Shown here piece after piece: positions 1-64,000 of a DNA stretch of 64,000 nucleotides (positions are counted from its first letter, which is position 1; every line of letters starts with the position of its first letter). Where the stretch lies: assembly GCA_963827275.1 (NCBI GenBank), contig CAWHAA010000001.1:64001-128000 (forward strand), in the 5' to 3' direction. The notes under the pieces were generated by a model that was not told the origin of the DNA, searched no databases, and saw only the letters and a list, made by a program, of their open reading frames with translations. The DNA is from an uncultured Spirochaetota bacterium (GTDB lineage Bacteria > Spirochaetota > UBA4802 > UBA5550). The translations under genes and the position numbers were made by a program.

Positions 1-2058
1 TTCAAGGTAATCGACGATCAGGCCGATCTTCCTGTTGCCGAAGCCGACGACCACGACCGGCATCTTGTCATCCGGCCCCAGGACGCTGTCGAGCTGGATG
101 AAGCGGGACAGGCGCAGGAGCGAAAGTATCTCGCCCCTGAGGTTTATCACCTCGTGGCCCTCGATGGTCGTTATATCGGAACTGGAAATCTTTATGGTCT
201 CAATGACGTCTGTCAGGGGTATCGCGTACATCTCGTGGCGGACCTTGACCATGATGGCGGGGATGATAGCGAGCGTTATCGGGAACGCGAGCACAAAGCG
301 CGTGCCCATCCCCGATTCGGTTTCGATCGCCACGTTGCCATTCAGCTCGTTGACGATCTCCTTCACCACGTTCATGCCGACGCCGCGTCCCGATATGTCG
401 GTCACGCGTTCCGCCGTGGAAAAGCCCGGGATGAAGATAAAATTATATATGTCCTGGTCGTCCATCGCCGCGATCATCTCGGGCGTGGCAAGACCCATGG
501 CGACCGCTTTCCTCTTGATCTGGTCGAGGTTCAGTCCGCGTCCGTCATCGCTCACCTCGACGAAAATCTGGTTCCCGCCCTGGTAGGCGTTCATCGTGAT
601 GTGCGCAACTTCCGATTTCCCCAGCCGCTTGCGCTCGGCCGCGGACTCAATCCCGTGGTCGACGGCGTTGCGCAGGAGATGCAGCAGCGGTTCGCCGATA
701 GAATCGATAACTTTTTTATCAAGCTCGGTGTCTTCACCCTTGATGGTAAGCTCCATCTCCTTGCTGTATTCCTTGGCAAGGTCGCGCACCAGCCTCCTGA
801 ACCGGGTGAACACCTGCCCGATAGGGACCATCCGGGTCTTCATGATGCCGCTCTGCAGGTCCTTCGCGATCCTGGACATCTGCTCCATCCGGCTCTTGAA
901 TTCATTGACCAGCGACTTCTCTTCGTATATCTTGCGCATCTCCTCGTAGAGCTTGAAGAACCCGGAGTTCGCGATGACCAGCTCGCCGACGTTGTTCAGG
1001 AGCAGGTCCAGCTTGTCGATGGACACCTTCACGGTCTTGAGCGCGGTTATCTTCTTGCGTTCCTCGGGCTTCTCGCCGGCCCGGACGGCAATTTTTTCCT
1101 CTTCCTGCAGCTCGGTCTCTTCATCCTCGTCTGCGCCGTCATCGACGGCATCCTCATCATCAGCGGGCCCCATCGCGGCAACCGACACCGCCTGCTCATC
1201 CGCACGGTACGAGGGAGTCTCTTCCTGGTCCGTGCTGAAGGTCTCGAGATCGCCGAATTGAAGCGCCTGCTTGCCGTCCCTGACGCCGAGGCCGATCGAA
1301 CGCACATCGACCCGGTATATCAGGTCGATATTCGCGGCCCGCTTGATATCGTCGATGCCCGCATCCGAAAGCATGATGATCTTTATAATGCTGTTCTTCT
1401 CGTCATCGCTGAAATCCTCGATCGGCGGCGAGGTGAGGAGTATCTCGCCGATCCGCTCCATGTTGCTGACGACCAGCTGCGCCTTCACCCACTTCATCTG
1501 CGCCTTGTCGTCGATGAACACGGTGATCTCCGAGCAGGTGTTCCCCCGCTCGATACCGTCCTTTATCGTTTTACGCATGTCCGCGTCGATGACCGCCTTG
1601 GGGATGTCCGCCGGGGTCCTGGCCGCCGCGGCGGGGCCGGGGGAACGTTTTTTCTCTTCGGCCGGACCGGTTGAAATTTCGGAAATCTTCCTGATGTCAT
1701 TTATAAGCCACTGCAGGTCCTGCTCCGGCTTCTCGCCGGACGCGATGGTGTCTATTATGTTGTGGATTTCATCGAAGCACTTGAAAATTATATCGATGAT
1801 CTGCGACGTCACCCTCATGCTGCCGTCGCGTATGCCCTGGAGCAGGTTCTCCATCATATGCGCGAGGTCGCTGAGCTCATTAAGACCGACGAAGGCAGCG
1901 GAGCTTTTCAGGGAATGCGCGGCGCGGAAAATATTATTGATGATTTCGAGATTTTCCGGGTTCTTCTCGAGCTCGAGAAGGTTCTGGTTCAGTTCCTGGA
2001 GCTGCTCGTCTGCTTCTTCCAGAAATATATCCTGATACTCGCCGAGAGAAAAAGCCAT
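1..2058 (-). CDS. cheA: Chemotaxis histidine kinase CheA (runs off the left edge)
   Basis: Manual minus-strand translation from ATG 2058: MAFSLGEYQDIFLEEADEQLQELN...FRAAHSLKSSA (Hpt), later LMHLLRNAVDHG and PGFSTAERVTDISGRGVGMNVV (G boxes). GGAG upstream. Confidence 0.95.
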   Translation of the reverse strand, partial: MAFSLGEYQDIFLEEADEQLQELNQNLLELEKNPENLEIINNIFRAAHSLKSSAAFVGLNELSDLAHMMENLLQGIRDGSMRVTSQIIDIIFKCFDEIHNIIDTIASGEKPEQDLQWLINDIRKISEISTGPAEEKKRSPGPAAAARTPADIPKAVIDADMRKTIKDGIERGNTCSEITVFIDDKAQMKWVKAQLVVSNMERIGEILLTSPPIEDFSDDEKNSIIKIIMLSDAGIDDIKRAANIDLIYRVDVRSIGLGVRDGKQALQFGDLETFSTDQEETPSYRADEQAVSVAAMGPADDEDAVDDGADEDEETELQEEEKIAVRAGEKPEERKKITALKTVKVSIDKLDLLLNNVGELVIANSGFFKLYEEMRKIYEEKSLVNEFKSRMEQMSRIAKDLQSGIMKTRMVPIGQVFTRFRRLVRDLAKEYSKEMELTIKGEDTELDKKVIDSIGEPLLHLLRNAVDHGIESAAERKRLGKSEVAHITMNAYQGGNQIFVEVSDDGRGLNLDQIKRKAVAMGLATPEMIAAMDDQDIYNFIFIPGFSTAERVTDISGRGVGMNVVKEIVNELNGNVAIETESGMGTRFVLAFPITLAIIPAIMVKVRHEMYAIPLTDVIETIKISSSDITTIEGHEVINLRGEILSLLRLSRFIQLDSVLGPDDKMPVVVVGFGNRKIGLIVDYLE

Positions 2059-2192
2059 AGTAAAACTCCACGATTTCGATTAACAGGCCCCGGTTGCAAG
2101 CCCGCGCGGCGCCGGGTCCCACCCGCTACCTGACGCCACGGTACATTCCATTTATCAGAACGTATTCTGAAAATGCCGATCCATGATACCCG

Positions 2193-2714
2193 TTATTCCT
2201 TGTCTTCCTCCAGGAAGAGGATGTTCGAAAGATTTAAAATTACGATCAGCCTGTCTTTGAGCCGCCCGATGCCCCAGATATACTCTTCCGATACCCCCTC
2301 GATGAGCTCAGACGGCGGATCAACGTTGTTCCGGTTAAGCCTGACCACCTGGTGGACATTGTCAACCATGAGCCCGGTCAGCTTATCGCTCGTTTCAATA
2401 ACGATGATCCTCGTCAGGTCGGTGACCTTCCCCTTTGAATAGCCGAACCGTTTGCGGACGTCAACGACCGGAATGACATTGCCGCGTAAATTGATCACCC
2501 CTTTTATGAATTCGGGGGTATTCGGCAACCTGGTGATTTCCGGGAAGCGGAGTATTTCATGAACGGCGAGGATATCGACCCCGTACTCGACATCCTCAAG
2601 GAGAAAACTGACCAGCTGGATTATCGAGCCTTCTGCGATGAGGACCTGCTCCTCCTCTCCCGTCATCTGGACGGCAATCTGCTCCTGCTTGTTGATCAGT
2701 TCGTTTAAATCCAT
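2193..2714 (-). CDS. cheW: Chemotaxis coupling protein CheW
   Basis: QLVSFLL..YGVDILAVHEI..GVINLRGNVIPVVD; adjacent to cheA. Confidence 0.95.
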   Translation of the reverse strand: MDLNELINKQEQIAVQMTGEEEQVLIAEGSIIQLVSFLLEDVEYGVDILAVHEILRFPEITRLPNTPEFIKGVINLRGNVIPVVDVRKRFGYSKGKVTDLTRIIVIETSDKLTGLMVDNVHQVVRLNRNNVDPPSELIEGVSEEYIWGIGRLKDRLIVILNLSNILFLEEDKE

Positions 2715-2878
2715 GTGGGTATCCCGATGTCGTTAATATACTTATTAAGCAATTTACTTTAAAATAAAAGCCGTACATTTCAAGCATTTTTTTAAAATAA
2801 ATGGCAGCGGCCGCGGCAATGGAAATATGCTCGTAAAATGAAAAACGTTGACTGGTAACTCGGCGCGATACAGATAAC

Positions 2879-2903
2879 AATGCCGGCATGGGATGCCGGC
2901 ATT
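2879..2903. terminator. Perfect hairpin downstream of zapA, possible terminator
   Basis: AATGCCGGCAT-GGG-ATGCCGGCATT, 11-bp inverted repeat; weak U tract. Confidence 0.45.
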
Positions 2904-2914
2904 CGGTGAACAGC

Positions 2915-3238
2915 TCAATTTCTCGCCGCGGGCGCCGTCTTGGCAAAAACATCCCCGATGAGCCCCTGGTCCAGCATCGATATCAGCGCCGTGGCCCTTC
3001 GTTCTACCTCGCTCTCTTCGCCCGATTTCAGCCTTTTCAACTGGAAATATTCATCGGCGACGTTCAGCGCCGCCAGGATGGCCACCTGGGCCGTGCTTGC
3101 CGCCGGGCAGTTTGCCTGGACTTCCTCCATCTTGTCGTTCAGGTACCCGGCGAGCTGATGGATATAATCACCGGGCGCATCGCCATTGATGGTGTATGTC
3201 TGCCCGAATATCGCCACCTTGACCCTGTTCTGTTCCAT
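2915..3238 (-). CDS. zapA: Cell division protein ZapA
   Basis: VKVAIFGQTYTI...YLNDKMEEV...VAILAALNVADE motif. Confidence 0.9.
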   Translation of the reverse strand: MEQNRVKVAIFGQTYTINGDAPGDYIHQLAGYLNDKMEEVQANCPAASTAQVAILAALNVADEYFQLKRLKSGEESEVERRATALISMLDQGLIGDVFAKTAPAARN

Positions 3239-3257
3239 GACACACCTCGCTGCGGAC

Positions 3258-4007
3258 CTACTTGTCGTCTTCCTCTATTATAAGGAACTCATCGTCCTGT
3301 TCTTTTTTCTTGCCTTTACGGGCCGGTTTTTTCTCGTCCTCGTCGATGATGATGGTATCATGCTCAACGTCGTCGATGATGATCTCCTCGTCCTTCTCGT
3401 CAAGGAGGATGATATCGTCATCCTGCTCGCGGACCGTCTCCAGCGCGACGCCGTCGCTCCCCTTGGACGCGAGGTCCCCCTCGTCATCGATAATGATTAT
3501 ATCTTCCTCTTCGTCAATGGTGACCGTCTCCGACTTGGGAACGTTCTCGACCCTGACTTCCTCTTCCTTGAAATCATCAAACGATTCATCGAGGATGATG
3601 GTGTCCTCTTCGGCGGCGAATGACTTCGCCTCTTTTTTCCGGGGCGCGCGCGTGGAGCCGCCCCTGGGGGCCTCATGGGATTTACGCTCTATCTTAACCC
3701 CGGCCGGGATGGTCCCGCCGCCGGAAAGGGTGTCCAGCTTGCCGAGAAGTCCGATCACCTTTTTCTCAAGGACTTCCTCCTTGGCGTTGAGGTCGTCAAG
3801 CTCACGGGTGGCGTCGTCCAGTGCTTTCCTGATCTTCTCGATCTCATGCTCTTTCTCCTCGAGGCTGAGCTTTGTCTCCTCCAGGTCGCTCTTCAATTCT
3901 TCATTCTCGTTTTCGAGCTTTGAATTTTCACTCCGCAAATCGCCTATCAGCTGAAGGGCCTTGACTACCCGGTTTTCAAGCTCTTCCAGTTGCTGCATGG
4001 AAATCAT
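3258..4007 (-). CDS. ZapB-like coiled-coil protein with a long acidic tail
   Basis: LEELENRVVKALQLIGDLRSENSKL coiled coil directly upstream of zapA. Confidence 0.65.
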   Translation of the reverse strand: MISMQQLEELENRVVKALQLIGDLRSENSKLENENEELKSDLEETKLSLEEKEHEIEKIRKALDDATRELDDLNAKEEVLEKKVIGLLGKLDTLSGGGTIPAGVKIERKSHEAPRGGSTRAPRKKEAKSFAAEEDTIILDESFDDFKEEEVRVENVPKSETVTIDEEEDIIIIDDEGDLASKGSDGVALETVREQDDDIILLDEKDEEIIIDDVEHDTIIIDEDEKKPARKGKKKEQDDEFLIIEEDDK

Positions 4008-4289
4008 CTGGTACCTCCGTTTCCCCGCGCCGGTGCATTGCTCGGGTATGTATCACTATAATTTATTTTCGGCTGATAAAAGGGCCGACATTAAAATAAT
4101 AATCAATTTAATGCGTAATATCTATCCAAAGAGTCTCTTTTTATATTAAAAAACGGCTATTACGTCAAGCTATATTTTGAAGGTTGATGAACGGGATCCC
4201 CGGCCTGCCCGCCCTCCGTCGGGCGGCATCTACCTTACGGCTCCGTACCCCGCCGGGCACCGCGGAAAAGTGCGGCTGATCGCCACCGC

Positions 4290-5210
4290 CTATATCTGGA
4301 AACTCAGCTCCAACCCGTAAACCGCCTGTACATAATCCTTCTGCGACAGCCGGAGCGGGTTCTGGATGGTGTATATGCCCAGGTATACGGCATCCATGAA
4401 AAAATAACGGAGGCCGGCGCTCATCAAAAACACGTTATACCGGGCCGCTTCGATGGGGACCATGTCGGTGTCGGTGCCGGCGCTGCTCACGCGGAACGAT
4501 CCGTAAAACTCGATATAGGGAACGAACGGGTAGAAGTACCCGGTGTTCCAGGCCATTGAAACCGTCAGGTAATCGTTGTTCAGGCGGCCCGTGCTGAAAA
4601 ACGTGTCTTTCTCTTTCGGGTTAAGGCCGAACACCTTCTCCCAGGTCTCCTTTTTGGTGATGTCGAAATAGAACCCGCCGAAAAAATTTTCGCTGTTACC
4701 CTCGCGGAAGGTATAGAAGAAGTTCAGGTGGATGAAGAATAGATCGAGGATATCGAACCGGGCGAAGGGGCCCAGCTTCAACTCGTATTTTCCCAGCGCG
4801 AGGTTGCGCCATTCATCGGTGACGTAGGCGTTCTTCCCGAGGGGGAAGCGCAGCGAGAGGAGGAACCCGAGGTGTATCTGGTTCCGGACGTAATCGCCGA
4901 TATAGAATTTACCCTTGATAAAGAGGTCGCCGAGGTCCGAGCGGGTCGCCTTGAACGCGCTCCCGCTCAGATAATCGAACTGCATCCAGAGGGAGAATTC
5001 ATCGGTCGCGCCGAAGCCGATGCCCGCGGAATCCTTCCGCGAGTAGTTGCCCGTCTGGACCACTTCGTCGCGGAGATAGATTTCAACATCGTACTCCGGC
5101 ACCATGTATATCGTCTCCGTAAGGGGAAGCGCGGAGGCGCGTTCCCCCGGGGCCGGAAACAAAATTAGCGCTATGGCTATAGCGCTAATTTCAAAAAGCG
5201 TACGTTTCAT
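4290..5210 (-). CDS. Exported hypothetical protein, possible outer-membrane beta-barrel
   Basis: Signal peptide, aromatic-rich alternating strands, C-terminus YGLELSFQI. Confidence 0.6.
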   Translation of the reverse strand: MKRTLFEISAIAIALILFPAPGERASALPLTETIYMVPEYDVEIYLRDEVVQTGNYSRKDSAGIGFGATDEFSLWMQFDYLSGSAFKATRSDLGDLFIKGKFYIGDYVRNQIHLGFLLSLRFPLGKNAYVTDEWRNLALGKYELKLGPFARFDILDLFFIHLNFFYTFREGNSENFFGGFYFDITKKETWEKVFGLNPKEKDTFFSTGRLNNDYLTVSMAWNTGYFYPFVPYIEFYGSFRVSSAGTDTDMVPIEAARYNVFLMSAGLRYFFMDAVYLGIYTIQNPLRLSQKDYVQAVYGLELSFQI

Positions 5211-5230
5211 GTCGGCCCGGAATGGTACGG

Positions 5231-5587
5231 TTACGCCGCCTTTTCCTTGACCGTATCAACTATTTTCTGAAACGCCTTCATGTCATGCACGGCGAGGTCC
5301 GCCAGCATTTTCCGGTTGATCTCAATGTTCGACGCGATCATCCCGGAGATCAACTTGCTGTAGGATATGCCGCAGAGCCTGGACGCCGCTGCGATCCGCA
5401 CGATCCACAGGGCACGGAAATCCCGTTTCTTCTTCCTGCGGTCGATATACGAATTCTGCAGCGCCCTTCTCCGCGCGTCCTTCGCCGTCCGGAATATGGT
5501 GCTCCGTGCGCCTATATATCCCTTGGTGTCCTTCAGAATTTTTTTGCTTCGCTTGCGATGCACTCTACCTGTCGTTGCTCTCGGCAT
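5231..5587 (-). CDS. rplT: 50S ribosomal protein L20
   Basis: MPRATTG...DRRKKKRDFRALWIVRI...INRKMLADLAV. Confidence 0.98.
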   Translation of the reverse strand: MPRATTGRVHRKRSKKILKDTKGYIGARSTIFRTAKDARRRALQNSYIDRRKKKRDFRALWIVRIAAASRLCGISYSKLISGMIASNIEINRKMLADLAVHDMKAFQKIVDTVKEKAA

Positions 5588-5649
5588 GGTGATACTCTCC
5601 CTTCTATCTTATAATAATCGATATATCGCGATAGTGCGCTACCGTGTCC

Positions 5650-5847
5650 TCATTTGTAGGGGATCATCCGCTTGATCCGCTTGGTCTCCGTGCTGCTCGT
5701 TACTGCGGTGCCGCGGAGCTTGCGCTTCCGCTTCGGCGATTTAGCTTCAAGCAGATGGCTCTTATATCCCTGCGCGCGAACGGCTTTTCCCTTTCTGGTC
5801 ACGCGGAACCTTTTTTTCGCCCCGCTGTTTGATTTCACCTTTGGCAT
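5650..5847 (-). CDS. rpmI: 50S ribosomal protein L35
   Basis: MPKVKSNSGAKKRFRVT; canonical infC-rpmI-rplT order. Confidence 0.97.
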   Translation of the reverse strand: MPKVKSNSGAKKRFRVTRKGKAVRAQGYKSHLLEAKSPKRKRKLRGTAVTSSTETKRIKRMIPYK

Positions 5848-5871
5848 ATTCGTTTCCTCTTTATTCCGGTA

Positions 5872-6437
5872 TTATTTTACCTTTGTACCGCTCGGCTTCG
5901 CCGACACGATCATGGTTATATTTCTGCCTTCCTGGGACATGTCCTTCTCTATCTGGACAAGCTCCTCAATCTGCGCCTTGACTTTATTCATTACATCGAA
6001 GCCGAGTTCGGGATGGACCATCTCCCTGCCCCTGAACATCAGCGTGAACTTCACCTTGTCGCCGCCGTCAAGAAATTCCATCGCGTGCTTGATCTTGTGC
6101 TCGAAATCGTGGGAATCGATGTTCGGACGCATCTTGATCTCTTTCAGATGGACGATCTTCTGCTTTTTCTTGGCCTCCTTGGCCTTCTTCATTTGCTCGA
6201 ATTTGAACTTGCTGTAGTTGACAATTTTCACGACCGGCGGGTCCTGATTCGGTGAAATCTCCACCAGGTCACATTCCTCTCTCGCGCCATCCTCAACGCG
6301 TCGATGGTCGGTATGACTGTCGGTTCACCTTCTTCCCCCACAAGCCTGACCTGCTGGGACTTAATGCCCTCGTTAACATTGTACTTATCAAACTTATCTA
6401 AGCTGGTCCGCCTTCCTTTATCTACCAAGCGTTGCAA
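5872..6437 (-). CDS. infC: Translation initiation factor IF-3 (1-nt frameshift near 6270, likely assembly error; TTG start at 6437 or 6428)
   Basis: N-terminal NEGIKSQQVRLVG in one frame; DLVEISPNQDPPVVKIVNYSKF...KEIKMRPNID in another. Confidence 0.92.
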
Positions 6438-6618
6438 ACCCCCTGCGTTATTATTTATTTCAGAACAGGGCGGAAATTCATGCCCGCCCGCCGCTATCAT
6501 ACACAAGAATAGAACATTGTACAAAATCCCCGCACTCATTATGAAAATCAACAAGTTTTCGATTAATTTCGATGAAATTTCAAAAAAGCGTTGTTTGATT
6601 TCCCACGGCCGGCAGCGG

Positions 6619-8541
6619 TCACCGCCTGTTTGCCACGTCACCCCGTATCATGTCAACAAGTTCTTCGTTCTTCATGGGGACCGATTTGTTCTCGCCGAGT
6701 TTCCGCACCGATACGGTGCCTTCGGCGACCTCTTTTTTGCCTATAACGGCGATATAGGGGGCCTTTTTCGCTATGGCGTCGCGGACCCGGTATCCCATGG
6801 TCTCTTCCCTGCGGTCGATTTCGGGCCTGAGCCCCAGCTCGATCATGCGGAGCTTCAGCTTTTCGACCGCGTCTGCCTCGGCATCGGACACGTTGATGAG
6901 GACCACCTGCACCGGGGCAAGCCATACCGGGAACTTTCCGCCGTAATGCTCGATCAGCACGCCGATGAACCGCTCCAGCGAGCCCAGCAACGCGCGGTGT
7001 ATCATGTATGGACGGTGCTTCTTCCCGTCGGTATCGACGTAGGTCAGGTCGAACCGCTCAGGCAGGTTGAAATCGAACTGTATGGTCGAGCACTGCCACT
7101 CACGACCGAGGATGTCCTTTATCTTGATGTCGATCTTGGGGCCGTAGAATGCACCGCCGCCCTCGTCCAGCTCGTACTGGATGCCGGCGCGCTTGACCGA
7201 CGCCTCGAGTGCCTTGATCGCCTCCTGCCACATCGCCTCGTCGCCGACGGATTTTTCCGACGGCCGGGTGGCGAGATAGACCTTGAAGTCCTCAAAACCG
7301 AATGAGCGGAGCATATAAAGGCAGAACGCGAGCACGCGGTCTATCTCATCCGGCATCTGGTCCGGGCGCACAAAGAGGTGCGCGTCGTCCTGCGTAAAGC
7401 CCCGCACCCGGAGAAGGCCGTGGAGCACGCCGGAGCGCTCGTACCTGTACACGGTGCCGAGCTCGGCCCAGCGCAGGGGCAGCTCGCGGTACGACCATCC
7501 CTTGTTCATATAAATCATTATATGGAAAGGGCAGTTCATCGGTTTGACGTAATAGGGCTGCCCGTCGATATCCATGGGCGAATACATATTCTCGGTGTAG
7601 AAGCCGAGGTGGCCGCTGGTCTCCCATAGCTGCGATTTCCCGATGTGGGGAGTGCCCACCAGGTCGTAGCCGTTCTTGAGGTGCTCATTGCGCCAGAAGT
7701 CCTCTATGATGTTGCGCAGGCAGGCCCCCTTGGGGTGCCACAGCACAAGGCCTGCCCCGGTCTCGTCGTGTATGGAGAAGAGATCGAGCTCCTTGCCGAG
7801 GCGGCGGTGGTCGCGGCGCTTCGCCTCTTCGAGAAACTCGAGATGCGACGCCAGGAGCTTTTTGTCGGGAAAGGCGATCCCGTATATGCGCTGCAGCATT
7901 TTGTTTTTTTCGCTGCCGCGCCAGTATGCGCCGGCGATGGAGAGGAGCTTGCAGGCCTTCAGGTACGAGGTGCGCGGGACGTGCGGCCCGCGGCAGAGGT
8001 CGTAGAATTCGCCCTGGCGGTAGATGGAAACGACGTCACTGGCCATGCCGTTGAGCATCTCCACCTTGTATATCTCCCCGGCGTCGGAGAACATTTGTAT
8101 CGCGTCCTGGCGCTTGATCTCCTCGCGGCGCACCTCGAGGTCCTCGCCGGCGATGGTGGCCATCATCCCCTCGATCCGGACAAGGTCTTCCGGCGTGAGG
8201 GCGGCGCCCATGTCGATGTCGTAGTAAAATCCATTTTCGATGGAAGGCCCGATCGCGAACTTGGCGTCGGGGAAGAGGCGCCGCACCGCCTGCGCCATCA
8301 GGTGCGATGCGGAGTGCCAGAATATCTCCTTTCCCGCGGGCGTGTCGAAGGTGACGGCCTTCAACGACGCGTCGCCATCCACCGCATGCCCGAGGTCAAC
8401 CGGCACGCCGTTCACCTCCGCCGCGAGTGCGGCTTTCTGGAGGCCGGCGCCGATTTTTCCCAGGATGCCGTGGACCGATTCGCCCCTTTCAGCCGTGACG
8501 GTCGATTTATCGGGTAATGTGATGGTTATCTGGCCGCTCAA
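6619..8541 (-). CDS. thrS: Threonine--tRNA ligase
   Basis: TGS domain, DLCRGPH, KPMNCP, GLLRVRGFTQDDAH, MIHRALLGSLERF. Confidence 0.99.
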   Translation of the reverse strand: MSGQITITLPDKSTVTAERGESVHGILGKIGAGLQKAALAAEVNGVPVDLGHAVDGDASLKAVTFDTPAGKEIFWHSASHLMAQAVRRLFPDAKFAIGPSIENGFYYDIDMGAALTPEDLVRIEGMMATIAGEDLEVRREEIKRQDAIQMFSDAGEIYKVEMLNGMASDVVSIYRQGEFYDLCRGPHVPRTSYLKACKLLSIAGAYWRGSEKNKMLQRIYGIAFPDKKLLASHLEFLEEAKRRDHRRLGKELDLFSIHDETGAGLVLWHPKGACLRNIIEDFWRNEHLKNGYDLVGTPHIGKSQLWETSGHLGFYTENMYSPMDIDGQPYYVKPMNCPFHIMIYMNKGWSYRELPLRWAELGTVYRYERSGVLHGLLRVRGFTQDDAHLFVRPDQMPDEIDRVLAFCLYMLRSFGFEDFKVYLATRPSEKSVGDEAMWQEAIKALEASVKRAGIQYELDEGGGAFYGPKIDIKIKDILGREWQCSTIQFDFNLPERFDLTYVDTDGKKHRPYMIHRALLGSLERFIGVLIEHYGGKFPVWLAPVQVVLINVSDAEADAVEKLKLRMIELGLRPEIDRREETMGYRVRDAIAKKAPYIAVIGKKEVAEGTVSVRKLGENKSVPMKNEELVDMIRGDVANRR

Positions 8542-8672
8542 AATAATACACTGTTCCTCTTATTACTTATTCCGGAGATACAAAACCCCCTCCATGTCCC
8601 CTGTGTCAGCTGTTTTTATGGCTTATCACATGGGGAGAGCGAGGGGGGTACGGAGAAAAACCCGTTGTTCTG

Positions 8673-8747
8673 TGGGCGATACTGGAGTTGAACCGGTGAC
8701 CTCCTGCGTGTCGAGCAGGCGCTCTAACCAAACTGAGCTAATCGCCC
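8673..8747 (-). tRNA. tRNA-Val(GAC)
   Basis: Reverse complement GGGCGATTAGCTCAGTTTGGTTAGAGCGCCTGCTC-GAC-ACGCAGGAGGTCACCGGTTCAACTCCAGTATCGCCCA folds as a cloverleaf; CCA not encoded; one C.A mismatch in the T stem. Confidence 0.95.
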
Positions 8748-8812
8748 AATGAGACAATAATATGGTAACTATTTTTTAGTAAGGAACATTGTCAACAATT
8801 TTTTATGGCGCG

Positions 8813-9136
8813 CTATACCAGCTGTTTCTTAAAAAGGACCACCACCGTAAGGTGGTCCTGTTCGTTGATGACGCGCATCACCCTGCCCCTGCGGTGGAGA
8901 CGGAATGACAGCTCGGGGCTTTCCGATATCACCTGCGCCCGCGCGCCCACGTTCTGTTCGGACACGAACTTCCTGTACGCATCGTCGATCAGGAGCGACG
9001 CGCCCCCCTCGGAGATATCGCGCAGCTTGCAGATGATTTCCCGGTCCTTGAAAAAGAACCTCTTTAACATGAGCTTTACGGAAAAGTCGGATCTGTTCTT
9101 GGGAAATTTAATGCGAGGAGATTTTCGTCGTTCCAT
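8813..9136 (-). CDS. PilZ-domain protein
   Basis: RRKSPR (RxxxR) and DISEGG (D/NxSxxG) c-di-GMP motifs. Confidence 0.85.
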   Translation of the reverse strand: MERRKSPRIKFPKNRSDFSVKLMLKRFFFKDREIICKLRDISEGGASLLIDDAYRKFVSEQNVGARAQVISESPELSFRLHRRGRVMRVINEQDHLTVVVLFKKQLV

Positions 9137-9266
9137 GATGCCGCCCTGGTCCCTGTAATGCGGAATGATACTATATGAGCGGGGGGGACGGCAAAAAAAG
9201 CAAATCCTTTTTCACGGCCGTGAAAAAAAAGGGACGCCCCGGGGGTGCCGGGACGATTCCGATGCG

Positions 9267-9881
9267 TCATTCTCCCAGGAGAATGGTCCGGTTTACCCTG
9301 CTCGATTCCAGGCGAACGGTCTTGTTCTTGTATAATTCCATCTTATTGACAAGCGCGAAATAATAGGAGTAAAATTGCCGTACGATTATCTTCTGCGAGT
9401 CCCTCTTCTGCAATTCGTTGACGGTATATTTTTCCTTTTCCCCTGTATTGGTGGCATACTCAACGAGAAGCTGCCCGAGGTCGTCACTGCCCGGCGTTGC
9501 GCAGGTATAGGTCTTCACTTCCCGCACCTTGGAGGTCATGTTGTACTGATAATATTCAAACACGATCTTGCTGATGCTGTTTTGCGACATATAGACCCTG
9601 GCCCTCTTGTTGTAAACCATGAAGATGCGGTCGATATGGTCGTACTGGTTCCCGGAGCTGATAACAAACGTATGCGTTCCCTCTTCGTCCGGCTTCAGCT
9701 TCAGCGCCTGCACCGCCGCCACCAGCCTCTGGTAGAGCTGGGGGATACGGTCATCGCGTGTGACATTTTCCCCTGAATCCCCGGCCCTGTTTTTCGATGA
9801 CACGGTTTCCTGCGCCCGGACTGTCCCCTGGGTCAGGAGGAGAGCGAGGGCGATGACGAAAATTAAAGAAATTTTTTGCAT
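9267..9881 (-). CDS. Exported hypothetical protein
   Basis: Signal peptide MQKISLIFVIALALLLTQGTVRA; 204-aa ORF. Confidence 0.7.
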   Translation of the reverse strand: MQKISLIFVIALALLLTQGTVRAQETVSSKNRAGDSGENVTRDDRIPQLYQRLVAAVQALKLKPDEEGTHTFVISSGNQYDHIDRIFMVYNKRARVYMSQNSISKIVFEYYQYNMTSKVREVKTYTCATPGSDDLGQLLVEYATNTGEKEKYTVNELQKRDSQKIIVRQFYSYYFALVNKMELYKNKTVRLESSRVNRTILLGE

Positions 9882-10029
9882 TTCACACCTTTTGAAATAT
9901 TATCGGTAATGCGATTCCTTTCTGCAAGTACAAAAAATAGCATATTTTTGCATTTTTTCCTTGTCTAAAACAGGCGAGAACCAAAAAAATCATACACATA
10001 GGTCGTATAACTGCCACAGGAGGCCCCCC

Positions 10030-10800
10030 ATGCTCAAGCAAAGGATAGAGGATAACATCATCATTGCCACGCTGGATGACGGTATAACCAATACCATCAC
10101 CGAGGATGCACTGGACACGTTGAGCACCATCATCAAAAATGTTAATGAAAACAACGAAATCAAGGGCCTCATCATTACCGGGGCCGGAAAGACCTTCTGC
10201 TCCGGGTTCGACCTCCCCCTCTTTCTCGGCTTCAAAGACCTGGCGGAAGTGATCGCGTTTTTCAACAAGGAGGAGGAAATCCTCATTAACCTGTTCATGT
10301 GCCGCAAGCCGGTTGTCACGGTATGGAACGGGGCCGCAGTGGCCGGCGGTTTCATCTTTTCGATGGCGGCCGACTACCGGATCATGAAACGCCACCCCAA
10401 GATCAAGGTCGGCCTGAACGAGATCAAGATAGGGCTGGGCCTCTCCATCGTGCAGACAGAGGTGGTCCGCTTCGGCCTTGACAGCGACCGCCTCTACCGC
10501 GACGTCCTGTATAATGGGGAGATGCACGATATGGACAGGGCCCTGGAGCTCGGGATCATCGACGAAACGGCGGAAGAAGACCAGCTCATACCGCGGGCCA
10601 AGCAGGTGGTCTCCCGGTGGATCGACAACCCCGGTCGGGCCTTCATGCTTCTTAAGTATTCGCAACGGAAACCCTATGAAGACCGGATGCGCCAGCGGCT
10701 CAGGGACGAGGACTGGCAGAGCGGGTTCAACATCATGTTCGACAAGCAGACCAGGCAGTTTCTGCAGCTCGGGGCGAAGATGCAGCACCCGGACAAGTGA
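10030..10800 (+). CDS. Enoyl-CoA hydratase/isomerase family protein
   Basis: GKTFCSGFDL, NGAAVAGG, GLNEIKIGL crotonase motifs; GGAGG before ATG 10030. Confidence 0.9.
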   Translation: MLKQRIEDNIIIATLDDGITNTITEDALDTLSTIIKNVNENNEIKGLIITGAGKTFCSGFDLPLFLGFKDLAEVIAFFNKEEEILINLFMCRKPVVTVWNGAAVAGGFIFSMAADYRIMKRHPKIKVGLNEIKIGLGLSIVQTEVVRFGLDSDRLYRDVLYNGEMHDMDRALELGIIDETAEEDQLIPRAKQVVSRWIDNPGRAFMLLKYSQRKPYEDRMRQRLRDEDWQSGFNIMFDKQTRQFLQLGAKMQHPDK

Positions 10801-10954
10801 GACACTACTTAAAATATGCCTGCCGGGGACCATCCCGGCGGGCAATTATGAATGCACATAAGCACGCATATCATTGATACTTAAAAAAGGCTTGACTTCC
10901 ATTGATTTTTACCGATTGTAAGGGTAATCATTAACTACAAGCAGGGCGATAATC

Positions 10955-11419
10955 ATGAAACTTATAGAAGGCAAAATTGACGCGACCGGTCTCAAGGTCG
11001 CCATCGTCGTATCCCGGTTCAACGAGTTCATCACCAACAAGCTCCTCAGCGGCGCTATCGACTGCCTGAAGCGGAACAACGCCGACGAAGAAAACATAAC
11101 CGTCGCGTGGGTGCCCGGGTCGTTCGAGATCCCCTCCGTGGCCAGGCTCCTGGCTCTGTCGAACAAGTACGACGCGGTCATATGCCTCGGCGCGGTGATC
11201 CGCGGGTCCACGCCGCATTTCGATTACGTGGCGGCGGAGGTCTCCAAGGGCGTGGCCAGCATCAGCCTCGCATCAAAAATACCGGTCATCTTCGGCGTGC
11301 TGACCACCGACTCGATCGAACAGGCAATTGAACGCGCGGGCACCAAGTCAGGCAACAAGGGCTTTGATGCCGCCATGTCGGCGATCGAAATGTCAAATCT
11401 CTACAAGCATATAGGATAA
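10955..11419 (+). CDS. ribH: 6,7-dimethyl-8-ribityllumazine synthase
   Basis: [43 protein letters not shown]. Confidence 0.98.
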
Positions 11420-11847
11420 TGGGGCACAGAAGAAAAGCCAGGGAATACGCCCTCCAGGGCCTTTACATGCATGAAATTTCAGGTACCCCGGTTGAAGACC
11501 TGCTCAGGATCGGGTGGGCCGAGACGCCGATTCCCGACAACATCCTCGAGTTCTCCGTTACCCTTATCGAAGGGACGCTCGGTCATCTCGGCGAAATCGA
11601 CGACATCATCAATACACATTCGAAAAACTGGAAATTTGAGCGGTTGAGCGCCGTGGACAAATCAATCCTCAGGATTTCGATATTTGCCCTGCTCTACCTC
11701 AAGGACATCCCCGCGGCCGTAACCATTAATGAAGGGATCGAGCTGGGGAAGATATACGGCGGCGAAGGCTCCGGCCAGTTCATCAATGGCATCCTTGACG
11801 CAGTGCGCAAGCAAGTTTTCAGAGAGGAGGAACAGAAAAACCAGTGA
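11419..11847 (+). CDS. nusB: Transcription antitermination factor NusB
   Basis: RRKAREYALQGLY...VTINEGIELGK..FINGILD. Confidence 0.97.
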   Translation: MGHRRKAREYALQGLYMHEISGTPVEDLLRIGWAETPIPDNILEFSVTLIEGTLGHLGEIDDIINTHSKNWKFERLSAVDKSILRISIFALLYLKDIPAAVTINEGIELGKIYGGEGSGQFINGILDAVRKQVFREEEQKNQ

Positions 11848-13895
11848 TGAAAGAAAAAGACAGACCCCGATCACCGGAACCCGGCATCGACCGTGACGAC
11901 CTCCTGCTTGAAAAAAACAGGATCAGCGGCATAGAGCCCGCCGCGGAAGACGCAGGAACGGCGCCGAAGAAATTCGATAAAAAACCCCTCATCATACTTT
12001 CCCTGATCGTGGGGCTCCTGCTGATCGCCATTCTCGTCCTCACACAGTTCGTGTTCAAAAAGCCCCAGGGGTTCGCCCCGTCGGCCACGAACCCCAACGC
12101 GCCGTTCGACGAAAAGCGGAGCGAGGAAAACCTCAAATCGGAAAACCCGGGCATACAGCGCGGCAGGGAGAGCTACTCCCGCGGCTATCTGGCGGACGCC
12201 ATTACCGAATTCAATAACGTGGTCGAATCCGACGCAACGGACCGCGACAAGGCCATCGCCCTCACCTACCTGGGCATGATACACGACGACAAGGGCGACT
12301 ACGACAGCGCCGAGAAGTACTTCACCCGCGCCCTGACCTATGACAAGAACAATCCCGATATTTACAAAAACCTCTCCATGACGTACCGGCACAAGAAGCA
12401 GTTCGACAAGGCCGTGGAGAGCGCGGAAAAGTCCGCCTCGATGAAGACCGATGATACCGACGCGAAGATCCTCCTCGGAAACGTCTATTTCGAGACCGGG
12501 CGCTACGACGAGGCCATCGCCGCATACCGCGAGGCCCTCGACAGCGCGCCGGACAACCCCCGGCTCCTCTACAACCTCGGCTCGGCCCTGATGAAGAAAG
12601 GGGACGAGTTTGCGGCCATGGAATACTTCAAGAAGGCGGGCGCGGCGGACCGCATCGGCGAGGTGGCGCACCGCGCCTACTCGCGGCTCGGCGTCATCTA
12701 CACCGAGAGAAAGGATTTTGCCGAGGCGGAAAAATACCTCAAGGAGGCCGTTTCGATCAGGCCCAACGACGCGCTGAACCGCTACAACCTCGGCATCGCG
12801 TACCTGAGGCAAAAGAAGACGGATGAGGCGATCGAGGAGCTCGCCAAAGCTGAAGCGCTGGGCGAGAACAACGCGGCGGTGCTTGAAAATATCGGCGAAG
12901 CGTATTTCTCCATGAAACAATACGATCGGAGCCTCGAGGTTTACAACAGGGTTAAAAAGGAAAACGAGCGGAACGTGAAAATCCTCTCCCGCATCGCCGA
13001 GATATACTATGAAAAGGGCGAGCTTGACAGCGCCTACGAGATGTACCGGAAGATAACCGTGCTGGAGCCGGCCACCGAGAACGCGCGGGTCGCCTACCTG
13101 AACATGGGCAACATCCTGGACGACGCGCAGCGGTTCGACGAGGCGGTCGAGGCATACCGCAAGGCGCTGACCATCAGCCCCAAGGACGATACCGTATACT
13201 ACAACCTGGGCATCGCCTACAAGCACGCGGGAAAGCCCGAGCTCGCCATCGCCGCGTGGAAGAAGGGGGCCGAGCTCGACCCGAACGATTCCCAGCCCGC
13301 CGTCGCCATCGCGGACTATTACTACGAGCGCGGGTACTACGACCTCGCCGAGACGGAATACCGCCGCATCGTCGGCCGGTGGCCGAACATCCAGGAGCCC
13401 CACTTCAAGATGGGCACCATGTACTACAAGCGCGGCAATTTCGACTACGCGCTGAACGCGTACAACCGGGTGATCGAAATCGAGCCGAACTCCGACCTCG
13501 GCCGCAAGGCCCTGATCAACAAGGCCATCCTGGTTTCGAAGACCGGCGCCGGCGACGAGGGCGTCGAAAAGGCGATGAACCTGGTCCAGAAAGCCATCCT
13601 CATGAAGCCGGAGGACCCGGAGGCCCTCTTTGCGCTGGGGATCATCTACATGAAGAAAGAGATGTACGACAACGCCATGGACACCTTCTACCAGGTAGTG
13701 AAAAGCGCCGGGGAAAACCGCCTCGTTGCCGATGCGTACAACAATATCGGCAAGTGCTATTACAAGAAAAAGCAGTACAAGAAGGCGCTCCAGGCCTTCA
13801 CCAGGGGCATAGAGGAAGACCCGGAGAGCGAAGAGCTGAGGATGAACCGGAAGGCCGCGACACAGGCCTACGAGGCGGAGCTGAGCAGGGAATAA
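11844..13895 (+). CDS. Membrane-anchored tetratricopeptide repeat protein
   Basis: One TM segment followed by many TPR motifs (YNLG.AY, A...Y..AL...P). Confidence 0.9.
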   Translation: MMKEKDRPRSPEPGIDRDDLLLEKNRISGIEPAAEDAGTAPKKFDKKPLIILSLIVGLLLIAILVLTQFVFKKPQGFAPSATNPNAPFDEKRSEENLKSENPGIQRGRESYSRGYLADAITEFNNVVESDATDRDKAIALTYLGMIHDDKGDYDSAEKYFTRALTYDKNNPDIYKNLSMTYRHKKQFDKAVESAEKSASMKTDDTDAKILLGNVYFETGRYDEAIAAYREALDSAPDNPRLLYNLGSALMKKGDEFAAMEYFKKAGAADRIGEVAHRAYSRLGVIYTERKDFAEAEKYLKEAVSIRPNDALNRYNLGIAYLRQKKTDEAIEELAKAEALGENNAAVLENIGEAYFSMKQYDRSLEVYNRVKKENERNVKILSRIAEIYYEKGELDSAYEMYRKITVLEPATENARVAYLNMGNILDDAQRFDEAVEAYRKALTISPKDDTVYYNLGIAYKHAGKPELAIAAWKKGAELDPNDSQPAVAIADYYYERGYYDLAETEYRRIVGRWPNIQEPHFKMGTMYYKRGNFDYALNAYNRVIEIEPNSDLGRKALINKAILVSKTGAGDEGVEKAMNLVQKAILMKPEDPEALFALGIIYMKKEMYDNAMDTFYQVVKSAGENRLVADAYNNIGKCYYKKKQYKKALQAFTRGIEEDPESEELRMNRKAATQAYEAELSRE

Positions 13896-13897
13896 CG

Positions 13898-15049
13898 ATG
13901 CGGGTCGACCGGAATTTCTTACAGGAACTCGAGAAAAAAACGCTGGCGCCCTATGCGGCCCTTTCCGCCGCCTCGAGAGGAAGGCGGTTCAAGGAGAAGC
14001 CCCACTCCTACCGGACGGAATTCCAGCGCGACCGCGAGCGCATCATCCATTCCCGCGCGTTCCGCAGGCTTGAATACAAGACGCAGGTCTTCATCAACCA
14101 CGAGGGCGACCATTACCGCACGAGGCTGACCCACACCATAGAGGTTGCCCAGATCGCCAGGGGGATTGCCCGGGCGCTCCGGCTCAACGAGGACCTGGCC
14201 GAAAGCATCGCGCTGGCGCACGACCTCGGCCATACGCCCTTCGGGCACGCGGGGGAACGGGAGCTTGACCAGCTCCTCAAAGACCACGGCGGGTTCGAGC
14301 ACAACCGCCAGAGCCTCAGGGTGGTGGACGAGCTGGAAAAGCGCTACCCTGACTTCAACGGCATAAACCTCACCTGGGAGACGCGCGAGGGCATCATCAA
14401 GCATTCCTCCGCGCACGACCATCCGGAGGCGAGCGAATTTTCCCCCGGGACCCAGCCTTCACTTGAGGCCCAGACCATCGACCTCGCGGACGAGATAGCC
14501 TACAACAACCACGACCTTGACGACGGTCTGTCGTCCGGGATCCTCGCGCCCGGCGACGTAAAAAAACTCGCGATATGGTCAATGGGCGAGACGCGGTACA
14601 ACCGGGAGGCAAAGGGCGACCTGAAGATCAGGCGCCAGGGGATCATACGCTCGATCATCGACCTGCTCGTGTCCGATCTCATTGAGAACACCCTGCGGCG
14701 CATTGAAAAATTTTCCATCAAAAGCCTCACCGATGTCGGCAGGGCGCCAGAAAAAATAGTCACGTTTTCAAGCGATATCGAGGCGGCAACCGGCGAGCTG
14801 AAGGACTTTCTCATGGAAAACCTCTACCAGCATTACCGGGTCGCCAGGATGACCATCAAGGCCTCCATGGTAATCCGGGACCTGTTCCAGATTTACACCG
14901 GGCACCCGGACACGCTGCCTGAAGACTATCAGAAAAAATACCCGAAAGACGGGGTGGTCCTGACCGCGACGGATTATATTGCCGGCATGACTGACCGTTT
15001 CGCCCTTGAAGAGCACCAGAAGCTGACCGATCCGATGATACGGGTATAA
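13898..15049 (+). CDS. dgt: Deoxyguanosinetriphosphate triphosphohydrolase
   Basis: FQRDRERIIHSRAFRRLEYKTQV, RTRLTHT, HDLGHTPFGHAGE, DYIAGMTD. Confidence 0.95.
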   Translation: MRVDRNFLQELEKKTLAPYAALSAASRGRRFKEKPHSYRTEFQRDRERIIHSRAFRRLEYKTQVFINHEGDHYRTRLTHTIEVAQIARGIARALRLNEDLAESIALAHDLGHTPFGHAGERELDQLLKDHGGFEHNRQSLRVVDELEKRYPDFNGINLTWETREGIIKHSSAHDHPEASEFSPGTQPSLEAQTIDLADEIAYNNHDLDDGLSSGILAPGDVKKLAIWSMGETRYNREAKGDLKIRRQGIIRSIIDLLVSDLIENTLRRIEKFSIKSLTDVGRAPEKIVTFSSDIEAATGELKDFLMENLYQHYRVARMTIKASMVIRDLFQIYTGHPDTLPEDYQKKYPKDGVVLTATDYIAGMTDRFALEEHQKLTDPMIRV

Positions 15050-15126
15050 CGGACACTGCCCGGACACCGGGACCGCCGGGACCGATGAGATCGCAGCGCA
15101 TATCAGAAGCGCAGAGGAATCACGTC

Positions 15127-15624
15127 ATGGACAACGAATATCCGGAACTGCCGGAAGAGATCAGGGAGCTGCTGGAACGGGGCGAGCAGATCGACGAGAT
15201 CCGTCTCGACCGGGACGGCAGCTGGTTCCACAACGGCCAGCCGTTCGCGAATAAAAAGATCATCGATTTTTTCAACCGCTCGATAAACATCACCCGCGAC
15301 GGCACCCACGTGATCCATTATGGCCGGTACACCTATCCGATCATCGTGGAAGACGCCCCTCTTTTTGTATCCGGCGTCTGGTTCAAGGGGTTCGGGCAAT
15401 GGGAAAAAATCACCATCAACCTTTCCAACGGCTCCTCGGAACTGCTTGACATTCACTCGCTCTGCTACAAAAATAAGACCCTGTACTGCCGGGCAGCGGG
15501 AGGCAGGATGATCGCGAAATTCAGAAATTCACCCTTCTATCACCTCATGGAACGGATTGACGAGATTGATGGGAAATTTTATCTTACCCTCTGCGGCACA
15601 AAAATCCAGATTGAACAGGACTGA
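15127..15624 (+). CDS. DUF1285-like protein
   Basis: IRLDRDGSWFHNG...IIVEDAPLFV pattern. Confidence 0.65.
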   Translation: MDNEYPELPEEIRELLERGEQIDEIRLDRDGSWFHNGQPFANKKIIDFFNRSINITRDGTHVIHYGRYTYPIIVEDAPLFVSGVWFKGFGQWEKITINLSNGSSELLDIHSLCYKNKTLYCRAAGGRMIAKFRNSPFYHLMERIDEIDGKFYLTLCGTKIQIEQD

Positions 15625-15627
15625 GAC

Positions 15628-16875
15628 ATGAAAAAATTCACCTACCCGCTTCTCGCGCTGGCCATCGCGGGCGCAATCATTTCAGGGATGCTGCTCCTGC
15701 AGCATTATTATCCCGATGCGAAAATCGGACTGATTACCTGCGGCGACGGGATATTCAACCCCTGCCTCTCGCTCGCCCAATCAGGCTATGCAACGCTCTT
15801 CAACATGCCGATTGCCGCCTACGGCCTCCTCTGGTACCTGCTCGCACTGTTCATCCTGCTGATCGCCGATTACGCCGGCGGACGGTACCATGCCTATTCA
15901 CTCGCGCTGATCCTTCCCCTGTCGGCCGCGGGCGTCGCCGCCGACATCGCCCTTGGAATAATCCTGATCAAGCTGAAGATACTGTGTACTTTCTGCGTGG
16001 CCACCTACGTGATAAACCTTGCTATCCTGGCCCTGTCGTTACTATGGTTTCGATCGGCAAAACAAAGCGACGGCTTTTCACTCCCGGGGGCTCTGCGCGA
16101 GCTGACGGCGGCTGATTCAACCCCCGACCGCAAGGCATTCCATTCCGCTTTCATCCTGTTCTTTTTTCTCCTCGTATTTTCGGTATTTGCGACATCACTC
16201 ATATTGAAGGTCAAGACCGCGACAGCGAAAATCCCCGAAAACAAGGCGACCGCGTTTCTCCAGAATTTTTATCGCGCTCCCGCGCAAAATATCACGTTCC
16301 CCGACAGCGGCATCACCCTGGGAAATCCGAGGGCAGAGGTGACCATTGTCGCCTTTACCGATTTCCTTTGCAGCGCCTGCTACCAGCTGTACCGGCAGGA
16401 ATCAATGATCTTTTCGAAATACAGGGACCGGGTAAAAATAGTCTATTATAACTATCCTCTTGACAGGAGCTGCAACCAGGAGCTGAAGAGGACCGTGTAT
16501 AATAATTCCTGCATCGCCTCGCGCGCATTCCTGGCGGCGTCAGACCGCGGCATGGTAGAGGAATATATACTCAAGCATTTCGCAGACTATGAGAACACAC
16601 ATTCCCGCTATTCCATGGAGCTGGCGCTCCGGGCATTCACCCATATTGATGAGGGAAAACGCGGGGGAATGACCGCCGGGCAATTCCAGAGCCTCATGAC
16701 ATCTCCCGCGATAGCTGCGAGGCTCGACGAGCATGTACGGCTTGCCAAACAGCTCAAGGTTGACGCCACGCCGACGCTCTACATCGGCGGCAGGAGGCTG
16801 GTCGGCGTACCGCCAATGGAAATACTTGACCAGATACTGCAAAACGAGCTGGCCGGCAGGAAGTCGTCACATTAA
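15628..16875 (+). CDS. VKOR-family membrane domain fused to a DsbA/thioredoxin domain
   Basis: Loop cysteines and CTFC in the TM domain; FTDFLCSAC and ATPT (cis-Pro) in the C-terminal domain. Confidence 0.88.
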   Translation: MKKFTYPLLALAIAGAIISGMLLLQHYYPDAKIGLITCGDGIFNPCLSLAQSGYATLFNMPIAAYGLLWYLLALFILLIADYAGGRYHAYSLALILPLSAAGVAADIALGIILIKLKILCTFCVATYVINLAILALSLLWFRSAKQSDGFSLPGALRELTAADSTPDRKAFHSAFILFFFLLVFSVFATSLILKVKTATAKIPENKATAFLQNFYRAPAQNITFPDSGITLGNPRAEVTIVAFTDFLCSACYQLYRQESMIFSKYRDRVKIVYYNYPLDRSCNQELKRTVYNNSCIASRAFLAASDRGMVEEYILKHFADYENTHSRYSMELALRAFTHIDEGKRGGMTAGQFQSLMTSPAIAARLDEHVRLAKQLKVDATPTLYIGGRRLVGVPPMEILDQILQNELAGRKSSH

Positions 16876-18906
16876 TTCGTACGGGTCGATATCGATTTCA
16901 AGATATACGTCACGTCCGGTAACGGCGTTCCTTGAAGCGGTGATTGCGTCACGAAGGGCTTGTATGTTGCCTGATTTCAGGATTATATGGTGACGCCAGT
17001 TGCCCCCGATCTTGCTGAAGGGGGCGGCTGACGGGCCGAGTATTATGATATCCTTGCTCTGACCCCTGATATCCTTACTCTGACCCCTGATATCCTTACT
17101 CTGACCCCTGATGTTGCTCTTACCACTGGTATCCTTGCTCTGACCCCGCATATTCTCCTCAAGGGCCAGTTTCAGGTCATTTATACAAGCAATCACCCGT
17201 TCTTCATTCTCTCCCCTGACCAAAAGACGCGCGATCCGGGTAAAGGGGGGATATTGGAGCATCCTCCTCGCTTCCAGTTCAGACCGGTAAAAACCATAGT
17301 AATCCTGATTCCTTATAAAACGAAACAGGGGATTTTCATTATCAAGGGTTTGTATAACCACTTTCCCAGGTGAATCCCCACGGCCAGAGCGACCCGCCAC
17401 CTGAACGAGTAATGCAAATATTCTCTCTGTGGAGCGAAAATCCGGCATATTCATGCCTATATCAGCCAGGAGGACCCCAACAAGGGTGATATTTTTGAAG
17501 TCAAATCCCTTGGCAACAAGCTGGGTGCCTACCAGTATATCGACCTCTCCCCTGTTCATCTTCCCGATCAACTCCGGCACCGTATCCTTATGCCTGGAAC
17601 TATCCTGGTCGAGGCGGAAAATCCTGAAATCGGGAAATTCCTCCACTACGATATCCTCGATCCGTTGCGTCCCCGAACCGACTTTATCTATTTGCTCTGA
17701 CCCGCATCGAGCACATGAGGTCGGAACCGCATCCTGATGCCCGCAATAGTGACAGAGCATATTGCGGTCCCGGTGATAATTCATGCCGATATTACAGTGG
17801 GGGCACTCAACAGTCCATCCACACTGACTGCAAATGACGATAGGCGCAAATCCACGCCGGTTAAGAAGGAATACAACCTGTTTTCCCTGGTCAACAGCCC
17901 TCTTTGTGTAAAGCTTCAAAATTGGAGAGATGAGTTTACTCGGTTTCGTGGAATTGATCTTAACGATTTCAACATCCGGAAGTGACGCGTTCCCATAGCG
18001 TGTTTTCAGAGCATGAAGTTTCATGACACCGCGCTCACATGCATAGAGCGTCTCCACCGCTGGTGTTGCTGATCCCATCACGACCAGAGCCCCTTCCGTC
18101 TTGCTACGGTATAATGCAAGACGCCGTGCATTATACCGGGGGGTGCTGTGCTCCTTGTATGATCCGTCATGCTCCTCATCAATAATGATCATTCCCAGCC
18201 TGGGGCATTGAAGAAATACCGCTGAGCGCGTACCGATTGCTATATGTGCATCCCCCTTAAAGAACCTGATCCAGTTATGAAGACGCTGGTTAGAGGTTAG
18301 ATGGCTGTGATAAATGATAAGATCGTCACCGAAAACACCATACAGCCGTTCGAAAATCATTGAAGAGAGTGATATTTCAGGGACCAGATATATCACCGAA
18401 TACCCCCTGGCAATCAGCGACTTCGCAATCTCAATATATATCTCCGTCTTTCCGCTGCCAGTTATTCCGAAAATACAATGACTTAGCTCACCTTTATGGT
18501 ATGATTCCATGATATTGAAATACACATTCCGTTGTTCATCATTTAGTTGAACGTCCCCTGTTACAGTTTTTTCAAATGGAATTTTATACCGGGCCGATGG
18601 TCTAATTCCTGATGGAAGCGCCATTGCAAGCGCTTCACCAATGGAGGAAAGATAATTATCCGCGGTGTATCGAGCAAGCGACATTAACCGATTGTCATAA
18701 ATCAGATCTGTGTCAATAACATCAAGTATCTCTTTAACTTTATAATCACCAGGCTCGTCTTCATGGGTTCTGTCAACGAAGGCAATAGTATTTCTTCCTG
18801 AAAAATTTACCTTTACTCGCATGAAAGGCGTAACATGCATTCCCGAAGGCACACGATAAGTAAAAGTTGTCGAGAGGGGATAACCGATATATACATCTGC
18901 GAACAT
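16867..18906 (-). CDS. priA: Primosomal protein N' (replication restart helicase)
   Basis: GITGSGKTE, DEEH, SATP, four CxxC pairs, QVAGRSGR. Confidence 0.97.
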   Translation of the reverse strand: MFADVYIGYPLSTTFTYRVPSGMHVTPFMRVKVNFSGRNTIAFVDRTHEDEPGDYKVKEILDVIDTDLIYDNRLMSLARYTADNYLSSIGEALAMALPSGIRPSARYKIPFEKTVTGDVQLNDEQRNVYFNIMESYHKGELSHCIFGITGSGKTEIYIEIAKSLIARGYSVIYLVPEISLSSMIFERLYGVFGDDLIIYHSHLTSNQRLHNWIRFFKGDAHIAIGTRSAVFLQCPRLGMIIIDEEHDGSYKEHSTPRYNARRLALYRSKTEGALVVMGSATPAVETLYACERGVMKLHALKTRYGNASLPDVEIVKINSTKPSKLISPILKLYTKRAVDQGKQVVFLLNRRGFAPIVICSQCGWTVECPHCNIGMNYHRDRNMLCHYCGHQDAVPTSCARCGSEQIDKVGSGTQRIEDIVVEEFPDFRIFRLDQDSSRHKDTVPELIGKMNRGEVDILVGTQLVAKGFDFKNITLVGVLLADIGMNMPDFRSTERIFALLVQVAGRSGRGDSPGKVVIQTLDNENPLFRFIRNQDYYGFYRSELEARRMLQYPPFTRIARLLVRGENEERVIACINDLKLALEENMRGQSKDTSGKSNIRGQSKDIRGQSKDIRGQSKDIIILGPSAAPFSKIGGNWRHHIILKSGNIQALRDAITASRNAVTGRDVYLEIDIDPYELM
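17047..17151 (-). repeat. In-frame 21-bp tandem repeat inside priA (IRGQSKD units) built on the GGGGTCAGAG(T/C)AA motif
   Basis: GATATCCTT(A/G)CTCTGACCCCT at 17047, 17068 and 17089, a degenerate unit at 17110, and a further copy at 17131. Confidence 0.95.
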
Positions 18907-19223
18907 TCTGTAGATTTCCCAAGTTTATAAAAGAATTATTTGCAACAAGATTTATTAATGATGAATAACCCGTCATTATGGTTATGATAATTTAAAAGTC
19001 AACGGAAAAGATTTAATTTATTTTAAATCAAAAATTTATAAAATACAGGTGTCAGAGTAACATTATTTTAGTACTGGAATAGCATAGTAGCAAAAATATC
19101 TAGTAATCTGGGATCTATGGACTCTAAAGATAATCAGAACTGATTTGAATTTTAAGGAGAGAAGGCTTAATATAATAAGCTAAATATTTGTACTTCTGGA
19201 ATTCCAACTGTTGCGATAACCAA

Positions 19224-19823
19224 TTACCCAAACAGGCTTTCCGGGAAGATTCGCTTTCTATACCTTTCTTCGTATTCAAGAAATTTTCCGACCCGTTCCT
19301 CGAAGGTAGCCCCCAGCTTTACAAAATATTCATGCAGGGTGATGGTTACCGGCGGAATGAATTCCTTGCTCAAATAGCAGCGGATAGACCCATACTTGTA
19401 ATCTCGGGGATCTGCGACAGTTTTGCTTTTTACCGGATTATAGGCCATATAAAGCAATATTACGAAAAACGTCGAAACCGGGTCGTCAGTAAGTTCAATA
19501 ATGGTATCGCTGAAGCGCTCATTCCAGAAGGGGCCAATCCTGCCCATGATCCGGTTATATCGCCGTGCAAATTGTGACTTGATGAACTGCATGATACGAG
19601 AAATGGACTCGCCGCCATCAAGCGTACGGATAAGAAAATGGAAATGATTGGCCATGAGGGTATAGTTGATCAGCTCAAAATGGTATTTTTCAAGCGCCAG
19701 GTCTAAGACAAAAAGCATCAAGTCTTTCATCTCATCAGAATGCATGAGGTGTTTTTTCTCGATGCAGCGTGACATGGTGTGATAGGTATGTTCCGGCAGG
19801 CAGTTCCGTTGTTTTCGCGGCAT
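19224..19823 (-). mobile_element. RAYT-like / IS200-superfamily HUH (Y1) transposase
   Basis: MPRKQR...YHTMSR, YTLMANHFH (HUH), FWNERF, YMAYNPVK (catalytic Tyr); flanked by GGGTCAGAG(T/C)AA motifs; no tnpB. Confidence 0.9.
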
Positions 19824-19906
19824 GGCGTCCTCCTTTGCTTGTGGGATGTCTTGCTTGCGTTTGCTGTATATACGAATGGGAGGCCGCCTTCTGGTAATAA
19901 TTTTAT

Positions 19907-19964
19907 GGGGTCAGAGTAAAAAATTTAAAATAAAACTATATCATCAAAAAAAGGGTCAGAGCAA
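19907..19964 (+). repeat. Two GGGTCAGAG(T/C)AA copies upstream of the transposase (a degenerate copy lies at 19047-19060 on the other side)
   Basis: GGGGTCAGAGTAA 19907-19919; GGGTCAGAGCAA 19953-19964; AGGTGTCAGAGTAA 19047-19060. Confidence 0.85.
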
Positions 19965-20048
19965 TCTTTATTGCAAAAACTAAATAATAATTGACATAAT
20001 TCATCAATCTCAGACCAAAATATATTATCATTCATCGAGGTGAATTAA

Positions 20049-20495
20049 ATGAACCTATTAGAAAAAATTGAATCTGACCTGAAAAAGGCCATGAAAGCCA
20101 GTGACACCATCAGGGCAGAAACACTAAAAATGCTCAAATCAGATCTGGCGTATGAGAAGGCCAAGACAGGAAAAGAACTGACTGACGAGCAAATGCTTGA
20201 AGTAGTGAACAGGTCGGCCAAACGCCGTCGTGACTCCATAAAGGAATTCCAGAAGGGTAATCGCCAGGACCTTGTTGATAATGAGACAAAAGAATTGTCC
20301 ATTGTCGAGGAATATTTGCCCAAACAAATGAGTGAAGCTGAAATCGATAAACATATAACTGACAAGATCGCCGCCCTTGGATCAGTCTCGCCGAAAGATA
20401 TCGGCCGGATAATGGGAGAAATAATGAAAGAACTCAAGGGAAAGGCGGATGGTAGTGTTGTTAAATCAATTTTATCGAAAAAAATCGAAAAATAA
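20049..20495 (+). CDS. GatB/YqeY domain protein
   Basis: DLKKAMKA..KRRRDSIKEF..E..IVEEYLPKQMSE..IGRIMG..GKADG. Confidence 0.93.
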   Translation: MNLLEKIESDLKKAMKASDTIRAETLKMLKSDLAYEKAKTGKELTDEQMLEVVNRSAKRRRDSIKEFQKGNRQDLVDNETKELSIVEEYLPKQMSEAEIDKHITDKIAALGSVSPKDIGRIMGEIMKELKGKADGSVVKSILSKKIEK

Positions 20496-21507
20496 TAATA
20501 TACTGTTTTGTTTTCTTATTTTTTTCATGCCTGTGGTATCAGCTTATGGGCAAGAAGAAGATATCAAACTCGAAAATCCGCCTCTCGAAAAAAAAATCGG
20601 GGTCTTTAATCTTGAAAATGGCTTCGAACGATATTTTTTCTATACTAGATACCAGATTGGTGGTAAAACATTGTCACGGCAGGGAGCCGGAATCACTTAT
20701 TTTCCCTTCAGCGAGCTAAAGTTTCCTCTCGATGTTTTCATGATTTACGCAAATCTTACTCTGACCCTGCTCGATAGAATTTCATTCCACTATGGAGTAA
20801 AGAAAAACATCCACAACCGGGTTGGCAAGATGAAAGATACCGACTGGATACCCCTCCCCGGATTTAAAACAATCTATTCTGAAAGCGACGCCAGGCTTAA
20901 CGCCATTATCACCGAGGCTGATTTAGTCGTTAATCTTTACACGATATCATTTTTTTCTATAAAAGTTGGGGCAGGATTCATGCACCAGTACCTCTACTAC
21001 TGGTGCAGCAACGTGGTTCAAGAAGACATCATTGACGCAAATATGAATCTTGAAATGCCGTCAATAACGGTTATCCAGGGAAAGATAATCACTTACGAAG
21101 TACAGTATTACATTTTCACGATGCAGATTACGCCTGTTTTCACCATTCCTTTAGGGAAGGGATATCTGGAGATAATCCCTGCAATTCGGTTTTCCCCTTA
21201 TCTCAGGGCAAAAGATATTGACGACCATCTCCTGAGAGGAAAAGTTGCAAAAGGCGACAGCAAAGGAACCGCCTTCATGCCTTTCCTGAGCATCAGGTAT
21301 TTATTTGCCAGCAGGGTCTTTATATCGGCAAAGCTCGAATACATGTACCTGGTAACGAAGGGAAAACAGACGCAATCATATTACAACCCATTTATTGAAC
21401 CAGACGTCACCAACAATATTCCGGGATGGTCGGCACGCATTGAAAATAAACTTAAAAGCGAACAGCTATCGGTCAGTCTTGGGGCAGGCTATTCATTCGA
21501 ATTTTGA
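20449..21507 (+). CDS. Omptin-family outer-membrane beta-barrel (start uncertain)
   Basis: SELKFPL, GKMKDTDW, DIDDHLLR omptin-like motifs; terminal YSFEF. Confidence 0.75.
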   Translation: MVVLLNQFYRKKSKNNNILFCFLIFFMPVVSAYGQEEDIKLENPPLEKKIGVFNLENGFERYFFYTRYQIGGKTLSRQGAGITYFPFSELKFPLDVFMIYANLTLTLLDRISFHYGVKKNIHNRVGKMKDTDWIPLPGFKTIYSESDARLNAIITEADLVVNLYTISFFSIKVGAGFMHQYLYYWCSNVVQEDIIDANMNLEMPSITVIQGKIITYEVQYYIFTMQITPVFTIPLGKGYLEIIPAIRFSPYLRAKDIDDHLLRGKVAKGDSKGTAFMPFLSIRYLFASRVFISAKLEYMYLVTKGKQTQSYYNPFIEPDVTNNIPGWSARIENKLKSEQLSVSLGAGYSFEF

Positions 21508-21535
21508 ACGGTTCATGAAAGAATAAGCGTGGTTG

Positions 21536-22192
21536 CTATTGCATATTTAATTCCTTCAATTTTGTCATGATGAGCTTGAGCGTACTCCATGCCGCCCGTT
21601 TGAGATCCGGGTTTTTGATGAGTGTTATCGGATGCTCAATATTGTACCAGAAAATCTCCCGGCTGTTTTTGATTATATTCTGCAATGGCAATATATCACC
21701 AAAGACTATCACCACGCGGGGCTGCATCACTTCAATCTCGCGCGCAACAACCTTTTCGCAATTTCCCATGACCTGGCTCGGCTTCATGAGGGGATCGTTG
21801 ATATCGCATTTCACCAGATTGGTGATATAACATTCGCCGAAGGAGAGGTGTGCCGCCTGGATAATCTTCTTCAGCAAATCAACCGATTCTTTTTTTAACA
21901 GTTTCTTCTCGATGATGTTGACAAGCTGCGGCGAGTTAAGAATCACCATCACGCCGTTCGTTCCGCTGCCAACGCCGAATTTCCTTTCTTCGACACCGGA
22001 GCACAACGCGCACGCCTCGATGATCTTTTTGAGGGTCTCCTCGCGCGCTTCCTCCTGGGCGCGATCCTGCCGGCACACCCACCCGGATAGCCGATCAAGC
22101 TCATCATCGCCCCGTGACACGATCACCCTTCCACGGAGGGACCTGTCTTTCAATAATCTGGACAGCTCCAGAAATACGGTCTGTTTTTCCAT
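21536..22192 (-). CDS. Uracil-DNA glycosylase family 4-like protein (degenerate motifs)
   Basis: ACALC, YITNLVKC, EIEVMQPRVVIVFG, HP...NPDLKRAAW. Confidence 0.75.
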   Translation of the reverse strand: MEKQTVFLELSRLLKDRSLRGRVIVSRGDDELDRLSGWVCRQDRAQEEAREETLKKIIEACALCSGVEERKFGVGSGTNGVMVILNSPQLVNIIEKKLLKKESVDLLKKIIQAAHLSFGECYITNLVKCDINDPLMKPSQVMGNCEKVVAREIEVMQPRVVIVFGDILPLQNIIKNSREIFWYNIEHPITLIKNPDLKRAAWSTLKLIMTKLKELNMQ

Positions 22193-22217
22193 TTGCGTTC
22201 CGGCAAGGCCTCGCCGG

Positions 22218-23573
22218 TTATAACCGGTCTAAATTAATATTATACTGCTTGATCTTCCTGTGCAGATTCGTCCGTTCGATGCCAAGTTCCTTCGATGTCA
22301 CCGTAACATTCTTGTCATTCTTTTTGAGCACCTTGATGATCAGGTCCTTTTCAAATTCCTCGCGCGCCTTCTTCAGTGAGGATATGTCCTTGGTCATCAG
22401 ATCATCATAATCATATGCTTCCAGGTGCTTGCGGACCTCATCCCGCCCGATCGATTCTCCGGGCACCATGATACTGAGCCGTTCGATGACATTTTTAAGC
22501 TCCCGCACGTTCCCCGGCCAGGTATGGCGGGTAAGCTCCTTCATGCCGCCATCGTCTATCTGTTTGAGCCCGATGCCATGCTCCTCGGAAAAACGCTCCA
22601 GGAAATAATTCACCAGGAGGGGGAAGTCATCCATGCGCTCCGACAGCGCCGGCATATGGATGGGGATCACGTTCAGCCGGTAGAAAAGGTCTTCGCGGAA
22701 CGTCCCCTCCTCCACCGCCTTTTTCACGTCAACGTTGGTGGCGGCGATAACGCGCACGTCAACCGTGATGGTCTCGTTTCCGCCCACGCGCTCAAACTGG
22801 TTCTCCTGGAGGACGCGGAGCACCTTGGACTGGGCCGAGGCGCTCATGTCGCAGACCTCGTCGAGGAACATTGTCCCCTTGTTGGCTATTTCGAACTTCC
22901 CCATGCGCCGGTTGATGGCCCCGGTAAATGCGCCCTTTTCATGACCGAACAGTTCGCTCTCGATCAGCTCGTTCGGTATGGCGGCGCAGTTCACCTTCAC
23001 GAACGGCCTGTCCAGCCTCTTGGAGCGGTGGTAGATGGCGCGGGCCACCAGCTCCTTGCCGGTCCCGCTGTCGCCGGTGATGAACACGCGTGCGTTGGTC
23101 TTGGCCGCGGTCTCGATGATCTCCCGGATCTCCTCTATCTTCGGCGAGCTGCCGATCATCTCGTCGTCGAGATGGAACTCCTTGCGGAGCTTGATATTCT
23201 CCTTGCGGAGCCGCATGTGCTCCAGGGCGTTATTCACCGAGGTGATGATACGCTCCATCGCCAGCGGCTTCTGGATAAAATCATAGGCCCCCAGCTTGGT
23301 CGATTTTACCGCTATATCGATTGATCCGTGCCCTGATATCATGATGACCGCCGTGTCCTGGTAAAGGCTCTTGATCCGCTCAAGAAGATCAATGCCGTCA
23401 ACATCAGGGAGCCAGACGTCCAGGATCGCAAGATCAACATCATTCATGCGTAAAAATTCGAGCGCCCCTTCGCCGTTCCTGCTTGAATAGACGATGTGGT
23501 CCTCGTCCTGAAGTATCGAGCTCAGCGTCTTTATTATGTTTATTTCGTCGTCAACGACCAGTATCTTAGCCAT
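22218..23573 (-). CDS. NtrX/NtrC-family sigma54-dependent response regulator
   Basis: Receiver domain, GDSGTGKE, ESELFGHEKGAFTGA, C-terminal HTH. Confidence 0.95.
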   Translation of the reverse strand: MAKILVVDDEINIIKTLSSILQDEDHIVYSSRNGEGALEFLRMNDVDLAILDVWLPDVDGIDLLERIKSLYQDTAVIMISGHGSIDIAVKSTKLGAYDFIQKPLAMERIITSVNNALEHMRLRKENIKLRKEFHLDDEMIGSSPKIEEIREIIETAAKTNARVFITGDSGTGKELVARAIYHRSKRLDRPFVKVNCAAIPNELIESELFGHEKGAFTGAINRRMGKFEIANKGTMFLDEVCDMSASAQSKVLRVLQENQFERVGGNETITVDVRVIAATNVDVKKAVEEGTFREDLFYRLNVIPIHMPALSERMDDFPLLVNYFLERFSEEHGIGLKQIDDGGMKELTRHTWPGNVRELKNVIERLSIMVPGESIGRDEVRKHLEAYDYDDLMTKDISSLKKAREEFEKDLIIKVLKKNDKNVTVTSKELGIERTNLHRKIKQYNINLDRL

Positions 23574-23585
23574 ATTGTCGCATCC

Positions 23586-25377
23586 TTACTTGATATCAAT
23601 TGGCAGGTCAATTATGAATTCCGTGCCCTTCCCGTATTCCGACGTACATGAGATCTCGCCCCGGTGCTCCATGATGATCTTTTCCACGATGGCAAGCCCA
23701 AGCCCGGAACCCGAGGTTTTTGTGGAATAGCCCGGGTTGAAAATCTTGTCCCTGTCGGTTTCCCTGATCCCGATACCGTCATCGCGGATGATGATCCTGG
23801 CCGTCCCGCCGCCGGGACCCTCGATGAACGCGGACTTGACCTCGATAGTTCCCGATTTGCCGACCGCCTCCACCGCATTTTTTATCAGATTGTTAAATGT
23901 CTGCCGCATCATCATCCTGTCAATATAGATTTCAGGAATTCGCTTGTCAATTTCTGAATTAAACCTGATATTTTCATGCCCGGAAAAAAAATTCACGCAG
24001 TTTTCAATCAACGCGTTGATGTCGGTCTTGACCGGCTTCATTTCGGGAAGCCGGGCGAATTCGGTGAATTCATTCAGGATATTTTTCAGAACGCCGACCT
24101 CTTCAACAATAGTGTCGGTACCGGACAGTATTATGTTCTTAATGTCAGGATGGTTCTCCACGTAACGCTTCCGGATCCTTTCCGCTGAAAGCTGTATCGG
24201 AGTCAGCGGATTCTTGATCTCGTGGACCACCTGGCGGGCCATCTCCCGCCACGCCTCAAGGCGCTGCTTCTGGTAGACGATCCTCCGGTTCCGGTTGAAT
24301 TCATATACCATCCGGTTGAACGACTTGAAGAGCACGCCAAGCTCATCGTCGGAATCCCGGTAGAGCGATATATCGTAATTCCCGTCCGCGAAGTCCTTGG
24401 TCGCCTCGGAAAGTTCTATGACCGGCCTGGTGATGTTCTTGGAAAGGTAGAGGCTCAGCAGTACCGAGATCAGGACGACTATGAGCACGACCCCGAAGAG
24501 ATACATGCCGCCGTCGCTTTTCAGCTCATTGATCGTGCTCGCAAGCCTTTTGTGATCACTGAGGGATTGGGCGAACAGCTCCGCCCTCTTCGCGACTTCT
24601 TCGGGGATGGTCCTGCAGATCACCAGCAGATAATTATTGTACCTGAGAGACCCGGCAAGATAGTCTTTTCCCAGGATCGACAGCTTGTCTATGCGGCTCG
24701 TTTCGTTAAAACCGGATACGCCGTAAAAATCGGTTATCGGTTTCTGGATGTGATCGGGAGCCCCGTCGACCAGCCAGAGTTTATTGTCAACTTCTCCCGG
24801 GTAAAAGGTATAGGAAAATACATACAGTCCCTTGACGGTATATACATTTCGGATATAATCCCTTCCCTCCGGGGTCTCGAGCGACAGGGTCCCATTGTCC
24901 ATCTGGTACTTGATGGACTGGAGCTCGCCGCGCATGCCCTTCTTTCATCTGTGTCACCGGGTCATTGGCCACGGTTATCGCTTCATCCAGGGCCTTCGAC
25001 GTCTTGTCAAGTATGAGGCCTGACAGGGTCTGGTTCAGAATATAATTCGACGTAAGAACGACCGGCAGCGATGGCAGCACCGCGACGAACACGAACGCCA
25101 TCGCCATCTTGTACTGGATGCTGGAGCCGGCGCGCGGCCCCCCGGTATAGAGGTTCCTGCGCAGAGACATGATGATAAAATAGAGGGCCGCTACCAGGGG
25201 CACCGTCATGACAGCGTAGAGAAAAAATTCCCGGCCCTTCACGATCATGACGTTCTTGCCGGGAAAGAGCCCTATGATCAGGATTGATACGAAAACGAAT
25301 ATCCCCACCAGGAACATGACATCCTGGACACGGGTATCCTCCGGAAAAAGGTTAATTTTTTTCAGCAGATTTTTCAT
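23586..25377 (-). CDS. NtrY-like HAMP sensor histidine kinase (1-nt frameshift near 24940)
   Basis: TM N-terminus (ORF 24787-25377) continues into HAMP, AWREMARQVVHEIKNPLTPIQL and G boxes (ORF 23586-24935). Confidence 0.9.
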
Positions 25378-25639
25378 GGATGGTGAAATTATTCTCTATC
25401 ATCGAGACGATTGCGTCAACGACTTTCTCTTCGCCTTCGCCGCTGGCCCTGATAACCAGGCGCGACCCGGACACAATCGCCAGGCCCAGGACCGACATGA
25501 TGGACTTGCAGTCGGCCTCCACGTCTTCCTTGATGAGCTTAACCTCACAGGAATATTTCATCGCCTCTCTGACTATCATCATCGCCGGCCTGGCGTGCAC
25601 GCCGGCATCGCTTTTCACCACGACCTCACGTTCCGTCAT
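25352..25639 (-). CDS. ptsH: Phosphocarrier HPr
   Basis: GVHARPA (His15) and KSIMSVL (Ser46). Confidence 0.96.
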   Translation of the reverse strand: MTEREVVVKSDAGVHARPAMMIVREAMKYSCEVKLIKEDVEADCKSIMSVLGLAIVSGSRLVIRASGEGEEKVVDAIVSMIENNFTIHEKSAEKN

Positions 25640-26586
25640 CCGTTGCCGTTCTCCCTCTTCAGGTTTTCCTGGATATTCTGGTCAAGATCGCGCGCGGTGA
25701 ATATACCCAGTTTTTTCAGGCGCTGGTTGAGCGCGGCGGTTTCAACAATGATGGGGATATTCCGCCCCGGCCGCACCGGCACCATGATGCTGGGAACATG
25801 CATATCGAGCAGCGGATAGGTGGTTTCCTCGAGACCGAGCCGGTCATATTCCTTGTTCTGCACCCATTCCTCCAGTACCACGACCAGTTCAACGCGTTTC
25901 CTGTCCCTGACGGAACGGATGCCGAATATGTCCTTCACATTGATGATTCCAAGGCCCCTGATCTCCATGTGGTGCTTCAGGAGGGGCGACCCGCTGCCCA
26001 TCAGGATGGATTCATCGACCCGTTTCACCAGGACCACGTCGTCAGCGATGAAGCGGTGCCCCCGCTCGACCAGCTCAAGGGCGCATTCGCTCTTGCCCAC
26101 CCCGCTCTTCCCGATAAGGAGAACACCGATGCCGTAGACATCAATAAACGTTCCGTGCATGGTAAGCGTTGGCGCGAACGCCTCGTTCAGGAGATACACC
26201 AGAGAACTGGTAAATTTGGTGGTATCCTTAAGCGTGACAAAAACGGGGACGCCCTTTTGATCGGCGAACTCAACGAACTGGCGATCAGGCTCCTCGTTAT
26301 GGGTAAATACGCAGCAGAGAACGTCGTAGGAAAAAAATTTTTCGAGCACATGCCGCTTCTGCGTGTCCGAAAGCTGCCGCAGATAGGCGCTTTCACCCAG
26401 GCCGAATATCTGGATGCGGTCATAGGCGAAAAATTCATAAAACCCGGCAAGGGTCAGACCCGGCCGGTTGATATCTCCAACGCGGATCTCCTTGTCGAGC
26501 CCGGATCTCCCCGCCACCAGCCGAATCTGCAAATCGATCGGGCCGGTGTCCTCTAAAAAATTTTTTACAAGTATCGTGTTAGGCAT
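25636..26586 (-). CDS. hprK: HPr kinase/phosphorylase
   Basis: INRPGL, GKSGVGKSECALEL, ADD, MEIRGLGII. Confidence 0.97.
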   Translation of the reverse strand: MPNTILVKNFLEDTGPIDLQIRLVAGRSGLDKEIRVGDINRPGLTLAGFYEFFAYDRIQIFGLGESAYLRQLSDTQKRHVLEKFFSYDVLCCVFTHNEEPDRQFVEFADQKGVPVFVTLKDTTKFTSSLVYLLNEAFAPTLTMHGTFIDVYGIGVLLIGKSGVGKSECALELVERGHRFIADDVVLVKRVDESILMGSGSPLLKHHMEIRGLGIINVKDIFGIRSVRDRKRVELVVVLEEWVQNKEYDRLGLEETTYPLLDMHVPSIMVPVRPGRNIPIIVETAALNQRLKKLGIFTARDLDQNIQENLKRENGNG

Positions 26587-26697
26587 AATTATAACTATTC
26601 ACCCTGCAAGGCAACCATCATTCCTCGCCATCGCCAGATTTTTTGATCCGGGTTCATCGCGTGAGCCGGGGGAAAACAGGCCGGCAGTCCCGCTATC

Positions 26698-27504
26698 CTA
26701 AAATGCCGGGACCATTACTTCGTACTTGTTCCCAGTTTTATATATGATATTGATATACTCTGATTCGATATTAAAAAACGGCAGAAATTTGCTCATTGAT
26801 TTTTCCACCTCCGCGATTGCCTCATGAAGGGTGAGCTTCATGATGTCGGAGGAGCCGATTTTCTTGAATTCAATTTTCGGGTTTGACACTGAATCATCAA
26901 AAATATCGAGCGCATAAGCGACAAAGCGGTCGGGATTGATACCGTAGGTCTCCTTGTCGTAGGGAATTTCCACCATTCTCAATCCGTTCGGGACACGGTA
27001 AATTACCGCATAATTCTTATTGGTGAACGCCTGGTCCTCTTCGATCTTGCTCGCGCCTTTTTTGTACAGTATGAAATCCTTCTTGTCCATGCGCATCTGT
27101 AAAAACGCCTCGATATTATCGACCGGTTTATTGCTGACCTGCCGGAGGACTATCTCCTTCCCCTCATTGCTGGTAAAACCTATGGTCGCGCCCTCTCCCT
27201 TGTCAGGGCCTTTATGCATCTGGTGCTTCTCCTTGTACCTGCGGATCTGCTTTTCCATCTTCTCGAACAGCAGGTCTATGGCCGAGTAGAGGTCCGCGGC
27301 CTTTTCCTTGCCATGGAATTGCACGCCGTCCCCGTTCATCACGACTTCGGATATATGGTCCAGTTTCTCAACAGCAAGGATGATATGTGCGTCAATCATC
27401 TGGTTGAAATGCTTTTCCAGCTTTTTTATCTTTTTCTCCGCGTAATCCCGCACGCTGTCTGAAACATTGACATGTCTTCCCGTCACTGATATATTCATGT
27501 ACAT
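26698..27504 (-). CDS. hpf: Ribosome hibernation factor HPF/RaiA, extended form
   Basis: ISVTGRHVNVSDSVRDYAEKKI..DLYSAID..KMEKQIRRYK; downstream of rpoN. Confidence 0.9.
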   Translation of the reverse strand: MYMNISVTGRHVNVSDSVRDYAEKKIKKLEKHFNQMIDAHIILAVEKLDHISEVVMNGDGVQFHGKEKAADLYSAIDLLFEKMEKQIRRYKEKHQMHKGPDKGEGATIGFTSNEGKEIVLRQVSNKPVDNIEAFLQMRMDKKDFILYKKGASKIEEDQAFTNKNYAVIYRVPNGLRMVEIPYDKETYGINPDRFVAYALDIFDDSVSNPKIEFKKIGSSDIMKLTLHEAIAEVEKSMSKFLPFFNIESEYINIIYKTGNKYEVMVPAF

Positions 27505-28943
27505 TCCTCTGATTTGATTTTGTTGATCCTCTTTCTTTTATTCGACGGGGGGATATTCAGCAACCCCCGGTATTTCGCCACTGTCCGCCGCGCGACCTCG
27601 ATTCCCGCCTTGCCCGCCCTCCTGACGATCTCCTCATCGCTATAGGGCCGCCCCGGGTCCTCGCGCTCGACGATGTCGCGGATAATGTTCATCACCGCGT
27701 CGGAGGAAGCGTCGCTGTCGCCGTGTGACGACTTGATCCTTGACACGAAAAAATACTTCAGGTCGTACACGCCCCAGGAAGTCTGGACGTATTTATTGCT
27801 GGTGACCCGGCTCACGGTCGATTCGTGCATGCCCACCTCCCTGGCGATCTCGCCATGGGTGAGGGGCTTGAGGTGGCCCGGGCCCCGCTCGAGAAAAACC
27901 CTCTGGTGCTCCATGATGGAGCCGACCACCCGGAGTATGGTATTCCGCCTGTTCGATATGTTCTTCACCAGGTAACGGGCCGACTGCATCTTATCCTGAA
28001 TATAATCTTTCAATTTTTTTTCAATGTTTTTTTTCTTGATGAGCGAAATATAATAGGAATTTATATGGATGCCCGGCATCCAGTCATCATTGAGGCTCAC
28101 GATGATCTCGCCGTCAACCAGCTTGACGTCGATATCCGGCATGATGTACCGGATGGTCCTGTTTGAATACTGGCGTCCCGGATAGGGATCAAGTCCCTGG
28201 AGCAGCCTGCTCTTCTCAAGGACTTCCGCCATCGGGATGCCGAGAGAATCCGAAATTTTCTTGTAATCCAGCTTCTCGAAACTCGCAAAGCAATCCGTAA
28301 CCATCCGGAGAAGCGCCCCGTCACCGGGATAAAAATGACGGCATTGCACCGCAAGGCTTTCCTTTATATTTTTCGCCGCGCATCCCACCGGGTCGAATAG
28401 CTGTATCGACGCGATCACGTCTTTTGCCGGGGCGGCCCCGGGGTCCTGGCCCAGCAATCTGTCGGCATCGGCGGGCAGAAAGCCATTTTCGTCAAGCGAT
28501 GTTATTATCGTTTCATAGGTGGAGAGTTCACGTTCATCGCGCGCGGTAAGACGCGCCTGCCAGAGGAGGTGCTCGGCAAGCGACTCTTCCCGGATGACGG
28601 CATGTTCCAGGTAATTCCGTTTCCTGTCATCGTCCCCTTCTCCCGGAAAGCCCGCATCACTCGAATTCTCGAAATTACTGCGCCGTTCATCCCGTGTATC
28701 GAGGAGCGATTCATCGCCGCTCAAATTCCGGACAACGCCCTCATCAGCGGAAGCCCCTCCATCATTCGGTACTATCGCCATCTCCCCATCCTCCTCGAGG
28801 ACGGGGTTTTCAACAAGTTCTTTCGTTATTCTTTCGTACAGTTCGACCGTGGATAATTGCAGGAGCTCGATAGCCTGTTTCAGAGACTGTGTCATCACCG
28901 TCTTCTGGGTTTGCTTCAATCCTGTATGGAGAGAAATCGCCAT
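27495..28943 (-). CDS. rpoN: RNA polymerase sigma-54 factor
   Basis: LKQAIELLQL, HESTVSRV, RpoN box VARRTVAKYR. Confidence 0.97.
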   Translation of the reverse strand: MAISLHTGLKQTQKTVMTQSLKQAIELLQLSTVELYERITKELVENPVLEEDGEMAIVPNDGGASADEGVVRNLSGDESLLDTRDERRSNFENSSDAGFPGEGDDDRKRNYLEHAVIREESLAEHLLWQARLTARDERELSTYETIITSLDENGFLPADADRLLGQDPGAAPAKDVIASIQLFDPVGCAAKNIKESLAVQCRHFYPGDGALLRMVTDCFASFEKLDYKKISDSLGIPMAEVLEKSRLLQGLDPYPGRQYSNRTIRYIMPDIDVKLVDGEIIVSLNDDWMPGIHINSYYISLIKKKNIEKKLKDYIQDKMQSARYLVKNISNRRNTILRVVGSIMEHQRVFLERGPGHLKPLTHGEIAREVGMHESTVSRVTSNKYVQTSWGVYDLKYFFVSRIKSSHGDSDASSDAVMNIIRDIVEREDPGRPYSDEEIVRRAGKAGIEVARRTVAKYRGLLNIPPSNKRKRINKIKSEECT

Positions 28944-29050
28944 ATAATCGGTCACCGGGACGCGTATTTCTACGCAATTCACCTATGATAATAATACAAA
29001 TAATTCAGAATAAAAGCAATACAATCCGCCAAAAAAGGAAGCATGCGCCC

Positions 29051-29482
29051 CTATTTCACCACGCATACGCTGCAGTGCGCATGGTGGACCACCCTGTCGG
29101 ATATCGACCCCATGAGAAACCTTCCTATGGCAGAGCGCCCCTTGCCGCCCAGGACGATGATATCGTAATTCTCTTTTTCGGCAATTTCGCATATCTTATC
29201 AGCGGGATATCCCTCCACCACCTTCCTGTCCCAATCCACATTTTCTTCATCAAGCATCGGGTGCACTTCCTCGAACCTCTGCTCCGAGAGCCATTTCACG
29301 CGGTCCACTCCCTCCGGCGCCGCTCCGTAAAAGCCGGGGAGAGGGCCGAACTCCTCAACCACCTCCAGGACGGTGAGCTTCGCATGGGCTTCCTTGGCGA
29401 TGACAATCGCCATATGCAGCGCTTTCTTTGATAATTCCGAACCGTCAACTGGTGCGAGAACTTTTTTGATATAACGTCGCAT
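29051..29482 (-). CDS. Universal stress protein
   Basis: VLAPVDGS...IVLGGKG...[16 protein letters not shown]. Confidence 0.93.
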
Positions 29483-29668
29483 ATGCTTTCTCCATAGTTG
29501 GTATCGGCAGGGCCGCAGCATCACCCATAAAGTATCGAGACAGGAATGAACGGTCAAGGATTATTTTCAAATTTGCATGTCCGCCATCCCTGTGCCACGC
29601 GGCGGATGACTTTTTTTAAAGATTATACGATTAAAAAAGCATTTTGTCAAATGAATTCCGGAAGCGGA

Positions 29669-30715
29669 TCAAGTGCCGTCATCGTCCCTGAAGACATCAT
29701 CGAGAAAATCAATCAGGTCGCCGATTTCCTTATACGTCTTGAAGATTGACATTTTTTCTGAATGGCTGAAGATCCTTGTCCCCACAAACCGGCTCTTCGC
29801 ACCGTATCCGACAAGGAACTTATGGAGGCTCAACCCAAACGAATATGGAATTATATTATCCGAGGTTGAATGGATAATAAAGAACTCAGTATCCGGGACT
29901 TTTTTCCCTTTCGTAAAAATGCTGCCCTCATTAATTGAGATGAATTCCTTATTGTCAACCGTTGATGCGTCGATCCGCCGGAACAAGGCGTCGCCCAGAA
30001 CGGCCCGCATTGCTTCGCGGTCGGTGGTTCCCGGCTTTGATGCGGTGATGGCCCTGGCGACAAGCTCCCGTTCCCTGTGGTTATAATCGCTGCTGTTAAG
30101 CGCGTTGGCCATCTTGACAATATAATCGATCTCAACGCCCGCCTTATTATAATAATCGACGAGAAGTTTCCCCGTGAAAAAAGGGCCGTATAAAAACAGC
30201 TTGTCCGGATAGTATGCCAGCGGGATGGTATTGAACGCCACCAGGAGTCCGGTGCCGGCCACACATGCGCCGAAGGCATTATACTGTCCGGGATATTGTC
30301 TTCTCAATTCCATGTATATAGCCCCGGCGTCATCAGCGACCTCGACCAGCTTCCATCCTTTCTTGGTAATAGCGGGGATGAAGGGCACAAAGACCGTCCG
30401 CCCCGTTGATCTGCCGATGGCGATGGCCATTTTTTTCAACGTGGGATGCCGGTATGCCTCGGGCGAAAACCCATGCAGGAAAAAGTAATACTTACCCGGG
30501 ACCCTGTTGGCCGGGGTAAAAATCATCATGGGGGTGTTCCCGTTCTTCATCGCAAGGGTGATCTCTTTTGTTTCACAACCGGCAGGCGGTATGACATCTG
30601 ACATGGTCAATAAAAATCTCACGCTCGGTTTTTGACAGAGTGCATAGCCCACGACCCCAAGTGCGGCGCTGATGGTCCCGATACAGATCAGGGCAATAAT
30701 GATTATTTTCTTCAT
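29669..30715 (-). CDS. Membrane-anchored alpha/beta-hydrolase-like hypothetical protein
   Basis: FLHG, GACVAG (Cys at the nucleophile elbow), IHSTSDNIIP, C-terminal His. Confidence 0.55.
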   Translation of the reverse strand: MKKIIIIALICIGTISAALGVVGYALCQKPSVRFLLTMSDVIPPAGCETKEITLAMKNGNTPMMIFTPANRVPGKYYFFLHGFSPEAYRHPTLKKMAIAIGRSTGRTVFVPFIPAITKKGWKLVEVADDAGAIYMELRRQYPGQYNAFGACVAGTGLLVAFNTIPLAYYPDKLFLYGPFFTGKLLVDYYNKAGVEIDYIVKMANALNSSDYNHRERELVARAITASKPGTTDREAMRAVLGDALFRRIDASTVDNKEFISINEGSIFTKGKKVPDTEFFIIHSTSDNIIPYSFGLSLHKFLVGYGAKSRFVGTRIFSHSEKMSIFKTYKEIGDLIDFLDDVFRDDDGT

Positions 30716-30896
30716 GGCATTGTTCAATCTCGTGTTACAGGCAAAAATTTTTTTCCATGGAGTGAAACCCACAACATGAAAAATATCGTCCCGAGGGTGA
30801 AAGGTCAAGGATAATTTTCGATTATCACTCCATATGAGGGTATACGAACAGACAGGTAGAATCATGAAATTATTTCAGGACACATGGCATTATTAT

Positions 30897-31084
30897 GGGG
30901 TCAGAGTAACCCACTTACCGATAACTATCGGCCCCACAGTGGGTCAGAGTAACCCGCTTACCGATAACTATCGGCCCCACAGTGGGTCAGAGCAACCCGC
31001 TTACCGATAACTATCGGCCCCACAGGGGGTCAGAGCAACCCGCTTACCGATAACTATCGGCCCTCACAGGGGGGTCAGAGCAAC
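30897..31084 (+). repeat. 43-bp tandem array, 4 full units plus 1 partial; each unit holds GGGTCAGAG(T/C)AA and the palindrome CCGATAACTATCGG
   Basis: Units start at 30898, 30941, 30984, 31027 and 31072. Confidence 0.97.
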
Positions 31085-31092
31085 TACAATAT

Positions 31093-31124
31093 AAAACAAT
31101 GGCGGCACCGGAGTGCCGCCATTG
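31093..31124 (-). terminator. Rho-independent terminator of the giant lipoprotein genes
   Basis: CAATGGCGGCAC-CGGA-GTGCCGCCATTG, followed by TTTT on the minus strand. Confidence 0.8.
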
Positions 31125-31157
31125 CATATTCATCAACCAATTAATCCGAACTATCCG

Positions 31158-34100
31158 TTACAGATAATCCTCAATCTCAAGCGACAGTTCCGAGCAGATA
31201 TCAACCAGCTCTTTCAGCGTCGCCTTGTTGGGATACGTAGCATTGTAATACGCCGAATCCCACATGGAGCCGCTGTTGAGAAGATCGTACATCTCGGGTA
31301 TGACCTCCCCGGCCGTATCGCCATGGATGAGCAGGTCAACCAGGTAATCATTGATCTCGTAATCAGCCGGATTGTCCCAGATGCCGTCGCCATTAGTGTC
31401 TATTCCGTCATTATCGACGTCCATGAGCGACTTGAGGGCAATGAGCAGATTTTCATAGTGGCCGGTGGCCGACGTCATGACCTCGGGCAGGTATGTGCGG
31501 AGAATGTCCCGCAGTTCCGTATTGGTCACCCAGCCGCCATCATACCGCGCCATCAGCACCCCCAGGGTGTGCCGCAGCGCCTGCCGGTCCGCAGTGGTCA
31601 TCGTGGTGGCGGTGAGCATGTTATTTATGACATGCACCAGGTTCCCGTGCGTCGACTCGCTGCCCATTATATAGTACGGGCCCGCGCTGTTGCCCATCAT
31701 CTCGCCTGCCGCATTCAGGAGCCGGTCATAGTTGTTCCACGCGGCCCCGATCGGGTGGTCGTCTATGAATTCCGATATCCCCGTGGTGTCGGTGTGGCCG
31801 ATCAGCTGATCGAGCGCCACTTCCAGGTCTGCGCTGATCGGCGCCGGCGTTCCGGTGACACGGCTCGCCACATCAGTGTACATCCACCCGTAGCGGTTGC
31901 TGTTGAGCTTCCGGTCATACCTGCCGGAGTCGATCCAGGAATAGCCGTTCACGTAGTTATTGCCCCTGTCTATCTGCAGCGAGGTCACGACCTGCTCAAG
32001 GCCCTTCGACACATTCTCGAGCACCCCGCCGCCGGCCGCGCCGTCCCTGTAGGGGTTCAGGCTTGACGAGCTGTTGTTGCCCATTCTCTGGAGCAGGCCC
32101 AGCAGCTTCGTCACAAGGTAGATATTGTTGTTGGCCAGCGTGGGGATGAGGCCGTCGTTATAGGTCGCGCCGACATTCTGGTCAGCCAGGAACTTGCCGA
32201 GAGGATACAGCGTGTTGAGCGGCCTGAAGCTGTTCCAGTTATTGTACGGAGCGGCGGTGAACGGCGCGAAATAATCGAACACCCCGGATCCTGTCTCGTC
32301 CATCATCCGCGGCACCCATCGTTTGCCATATACGGCCCCCCCGTCATCATACAGCCTCATGAGCGGCTTGGAAAGGGGGATCATGATGCCTTCCAGGAAA
32401 TCGAGCAGCGGATACTTGTGGCTCGTGCTGGCATAATTGTAGTTATACCCGGAAGAGGCGGCTTCATAATAGGTGCCGTCCGAAAGCATGCCGGCAAGCG
32501 CGACAAACAGCGCGAGCACCTTGTTCCTGCCCGTGTAGCACGCGTCGCTCGTCAGGAAGCCCCTGCCCGCCGGGGCCGCCGTTGCCGATACCGGCACGGA
32601 CCCGATATACCCGGGCTGGTCGACAAAACCGAGCCGCTGCACCGGCGCCAGGTTCCCGCCGATTATGTCCGGAAGCACGTGGCCGCTGCCGAACAGGCCA
32701 TACAGTACGTTAGGATTCATCTCTCCATTTGTGGTCGTGCCAGGCGCCGCTGCGAAGTAAAATAATGGGCAAATGTCAGTACCCGCGAGTCGCCCGGCCG
32801 GTACGAGTTGCCGTAATCAGGGCTGTTTCTGTTGCCCACCGGGTCAGCACCGACCCCCTCCGTGTTCCTGACGTTCCAGTAGCCGTTGCCGGTTGAATTC
32901 TTCTTGAGGTTGGCAAGCCCCACAAGGCCGTTTGCTTCCAGCACGACATACGCACCGGAATCAAGATAGGCGGTAGAAGTATAACCGGAGTGCTGAAGCC
33001 TCCCATGCGGCAAACAGGCATTGTGGAATTATGAACATGAACTTCTTCTCATACAGGAGCCACTGGTAGTTGCGGAAGATGGCCTCCTCATGGGTCGCGC
33101 ATTCCCTGGCCATGTTCCCGAGGACCGGGTAATTGGCGTCATCAGCGTTGGCCACATTCGCATTGGACCCTTCCCAGACACGCTCCCTGGTCCAGAACTG
33201 CTGCGCGCTGAAGCTGCCAGACGCAAGGTAATACTTGCCCCTGCCCGAATCATAGTAACCGCCGCTGGCGCCATACGGGTTCATCGGAGGAACGCAAAAA
33301 GCAAGTGGATTGGCATCACGAAACCATGGTTGCAAAACAAAGCGCTGTCCTAGCATGTTCGTGGCCCTTCTGTACCGCGTAATAATCAGACTTGTATGTG
33401 TCCCGGTAGCGGTTGAAGCGCTGTCCGTTCGCGTCATCCGGGTCCGCCACGTCGTTGCTGATGGTCACGCCATCGCGATTTCTACAGTTCCCGGAATCCT
33501 TGCTCGGGTAGAAATAGACCCAGGGAGTGCCGGTCTTGTCCACGTACGCGTATACCTCGCCGTTTGGCTTGTAGTACACAGAGAATGTAGCGTGCCCGGT
33601 CCAGGTGGGAGCGGGCGACAGGCTGGTATTGGGCACCCCGTCAGAGGTGGAATAATACGGGCCCGCCCCGTCCCAGCAGGAGCGCGAGATCCAGTTGAAC
33701 TGCCAGGACGCGGTATTCAGGCACCCCTTGCCGTCCGCGACTTTTGGAAAATAGGTGCGGAAGTCATTGCGGTCAAACGTGGCGCCCGGCGCGGTGATCG
33801 TGGAGCTGTTCGAATTCGGCCTCAGGCTGTCATTATTGTTATGCACGGGCCTGCCGCCGTTGGGGATCCCGACGTCCCCTGCCGCTGACGGCCCGAGCAG
33901 GCACTGCGCGGGAAAATCGTATCCCATGTAGTACTCGTACGCGTCGTCCCCGGTCTGGGCTGTAGCGCCGCCGGCCGGCGTAAAAGATGAATTCGACCGC
34001 CACACATACTTGCCCTGCCCGGTATGCGAACCCCCCGTCCATCGTCCCAATTGATATCTCTGGGCCAGTGACAGGTTGTACGCGTCAGTCCATACATCAA

Positions 34101-35724
34101 GAGTGGTCATTAGCCAGATAGCTACGTTGCTAATATGTTACCCCGCCGCTCGTCCACGAGTACATGGTGTCATTGACCGTGAGCACGCCGCGGGTGGACG
34201 CCCCATGCTGGTATGAGATGGTGTTTGTAGCGCCGTAGTTGGCGTTTCCGGTAGGCACCCTGGTTCGTGTCCGGCTCGCCGCTCGCTGCAGCAGGGGAGA
34301 CCGGCCTGGTCAGGAAGCCGTAGTTGTATCCCACGCCGATGGTGATCGCCGTATGGTCAAGCAGTGACACCTTGTATGCGGCGGTCGAGCGGTCTTCGCC
34401 ATAGGCGTTGTAGGTCACCATTTTCTTCAGTGAGGGCTCAACCTCGTTGCCCGCCTGCGAGTAGTCAATGCCCGAGACCTTGAGCTGGTAGAGGCCGCGC
34501 GCCAGCATCTCCACCGGAGACTGCGTGGCGGCCGGGGTCTGTCCCACGATCGAGTTGTCGGTATTGTCCTCCGCGTCATCGCGCTCGCGGAGGAAGAGCT
34601 TCGCGATCGAAGGCCACATCTCCTTCAGCGAGTTGTGGAGCTCCGCGTTCGTATAGTAGTTGTTCGGCGACGCCGCCATGGGGTGGTTGTAATCGCCCGA
34701 GAAGTTCGCGCCGCCCACCGTATAGTAGTCCTCGATGTTGGTAAGCAGGTATTTGAGCACCGGGTAATAGGTCGGTCCCGCGCCCTTGAGTGAATAGATC
34801 ATCTCCCCGACGACACGGAGCATGTCATACAGGTCTTCGCGCGCCGCTGCGCCGTCTAGGGTGTTCGTGGTCGAAATCATGCCGGTCAGGCCCGCCAGGA
34901 GAAAATCCACGCCGGCCACCGAGTTGCCCAGGCCGTTAGATTCCGATCCGTGGGCGTCCAGCGGGTCGTCAAACTCGATATAGCTAGTCCGCTCTCATGA
35001 GGATCTTGCCCAGGCCTTCCTGCATGGTGTAGAGCAGGCCGGTAAAATTCTGGTCGGTCGTGTCGGAGAGGAAGCTCCGCAGGTCTGCCATGATCGTCTC
35101 CATCTCCGCCGACGAATACGTGTCATCGATGTAATCGACGCCCTTGTACATGAGCTGGTACACGTCGTGCTTCATGTCGAGATCGGCGTCGTCGAGCTTG
35201 TCCATGTAGGTATAGAGCTCGTCGATGTAGCTGCCGCCGGTGTCGTCAAGCGTCTCCTGGTTGATGATGTATCCCACGATATCGCGCAGGGCGGCAAAGA
35301 GGCCGTACGCGCCGTGGCCGGTGCCGTAGTCATCGGCAAGGCCGGGCACGACCTCGGTCAGCACGTCGAATGCCGCGACACGCCTGAATTCATTGGGATC
35401 GGAAATCCCCGCCCCATCCGGCGCGGGATTGTCAATTATCTGGTTGATATTATCCACCAGCATGGTCCGGTAGTCCGGTGCGTCGATTAAGAGGTTAAAC
35501 GACCCCGGGCTGAACAATTCGCCGATCGCCGAAACCGCCTCCCCGGCAAAATCGTCAAGATTATCGAGGTCAGGCAGGCCGGTGAACGGGTTGGTCGTAT
35601 CTCCCGGCTCGGCGGAAACGTGGTTATTCTGGAAAAACGGCTTTGCGTCCTCGCTGGAACAGCCCGTCGCCAGTGCCACCAGCGCTATTATTGATAAAAC
35701 CATGATTGATTTCAGGAATCTCAT
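31158..35724 (-). CDS. Giant lipoprotein paralogue B (~1500 aa), broken by five or more frameshifts (errors or pseudogene)
   Basis: Lipobox LATG-C after ATG 35724. Fragments 34984-35793, 34170-34919, 33316-34110, 32961-33437, 32717-33013/32776-33021 and 31158-32720 are colinear with paralogue A. Confidence 0.8.
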
Positions 35725-35789
35725 ATGCTCCTCCGCAAAAATTGAACTAAGGACACGGATAGTTGACATGATCGTTCTCCGTATGCCCA

Positions 35790-38700
35790 TCATCTGCCCG
35801 CCGGGGACAGGATCAGCCCGAGCGTCTTGTACGGGTTGAATTCCAGGAACTCGCTCTCTTCATTGGTCAGCGCGTACACGGATGAAACGTACGAGCCGGT
35901 GCCTTCAAAAACCATCCTGGTGTACCAGTCCTGGCCGATCATATCGACCATGTCGATCAGCAGCTCGGTCAGGCTGTTCTCCCCTATCCATATGCTTGGA
36001 CGCGCCGCGGGGTCGCAGAAGAACGGATCGTGCAGCATGTTGTAGAGGTCGTCGATGAGCACCGACCAGGGATAGGCCGTCGAGAACCCGTAGAAGATCG
36101 AGGGCATGATGCCGTCAATCTTGAACAGGTTGTACGCGACAAGCATCAGGTCGTCATACTCGCCCTCGAAGGTCTCCATGATGTCCGGCAGGTAATTGGT
36201 CAGCAGGGTCTGGAGATCGGTCGTCGTGCTCCAGCTCGTGCCGTTGTAGGTTGCCATGATGATGCCCAGGGTGTGCCGCAGGCCCTTGAGCTCGTCATCC
36301 GTCGCGGTGACGCGGGAGAGGAACTTCTCAAGCAGGGAAGTGATCTCCGGCATTATGTAATAGGTGTCGCCGTTCGGGCCGTCGTCGGCCAGCAGGCTCC
36401 GCATCGCGTCAACCATCCGGTACAGGTTGCTCCAGTCCCAGTGATGGCCGTCGGGAAGGTGGCGGTACGTTTCATAGAAGGTATTCGCCGCGGACCCTGC
36501 CGCGCGCCGGTTGACAAATCCGACGAAGCCCTTGCCGGTTGTCGAGAGCGTGGCCCCGGCTACCACGTCCCGGTAGCCCACCGCCTCTTCGAGCAGCGTA
36601 TCGACGCTGCAGTCCGTCGGCCGCAGGTTAAAGAGGAACCCCAGGTTACCGTAATCCACCGTGGTGTAGCTGTCGTCGCCGTACACGGCCGGCGTACTCG
36701 CTTCTTCTTTCGCGATAATATCGCCCTTTGAGGCCTTGACCGCCGTGATCACCTGTTCCAGGCCGCCGAAGATCTTGTCCTTGGTCGGCTGGGTGACCGT
36801 GCCGCCGTCAATCCGCTGGAGCAGGGCCATGAGCCGTGAGAGCGTGTTCGTCTCCATGAGGAGCGGGATGAGGCCGTTGTGCATGCCCGGGTCGTTCTCC
36901 GTCATGACGTTCACCAGCGTCCGTATGCCCGTGCGCGGACGCATGTCGATGCCGGCATGAGTGGGGCCGGTCTGTACCCATTCCTCGGTATTTCCGTCGC
37001 CGTCCGTGTCATCCTCGTCCCAGATGACCGCGGGCGAAAGATAGGCGTAATTGTCCGGCTCAACGGTCGTGTTGTTGTCGGGATGGTACTTGATGCGGGG
37101 CACCCATCGCTTGCCCTCCGGGACCGTGATGTGCCGCATCCAGGGTTTCACGAGCGGCGGAATCAGTCCGCGAGCACGGTGCGAAGCGGGTACTTGTGAC
37201 CGGTCCCCGCGTAATAGTAGTTGTTGTTGCCGGAGCCGTTTTCATAATAGGAGCACTTGTGGAGCTCGCCCACCGCCGCCACGACGAGGGGGAACAGCGT
37301 GCTCCGGTCGGTCCATGCCGAATCCGAGGTGGTCCAGTCGCTGGCATCGCCGGAATACATGTCCGTGCTCATCGAACCCCTGGCCGGGCCGTCGCTTAAA
37401 AACACCATGCGTCCCACCGGCTCCATGTTCTGGGCGATGATCTCCGGGAGGACCCGGCCCTTGCCCAGTATGTTCTGCCAGATAAGGTCAACGGAGACCG
37501 CGACATGCTCGCGGCAGAAGATCATGATGCGGGCGTCGCCCGGCTCGTACGAATCGCCGTAGTTGACCGCCCAGCCGCGCCGGGCCAGCTCGGTCGCGTC
37601 AAGGACGCCCGTGCCCTCGTCAAGCCGCTTGACCCAGTAGCCGTTCCCCTTGGCGGGGTTCGTCGGGTCCGCCGAATCATACCCCTTGGTCGCGTTCGCG
37701 AGGCCCGTCAGGCCGTTCGCCTCTATCACGATGTAGGACGCGGCGTTCGCGCCCACGGTGGCGAGCCACATGGGGATGATGAACGCGAACTTCTTCTCGT
37801 TCGCGAGCCACTGGAAGTTGCGCACCATCGCCTCTTCCTGGGTCGCGCAGGCCCGTCCGCTGTAATCCGAGCGGACCTTTTCCCACAAGATGAACTGCTT
37901 CGCGGCGGTATGCGTCAGCCCGGTATCGGGATCGTTGTCGCGAAGCCGGTACTTGTCGTTCCCGATGGCGCCCATGACGTACTTGGGCACTTTATTTACA
38001 GAATAACTCTGCGGGCTGGTCAATGACGTAGCCGTGCTGATCGTAATCTGTGTTGCGGTATTGCCGGTAATAAGATAATTCTGGCCCCCCATGAAGAGAT
38101 ACGTTCCAATTAAATCGTTCGTAACCCACGATTTCGAGGTATCAGTAACAGTGGTGGATGATATACCCGTGGTGGTGCCCGTATATATGCTCGGCATGGT
38201 GTTGTCAGAGTTCACCGGCGGAGGGCAATAATAGTCGGAGAACCCTGCCCGGATAAGATAGTAGTCCGATACAAGGGTCTCGGTATACGCGTTCTCGCGC
38301 CATCCGTCGCTGTTCGCGTCAGCGTCATTGCCGCCGTCTTCAGGATAATAGTACGCGCCACCGGCCGTCCGGACAGCATACATCCTTCCATCGGGCCGGT
38401 AGTATACCGTTCCGTTCACGCCATTGATAGTATCTGTTCTCGATCCCGCTGTGGCGTAATAGGGGCCCTCCCCTTCCCAGCATATCCGCGCGATCATGCC
38501 CATCATGACGGCCGCGGTATTCAGCTCGCCGATGCCGTTCCCGACCTTCGGGAAGTAGGTCTTGTAGTTCTCGCCCGTGGTGACATCGTCGGTGGTCATG
38601 GTAAGGGTCACCGCCCTGTTCCCGCCGTTGGGCAGGCCCGCGTCGCCCGCGCACTTGGCCGGGAGGAGGCAGAACGCCGGGAAGTCGTATCCCAGGTAGA

Positions 38701-40267
38701 ACTTATGGTCGGCCAGCTGTGCATTGGTAAAGGGATCGGAGCTCCTGCCGATGAAATCGGCCTGCTGGGTCCTCTTGTTCAGCGCGAGGGCATAGGCGTC
38801 CAGGGTCATGAACTCGCTGCTCCGGAGGCTGTACATGGAATCGTTCAGGGTCAGGACGCCGTTGGTGGAGGCGCCGTGGCCCCTGTCGAAGTTCGGGGCC
38901 GGCTCATTGTCGTCATTCATGCTCGCCTTGTACCCGAAGTTGGACGCTATCGCGAGCGTAAAGAGCAGCCGCTCGAGGTAGGAGGCGTCAATGGCGCTCC
39001 GGTCCTCGCCCGAGGCGCCGTTCTCCAGCATCTGCTTCAGGGAGCCTTCAAGCGTGTAGGTGCTGAAATCGACGCCCGCGACCCCGAGCTTGCCCAGCGC
39101 GCCGGCTATTACCTGAAGGGGCGACCTGTGCATGGTTGCGTCATAGTCCCTGAGTATCGCGTAATCGGTCTTGTCGTCCTTGATCATCAGAAGCTGCAGG
39201 ACCGGCCAGAGCTCGAGCACCGTGTTCGAAAGCTCGGCATCGACGTAGATCCCGCCGCTGTCCTGGCGGTAATCGGCGTTGACGGAGTAAACGGAACCGT
39301 CAACCGTATAATACTTTTCCAGGTTGACCAGGAGCTCTTTCAGCACCGACTTGATGAGCTTCCCGTTGGCATCCTTGGTCATGAGACGGCCCACTTCGAG
39401 GAGTGTGTCGCTCAGTATCGGGATCACACCGCTGTCCTGCGCCGCGATCGCGTTCAGTCCCGAGAGGAGAAGATCGACCCCCTCGACCGCGTCACCCAGG
39501 TAGGTGTTGTCCGCGCCGCCGGTCTGGTCGGCAAGCCCGGTAAGCCCCATGTAGTCGTCGTTCCGCAGCAGGAGCTTGCTCAGGGCTTCTTGAAGGAGGG
39601 GGAGCATGTTGTATATGTTCTGCGCGTCCGTGTCGCCGCCGTCTGTCTCAAGCAGCGGCGAACCGTACGCGGGCCCGTTCTCTTTCAGCATGTAGAGCAG
39701 GTCGTTCGTGATATCGACAAGTTCAGATCCATGAACGACGTTTATATACTGTAAAAGTTTCGCAATGACCGGCATCAGGTTCTCGCTGAACCGCGCGTTC
39801 GAATCGGAGAGCTTGTCCAGGAATGACAGGGAATCGTCATAATACGAGGTCAATGTGGAATCGGCTATATTGCCCCAGTTTTCTTCATCACGGGTGTCCT
39901 GGCTTCTCAGCCTGTCGATCAGATCACCCATGGAGGAGAGGGTATTGAACAGCGGCTCAGATGGTTTCTCGATAAGATCGTCCAGCAGGCCGATGACATC
40001 TTTCAGCTGGTCCGTCGGTGTGTCGCCGATGAGGGCAGCCATCCCCTGGTTGAAGACAAAGGACTGCACCTTGTCCCACCCGTCTTTTATGCTCGGATAA
40101 TCCTTGAAGATGTTGAACAGGTCAAAATCTGAAGGCGGGTCATTGGTCTGGAACCCGCTCGTTCTCTCTTCGGCTTTTTCCAGAAAACCTTCACTCGAGC
40201 AGGACGAAACGCTGATTAACACCGCAATAGTAACAATTAATGAAAAAAATCTGACGATCTTCATCAC
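35790..40267 (-). CDS. Giant lipoprotein paralogue A (~1490 aa), one frameshift near 37165
   Basis: Lipobox VSS-C. HKYPLRTVL|GLIPPLVKPWMR joins the two ORFs and matches HKYPLLDFLEGIMIPLSKPLMR in paralogue B. Confidence 0.85.
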
Positions 40268-40653
40268 CCCTCCTAAAATTGTTCATGAAATAATCAGAGA
40301 AAATAACCGTCCAGCCGGTTATTATTATTTATTAGCTAAAAAAGGTTTATTTATATAAAAAAATTTACACCCTATGCGTAAGTAATATAAAAAAATTAAC
40401 CGGCAAAGGCGAGAATTTCTTCAAAAAAATAACCCTATCAGGCTTTAAATATGCGAACATGTAACATAATTATAGCATAAAATGAATTATGTCCAACAAT
40501 ATATCATAGCATATCACAATACTAAAAAATTGCAATAAAAAAACCGACGGTTCAGTTTTTTGATACCACTACCCGCCGCCAAAGCGGTTCAGGGGGATAT
40601 ACCGCTGCCGCGCCCCTGAAAAGGGCGGCAGGGCAGGCAGATGGGCCGTTACG

Positions 40654-42280
40654 TTACCGCCCTTTCCCGCTCTCTATCGAGGCCCGGATAAAATCCTTGA
40701 ACAGGGGGTGGGGATTGACCGGCCTGGATTTGAATTCCGGGTGGAACTGCGTGGCGATGAACCACGGGTGGTCGCGGAGTTCGATGGTCTCCACCAGGTC
40801 GATGGGCGTATGGATGCCGCCGAATACCATGCCGTTCTTTTCGAAGATCTCCCGGTAGCGGTTGGTGAATTCGTACCGGTGCCGGTGGCGCTCCATGACC
40901 GATTCCTTCCCGTATATCGACCTGATCCTGCTCCCTTCAACAAGCGAGCACTGGTACGCGCCGAGCCGCATGGTGCCGCCCTTCCCCAGCACCAGTTCCT
41001 GGTCCTCGAGCAGCGATATGACCGGGTGCGGCGTATCGGGGTTGAACTCCTTCGAATTGGCGCCGTCAAGGCCGCACTTGTTGCGGGCGAACTCTATCAC
41101 GGCGCACTGCAGGCCCAGACAGATCCCGAAGAAGGGGATGCCGTTGCTGCGCGCGTACGAGATGGCCATGACCTTCCCCTCGATGCCGCGGTCGCCGAAC
41201 CCGCCCGGCACCAGGACGCCGTCGATGCCGCGCAGCAGCTCGTCCACGCTCTCCGGCTTCTTTTCCAGGTCCTCCGAATCGATACGGACGAGGTCAAGCC
41301 GCGCCCTGTTCGCCACCGCTCCGTGCAGGATCGCCTCATAGATGGAGCGGTACGAATCCTGGAGCGAGATATACTTCCCCACCACCGCGATGCGGACATC
41401 GCGCTCGGGGTTGAGCAGCGAATGCCTGAACCTGTCCCACGCCGGAATCTTGAGCGGCTTGACGTCCATCTTGAAATTTTCCAGCACGATCGTGTCATAT
41501 TCATTTTGATGGAACATGTAGGGCACTTCGTAGATCGACCCGGGCACGTCCACCGCGGAGATGACGTTCCGCTCCGACACGTTGCAGAAGAGGGCGATCT
41601 TGCTCTTTAAATCCGGGGCGAGCGGCTGGGTCGTCCGGCACAGGAGTATGTCGGGGATGATGCCCAGCTCCATCAGCTCCTTGACGGAATGCTGCGTCGG
41701 CTTTGTCTTCTGCTCGCCCGCCGCGGACAGGGTGGGGACCAGGGTGAGGTGCACGTTGAGGACCCGGTTGGAGCCCAGCTCCTGCCGGATCTGGCGGATC
41801 GCCTCGAGGAACGGGATCGATTCGATGTCGCCCACGGTGCCGCCGATCTCCACCATGACGAAGTCGAGGTCGTAGCTGGCGGCCACGTTGTAGATCCTGC
41901 TTTTTATCTCGTCGGTGATGTGCGGAATGACCTGCACCGTGCGCCCCAGGTAGTCGCCCCGCCGCTCCCGCTGGATGACGGTGTTGTATATCTGCCCCGT
42001 GGTCACCGAGTTCTTCCTGGAATACTCGGCCGCTGGTGAAGCGCTCGTAGTAGCCGAGGTCAAGGTCCGTCTCGGCCCCGTCCTCGGTGACATATACCTC
42101 ACCGTGCTGGAACGGGCTCATGGTCCCGGGGTCGATGTTGATGTAGGGGTCCATTTTTATAATGGAAACCCTGTAGCCGTGCCCCTCGAGGAGGAGCCCC
42201 AGCGACGCAATCGAGATCCCCTTTCCGAGGGACGAGCAGACGCCGCCCGTGACGAAAATAAATTTTGTATTAATGTTCAT
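40654..42280 (-). CDS. pyrG: CTP synthase (1-nt frameshift near 42030)
   Basis: [46 protein letters not shown]. Confidence 0.97.
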
Positions 42281-42662
42281 ATGCCACCGCTGCCATCATG
42301 ATAATTCCCGTGCCGCGAGGCGCATTTCCGGCAGATTCTTTCCCTGGCCGGGGCGTTTCGCCAGCACACTAAACCCGATAATATGACATAATATAAATAG
42401 TCATGTAAATAAAAAAACCGGGTTGTTTATTACATGGGTGTTAATTTTTTAACACCGGCCCCGCCCCGCCTCATCAGAAATTTCGCCCGCCGCACCCTCA
42501 CCGCGCACGCGGGAATACGGGGCGGGATCTTTTTATAAAAAAGGTATATAAAAAATTTCATACAATAACCGTCAAACATGGCTTGACAATAATAGAGACA
42601 TCATCTTAAATTTATATTGAAGCCGCATTGAAAAGAATTTGGAAAATCTCAGAGGATACAAA

Positions 42663-43037
42663 ATGGTTGAAAAGCGCAGGTTCCCCCGGTTCGCATGCAA
42701 ATTAAAGACAAAATTCAATTTTTATGAAGGAAATCCGGAGACGATCGACTACGATATCACCATTCCATCCAAAGGAAAGGGGGTGATCTGCGATATCAGC
42801 CAGGGCGGAGCGCTCCTCATCACCTCCTCGCGGGTCGGCGCCGGCGTCCCCACCATGGTGGAATTCAAGACAAAAAAAAGCAAGCATGCGGTCCACGGCC
42901 GCATCGTCCGGACCGGGCTGTTAAAAAACAACCCGACAGAGGTAGCGCAGAAGATGTCAAAGTTCACGTCGTTCGGCGATTCGTATATCGCGATAGAATT
43001 CAAGGAGCCCATCGAGCTTTCCACAGATGAACTATAG
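42663..43037 (+). CDS. PilZ-domain protein
   Basis: KRRFPR and DISQGG. Confidence 0.85.
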   Translation: MVEKRRFPRFACKLKTKFNFYEGNPETIDYDITIPSKGKGVICDISQGGALLITSSRVGAGVPTMVEFKTKKSKHAVHGRIVRTGLLKNNPTEVAQKMSKFTSFGDSYIAIEFKEPIELSTDEL

Positions 43038-43042
43038 AAGTC

Positions 43043-43903
43043 ATGAAAAACGTAATCATCCGGATCAATGACATATCAGATATTGACACCTCGAAAATAT
43101 CTGTCTATGACCTCAACAACCGCTACGTGGACACCCATGGCACCATGTTCGGCCTCAGGTATAACAAGGGGGCCCGCAAGATCGAGGTCATCAAGATCGT
43201 GCGGACGCATGAAAAAAACGCGGCAAGCTTCCAGCAGAAGATAATACACAAGAAGAGGGACCAGGGGGACATGCCCCAGCCGGGCGATGACCTCCAGCTC
43301 CATGGCGAAGACGGCCCCTCCGAAGACGCGGAGGGGTTCTACAATCCCGAGTCGTTTATCGAAAAAACGATGGAGATGGCCAAGACCCACCGCGAACGGC
43401 TCAAGGGCATCATGATGAACATACGCAACTCCAACGTCATCACGAAGGAGAACAAGACCGAGAGCAACCAGCTCGAGGACATTTTCAGGAACATCGATAT
43501 CGACGGCATGCAGGGCATCGACAACCTCGTAAACTACCAGAAGGAGCTGATCAATTACCCGCGGTCGCTCACCTACTACCAGGCGAAGATGGACGACCGG
43601 GGGCGCGCCATCATCGACACCCTCGCCAGCGGCAACAGGAAGGTGATACGCTTCATCTATCTCGCCGAGATGCTCGACAATATCACCAGGCTGTACCGGA
43701 ACATCGACCGGATGATAAAGGCGCTCAAGGCCTTCTTCGATGAAAAAAACCTGGACGACGCCAAGTGGGTGTCCACCCACGAGCGGCAGTCATTCAAAGA
43801 CGGGATGGTATCAATCAATACCACCATCAATGAAATCGAGACGCTGCTTGACGACCTGAAACAGCTCGAGGAATACACCTTCACCCTGGAGCATTACACG
43901 TAG
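43043..43903 (+). CDS. Hypothetical protein
   Basis: 286-aa ORF with host-like codon usage, co-oriented with its neighbours. Confidence 0.75.
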   Translation: MKNVIIRINDISDIDTSKISVYDLNNRYVDTHGTMFGLRYNKGARKIEVIKIVRTHEKNAASFQQKIIHKKRDQGDMPQPGDDLQLHGEDGPSEDAEGFYNPESFIEKTMEMAKTHRERLKGIMMNIRNSNVITKENKTESNQLEDIFRNIDIDGMQGIDNLVNYQKELINYPRSLTYYQAKMDDRGRAIIDTLASGNRKVIRFIYLAEMLDNITRLYRNIDRMIKALKAFFDEKNLDDAKWVSTHERQSFKDGMVSINTTINEIETLLDDLKQLEEYTFTLEHYT

Positions 43904-44065
43904 GACCTCCCCCGCCGGCTTACATCCCGCCTCCGTTCTCAAGGCCCCCCTGCAAGGGACAGGGGCGTCTTCGACTTGAGGCCTGGTGGCATAACAAAAA
44001 TATTCCTTGCATAAAACGCCCTCTGTGAAAATTGTTACGCTGTATCCGCTATGGCTGAATGACCG

Positions 44066-47000
44066 ATGATACTTAGACCACTATGCGACATATTCCGGCA
44101 GACGGAGGAATTCGCTGCGCTCCGCACGGCCCTGAAAGACAGGGGGGCCGATGACGCCCCGGTGCTGATAGAAGGCATCGCGCCGTCTTCGTTCCCGCTG
44201 ATCGCCGCGTCCGCGTTCAACGACGACCCGCGGCAGACGATCGTCATCGCCGAAAACTACCAGAAGATGCACGATATGCACCTTGACCTGAGCGCGCTGG
44301 TTGACGAGCGCCTGCTGAACCTGTTCCCGCCCTGGGAGACCCTCCCCTACGAGTTCGTCTCCCCTCCCGAAACAACCGAGCGCGAGCGGATCACCGCACT
44401 CTACCGCATCATCAGGGGCGGGCCGGCGCTGGTGGTCACCACGGTAGAGGCCCTGATCAGGAAGGTGCCCCGCCGCGAATTCTTCGAAAAGAAAGGCGTG
44501 CTCCTCGAGGCGGGGGACGAGTACCCGTTCGATGACATCGTCGCGATGCTTGCCGCCTACGGCTACTCCCGGGAAAAGCGCGTGGAATCGTTCGGGCATT
44601 TCGCGGTCAAGGGGGGGATCATCGACATCTTCCCGCCCTCCCACGACGCGCCCCTGCGCCTCGATTTTTTCGGCGACAGGCTGGACTCGGTCAGGGAATT
44701 CAACCTTGAGAGCCAGGTCTCCAGTAAAAGCCTCCCCTCGGTCACCATCTACCCGCGGAAGGAGCTGGTGCTGTTCGGCACGGACCGGGAAAAGCTGTAC
44801 GCCATATTCAGGGAGGCGCGCGATAACGGGCTTGACCTGCCCGAAAGCATACTCGAGCAGATCGACGGCGGATCGCTGACGGACGCAACCGGCATGGAGG
44901 ACCTCTTCCCGATGGTCATGCCCGGCGACACGGTCCTCTCCTATCTGAGCGACGACGCGCGCATTATTCTGCTCGAGCCGGCCGAGCTCACCGCCCGCAG
45001 GAACCAGCTTGAAAAAACATTCCACGAGATGTACCGGAAAAAACACGCCGCCACCCTCTGCCTCCCGCCGGAGGAGCTCATCGACCCCGCCGCGCTCGAC
45101 GCGGCGCGCCGGCGGGCGATCTGCCTCCAGACCTTCACCGCCTCGCAGAACTCCCTGAAATGGCAGATGCGGAGCATCCCCAGCTTCCACGGCAGGATAA
45201 AGCAGGTCCGCGAGGAGGTCTCCCGGAGGATCGACGAGGGCTGGAAGGTGGTGGTCACCACGGGGTTCGAGGGACAGGCGCGCCGCCTCTCGGACCTCCT
45301 CTCGGAGTTCAACCCCGACAGCCGCTTCGAGGAATTCACCGACACCCCGGTGAACATACTCCTCTCCCCTTTGAAAGAGGGGATCGAAGTCGTCGCGGCG
45401 AAGCTGCTCGTCATATCCGACCACGAGATATTCGGGAAGAGCTACCGGAAGAAAAGGGAATTCAAGAAAAAGACCTCCCGCCCCATCGATTCGTTCCTCG
45501 ACCTGAAGCCCGGCGATTACGTGGTGCACATCAACCACGGCATCGGCATATTCAGGAAGATCGAGCGCATGACGGCCGGCGGCGTGGAGCGGGACTTCCT
45601 CCTCATCGAATATGCCGACGGGGACAAGCTCTACGTGTCCCTGGACCAGATCACCATGGTGCAGAAATACATCGGCCTCGAGGGAAGGAAGCCGCGCATC
45701 GACAACCTGGGGAAAAAATCCGCGTGGAACAGGATCAAGGAGAAGGTCAAGAAGTCGGTCGAGGAGATCGCGGCCGAGCTCATCAGGATATACTCGGCGC
45801 GGCGCGCGCTCAAGGGCTTCCAGTACCCGCCGGACACGCTCTGGCAGGAGGAGTTCGAGTCGCTCTTCGAGTACGAGGAGACGCCGGACCAGATCACCGC
45901 CATCGAGGACGTGAAGGACGACATGGAAAGCCCGCGCCCCATGGACCGGCTCATCTGCGGCGACGTGGGGTTCGGCAAGACCGAGGTGGCGATACGGGCC
46001 TCCTTCAAGGCGGTCATGGCCGGCAGGCAGGTGGCCGTGCTGGTGCCGACCACCGTGCTCGCGATGCAGCACTTCACCACCTTCACCCGGCGCTTCGCGA
46101 GCTACCCGATCGAGATCGAGATGGTATCGCGCTTCCGCACGCAGGCCGAGATCGCCCGGATCAAGGCCCGCCTCAAGGAGGGCGAGATCGACATCATCAT
46201 CGGCACGCACGCCCTCGTGGCCAAGGACGTGCTCGTCAAGAACCTGGGGCTCCTGATCATCGACGAGGAGCAGCGCTTCGGGGTGCGGCACAAGGAGCAG
46301 CTGAAGAAATTCCGCGAGCTGGTGGACGTCCTGACCCTGTCGGCGACGCCGATCCCGCGCACCCTCCACATGGCCATGGCGGGCATCCGGGACCTGTCGA
46401 TCATCCTCACCCCGCCGGAGAACCGGCAGTCAATCGAGACCTATGTGCTCGAGGAAAATCCGGACATCCTCAGGATGGCGATCATCAACGAGATCGAGCG
46501 CAGCGGGCAGGTCTTCTACGTGCACAACCGGGTGCAGACCATCGAGGAGCACGCCGCGATGCTGCGCGAGCTGGTGCCGGAAGCCACCTGCGCGGTCGCC
46601 CACGGCCAGATGAACGAGCATGAGCTGGAGGACGTCATGATCGATTTCCTGAACCGGAAATTCGACGTCCTGGTCAGCACCACCATCATCGAGTCCGGCC
46701 TGGACATGCCCAACGTGAACACCATCATCATCAACCGTGCCGACGCCTTCGGCCTCTCGCAGCTCTACCAGCTCAAGGGCCGCGTGGGCAGGTCGATGCG
46801 GAAGGCCTACGCCTATCTCTTTTACCCCAAGCACCGCGTCCTCACCGAGGAGGCGATGAAGCGCCTCCGCGTCATCGCGGAATATTCCGAGCTGGGGAGC
46901 GGCTTCAAGATCGCCATGAAGGACCTGGAGATCCGGGGCGCCGGCAACATCCTGGGGCTGGAACAGTCGGGCAACATCTTCGAGGTCGGCTTCGAGCTGT

Positions 47001-47497
47001 ACCTGCAGATGCTCGATGAATCGATACGCCACCTGAAGGGCGAGCCGGTCGCCGTCATGTTCCGCACTCCGCTGTTTTTAAAAACGGACTTTTACATCCC
47101 CGACGCCTACATCGCAGACGAAAAGCAGAAGATCGAATTTTACAAGAGGTTCGAATCGTGCGAGTCGCTCGAGGAAGTGGCGCAGGTCGAGAAGGAGATG
47201 ACCGACCGCTTCGGCCCCTGCCCCGACGAAGTGAGGGTCCTGATCGAGATCGAGCAGATACGGGCGATGGCGTCGCTCCTGGCGATCGACGAGATCCTGG
47301 AGGACTCGCGGTCGATACGGATCAGGATATCCGGCTCGTCGAAGGTGGATGTGAACGGCCTCGTCAGGCAGATGGCCGCGGACAGGCGGCTCAGCATAGA
47401 TCCCGGCGACCATGAAACGCTGATTTACGTGCCGGAATCGATGGATGCCAAAAAAAAGGTGCCGGGCCTCAAAAAATTGTTGCAACAATTGATGTGA
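44066..47497 (+). CDS. mfd: Transcription-repair coupling factor
   Basis: VVHINHGIG, CGDVGFGKTE, DEEQRFG, QLKGRVGR, DLEIRGAGNILG. Confidence 0.98.
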   Translation: MILRPLCDIFRQTEEFAALRTALKDRGADDAPVLIEGIAPSSFPLIAASAFNDDPRQTIVIAENYQKMHDMHLDLSALVDERLLNLFPPWETLPYEFVSPPETTERERITALYRIIRGGPALVVTTVEALIRKVPRREFFEKKGVLLEAGDEYPFDDIVAMLAAYGYSREKRVESFGHFAVKGGIIDIFPPSHDAPLRLDFFGDRLDSVREFNLESQVSSKSLPSVTIYPRKELVLFGTDREKLYAIFREARDNGLDLPESILEQIDGGSLTDATGMEDLFPMVMPGDTVLSYLSDDARIILLEPAELTARRNQLEKTFHEMYRKKHAATLCLPPEELIDPAALDAARRRAICLQTFTASQNSLKWQMRSIPSFHGRIKQVREEVSRRIDEGWKVVVTTGFEGQARRLSDLLSEFNPDSRFEEFTDTPVNILLSPLKEGIEVVAAKLLVISDHEIFGKSYRKKREFKKKTSRPIDSFLDLKPGDYVVHINHGIGIFRKIERMTAGGVERDFLLIEYADGDKLYVSLDQITMVQKYIGLEGRKPRIDNLGKKSAWNRIKEKVKKSVEEIAAELIRIYSARRALKGFQYPPDTLWQEEFESLFEYEETPDQITAIEDVKDDMESPRPMDRLICGDVGFGKTEVAIRASFKAVMAGRQVAVLVPTTVLAMQHFTTFTRRFASYPIEIEMVSRFRTQAEIARIKARLKEGEIDIIIGTHALVAKDVLVKNLGLLIIDEEQRFGVRHKEQLKKFRELVDVLTLSATPIPRTLHMAMAGIRDLSIILTPPENRQSIETYVLEENPDILRMAIINEIERSGQVFYVHNRVQTIEEHAAMLRELVPEATCAVAHGQMNEHELEDVMIDFLNRKFDVLVSTTIIESGLDMPNVNTIIINRADAFGLSQLYQLKGRVGRSMRKAYAYLFYPKHRVLTEEAMKRLRVIAEYSELGSGFKIAMKDLEIRGAGNILGLEQSGNIFEVGFELYLQMLDESIRHLKGEPVAVMFRTPLFLKTDFYIPDAYIADEKQKIEFYKRFESCESLEEVAQVEKEMTDRFGPCPDEVRVLIEIEQIRAMASLLAIDEILEDSRSIRIRISGSSKVDVNGLVRQMAADRRLSIDPGDHETLIYVPESMDAKKKVPGLKKLLQQLM

Positions 47498-47599
47498 TCG
47501 GTAATTTCTGCATCCTGTACAGGATTGTTCCGGCGTTGCCGTCAAATGACCACCGGACGCCGGGTTCCCCAATAAATTTCACGAACAAGGACCACTCCA

Positions 47600-48274
47600 A
47601 TGAAAAAATCTACCCTTGCGTTTGTCGCCATCTGCGCAATCGCCGCATCCCTGCTTACCTCCTGCAAAAAAGAGGGGGACGAGCTCGCTGTCAAGATAGA
47701 CAATGAAAAGATAACCATCAATGAATTCAACAACTACTACTACCTCTTCGCCAAGATGATGCTGAACATGGACAAGAAGGACGTGGACAAGATGGCGGCA
47801 AACCCTGAAATTGAAAACCATCCCACGCTCAATCTTTTGAACAAGAACAAGTTCATGGACTTCTTTGTGAGCAGGAAGCTCCTGTACATCAAGGCGTCGC
47901 AGGACGACTCGATAAACAAGGAAGAGATGGAAACGGTAGCGGAGCTTGCCAAGCTGCAGTTCGTATCGTCATACTACCTGAGCCAGAAGCTCAAGGACGA
48001 GATCAAGGTGACCGATGAGGATGTCAATGCGTTCTATGCCAGAAACAAGGACAAGCTCAAGGGCGTGCCGATGAACGACGAGGCGGTCAACTGGATGAAG
48101 CAGCAGGTATTCATGGAGAAGCTCGAGATGAAGTCGAACCAGTTCATTCTTGAGATCCTGGGAGAGATAAAGGTGAACAGGGAAGGCTTTAAAAAATACA
48201 TGAGCAAATCATCGAAAGAAAGCGCGGCCGCGGAACAGAAAGAAGAAGCGGCTGAAACTGAAAAAAAGAAATAA
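47600..48274 (+). CDS. Lipoprotein, SurA/PrsA N-terminal-like (LipL31-like)
   Basis: Lipobox LTS-C, KIDNEKITINEF, IKVTDEDVNAFY; follows mfd. Confidence 0.65.
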   Translation: MKKSTLAFVAICAIAASLLTSCKKEGDELAVKIDNEKITINEFNNYYYLFAKMMLNMDKKDVDKMAANPEIENHPTLNLLNKNKFMDFFVSRKLLYIKASQDDSINKEEMETVAELAKLQFVSSYYLSQKLKDEIKVTDEDVNAFYARNKDKLKGVPMNDEAVNWMKQQVFMEKLEMKSNQFILEILGEIKVNREGFKKYMSKSSKESAAAEQKEEAAETEKKK

Positions 48275-48370
48275 TCAGGGAGGGAATGCCTGTTTTTTGA
48301 AACAAATGCGCATTTGTTTCATCTAATTATATGATTGTATAATTAAATAAACCAGGCTATTCCATAATTA

Positions 48371-48985
48371 ATGAAACTTTCGAAAATAGCACTCTTATTG
48401 CTTGTTGCAGCGACGTTACTGGCACCGGGCTGCAGCGAAAATGACGACGACAACTTTTTCGCCGGGTATTCCAACCCTGGTGAATTCCGGCCGAAGGGCG
48501 TGGCCCCCGAAAAGGCATATACGTTTGCCAGCCTGGATGATTGCGCGGGCACGGCGTGCCAGGCGATATATTGCATCTGGTACGCGGGAGATCTTACCAG
48601 CACCTATATACCCACCGAGGGCGTCGCTGTTGAATACCAGGGCGCTTCAAACAGGTACCGGCTCATCCTGTCCCGGGTGCCGGGTACGCCATGGCAGATC
48701 ACCCTGGTCCAGAACGGCATACTCTACTCATACTATGGGACCGACATTCCCAACATAACCCTCACGGAACTGACAAGCGCGGTGGAAACACTGCCCGCCT
48801 ACACCTATGATCCGGACGGCACCCCCGCCAATGGAGACGAGGTGGTCTATGAGGCTTCCGGCATATTCCTGAAGCTTGTCCGGGTCGATTTTGCATCCAA
48901 TATAGTGCTGGAAACCGCGGACCGGTTGCAGAGCGTCACCATATCGGCGGGTGATTCCATTATCGCCCAGCATCATGGAATATAG
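48371..48985 (+). CDS. Hypothetical lipoprotein
   Basis: Lipobox-like LAPG-C. Confidence 0.65.
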   Translation: MKLSKIALLLLVAATLLAPGCSENDDDNFFAGYSNPGEFRPKGVAPEKAYTFASLDDCAGTACQAIYCIWYAGDLTSTYIPTEGVAVEYQGASNRYRLILSRVPGTPWQITLVQNGILYSYYGTDIPNITLTELTSAVETLPAYTYDPDGTPANGDEVVYEASGIFLKLVRVDFASNIVLETADRLQSVTISAGDSIIAQHHGI

Positions 48986-49016
48986 GAACAATTTCCCTTC
49001 ACCCCTTTTCGCGGCC

Positions 49017-49643
49017 ATGAGGACAACCGCACTGGCCTGCCTTGCAGTAATGCTGATTGCCTCATCCGGGCCTTCACTTTCAGCAAAGATCTACACGCGC
49101 ATCAATACAGACGGGTCGATAGATTACTACAACAAAAACGTGAGCGCGCGGCAGCGGCCCCGGGGCGCCGCCCGCGGCATATCCAGCAAGTACGACTCAA
49201 TGATAGAGACGATCGCGGAAAAGCACGGCGTGGACCCGAAGCTCGTCAAGTGCATCATCCGGGTGGAGTCTGACTTTAATCCGGAGGCCGTATCGCCGGC
49301 GGGCGCCATGGGGCTCATGCAGCTGATGAAGGAGACCGCCGACTATTACTCCCTGCGCGACCCCTTCGACCCCGCTGCGAACGTCGATGCCGGCATCCGC
49401 CACCTCAGGTCGCTGCTCTCTTATTTCAACAATGACGTCCCCCTGTCGCTGGCGGCCTACCATGCCGGCATCGGGAGGGTCAAAAAAAGGATGTCCCTCC
49501 CGCCCATCCAGGCGACAATCGATTACGTGAACGTCATCATGCAGCTCTATACCGGTGAAACTAAGAGTTACTCCGAAACAGCGGTCAGGAGGCTGTACCG
49601 GAGGGTGGAGCAGGACGGCACGATCGTGATTTACAGCAAGTAA
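49017..49643 (+). CDS. Lytic transglycosylase (SLT domain)
   Basis: IRVES, AVSPAGAMGLMQLM, AAYHAG. Confidence 0.93.
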   Translation: MRTTALACLAVMLIASSGPSLSAKIYTRINTDGSIDYYNKNVSARQRPRGAARGISSKYDSMIETIAEKHGVDPKLVKCIIRVESDFNPEAVSPAGAMGLMQLMKETADYYSLRDPFDPAANVDAGIRHLRSLLSYFNNDVPLSLAAYHAGIGRVKKRMSLPPIQATIDYVNVIMQLYTGETKSYSETAVRRLYRRVEQDGTIVIYSK

Positions 49644-49645
49644 TA

Positions 49646-50656
49646 TTATTTCACGAACGTCTGCCCGCCCCGCAGGTTGATGGTCCCGTTGTCGTCCAGC
49701 GACCTCATGATTGAAACGATCTTCGCCCTGCAGTCCTCCACCTCGGAGAGCCTGACGACGCCCATCGCATCGATGTCCGAGAGGATATCGGTGGCCCTGT
49801 TCTGGCTCATATTCCGCAAAAACTTGAAGCGTATCTCGTCAGTGGCGCCCTTGAGCGATTTTGCGAGGAGATGGTCGTCGCTTATGGTGTCGATGAGTAT
49901 GCGCACTTCCTGGTTGGTGAGGTTCTCGACATTTTCGAAGGTGAATATCTTTTCGCTGATCTGCCGGGACACGTTGGGCAGCGCGATCTCGAGGTCCTTC
50001 ATGATTGTCCGCTCTTCGTCCGCCGGCATGTGCTGGAGGATGCCGATGAGCGCGTCCAGGCCGCCGGCCGACAGGCCCTGGTTCTTGCTGCGGTACTCCT
50101 GGTATCTCTTCCTGATTGTCCGGACGATGCCCGCCACGGCCTCCGGCATCACCCGGTCCATTTTTGCCACGCGCACCGCGACGTCCTTGGCCTTGCCGCG
50201 CTCCAGCGATTTCATTATCGCCGCGGACTTCTCGGGCGCGAGAAACGACATGGCGACCGCGATCGTCTGCGGGTGCTCGTCTTTCAGAAACGAAACGAGG
50301 GCCTCGTCCTCGATCTCGTTCAGGGACGCGAACTCCTTGTCCACGTCGATATTGACGAACTTCGAGAGTATCTTTTCCGCCTTTTCATCGCCGAATGTCT
50401 TTGTCAATATCTGCCGCGCGGTGCCCTCGCCGCCCCTCAGCCGCCGTTTCTCCTTTTTCAGATCGATGAGGAACTGGCCGATCAGCTCTTCGCGCTCCCG
50501 GGGAGAGAGCCGGTCGATCTTCGCGATCTCGCGGGTGAGGACATCGATGCTCTCCTCGTCAAGGTGCTTCATGATGTCCGCCGCGACCCTGGGGCCGAGC
50601 GATACCATCAGCGCCGCAGCGCGCTCAACGCCGCTCAGGTCAAATACATCTTTCAT
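49646..50656 (-). CDS. fliG: Flagellar motor switch protein FliG paralogue
   Basis: LSGVERAAALMVSLG, EHPQTIAV, IFTFEN, FLRNMSQNRA, VRLSEVE. Confidence 0.92.
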   Translation of the reverse strand: MKDVFDLSGVERAAALMVSLGPRVAADIMKHLDEESIDVLTREIAKIDRLSPREREELIGQFLIDLKKEKRRLRGGEGTARQILTKTFGDEKAEKILSKFVNIDVDKEFASLNEIEDEALVSFLKDEHPQTIAVAMSFLAPEKSAAIMKSLERGKAKDVAVRVAKMDRVMPEAVAGIVRTIRKRYQEYRSKNQGLSAGGLDALIGILQHMPADEERTIMKDLEIALPNVSRQISEKIFTFENVENLTNQEVRILIDTISDDHLLAKSLKGATDEIRFKFLRNMSQNRATDILSDIDAMGVVRLSEVEDCRAKIVSIMRSLDDNGTINLRGGQTFVK

Positions 50657-51580
50657 GGGGCTTCCTGCTCCGGTTCATCCGCCGCGTTGCGGCTTTTATT
50701 CAGCGACCCTTTGTATTTCTTCGAGCGCGCAAGGGGGTTGATGACCGGCACCGGGCACACCTCAACGCACCGGTAGCACTGTATGCAGCGGTCATAATTG
50801 ATGCGCGCAAGGAAATTATCGACCTTGATCGCCAGCTCGATGGCCGCCGGGTCTTCGTTCGGATATTTTTCGGCAAGCGCCCCGCGGCACGCCTTTTCGC
50901 ACAGCTTGCAGGCGATGCAGCCGACGGAGCAGCCCTGCTTCATCTCCCGGGGCGGGCTCCTCGTTATTGCACATCACGTAAATGTCATTCGGCTCAGGGG
51001 AGAGGATGATGATGCCGCGGGGACAGGCCTTGACGCAGAGGCCGCAGCCGGTGCAGAGCGCCAGGTCCACGTCCGGAAGCCCGTTCGCGTTCATGGTGAT
51101 GGCGCCGAAGGGACAGGCGCGCTCGCAGTCGCCGAAGCCGAGGCAGCCGTACCGGCAGGTCTTGTATCCGCCCATGACGCCGTCCGCCGCGGCGCAGTCA
51201 CGCGGCCCCTGGTAGGAAAAGCGCGCGGTCGTTTCCGCGATGCCCCCGCGGCAGCGCACCCGGGCCCTGACGAGGGCCATCGCGCCGGCGCCGGCGACCC
51301 CCATGATCGCCGCGATCTTCGCCACCGTATCATTCCCGCCCACCGGGCACAGGTCGATGGCGTATTTTTCCTCGACGATGCGCGTCGCATACGCCGAGCA
51401 CCCCGGCATGCCGCAGGCGGCGCAGTTGGCGCCCGGCAGCGCTTCCAGTACCTTCTCAACGCGCGGGTCCGACCTTACCCGGAGCTTCAGGAACGCGACG
51501 GACAGGAGCAGGCCGAACGCGACGGCAAGCGCCGCCAGTACGGCTATGGATGCGGGGGAGGGAATTATCGTTTCTATCAT
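50653..51580 (-). CDS. rnfB: RnfB-type electron transport subunit B (frameshift near 50950)
   Basis: LPGANCAACGMPGC, GCLGFGDCERACP, CTGCGLCVKACP, CIACKLCEKAC, CIQCYRCVEVCP. Confidence 0.9.
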
Positions 51581-51628
51581 TTTTTTCGCGCAATGGTGAC
51601 GGTAACAGCGATTTTCCGCTTAAGGAGA

Positions 51629-51723
51629 CCGGAGCCGTCCCGTTGAGCCGGCGACAGCAACTCGCCGCTTCCGCCGGCTAAACATGATGCTTACAGAAGG
51701 CGGACGAGCGGGATGGCTCCCGG
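51629..51723. other. Structured intergenic element (nested stems), possible ncRNA or cis-regulator
   Basis: GGAGCCGTCCCGTT/AGCGGGATGGCTCC outer stem enclosing AGCCGGCG/CGCCGGCT. Confidence 0.45.
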
Positions 51724-51873
51724 CACCAAGATTAAATCGCAGCGATGCCGTTCAGACGGGATAAGGATAATTAATGCTTGAAAAAAATCAATTATTTATT
51801 TGAAACTGTATAATAAACAACATCGTGTACCGATGATGAACTATGACATGCGTTTTGCGCGGAGACCGGGGTA

Positions 51874-52530
51874 ATGCCGACTAAAGACATCAACAGGACC
51901 TATCAGACCGAGATTCTGACAGCGCTTAAAAACCGCAGTGATCTCGTCTTCATCTCCTACTCCGGCCTTGAAGTCACCGAGGAAAAAATCAAGTTCGCAC
52001 TCGCGAAGATCCTGGAGCGCTTCAGGAAAGAAGAGCTGTTCACGCCCATCGTGTCGTGCATCAAGGAGCTTATCGCCAACGCCACGAAGGCAAACGCGAA
52101 AATGATCCTCATCAACGAGGGCAAGATAAAGTATTCCGATGACTCAGTCGAGGTGGTAAAGCAGATACGGAGCGTCCTGAACGAGGAAGCCCTGCTGGAA
52201 TACGGGATCAAGGCGAAAAAAAACAATCTCTCGACCAGGATATACCTCAAGCTGCACGGCAACAACCTTATCATCGAGGTGATCAACAACGTGCCCCTCT
52301 CGGAGAAGGAGCAGAAAAAGATCAGCGAGCGCATCGAGGTATCGTCCAAGTACGACAATATCGCCGAATTCTACATGGAGAACCCGGACCCCGAAGCGGA
52401 GGGAATGGGGCTCGGGCTGTCGATGGTCGTCATACTTTTAAAGAACATCAACATATCCCATAAAAATTTTATCGTTACGACCGACAGCATTTCCAAGACC
52501 TACGCGACGATCCTGATCCCCCTGGTTTAA
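51874..52530 (+). CDS. Stand-alone HATPase-like protein
   Basis: ELIANATKAN (N box-like) and GMGLGL (G2 box-like). Confidence 0.6.
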   Translation: MPTKDINRTYQTEILTALKNRSDLVFISYSGLEVTEEKIKFALAKILERFRKEELFTPIVSCIKELIANATKANAKMILINEGKIKYSDDSVEVVKQIRSVLNEEALLEYGIKAKKNNLSTRIYLKLHGNNLIIEVINNVPLSEKEQKKISERIEVSSKYDNIAEFYMENPDPEAEGMGLGLSMVVILLKNINISHKNFIVTTDSISKTYATILIPLV

Positions 52531-53456
52531 ACGATCCGGTAAAATTCGCCCCGCCCGAGCCTGTCAACGGTAATCACGCCGCTCCCTGTCATTTCTTTCA
52601 GTGTCGCGACAAGCTCCCCCCGGTCCACGCTGAGGGCGAGGAGGAGGTCGTCCACCGTAGAAGGCCTTCTGCGCAGTATTGACAGGACCGACTTCTCCAT
52701 GTTGACAACGCGCGCATCCCCGCGGTCCCTCGGCGCCGGTTTCCCGATGACCTCGGTCTCCAGCGGGCTGAAAAAATCCCTGATGGCGAGCAATTCAGCG
52801 CTGTCCAGGGGCCGCACCCAGTCCTCGGCGCCGGGGCGGTCAAGGCTGTTGATCTGCACCCTGTCCGGCCGGATCGCCATGCATGCCTCCCTGAGCCTGG
52901 CCAGCTCGTCGGCGCTGTCATTGATACCCGGGACAATGAATATCTCGAGGTAGATCGTGCCGCGGAATTCCTTCCTGAACGCGGCGAGGCCCGCCACGGT
53001 TTTTTCCGGGGTGATGCCGGGCGCCGGCCTGCAGATCCGGGCGAAGGCCTCGCTGCCGGCGGCGTCCAGCGACGGAACGACGATATCGGCTTCCGCGATC
53101 GATTTCCGCACTTCCGGGTCATTGAGCATCGTGCCGTTGGTGAGCACCGCGATCCTGTACTGCGGATAGCGCTCCTTGAGATGACGAATTATTTCGCCGA
53201 TGCCGGCGTGCAGGGTCGGCTCCCCCGAGCCGGAAAAGGTGACCGCGTCAAGGCGCGGCGACCCGCCAAGGTACGAGTCCAGCTCGGCGATCACCTCGCC
53301 GGTGGGAACGTACTCGGCGATACGGGAAGTGAGCGCCGTGGTGCTGCCGCATTCGCAGTAGACGCAGTTGAGCGAGCAGGTCTTGTGGGGGACCAGGTCC
53401 ACCCCCAGGGAAATCCCCAGGCGGCGCGAATTGACGGGACCGAAAAGATACTTCAT
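52527..53456 (-). CDS. Radical SAM protein
   Basis: FGPVNSRRLGISLG, CSLNCVYC, SGSGEPTL. Confidence 0.92.
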   Translation of the reverse strand: MKYLFGPVNSRRLGISLGVDLVPHKTCSLNCVYCECGSTTALTSRIAEYVPTGEVIAELDSYLGGSPRLDAVTFSGSGEPTLHAGIGEIIRHLKERYPQYRIAVLTNGTMLNDPEVRKSIAEADIVVPSLDAAGSEAFARICRPAPGITPEKTVAGLAAFRKEFRGTIYLEIFIVPGINDSADELARLREACMAIRPDRVQINSLDRPGAEDWVRPLDSAELLAIRDFFSPLETEVIGKPAPRDRGDARVVNMEKSVLSILRRRPSTVDDLLLALSVDRGELVATLKEMTGSGVITVDRLGRGEFYRIV

Positions 53457-53472
53457 ACGGCCGCCCCGGGCA

Positions 53473-55173
53473 TCACCTGCGCTTCAGGAGACGGATCGTG
53501 ACGTCAAACGAGAGGTATGCGTCGTTCTTCTCGCCGATCACGGTAAGATCGGTCATCATGTTCACGATGCCGCTGATCTCCTTGTTCCGGTAGGAGTAGA
53601 GCATCAGGAGGGCGCCGAAAAAACTCTCCTTTTTCATGTGGGCAAGGCAGAATACATTTCCCCCCAGCCTGTTGAGCACGCTGTCCGCGGGCTGCGGTTT
53701 TGTAAGCTCTTTGCCCGCGAGCGCCATGCCGATCAGCTCCCTGTCGTTTCCCAGGTAGAGGCCGCGCCGGTCGTAGAGCATGTGGACCCTGTTGTTCTTT
53801 GAGTCCACATGCCAGAAGGAGCGCGCGCCGCCGATCATGTCCGTACCGAAGCGCTCCGTGCCCTTGAATTTTTCCCTGAGATAGGCCGAGGACTTTTCCC
53901 ATACGGCCCTGCCCTTCTCGGGATCGTTCATGGGGAGAAAGAAAAGGTATCCCCCGCCTCCACCCTTCGGCTCGCCCGCAATGATGTTCACGACGCCGCT
54001 GTGATACGGGACCACGTCCGTTTCAAAATCAATGCCGAGGTCCTCGCGCACCTCATCCTTGAATTTCGCGTAGTAGCCGCAGCCGGCGGCGGATTTCCGG
54101 CAAAGCTCCCCGATCTTGTCGAAGTCGAACGACACATACGCGTAGGTGCTCGCGTTAGTGACAAGGAGCGCCCGGTCGGAAACGCCGGTCCTGATAACGT
54201 CAAGGAACGTGTTCACGCTCCCGCTGGCGCCGTTGAAACGCGCCGCTATATCGATGGTCACCGCCGATGGCGTGACCGACGCCCCCAGGGAGACGTAATC
54301 CACCGCGTTAAAGGGGGACGGACCGGTCGTGAGCCGGTCAAGCTCGGACTTCATGGAAGGTTTTCCTCCCGCCGCGTCGGCGATGTACGCAACATCCATC
54401 AGCGCGGCCGCGCCCATCATGCCCGCGTCAGTCACCTTGTTTTGGCCTCCCTTCGGCTGCTCGCCCTCCGGCCGCGGACGGCGCTTCACCGCTTCTTTCA
54501 GATAATCCCTGGTGGCATAGGCCCGCAGGTCATAGTTCCTGCTTAACCGGGCGGAATAATCCATGTACTTCGGGTCGATAGCGAGATAGCCGGCGCTGTT
54601 CTCCTTCACGTCAATCACGCCCCGTATCAGCTCACCGGTGGACCCTATGATGAAGACGCCATCAATCGCCGTGGTGAAGATGTCCTTGTGGCTCTGGTAA
54701 ATCGGGCGGCCTTTATACTCGGTTATGGCGGGATACAGGTCAGCATTTTCGGCGTTGGCCATCTTCCTGAGAATCTCGACAAACTTGAGGGGAAAGATCT
54801 TGTCATCCATGACCGGGATGAACAGGAGCACCCGCTCCTCATTGCGCTTGCCCCTCGCGTATACCGCCACGCTCGCGGAACGGTCAACGTCGATGCCGGC
54901 CTTTTTCAACGCCTCGATGTCAAGGGGATCGATCCCCGTTTTGGTCCTGATATCGTCCCTCTTCTTGTTGAATTTCTCGACGTATTCACGGTGGAGAAGA
55001 TTTTCAGATACGAATTTCACTGACCCGACGAGGTTCTTGATGCGGGCGGTTTTCATGAACAAGATCGCCGACGAGGGGGTGATCGATTCAACGATATCAG
55101 CCCGGTCCTGGGTGTAGCCGCCGGTAACAAGCGCAAGAGACAGGACCAGCGCGAGGGGTACGATGTTTTTCAT
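53473..55173 (-). CDS. Exported hypothetical protein
   Basis: Signal peptide, GGAG RBS, 566 aa. Confidence 0.75.
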   Translation of the reverse strand: MKNIVPLALVLSLALVTGGYTQDRADIVESITPSSAILFMKTARIKNLVGSVKFVSENLLHREYVEKFNKKRDDIRTKTGIDPLDIEALKKAGIDVDRSASVAVYARGKRNEERVLLFIPVMDDKIFPLKFVEILRKMANAENADLYPAITEYKGRPIYQSHKDIFTTAIDGVFIIGSTGELIRGVIDVKENSAGYLAIDPKYMDYSARLSRNYDLRAYATRDYLKEAVKRRPRPEGEQPKGGQNKVTDAGMMGAAALMDVAYIADAAGGKPSMKSELDRLTTGPSPFNAVDYVSLGASVTPSAVTIDIAARFNGASGSVNTFLDVIRTGVSDRALLVTNASTYAYVSFDFDKIGELCRKSAAGCGYYAKFKDEVREDLGIDFETDVVPYHSGVVNIIAGEPKGGGGGYLFFLPMNDPEKGRAVWEKSSAYLREKFKGTERFGTDMIGGARSFWHVDSKNNRVHMLYDRRGLYLGNDRELIGMALAGKELTKPQPADSVLNRLGGNVFCLAHMKKESFFGALLMLYSYRNKEISGIVNMMTDLTVIGEKNDAYLSFDVTIRLLKRR

Positions 55174-55421
55174 GATGTTCTCCGTTATACTATAGCATGA
55201 TGCCCGCCCGGGGGCAGCAACGGCCGCCCGGGCAGGTCACGGTATACTAGAAGGCCGGCCGCATGGCAAGTAAAAAAGTCAATGCCGCCTGCCCTGACGG
55301 CACCTGCCGCCGGGGACGGAAAAATAAAAAAACAGTTGAACAAATACCCCGGTAGTATGAGATACGTGATGTCCCGGAGGAGAATAACCCGTTTCATTCC
55401 CATCACAACCTGGAGCATGTC

Positions 55422-56615
55422 ATGAGCGGCGTCGAAATCAAGAAAAGCTACGAAGAGATCAACAGGAAGATACAAGAGGGGAAGGCCGTTGTCGTGACCG
55501 CGGAAGAGATGCCGGAAATCGTGGCCTCCGAGGGCGTTGACGGCGCTTTTAAAAAAGTTGACGTGGTCACCACCGGCACCTTCGGTGCCATGTGCTCTTC
55601 CGGCGCGTTCATCAATATCGGTCACACGAAGCCGCGGATGAAAGCGACGAAGGTATGGTTCAACAACGTGGAAGCCTACGGCGGCATCGCCGCGGTGGAT
55701 TGCTATATCGGCGCCACGCAGGTGCAGGAGAACGATCCGCTGAACATGGTCCATCCCGGGAGATTCAAATACGGCGGCGGCCACGTCATAGAGGACCTGA
55801 TAGCGGGGAAGAGGATCAAGCTCAAGGCCGTCGGGTACGGTACGGACTGCTACCCGCTGAAGGAATACGAATCGACGATCACCATCGATGACCTGCGCGA
55901 CGCCACGATGTTCAACCCGCGCAACTCCTACCAGAATTACAACTGCGCCGTGAACCTGTCGAAGAAGACCATCTATACCTACATGGGAATACTGAAACCC
56001 GATATGGCAAACGCATCATTTTCGAGCGCGGGCCAGCTCAGCCCACTCCTGAACGACCCCTACTACTGGACCATCGGCACCGGCACGCGGATATTCCTCT
56101 GCGGCGCGGCGGGCTCGGTGGTGTGGCACGGCACCCAGCACGCGCCGGACTGCAGGCGGGGAGAGAACGGCGTCCCCTGCGAAGGGGGCGGCACCCTCGC
56201 GGTCATGGGCAACATGAAGGAGATGGACCCCCGGTACGTGCGCGGCGCCTCCTTCACCGGGTACGGCTGCAGCATCATGATCGGCATCGGCATCCCCATC
56301 CCGATAATTAACAGGGACATGGCCTATTTCACCGGCCAGACCGACAGGGACCTCCGCTGCCAGGTCATAGACTACGGGAACGACTACCCGTCCGGGATCG
56401 GCAGGTCCCTGGGCGAGGTGAGCTATGCCGAGCTGAAAAGCGGCAGGATAGCGTTCATGGGAAAAACAATAGACGCGGCGCCCATGTCGAGCTATCCGAT
56501 GGCGAGGAAAATAGCCATTGAATTGAAAGAGTGGGTCAAGAAGGGCTTCACCATCGGCGTGCCGCAGACGCAATTCCCGACAGTGCCGCGCGGGAAGGAC
56601 AATGAAGCGCGCTGA
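55422..56615 (+). CDS. DUF39 homocysteine biosynthesis protein (aspartate semialdehyde sulfurtransferase-like)
   Basis: AVVVTAEE, VDVVTTGTFGAMCSSG, YGGGHVIEDL, GTDCYP, GQLSPLLNDP. Confidence 0.9.
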   Translation: MSGVEIKKSYEEINRKIQEGKAVVVTAEEMPEIVASEGVDGAFKKVDVVTTGTFGAMCSSGAFINIGHTKPRMKATKVWFNNVEAYGGIAAVDCYIGATQVQENDPLNMVHPGRFKYGGGHVIEDLIAGKRIKLKAVGYGTDCYPLKEYESTITIDDLRDATMFNPRNSYQNYNCAVNLSKKTIYTYMGILKPDMANASFSSAGQLSPLLNDPYYWTIGTGTRIFLCGAAGSVVWHGTQHAPDCRRGENGVPCEGGGTLAVMGNMKEMDPRYVRGASFTGYGCSIMIGIGIPIPIINRDMAYFTGQTDRDLRCQVIDYGNDYPSGIGRSLGEVSYAELKSGRIAFMGKTIDAAPMSSYPMARKIAIELKEWVKKGFTIGVPQTQFPTVPRGKDNEAR

Positions 56616-57319
56616 GCGGTCATACCGTGATTACGCGGATACGGCCCGGTGGAAAAGCTTCAGGGTCAAAGTCGAGACATCAGACCTGTACATCAGGGCG
56701 GGCTCCGACCTGTCGGACCGGGCGGAGCGGACCGTGCGCGGACTCAGGGACCAGATCTTCCGTCACATCGCGCGCCAGAACGAATTCCTGACCTCATATA
56801 CGCCGGTGGAGCGCCTGACCGGATGCGCCCCCGTCATCGACATGATGTATGACGCTTCCGAACAGGCCGGGGTGGGCCCCATGGCCGCCGTCGCCGGCGC
56901 CGTGGCGGAATGCACGGGGCGGGAGCTGATGGATGCAAGCGGCGAGCTGATTATCGAAAACGGCGGCGATATATGGATGCGGATAACCGATCCCGCCTCT
57001 ATACGCATATATCCGGGAGGACATAACTTCGACGCCGTATCGATAAAAATCAGTCCCGATCGCACGCCCTGCGGGGTCTGCACGTCATCCGCGCGGATCG
57101 GCGTCGTCCTTCAGCTTCGGCAAGGCGGACGCCGCCACCGTGATCGCGCCCGGCGCTGCCCTGGCTGACGCGATCGCCACCGAGGTATGCAACCGGGTGA
57201 AAGTCGAGGACGACATGGAAGGCGCCGCCCTCTTCGGCATGCGGTGCGGCGCATCCGGCGTCGTCGTCATATACCGCGACCGTCTTGCGGCGCAGGGCGA
57301 TGTAGAGCTGACAGATTAA
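56602..57319 (+). CDS. UPF0280 ApbE-like protein (frameshift near 57105)
   Basis: GPMAAVAGAVAE, ENGGDI, GVCTSS|SFSFGKADAATV..LADAIAT. Confidence 0.88.
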
Positions 57320-57333
57320 CGTGGAGAACAGCC

Positions 57334-57753
57334 ATGAACGCAAAAAACGTGCTTCTCATATTCGACAAGAAGATCATGTACAAGCCGCTCATATTCCGCC
57401 TGGCAAAGGATTTCGATGTCGTCTTTAACGTGCTCGAGGCGAAAATCCTTCCCAAGCTTGAGGGCCGGCTCATCCTTGAGCTCCGCGGCACGGAAGAATC
57501 AATCACGACGAGCATTGACTACCTGACCGGAGAAGGTGTGGTGGTTGAGCCGCTTACCGACAAGATCGTCAGGGACGATGACCGCTGCATCAACTGCGGA
57601 GCGTGCACCTCGGTCTGCCGGGTGGACGCCCTCAGTATTGATCGCGTCTCCATGGAAGTAACGTTCGACCACGAGAAGTGTGTTGCCTGCGGCATGTGCA
57701 AGATTGCCTGCCCCGTGGGTGCGATGTCGGGGAAGAGTATCGATCTGGATTGA
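57334..57753 (+). CDS. NIL domain-4Fe-4S ferredoxin
   Basis: KPLIFRLAKDFDVVFNVLEAKI (NIL), CINCGACTSVC, CVACGMCKIACP. Confidence 0.9.
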   Translation: MNAKNVLLIFDKKIMYKPLIFRLAKDFDVVFNVLEAKILPKLEGRLILELRGTEESITTSIDYLTGEGVVVEPLTDKIVRDDDRCINCGACTSVCRVDALSIDRVSMEVTFDHEKCVACGMCKIACPVGAMSGKSIDLD

Positions 57754-57854
57754 CCGATAACTATCGGTGCCAGGTGGGGTCAGAGTAAGCAGTTTACCGA
57801 TAACTATCGGCACCGGCAGGGGGTCAGAGCAGTTAATGTACCGATAACTATCGG
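57753..57854 (+). repeat. Second bipartite array: 3x ACCGATAACTATCGG alternating with 2x GGGGTCAGAG(T/C)A
   Basis: Palindromes at 57753, 57796 and 57840; G motifs at 57777 and 57820. Confidence 0.95.
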
Positions 57855-57902
57855 CATTTCAAAGGCTTATTTCCCCCTTGATGTCCTGTAACCCCCTTAA
57901 AC

Positions 57903-59096
57903 CTATATAATCCCCAGCTTTTTGCCTACTTTTTTGAAAACCTCAAAGCTCCGGTCAAGGTCCTCGGTCGTATGGGTAGCCATGACACCGAGCCGAATTC
58001 GCGATTCAGCCGGCGGCACTGCCGGGTGCACGATGGGCGAGGCGAAAACCCCTTCGTCGAAGATCATCTTGTTAAACATCATGGTCTTTTCCAGGTCGCG
58101 AATCAGGAGCGGCACCACGGCCGTCCGGGAAGGACCGGTATCGAATCCCAGCTCTTTCAGTCCCTTGATAAAGTAGTTGATGTTGTTCCAGAGCCTCTCC
58201 CGCCACTCGGGCTCCTCATCAAGCAGTTCAAATGAACGGCATATGCCGGCCACCGTCAGGGGCGGCAGGGACGCGGAGAAGATATAGGCGGACGCGTTAT
58301 GGCGCAGGTGATCGATGAAATCGGCCGGTCCTGCCACGAATCCGCCGACTGCGCCGGCGAACTTCGAGAACGTCCCCGCTATGACGTCCGGCGCATGCGG
58401 CATGTCGAAATGGTCAGGCAGGCCGTAGCCGCGCTTGCCGAGAACGCCCAGGCTGTGGGCTTCATCGATGAGAAGGAGCGCCCCGTGCTCCTGCTTGATG
58501 CGGTACAGCGCCGGAAGGTCGGCCCAGTCGCCGTCCATGCTGTAGACGGAGTCGACCAGGACGAGCATCCTGTTGTATTTATTCTTGAGGCGGGCAAGGA
58601 GCGAATCAAGGTCCTCGGTGTCGTTATGAAGCCACATTCTCTTGTCGCTGCCGGAAAGGGTCACGCCGTCAACGATGCTCCGGTGCACCAGGCTGTCCAT
58701 CACCGCCACGTCTCCCTTGCCGATGGTGGCCTGTATCGAGCCGAGAAGCGCCTGGTACCCGCTTGCCAGGAGAACGCACGCTTCGCGCTCATACAGACGC
58801 GCTATTTTTTCCTGTAATCTGTAATGGATATCGGTGGTGCCGCAGGCCAGCGGCGAGCCGCCGATGCCGAGGCCGTATTTGTCAATGGCGTTCCGCACGG
58901 CCTTCAACACTTCCGGGTGGGTGGAGAAGCCGAGATAATTATTGGAGATAAAATTGATGCGCTCCTTGCCGCTTACCACGATGCGGTTCGCGCAGGCGGA
59001 AGAGACCTCAAGGCTGTACGTGTATATCTCCTCTTTTCGCAGCATCGACAGGAGCGCCGCCTGCTGCTTCATGGCATCGCTAATGAGTTGGCTCAT
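57903..59096 (-). CDS. PLP-dependent alpha-oxoamine synthase (serine palmitoyltransferase-like)
   Basis: SNNYLG, HRSIVDG, VYSMDGD, DEAH, GTFSK (PLP Lys), YIFSASLPP. Confidence 0.9.
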   Translation of the reverse strand: MSQLISDAMKQQAALLSMLRKEEIYTYSLEVSSACANRIVVSGKERINFISNNYLGFSTHPEVLKAVRNAIDKYGLGIGGSPLACGTTDIHYRLQEKIARLYEREACVLLASGYQALLGSIQATIGKGDVAVMDSLVHRSIVDGVTLSGSDKRMWLHNDTEDLDSLLARLKNKYNRMLVLVDSVYSMDGDWADLPALYRIKQEHGALLLIDEAHSLGVLGKRGYGLPDHFDMPHAPDVIAGTFSKFAGAVGGFVAGPADFIDHLRHNASAYIFSASLPPLTVAGICRSFELLDEEPEWRERLWNNINYFIKGLKELGFDTGPSRTAVVPLLIRDLEKTMMFNKMIFDEGVFASPIVHPAVPPAESRIRLGVMATHTTEDLDRSFEVFKKVGKKLGII

Positions 59097-59146
59097 GGAA
59101 TAATCCTCGCAAAATAAAATCGTACAACAATCAGGGCGTGCCGGTG

Positions 59147-59395
59147 TCAGGCCAGCTTTTTCTCCAGATATTGAATGACATCAATCACCGTCTGGAGCCC
59201 CATGATTTCATCAAGGTCCGGCTCAAAATCGTATATCTCGGTTATCCGTGAAATGGCTTCCATGCTCTTGAGGCTGTCGAAGCCCAGGTCCTCAAGGAAC
59301 CGGTCGCCATCCTTTACCTGCTCCGGTTTTTTCCCCGCCAGTTTGGCTACGATGGCCAGGAAATCTTTTCTTATCTTATCCCCGGAAACTCCCAT
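59147..59395 (-). CDS. Acyl carrier protein
   Basis: EDLGFDSL phosphopantetheine motif; GAGGTG RBS. Confidence 0.92.
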   Translation of the reverse strand: MGVSGDKIRKDFLAIVAKLAGKKPEQVKDGDRFLEDLGFDSLKSMEAISRITEIYDFEPDLDEIMGLQTVIDVIQYLEKKLA

Positions 59396-59526
59396 ATGTG
59401 TCACCTCTTCATGATGGTACGCCTTCACCGCAACGGCCGGACACGCCTCGCCGTCACATAATGGATCACGCGGTAATATTTACAATGAATTTTTAGCGCA
59501 GCGCCGCTATTCCATGCTGACCGCAA

Positions 59527-61353
59527 TCAGCGCTTCAATCGTCTTCGGAACAGGTGGAAATGGCTCAGGATGAAAGTCCGTGCCAGCACAAGAATATTCC
59601 TGCTTTTTCTCGGGAACAGCTCTCCCTCGAGGTAAAATCTCTTGCACAGATACCGCTGGGTCTTGCCGCTCGTGGTCTTCGGTATCGTCTCGCGCGGGAC
59701 AAGCCTGATATCGTCAGGCGCAATGCCGAGCTTCGCCAGTATCTCTTTGTGGACTTCCTGCTTCAGTTTTTCAAGCGCCTCCCTGTCCTTTACGGTCGTT
59801 TCGCATACCAGCACGAGGTCTTCGGTACCCTGCTCCTCGTTGTGCACGTCAAATGCCGCGCAGCAGCCGAGACGGATCCCCTTGACGGTTGAAGCGATCC
59901 GCTCCACGTCATAGGGATAAATGTTTTTCCCGCGCTTGATGATCATCTCCTTCTTGCGGCCGGATATGAAAAGCAGGCCGTCAAGGATAAATCCCATGTC
60001 CCCCGAATGGAGCCAGCCGTCAACGATGGATTCAGCAGAGGCCTTCTGATTTTTATAATACCCGCCCATGAGGCTATGGCTCTTGACGCATATTTCACCG
60101 ACCTCGCGTTCGTTGAGTGTCCGGCCCTGCTCATCGACGATCCTGATCTCCTGCCCCACGAGCGGATAGCCGACGGAAACCAGATCGATGTACTCCTTGT
60201 TGTTCTGGCTCTTTGAATCGACGGCGATATTCTCGGCTTCCAGCTTGTCCCTGTCGAAACGGCGGACAACGGTGGTCGCATCCAGCGAAGGAAATGTCGC
60301 GGCAAGGCTGTTTTCCGCCATCCCGTACACAGGGAGAAATATATTGTCGCGAAGGCCGCACGGCCTGAATTTTTCAATGAATTTATTGAGGGTTATGCGG
60401 TCCACCGGCTCCGCACCGTTCAGGGCAAGCCGCCAGGAGCTCAGGTCAAGCCGGTGGAGGTCCACGTCGTCAATCCTCGAAACGCAATAATGGTATCCGA
60501 AATTGGGGGCCACGCCCATCGTGACCCGGTAGCGCGATATGTTTTCCATCCACCAGATGGGACGAAAGATAAACGCTTCCGGCGACATCAACACAAGGGT
60601 GATGTCCCAGTACAGGGTGGTGAGAAAACCGCCGATAAGGCCCATGTCGTGGTACATGGGAAGCCAGCTGATACCGACATCATCGGCCGTCATCCGGCTT
60701 GCGACCCCGATCCCGTGGATGTTATGAAGCAGATTCTTGTGGGAGAGCATGACCCCTTTCGGTTTTCCGGTCGTACCCGAGGTGTACTGGAGGAGCGCAA
60801 GGTCATCGGTCCTGACGACGGGACACTTTTTATACTGATCTGCAGGGACGGGATCGGCGAATATTTCATCATCAAAAAGAAAACCGCCCACCAGGTTCGA
60901 AATATTCAAGAGACTGCCGGCTATCAACTTGATCTTTTCGTAGGTTATGAAGAATTTCCCCTCGCAGTCATGGATGATATGCGTCAGGTTATCAAGGTAT
61001 TTCGCGAGGTTGCTCGTACCGGCCGGCTGGCTGACCGGGACAGGGACACCGCCGGCGATGAGTATTCCAAAATAGACATAGGCGAAATGTTCCCCCGTAG
61101 GCAGCATTACAACAACCTTATCATTCTTACCGAGGCCCCGCGCCATCAGGTACTGGGCCACGACACGCGCCTTTTCCAGTACATCGCTTGCCGAGACCCT
61201 CTGCTCACGATTTTTAAGATCCATGAAGATAAGAAAATCCGGCTTATCAACAGCCCGGCGCTCAAGGACCTCGATAAGGGTCTGTGCCCTGATTTCATAT
61301 CTTTCACTGTTTTTCTGATGCGCTACGATTTGTTTCCCTGTTACCGCTGTCAT
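59527..61353 (-). CDS. Fatty acyl-AMP ligase
   Basis: QYTSGTTGKPKG, SWLPMYHDMGLIG, NGAEPV, YGMAE followed by a FAAL-type insertion, PKTTSGK. Confidence 0.9.
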   Translation of the reverse strand: MTAVTGKQIVAHQKNSERYEIRAQTLIEVLERRAVDKPDFLIFMDLKNREQRVSASDVLEKARVVAQYLMARGLGKNDKVVVMLPTGEHFAYVYFGILIAGGVPVPVSQPAGTSNLAKYLDNLTHIIHDCEGKFFITYEKIKLIAGSLLNISNLVGGFLFDDEIFADPVPADQYKKCPVVRTDDLALLQYTSGTTGKPKGVMLSHKNLLHNIHGIGVASRMTADDVGISWLPMYHDMGLIGGFLTTLYWDITLVLMSPEAFIFRPIWWMENISRYRVTMGVAPNFGYHYCVSRIDDVDLHRLDLSSWRLALNGAEPVDRITLNKFIEKFRPCGLRDNIFLPVYGMAENSLAATFPSLDATTVVRRFDRDKLEAENIAVDSKSQNNKEYIDLVSVGYPLVGQEIRIVDEQGRTLNEREVGEICVKSHSLMGGYYKNQKASAESIVDGWLHSGDMGFILDGLLFISGRKKEMIIKRGKNIYPYDVERIASTVKGIRLGCCAAFDVHNEEQGTEDLVLVCETTVKDREALEKLKQEVHKEILAKLGIAPDDIRLVPRETIPKTTSGKTQRYLCKRFYLEGELFPRKSRNILVLARTFILSHFHLFRRRLKR

Positions 61354-61615
61354 TTACATATCCTGTTTGATTTAATAATATTAATTGTTAAACAATGCAT
61401 GAAAAATCTCATACCGAATATTCAACAACATTATGAACAAATTTATTTGGCATAAAACAAAAGCTGAATCTGCTCCCATATAAAATATGAAGCGTTAACC
61501 ATATCATCCTGATACCACATCAAGATTTAAATACAATATAAATGTTACCATCCACAGAACAACGGGGAGGGAAACAGTGAAATACTATTTTGCGAAAGAG
61601 AACATACTATTATAA

Positions 61616-61631
61616 TGCAATTATTATGCCA
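61616..61631 (-). promoter_or_regulatory. Sigma54 (-24/-12) promoter facing the FAAL-ACP-SPT operon
   Basis: Minus strand reads TGGCATAATAATTGCA (TGGCA-N6-TTGCA). Confidence 0.7.
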
Positions 61632-61896
61632 AATAGTTTTTTTATTATTGTATAACGCCTGATATATAGAGACAGTATGATTGACCGAAAAATATCAAAG
61701 AAGATCATATCAGAACTCGAAAAAAATCAACACCCTGTATCATATATGCAACAAAAAATGGACCTGAAACTGAAATTTTATAATATATCAAATGGCGCTT
61801 AACATGAAATGAGCACGGGAATATTCTTATTGACATTGACTCTGAAAAACAAATTCTCTACTTTCAATTATTTATTATTATTTTCGGGGGAATGGA

Positions 61897-62745
61897 ATGG
61901 GCAGTCACGATGACAAAATATTATCAAACAAACTGGCTATAATTACCGGCGGTTCAAAGGGGATAGGGAAAGCCGCTGCAATTGAATTTGTCAAAAACGG
62001 CGGGAACGTCTGCATTATTGCCCGTAATAAAAAAGACCTCTTCCAGGCAGCAGAAGAGATGCAAAAAGCCCGCTCCAGCACCAGCCAGGCCGTCACCGCT
62101 ATCCCTTGCGATACCACGGACATGGAAGCACTCGCTCGACTCCTCGACAGCTTCATTAAAAAAAACGGAGTGCCGGATTACCTTATGAATTTTGTGGGGT
62201 ACGCCAGGCCCAATTACATACAGAACACCACGCTCGACGATTTCAGAAAAATAATGGATACCAACTATTTCGGACAGCTTATCCCGGTCCTGGTCATCCT
62301 GCCGCACTTCATGAGAGAACGGAAGGGGCACATCGTGAACTGCTCATCGTTGCTTGGTTTCATGGGAATTGCCGGGTACGCCGCCTATTCCCCGACAAAA
62401 TACGCACTATGCGGTCTCACCGAATCACTCAGAAACGAACTCAAGCCGTATAATATACGTTTCTCCATTCTTTATCCGCCCGATACCGAAACCCCCGGAT
62501 TCGACCAGGAAAACAGGTCCAAGCCGCTCGAGGTTATGCTCATGTCCGAAACAGGCGGGCTTCTGTCGCCGGAGCAGGTCGCCAAAAAATTAATACATGA
62601 TGTTCTTAAAAATAAATACTATATACTGCCCGGCCAATCACGGCTCCTCTGGTCTATAGCGCGGCATTTTCCACGGCTCGCGCATATCATTATGGATGGC
62701 GAGCTGAATAAAGCGAGAAAAAAGGCTGCGGCAAGAAAGAAATAA
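61897..62745 (+). CDS. SDR oxidoreductase, 3-ketodihydrosphingosine reductase (KDSR)-like
   Basis: TGGSKGIG, YSPTK, and YPPDTETPGFDQENRSKP signature. Confidence 0.85.
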   Translation: MGSHDDKILSNKLAIITGGSKGIGKAAAIEFVKNGGNVCIIARNKKDLFQAAEEMQKARSSTSQAVTAIPCDTTDMEALARLLDSFIKKNGVPDYLMNFVGYARPNYIQNTTLDDFRKIMDTNYFGQLIPVLVILPHFMRERKGHIVNCSSLLGFMGIAGYAAYSPTKYALCGLTESLRNELKPYNIRFSILYPPDTETPGFDQENRSKPLEVMLMSETGGLLSPEQVAKKLIHDVLKNKYYILPGQSRLLWSIARHFPRLAHIIMDGELNKARKKAAARKK

Positions 62746-62782
62746 CCGATCTGCCTTTCCAATACATGCAGACGTATCGCAC

Positions 62783-62816
62783 AAAAAAGAGGCCCCCGTT
62801 AGTAACGGGGGCCTCT
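62783..62816 (-). terminator. Rho-independent terminator after fcpA
   Basis: AGAGGCCCCCGTTA-G-TAACGGGGGCCTCT preceded by an A run. Confidence 0.85.
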
Positions 62817-62844
62817 GCTCTCAACAATAATCGAAAGACATATA

Positions 62845-63720
62845 TTATTTGAAGTCGTTAATACGCTCGGCTTTCTTCTCATCCTGCTCGACAACTTCCT
62901 GCATCTGCTTATAATGAGGTGACTCGATCCCATACTTCAGCTCAACCGCCTGGAGCATGCACCGGTTCTTCTTGTTTTTATATATGTTGATCTCATCTTC
63001 AGATGCATGCTTGTATTTCGCCAGCACCTTCTCCATGTAACCATAGCAGCTTGCCATATATTTATACGCCCAGATGTCCTTGCTGTTCTCTTCGGAAATG
63101 CTCAGGTATCTCTCCAGGATGGCGATACACGGCTTAAAATTCTGGAGATCATACTGGGTGGATACATATACCTGGAAGAGGCGGCTCATAAAATTGACGA
63201 ACTTGGGTTCCTGCCTGACCTCCTGGTGCTGAATCTGATCAAGATAGTCGATGGACCGCGTCAGGTAGGTGACCGATTTCATCTTGGCTTCCATTTTTTT
63301 CATGGCGACCTGGCGCTGCTCCTGGTTCTTACGGTCAATCTCCTGCCAGTACCACCGCTCGTTCAGGTTCTTTTTCTCCTTGTTGGCGGCCTTGATCTTT
63401 ATGACGTCATTCTCCATGTCTTCAAGAATATCAAGCGCGGTTGAATATTCATCGATCGCGAGCTTTAAGAGGTTGTCGGAATATTCCTTGTTAAGTTTTT
63501 CAAGCTCCTCAATCGCCTTGATATAGGGCTTGAAATCCCGGATCCTCCATCCGGTAACCTCAACATCGCTGAATTCATTTTTCAGTTCGGCGGCTTTTTT
63601 ATCATCCGTTTTCTTGTCAGCTGCCTGCTGCGCAGAAATCCGGGATTGCATCCCGAGGCCGAGGAAAACAGCCGCTACCAGGACAGCAATTATCACGCCA
63701 TACGACTTTCTTGGTTTCAT
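62845..63720 (-). CDS. fcpA: Flagellar coiling protein FcpA homologue
   Basis: Signal peptide; ERWYWQEIDRK, QYDLQN..CIAILERY, KYMASCY and ELKYG..SP.YK match Leptospira FcpA as recalled. Confidence 0.8.
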   Translation of the reverse strand: MKPRKSYGVIIAVLVAAVFLGLGMQSRISAQQAADKKTDDKKAAELKNEFSDVEVTGWRIRDFKPYIKAIEELEKLNKEYSDNLLKLAIDEYSTALDILEDMENDVIKIKAANKEKKNLNERWYWQEIDRKNQEQRQVAMKKMEAKMKSVTYLTRSIDYLDQIQHQEVRQEPKFVNFMSRLFQVYVSTQYDLQNFKPCIAILERYLSISEENSKDIWAYKYMASCYGYMEKVLAKYKHASEDEINIYKNKKNRCMLQAVELKYGIESPHYKQMQEVVEQDEKKAERINDFK

Positions 63721-64000
63721 ACAGTAACCCCTCTCAGCATAATGAATCGGACCATGGCGGCACAAAAATATCCAAGTGCAACGCCACACATTAATATCGT
63801 CATAATTATGGTAAAAATTCAATTTTTTTCTTACTTTTATCTATATTATAAAAATAAAAAAGTCCCCTGCCCGACTCAGATGAGACAAACACAGGCCGTG
63901 ACTTTCTTTCAAAATCATCGATGATATCCCACGATAAATTTTGTTGACATTATCGTATGATTATTAAAACCTAAATTCAATATCAGATATTCCATGAAAA

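Follow-up and report, generated by a model that had tools for sequence, protein, structure and literature searches.

An SPT-like synthase with a putative acyl-ACP feed beside a KDSR-like reductase: a candidate variant of bacterial ceramide synthesis in an uncultured member of the Leptospirales

INTRODUCTION

What product should be expected of a bacterial locus that sets a fatty acyl-AMP ligase (FAAL), an ACP and an alpha-oxoamine synthase (AOS) beside an SDR bearing the signature of the KDSR reductase, and where in the pathway would the reduction fall? The second half of the question is a general one, the order of reduction and N-acylation in bacteria being debated (PMC11087976). In Caulobacter crescentus the pathway set comprises AasR (CC_1165), AcpR (CC_1163), Spt (CC_1162), CerS/bCerS (CC_1154) and CerR (CC_1164), and Spt, bCerS and CerR are the genes by which bacterial sphingolipid producers have been sought (extract of PMC11334938). 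The same extract reports Spt-like genes in 38 phyla, a list which may include Spirochaetota; we found no paper linking Spirochaetota with bCerS or SPT genes.

The locus lies in a window of 64,000 nt, by which we mean the whole stretch of DNA analysed. Its source, genome G000, is a MAG of an uncultured member of the Leptospirales, 92% complete with 3.9% contamination. A first-pass annotation of the window had proposed a CoA-independent, reduce-first route to sphinganine or a related amino alcohol, and had known of no sphingolipid synthesis in the lineage.

RESULTS

Organisation of the locus

All four genes are real ORFs, with FAAL, ACP and AOS co-directional (gaps of 98 nt and 50 nt) and the SDR divergent from them, just as the first-pass annotation had laid them out. 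The features, in order along the window, are:

57903-59096, minus strand: SPT-like AOS ('type A' clade, see below); 397 aa; Pfam Aminotran_1_2 (PF00155) 189.8 bits
59147-59428, minus strand: dedicated ACP; 93 aa from a GTG start; PP-binding 42.3 bits
59527-61353, minus strand: FAAL (AasR-like acyl-ACP synthetase); 608 aa; Pfam AMP-binding 231 bits
61354-61896, no strand: AT-rich divergent spacer between FAAL and SDR; 543 bp; GC 0.39-0.42 against 0.55-0.60 nearby
61897-62745, plus strand: KDSR/TSC10-family SDR by sequence; 282 aa; adh_short 149.7 bits
62788-62816, no strand: hairpin rich in GC, where the SDR and FcpA-like genes converge; 13-pair stem, 9 of the pairs GC, then a T run

The hairpin is likely to be a terminator, and is the one strong exception in a terminator scan that otherwise did not clearly exceed shuffled sequence. 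Promoter-like hexamers between 57600 and 63000 numbered 10, against 5.9 ± 2.5 in shuffled sequence, which is not clearly more than chance, and no Rfam family matched between 55000 and 64000.

A candidate acyl-ACP feed

The best NCBIfam match of the FAAL is the 'fatty acyl-AMP ligase' model NF006624, at 436 bits and thus under the cut-off of 600. When the whole genome was queried with Caulobacter AasR, the FAAL came out best at 263 bits, the next match reaching only 76; the two proteins share 31% identity over 522 aa (E 1e-86). Caulobacter AasR acylates AcpR, not CoA (extract of PMC9386255). The ACP scores below cut-off on all NCBIfam housekeeping ACP models, its translation has the DSL phosphopantetheine-attachment motif, and an internal ATG 11 codons downstream of the GTG offers an alternative start. 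Together, the two proteins have the look of an acyl-ACP supply that is independent of CoA. On this point the first-pass proposal gains from the specific homology of the FAAL to AasR; its view of the FAAL, ACP and synthase as eukaryote-like has to be given up, the triad being the AasR/AcpR/Spt tripartite system of Proteobacteria (extract of PMC9386255).

An SPT-like synthase

The top PDB match of the AOS, at 319.5 bits, is the SPT of Sphingobacterium multivorum (PDB 3A2B, 8GUH), which is the nearest solved structure and aligns over residues 13-393; BioF/Kbl reach 268 bits. In NCBIfam the top family is likewise an SPT, the CFB-type model NF047600 (382.4 bits), with NF047599 at 321.7 and NF047603 at 243.3, though no SPT model reaches its cut-off (640, 500 and 670, respectively) and the SPT model leads the bioF and Kbl-like models by only 28 bits.

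The AOS has the catalytic set of its family of fold-type I PLP enzymes: the PLP lysine (K245), the His that stacks on PLP (H138), the Asp to N1 (D211) and the His to O3' (H214) align with the S. multivorum SPT residues K244, H138, D210 and H213 (extract of PMC10196870). All four are invariant across a 14-sequence alignment; every AOS enzyme shares them, so they cannot tell SPT apart from its relatives. Twelve of the 13 active-site residues that the same extract names for S. multivorum SPT are identical in the AOS. Residue by residue, the matches are Asn52, Tyr54, Gly80, Ser81, His138, Ser185, Asp210, Ala212, His213, Thr241, Ser243, Lys244, Ser273 and Ala274 (extract of PMC10196870); the differences are Met271, which is Ile in the window AOS, and the acyl-wall residues Phe83 and Leu84, which are Leu and Ala. 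Since the serine side chain is contacted in SPT mostly via water or the main chain (same extract), the AOS sequence cannot settle the choice of serine over alanine or glycine.

Outgroups for an AOS tree came from at least 80 loci matched with generic AOS motifs, mostly BioF, Kbl and ALAS; 39 of those 80 listed loci were classified and ∼27 entered the tree, with L049 dropped for internal stops. In this tree, a quick search that holds no cysteate-acyltransferase, CqsA or eukaryotic rows, the window AOS belongs to a clade that we call type A (24 rows, support 99). Type A lies within a 49-row clade (SH-aLRT 98) which also contains a CFB-type SPT that passes its cut-off, SPTs of alphaproteobacteria and AOSs adjoining bCerS, and outside which the BioF, Kbl-like and Kbl clades fall. 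It is the sister of the clade of characterised SPT types, and is not nested in it. Constraining type A to group with BioF and Kbl cost 25.3 units of lnL; the AU test of that tree was borderline (p 0.0503), so phylogeny alone leaves the identity of the AOS unsettled. With the PDB ranking and the clade support taken together, the assignment of the synthase as SPT-like rather than BioF or Kbl, which the first-pass annotation had made, is supported at the level of sequence.

A reductase of the KDSR/TSC10 family

Among solved structures, the SDR best matches the 3-ketodihydrosphingosine reductase TSC10 (8jat; 114.9 bits, residues 12-244). The alignment spans the C-terminal PPDTETPGF..ENRSKP stretch, in agreement with the KDSR signature reported at first pass. 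TSC10 is absent from the matches (E ≤ 1e-22) of the nearest SDR paralogue in the same genome. The ESM Atlas clusters closest to the SDR are named '3-dehydrosphinganine reductase family', and JGI names its relatives likewise. The glycine-rich Rossmann motif TGGSKGIG occupies residues 17-24, with no room for a signal peptide ahead of it, and no terminal membrane anchor is visible in the N-terminus. Judged by these matches, the SDR is a member of the KDSR/TSC10 family.

In the SDR tree, ten Leptospirales sequences (support 99) are nested in a 22-row clade, the rest of which consists of Promethearchaeota and Sigynarchaeota (supports 98 and 99); other families of the order have their SDRs elsewhere in the tree. 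This nesting of the window SDR clade among Asgard-archaeal sequences was unexpected, and our literature search found no paper linking Asgard archaea with KDSR. Thirteen Asgard loci carry a KDSR-like SDR with no AOS nearby.

Over all 61 loci, the SDR family adjoins or lies near an AOS in 13, from Spirochaetota, Bacteroidota, Cyanobacteriota and Pseudomonadota; one of these AOSs is SPT-type at 395 bits. A KDSR-type SDR was found in none of three alphaproteobacterial SPT genomes at E ≤ 1e-25. KDSR-like SDRs (34-38% identity) also occur in three spirochaete genomes in which searches for SPT and bCerS found none. No SPT or bCerS was found in G046, a MAG labelled Leptospira biflexa whose SDR is 38% identical, so that genome yields no cultured test organism.

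A bCerS homologue elsewhere in the genome

The first-pass annotation had seen no ceramide synthase. This holds for the window, where we found no bCerS-like gene, but not for the genome: a single, full-length bCerS homologue lies on a different contig from the locus (C7:144482-145606). It aligns end to end with the orthologue of CC_1154 (28% identity over 381 columns, E 3e-44) and gives a weak GNAT Pfam match; the Caulobacter CerS orthologue was picked by its position beside LptF2/G2 (PMC11324152). No sphingolipid genes flank the C7 gene. Next to it are genes for a 392-aa protein whose function is unknown, a short SDR and an aminotransferase; these are not kept beside bCerS in genome G021, and were rejected as candidate pathway parts for that reason. 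The C7-type gene is the copy conserved across the order, with 52-53% identity to the copies found in bCerS-SDR-AOS operons, and the presence of bCerS tracks that of an SPT-like gene and the SDR. A bCerS paralogue stands directly 3' of the AOS in 7 of 16 congeners; G000 is without it.

CerR gave a different result. No homologue of CC_1164 was found in any of 41 related genomes at E ≤ 1e-15, and the best match in G000 is generic, at 43 bits. The same query does find a CerR-like gene beside AOS-bCerS in locus L150. Of the genes for which the first-pass annotation had suggested a genome search, a homologue of bCerS is thus present and CerR is not found.

Gene neighbourhoods in relatives

Across 10 related loci, the SDR lies next to the FAAL-ACP-AOS operon and diverges from it in 8, and both FAAL and ACP are linked to the AOS, with the ACP between the other two, in all 10; within the genus such synteny is weak evidence, unrelated flanks (FcpA-like, HcyBio) being conserved equally well. 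Two sequence-level findings had been named beforehand as telling against the first-pass proposal, a grouping of the synthase with BioF or Kbl and an SDR that is not syntenic in relatives, and neither was seen. One genome, G022 (96% complete), has FAAL-ACP-AOS, with no SDR or bCerS found.

Two genomes of another Leptospirales family (G039, G034) have bCerS, SDR and AOS on one strand. This operon shares with the window its three enzyme classes, the bacterial order and the KDSR-like subfamily motif. The two differ in their SPTs, 'type B' in the operon and type A in the window, and in their SDRs, of which only that of the window falls in the Asgard-like clade; FAAL and ACP are encoded in the window but not in the operon. 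Type B SPTs score 486-524 bits on the CFB model, and all eight type B genomes also have bCerS and SDR. Outside the spirochaetes, type A AOS keeps FAAL-ACP in one delta MAG and in two Myxococcales loci, the latter with bCerS also nearby.

DISCUSSION

A proposed pathway

Taken as a whole, the locus probably encodes the first steps of a pathway to a sphingolipid, dihydroceramide, in which a KDSR-type SDR takes the place of CerR. All steps are drawn from homology and gene context. The AasR-like FAAL would adenylate a free long-chain fatty acid and load it, without CoA, onto the dedicated ACP. The SPT-like AOS is predicted to form a 3-keto long-chain base by condensing serine, or else alanine or glycine, with the acyl-ACP. 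The keto group would be reduced in the cytoplasm by the KDSR-family SDR, presumably with NADPH as cofactor according to a sequence rule. A second chain would be added by a bCerS-type GNAT N-acyltransferase, encoded here on C7 and in many congeners by the paralogue adjacent to the AOS. The C7 homologue and those paralogues lead us to expect N-acylation and hence a ceramide, so that the likely product is dihydroceramide, not only sphinganine. The use of a KDSR-family enzyme instead of CerR is at most suggestive of reduction before N-acylation, and either order is compatible with the sequences.

Alternative readings

If the product were a free, never N-acylated long-chain amino alcohol, either sphinganine or, with alanine or glycine as the substrate, a 1-deoxy or 1-desoxymethyl base, the C7 GNAT would have to be otherwise employed; we think this unlikely. 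It would fit the missing AOS-following paralogue in G000 and the lack of sphingolipid genes around the C7 gene, as well as two published observations, the low-efficiency use of alanine and glycine by SPTs (extract of PMC10196870) and the richness of anoxic waters in 1-deoxysphingolipids (extract of PMC11334938). However, the C7 type is the order-wide copy, occurs also in the bCerS-SDR-AOS operons and tracks the SPT-like gene and SDR. That the AOS is instead a BioF or Kbl with a housekeeping role in biotin synthesis or threonine catabolism, respectively, and has its neighbours by coincidence, is scarcely credible. Profile searches of the genome revealed no bioB, bioA or bioD above cut-off, on which ground BioF was rejected, BioF, Kbl-like and Kbl all lie outside the clade of the AOS, and bCerS adjoins the AOS in congeners; the link to FAAL and ACP extends beyond the 10 related loci to three loci of other phyla. 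What can be said for this reading is that the AOS is the only one in the genome, that JGI labels its relatives 'BioF' or 'Kbl', and that both the 28-bit lead of the SPT model and the AU test are narrow.

Two further readings keep the enzymes together and change the product. FAAL-ACP-AOS cassettes occur in natural-product clusters, cyanobacterial loci L202 and L204 combine FAAL, AOS and the family of the window SDR, and in Myxococcales the type A loci additionally encode a radical-SAM and an acyl-CoA-dehydrogenase-like enzyme. Even so, a specialised metabolite or signal (an alpha-aminoketone, hydroxyketone or amino-polyketide starter) rather than a membrane lipid is very unlikely: Pfam and NCBIfam profile matches reveal no PKS, NRPS or tailoring genes around the window locus, CqsA is distant (88 bits in the PDB search), and the locus is kept genus-wide and beyond, with bCerS co-occurring. 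The other product would be a sulfonolipid (capnine-type) base, formed by condensation of cysteate and acyl-ACP on the AOS, the SDR in that case being a dehydrocapnine reductase. The capnine pathway does use an SDR-type reductase, and cysteate-C-fatty acyltransferases are relatives of the AOS (227 and 205 bits against their PDB structures), but the SPT match is far stronger (319 bits), and the search for cysteate synthase in G000 gave 57.5 bits against a cut-off of 324.9, on a model of the methanogen type. Weakened by the lack of a cysteate synthase above that cut-off and by the lower PDB score, a sulfonolipid is highly improbable.

Comparison with known systems

We return to the dihydroceramide pathway and its closest counterparts. 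As in Caulobacter, a dedicated acyl-ACP synthetase and ACP would feed the SPT, and a bCerS-type GNAT is encoded in the genome. In contrast to Caulobacter, the window SPT is in a different clade (33% identity), bCerS is unlinked to the locus in G000, and the NAD-epimerase-family CerR was not found in the 41 related genomes, while a classical KDSR-family SDR is present at the locus itself. With the eukaryotic SPT-KDSR-CerS (Lag1) route the window shares a reductase of the KDSR/TSC10 family. It differs in its acyl donor, which is probably acyl-ACP and not acyl-CoA, in the N-acyltransferase of the lineage, which is of the bacterial GNAT type and not Lag1, and in the SDR, whose N-terminus has no visible membrane anchor. 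We take the window SPT to be soluble, most like the bacterial SPTs, which are soluble homodimers. Compared with S. multivorum SPT, it sits in a sister clade and not within the CFB clade.

Bacteroides thetaiotaomicron likewise combines a soluble CFB-type SPT relative (BT_0870) with an SDR, BT_0972, which is described as resembling yeast TSC10 and human KDSR. BT_0972 reduces 3-KDS in vitro (extract of PMC9278070). In Bacteroides, unlike the window, the SPT gene is not linked to the reductase gene, and a FAAL/ACP feed is lacking. With a bacterial KDSR and Spt-like genes in 38 phyla both already published (extracts of PMC9278070 and PMC11334938), the novelty for the lineage is less than the first-pass annotation had supposed.

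Implications

A more far-reaching version of the pathway would be a hybrid, in which a bacterial acyl-ACP feed and bCerS are joined to a reductase acquired from Asgard archaea, and free 3-ketosphinganine is reduced before N-acylation. We regard it as possible but doubtful. The Asgard affinity of the reductase, if upheld with eukaryotic sequences, would bear on where the eukaryotic pathway came from: should eukaryotic KDSR also fall in the Asgard clade, the eukaryotic reduce-first step would trace to the archaeal host lineage.

The analysis defines a distinct SPT-like clade, type A, which goes together with FAAL and ACP in several anaerobe phyla, and makes it credible that the locus represents a new variant of bacterial ceramide synthesis. 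Searches keyed on Spt, bCerS and CerR could misjudge lineages in which a KDSR-type reductase replaces CerR. The gene set bears directly on the order of reduction and N-acylation (PMC11087976) and, as FAAL, ACP, SPT-like AOS, KDSR-like SDR and bCerS, forms a compact, testable set of five genes. For the uncultured Leptospirales themselves, it predicts ceramide-type lipids.

Organisation of the locus

The ORF list, Pfam and NCBIfam agree on the presence of all four genes that the first-pass annotation had read as a eukaryote-order route to sphingoid bases, namely a fatty acyl-AMP ligase (FAAL), an acyl carrier protein (ACP), a synthase resembling serine palmitoyltransferase (SPT) and a KDSR-like short-chain dehydrogenase (SDR).

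Genes of the locus and their best profile matches
57903-59096, minus strand: alpha-oxoamine synthase (AOS), 397 aa; Pfam Aminotran_1_2; best NCBIfam model CFB-type serine palmitoyltransferase, 382 bits (cut-off 640)
59147-59428, minus strand: small carrier protein, 93 aa; Pfam PP-binding; best NCBIfam model acyl carrier protein, below cut-off
59527-61353, minus strand: adenylating enzyme, 608 aa; Pfam AMP-binding; best NCBIfam model fatty acyl-AMP ligase, 436 bits (cut-off 600)
61897-62745, plus strand: divergent SDR, 282 aa; Pfam adh_short; best NCBIfam model generic SDR

In the ORF list the three minus-strand genes are spaced by 98 and 50 nt, and a 543 bp spacer, AT-rich in composition, precedes the SDR start. 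The next gene after the SDR (62845-63822, minus strand) encodes an FcpA-like flagellar coiling protein (NCBIfam, 197 bits against a cut-off of 400); such a protein is typical of Leptospirales, and the gene keeps its SDR-adjoining position in relatives. Convergent to the AOS (55422-57753, plus strand) lie HcyBio (506 bits), a homocysteine sulfur-incorporation enzyme of the COG1900 type, together with a 188-aa protein and a NIL-domain ferredoxin, which hold the same position in nine of ten related loci and probably belong to amino-acid metabolism, unrelated to the four genes.

Identity of the synthase

The PDB matches of the AOS are headed by Sphingobacterium multivorum SPT (319.5 bits), followed by BioF/Kbl-type enzymes (268 bits), cysteate-C-fatty acyltransferase (227 bits), Sphingomonas SPT (220 bits) and CqsA (88 bits). 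The residues described around PLP and L-serine in the S. multivorum structures (Asn52, Tyr54, Gly80, Ser81, His138, Ser185, Asp210, Ala212, His213, Thr241, Ser243, Lys244, Ser273 and Ala274; PMC10196870) are identical at all 14 positions of the alignment, whereas Met271 is replaced by Ile. Since AOS family members in general share most of these residues, their conservation marks a working enzyme rather than serine specificity.

A tree of 74 rows (quick IQ-TREE search, SH-aLRT support only) was built from relatives of the window AOS, cross-phylum homologues, AOSs of other Leptospirales families and outgroups labelled by NCBIfam cut-offs; it contains no cysteate acyltransferase, CqsA or eukaryotic rows. 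The window AOS falls in a clade of 24 rows (type A, support 99), enclosed by a 49-row clade (support 98) that also holds one CFB-type SPT passing its cut-off, three alphaproteobacterial SPTs, two AOSs adjoining a bacterial ceramide synthase (bCerS) gene and the SPT-like AOSs of other Leptospirales families (type B). BioF (support 92), Kbl-like (97) and Kbl (99) sequences all lie outside it. The PDB ranking and this clade favour an SPT-like synthase, as proposed; the AU test of the alternative, with type A constrained to group with BioF and Kbl, is borderline (delta lnL 25.3, p 0.0503).

A genome search showed this to be the only AOS of the window genome (92% complete), yet no bioB, bioA or bioD scored over cut-off there, which disfavours a BioF role in biotin synthesis; a role in sulfonolipid synthesis is likewise disfavoured, no cysteate synthase being found over cut-off in the same genome. 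Further AOS paralogues, forming a third set (type C; 429-445 aa, extended at the N-terminus; loci L151-L156 of genomes G001, G016, G008, G006, G028 and G027), occur in some congeners and in other families, occupy three separate places within the SPT-containing clade and are absent from the window genome.

Acyl loading

The sphingolipid locus recovered from a Caulobacter genome has spt, acpR, cerR and aasR adjacent and the CerS gene next to a second LptF/LptG pair, matching the published CC_1154-CC_1165 layout, which includes that CerS position (PMC11324152). With Caulobacter AasR as query, the window FAAL was the top match genome-wide (263 bits, against 76 for the next), the two being 31% identical over 522 residues. 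AasR has been shown to load its dedicated AcpR, but not CoA, with acyl groups, so the CoA-independent feed originally suggested is a reasonable reading; the same source describes an AasR/AcpR/Spt trio accompanying spt throughout the alpha-, beta- and gamma-Proteobacteria (PMC9386255), and the arrangement is accordingly already familiar from bacteria rather than eukaryote-like.

The reductase

The top PDB match of the SDR is the fungal 3-ketodihydrosphingosine reductase TSC10 (8jat, 114.9 bits), aligned over residues 12-244 with the C-terminal PPDTETPGF..ENRSKP segment included. For the genome's next-closest SDR paralogue (35% identical), used as a control, TSC10 was not among the PDB matches at E<=1e-22. 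In the ESM Atlas the closest clusters bear the automatic name '3-dehydrosphinganine reductase family', which many close relatives also carry at JGI, and together these observations support the assignment to the KDSR type.

A periplasmic location is reported for Caulobacter CerR (PMC11087976, PMC11324152), whereas in the window SDR the Rossmann motif begins at residue 17, leaving no space for a signal peptide. The Caulobacter CerR query gave no match at E<=1e-15 in 41 related genomes but did detect a CerR-like gene beside AOS-bCerS in locus L150; for the window SDR query, three alphaproteobacterial SPT genomes gave none at E<=1e-25. Among the genomes searched, CerR and the KDSR-type SDR have complementary distributions.

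Outside Leptospirales, the nearest named relatives of the SDR are from Asgard archaea (Promethearchaeota, Lokiarchaeia; 53-59% identity); the relatives at loci L161-L174 and L211, in Promethearchaeota, Sigynarchaeota and Hodarchaeota MAGs, are 48-55% identical. In a 60-row tree (quick search, rooted on the genome's own paralogue), whose loci were fetched with an Asgard query and 14 of 61 left out, so that sampling is biased, the ten Leptospirales SDRs linked to type A form one clade (support 99). This clade is nested among 12 Asgard rows, the whole making a clade of 22 (support 99; 98 if the Sigynarchaeum row is excluded). Other Leptospirales families have SDRs that group elsewhere, in a clade shared with other bacteria. 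Which way any transfer went depends on where the tree is rooted. In 13 Asgard loci no AOS, bCerS or FAAL lies within 8 kb of the SDR relative, whose recurrent neighbours are a FabG-like SDR, a TPP-dependent enzyme and an NAD-kinase/DAG-kinase-like protein.

A ceramide synthase homologue elsewhere in the genome

The first-pass annotation saw no ceramide synthase. Indeed, no bCerS is present in the window, but this does not extend to the genome (G000), where the Caulobacter CerS orthologue matches contig C7, 144482-145606, end to end (28% identity, E 3e-44); the encoded protein gives a weak GNAT signal and, as a query, finds matches in 29 of the 41 related genomes. Seven of 16 congeners (G001, G004, where it is in two pieces, G010, G011, G012, G015 and G016) have a paralogue, sharing 36-39% identity with the C7 copy, directly downstream of the AOS, giving an operon FAAL-ACP-AOS-bCerS with the SDR divergent. 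Beside the C7 gene, an EF-G-like gene (L131, 11882-13991) is split between two ORFs that overlap, the GTPase domain falling in one and domains II-V in the other, which points to a frameshift or assembly error.

Distribution within and beyond the order

In G039 and G034, from another family of the order, bCerS, a KDSR-like SDR and a type B AOS are consecutive on one strand. On the CFB SPT model these AOSs reach 486-502 bits, exceeding their scores on other models by about 130, and the G034 SDR is 38% identical to the window SDR, shares its C-terminal motif and has TSC10 as its second PDB match. Type A orthologues occur in 20 of the 41 genomes (G000-G016, G019, G021 and G022), which as kin are not independent counts; 18 of these have a strong bCerS (exceptions G003 and G022) and 17 an SDR orthologue (exceptions G004, which is 79% complete, G021, with only a 36%-identical relative elsewhere in the genome, and G022). 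Among the other 21, all eight with a type B AOS have both bCerS and SDR, 11 have neither at the thresholds used, G033 has both with no AOS found, and G036 has the SDR only. In G022 (96% complete), of a related genus, FAAL-ACP-AOS is present (L019, on contig C2), but the genome yielded no KDSR-like SDR and no bCerS-like gene, and the trio may work with other partners. The SDR proved syntenic with the operon in eight of ten loci examined, although within-genus synteny is weak evidence alone because unrelated flanking genes are equally conserved.

Type A homologues at 50-64% identity appear in Desulfobacterales, Myxococcota, Acidobacteriota and Clostridia records. Among the loci fetched, a delta-proteobacterial MAG retains FAAL-ACP-AOS, and two Myxococcales MAGs (L143, 3719-6962, and L145), with a bCerS-like gene nearby, have FAAL-ACP followed by a B12-radical-SAM enzyme and an acyl-CoA-dehydrogenase-like enzyme, inserted before the AOS, which suggests that the acyl chain is modified, by methylation or unsaturation. 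More distant AOSs adjoin bCerS (L149) or bCerS and CerR (L150). A MAG labelled Nitrosopumilus, a thaumarchaeon, carries an AOS with 564 bits on the CFB-type SPT model (L060, 7845-9137); this may be an SPT-like gene of an archaeon, or else the contig may be misbinned.

An AOS was present in the flanks of 13 of 61 loci fetched around SDR relatives (two Leptospirales, one Spirochaetaceae, six Bacteroidota, two cyanobacterial with FAAL, two alphaproteobacterial), in one case 7 kb distant; the one Bacteroidota AOS tested was clearly SPT-type (395 bits, against 225 for Cfat). The two cyanobacterial loci (L202 and L204, from MAGs) have clustered FAAL, AOS and KDSR-like SDR, the L202 AOS being fused or extended to 556 aa. 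Three spirochaete genomes with a 34-38%-identical SDR have no SPT or bCerS that we could find, which counts against specificity.

A proposed route to dihydroceramide

We consider it probable that the locus starts dihydroceramide synthesis. The acyl chain would be fed by an AasR/AcpR-type pair, the FAAL and ACP, to a divergent SPT; the KDSR-family reductase would stand in for CerR, and bCerS, the N-acylation partner, would be supplied from elsewhere in the genome. The first reading is partly supported: its enzyme assignments are retained, while the data do not lead to a missing ceramide synthase or a eukaryotic order of steps. KDSR activity in a bacterium has been demonstrated for BT_0972 (PMC9278070), and which comes first in bacteria, reduction or acylation, is described as openly debated (PMC11087976). 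Spt-like genes are reported in MAGs of 38 phyla, among which Spirochaetota may be included, and the same paper raises the possibility that CerR or bCerS is replaced by non-homologous enzymes (PMC11334938). Our literature search turned up no publication that connects SPT or bCerS genes to Spirochaetota, or KDSR to Asgard archaea. The locus would represent a variant of an established kind of pathway.
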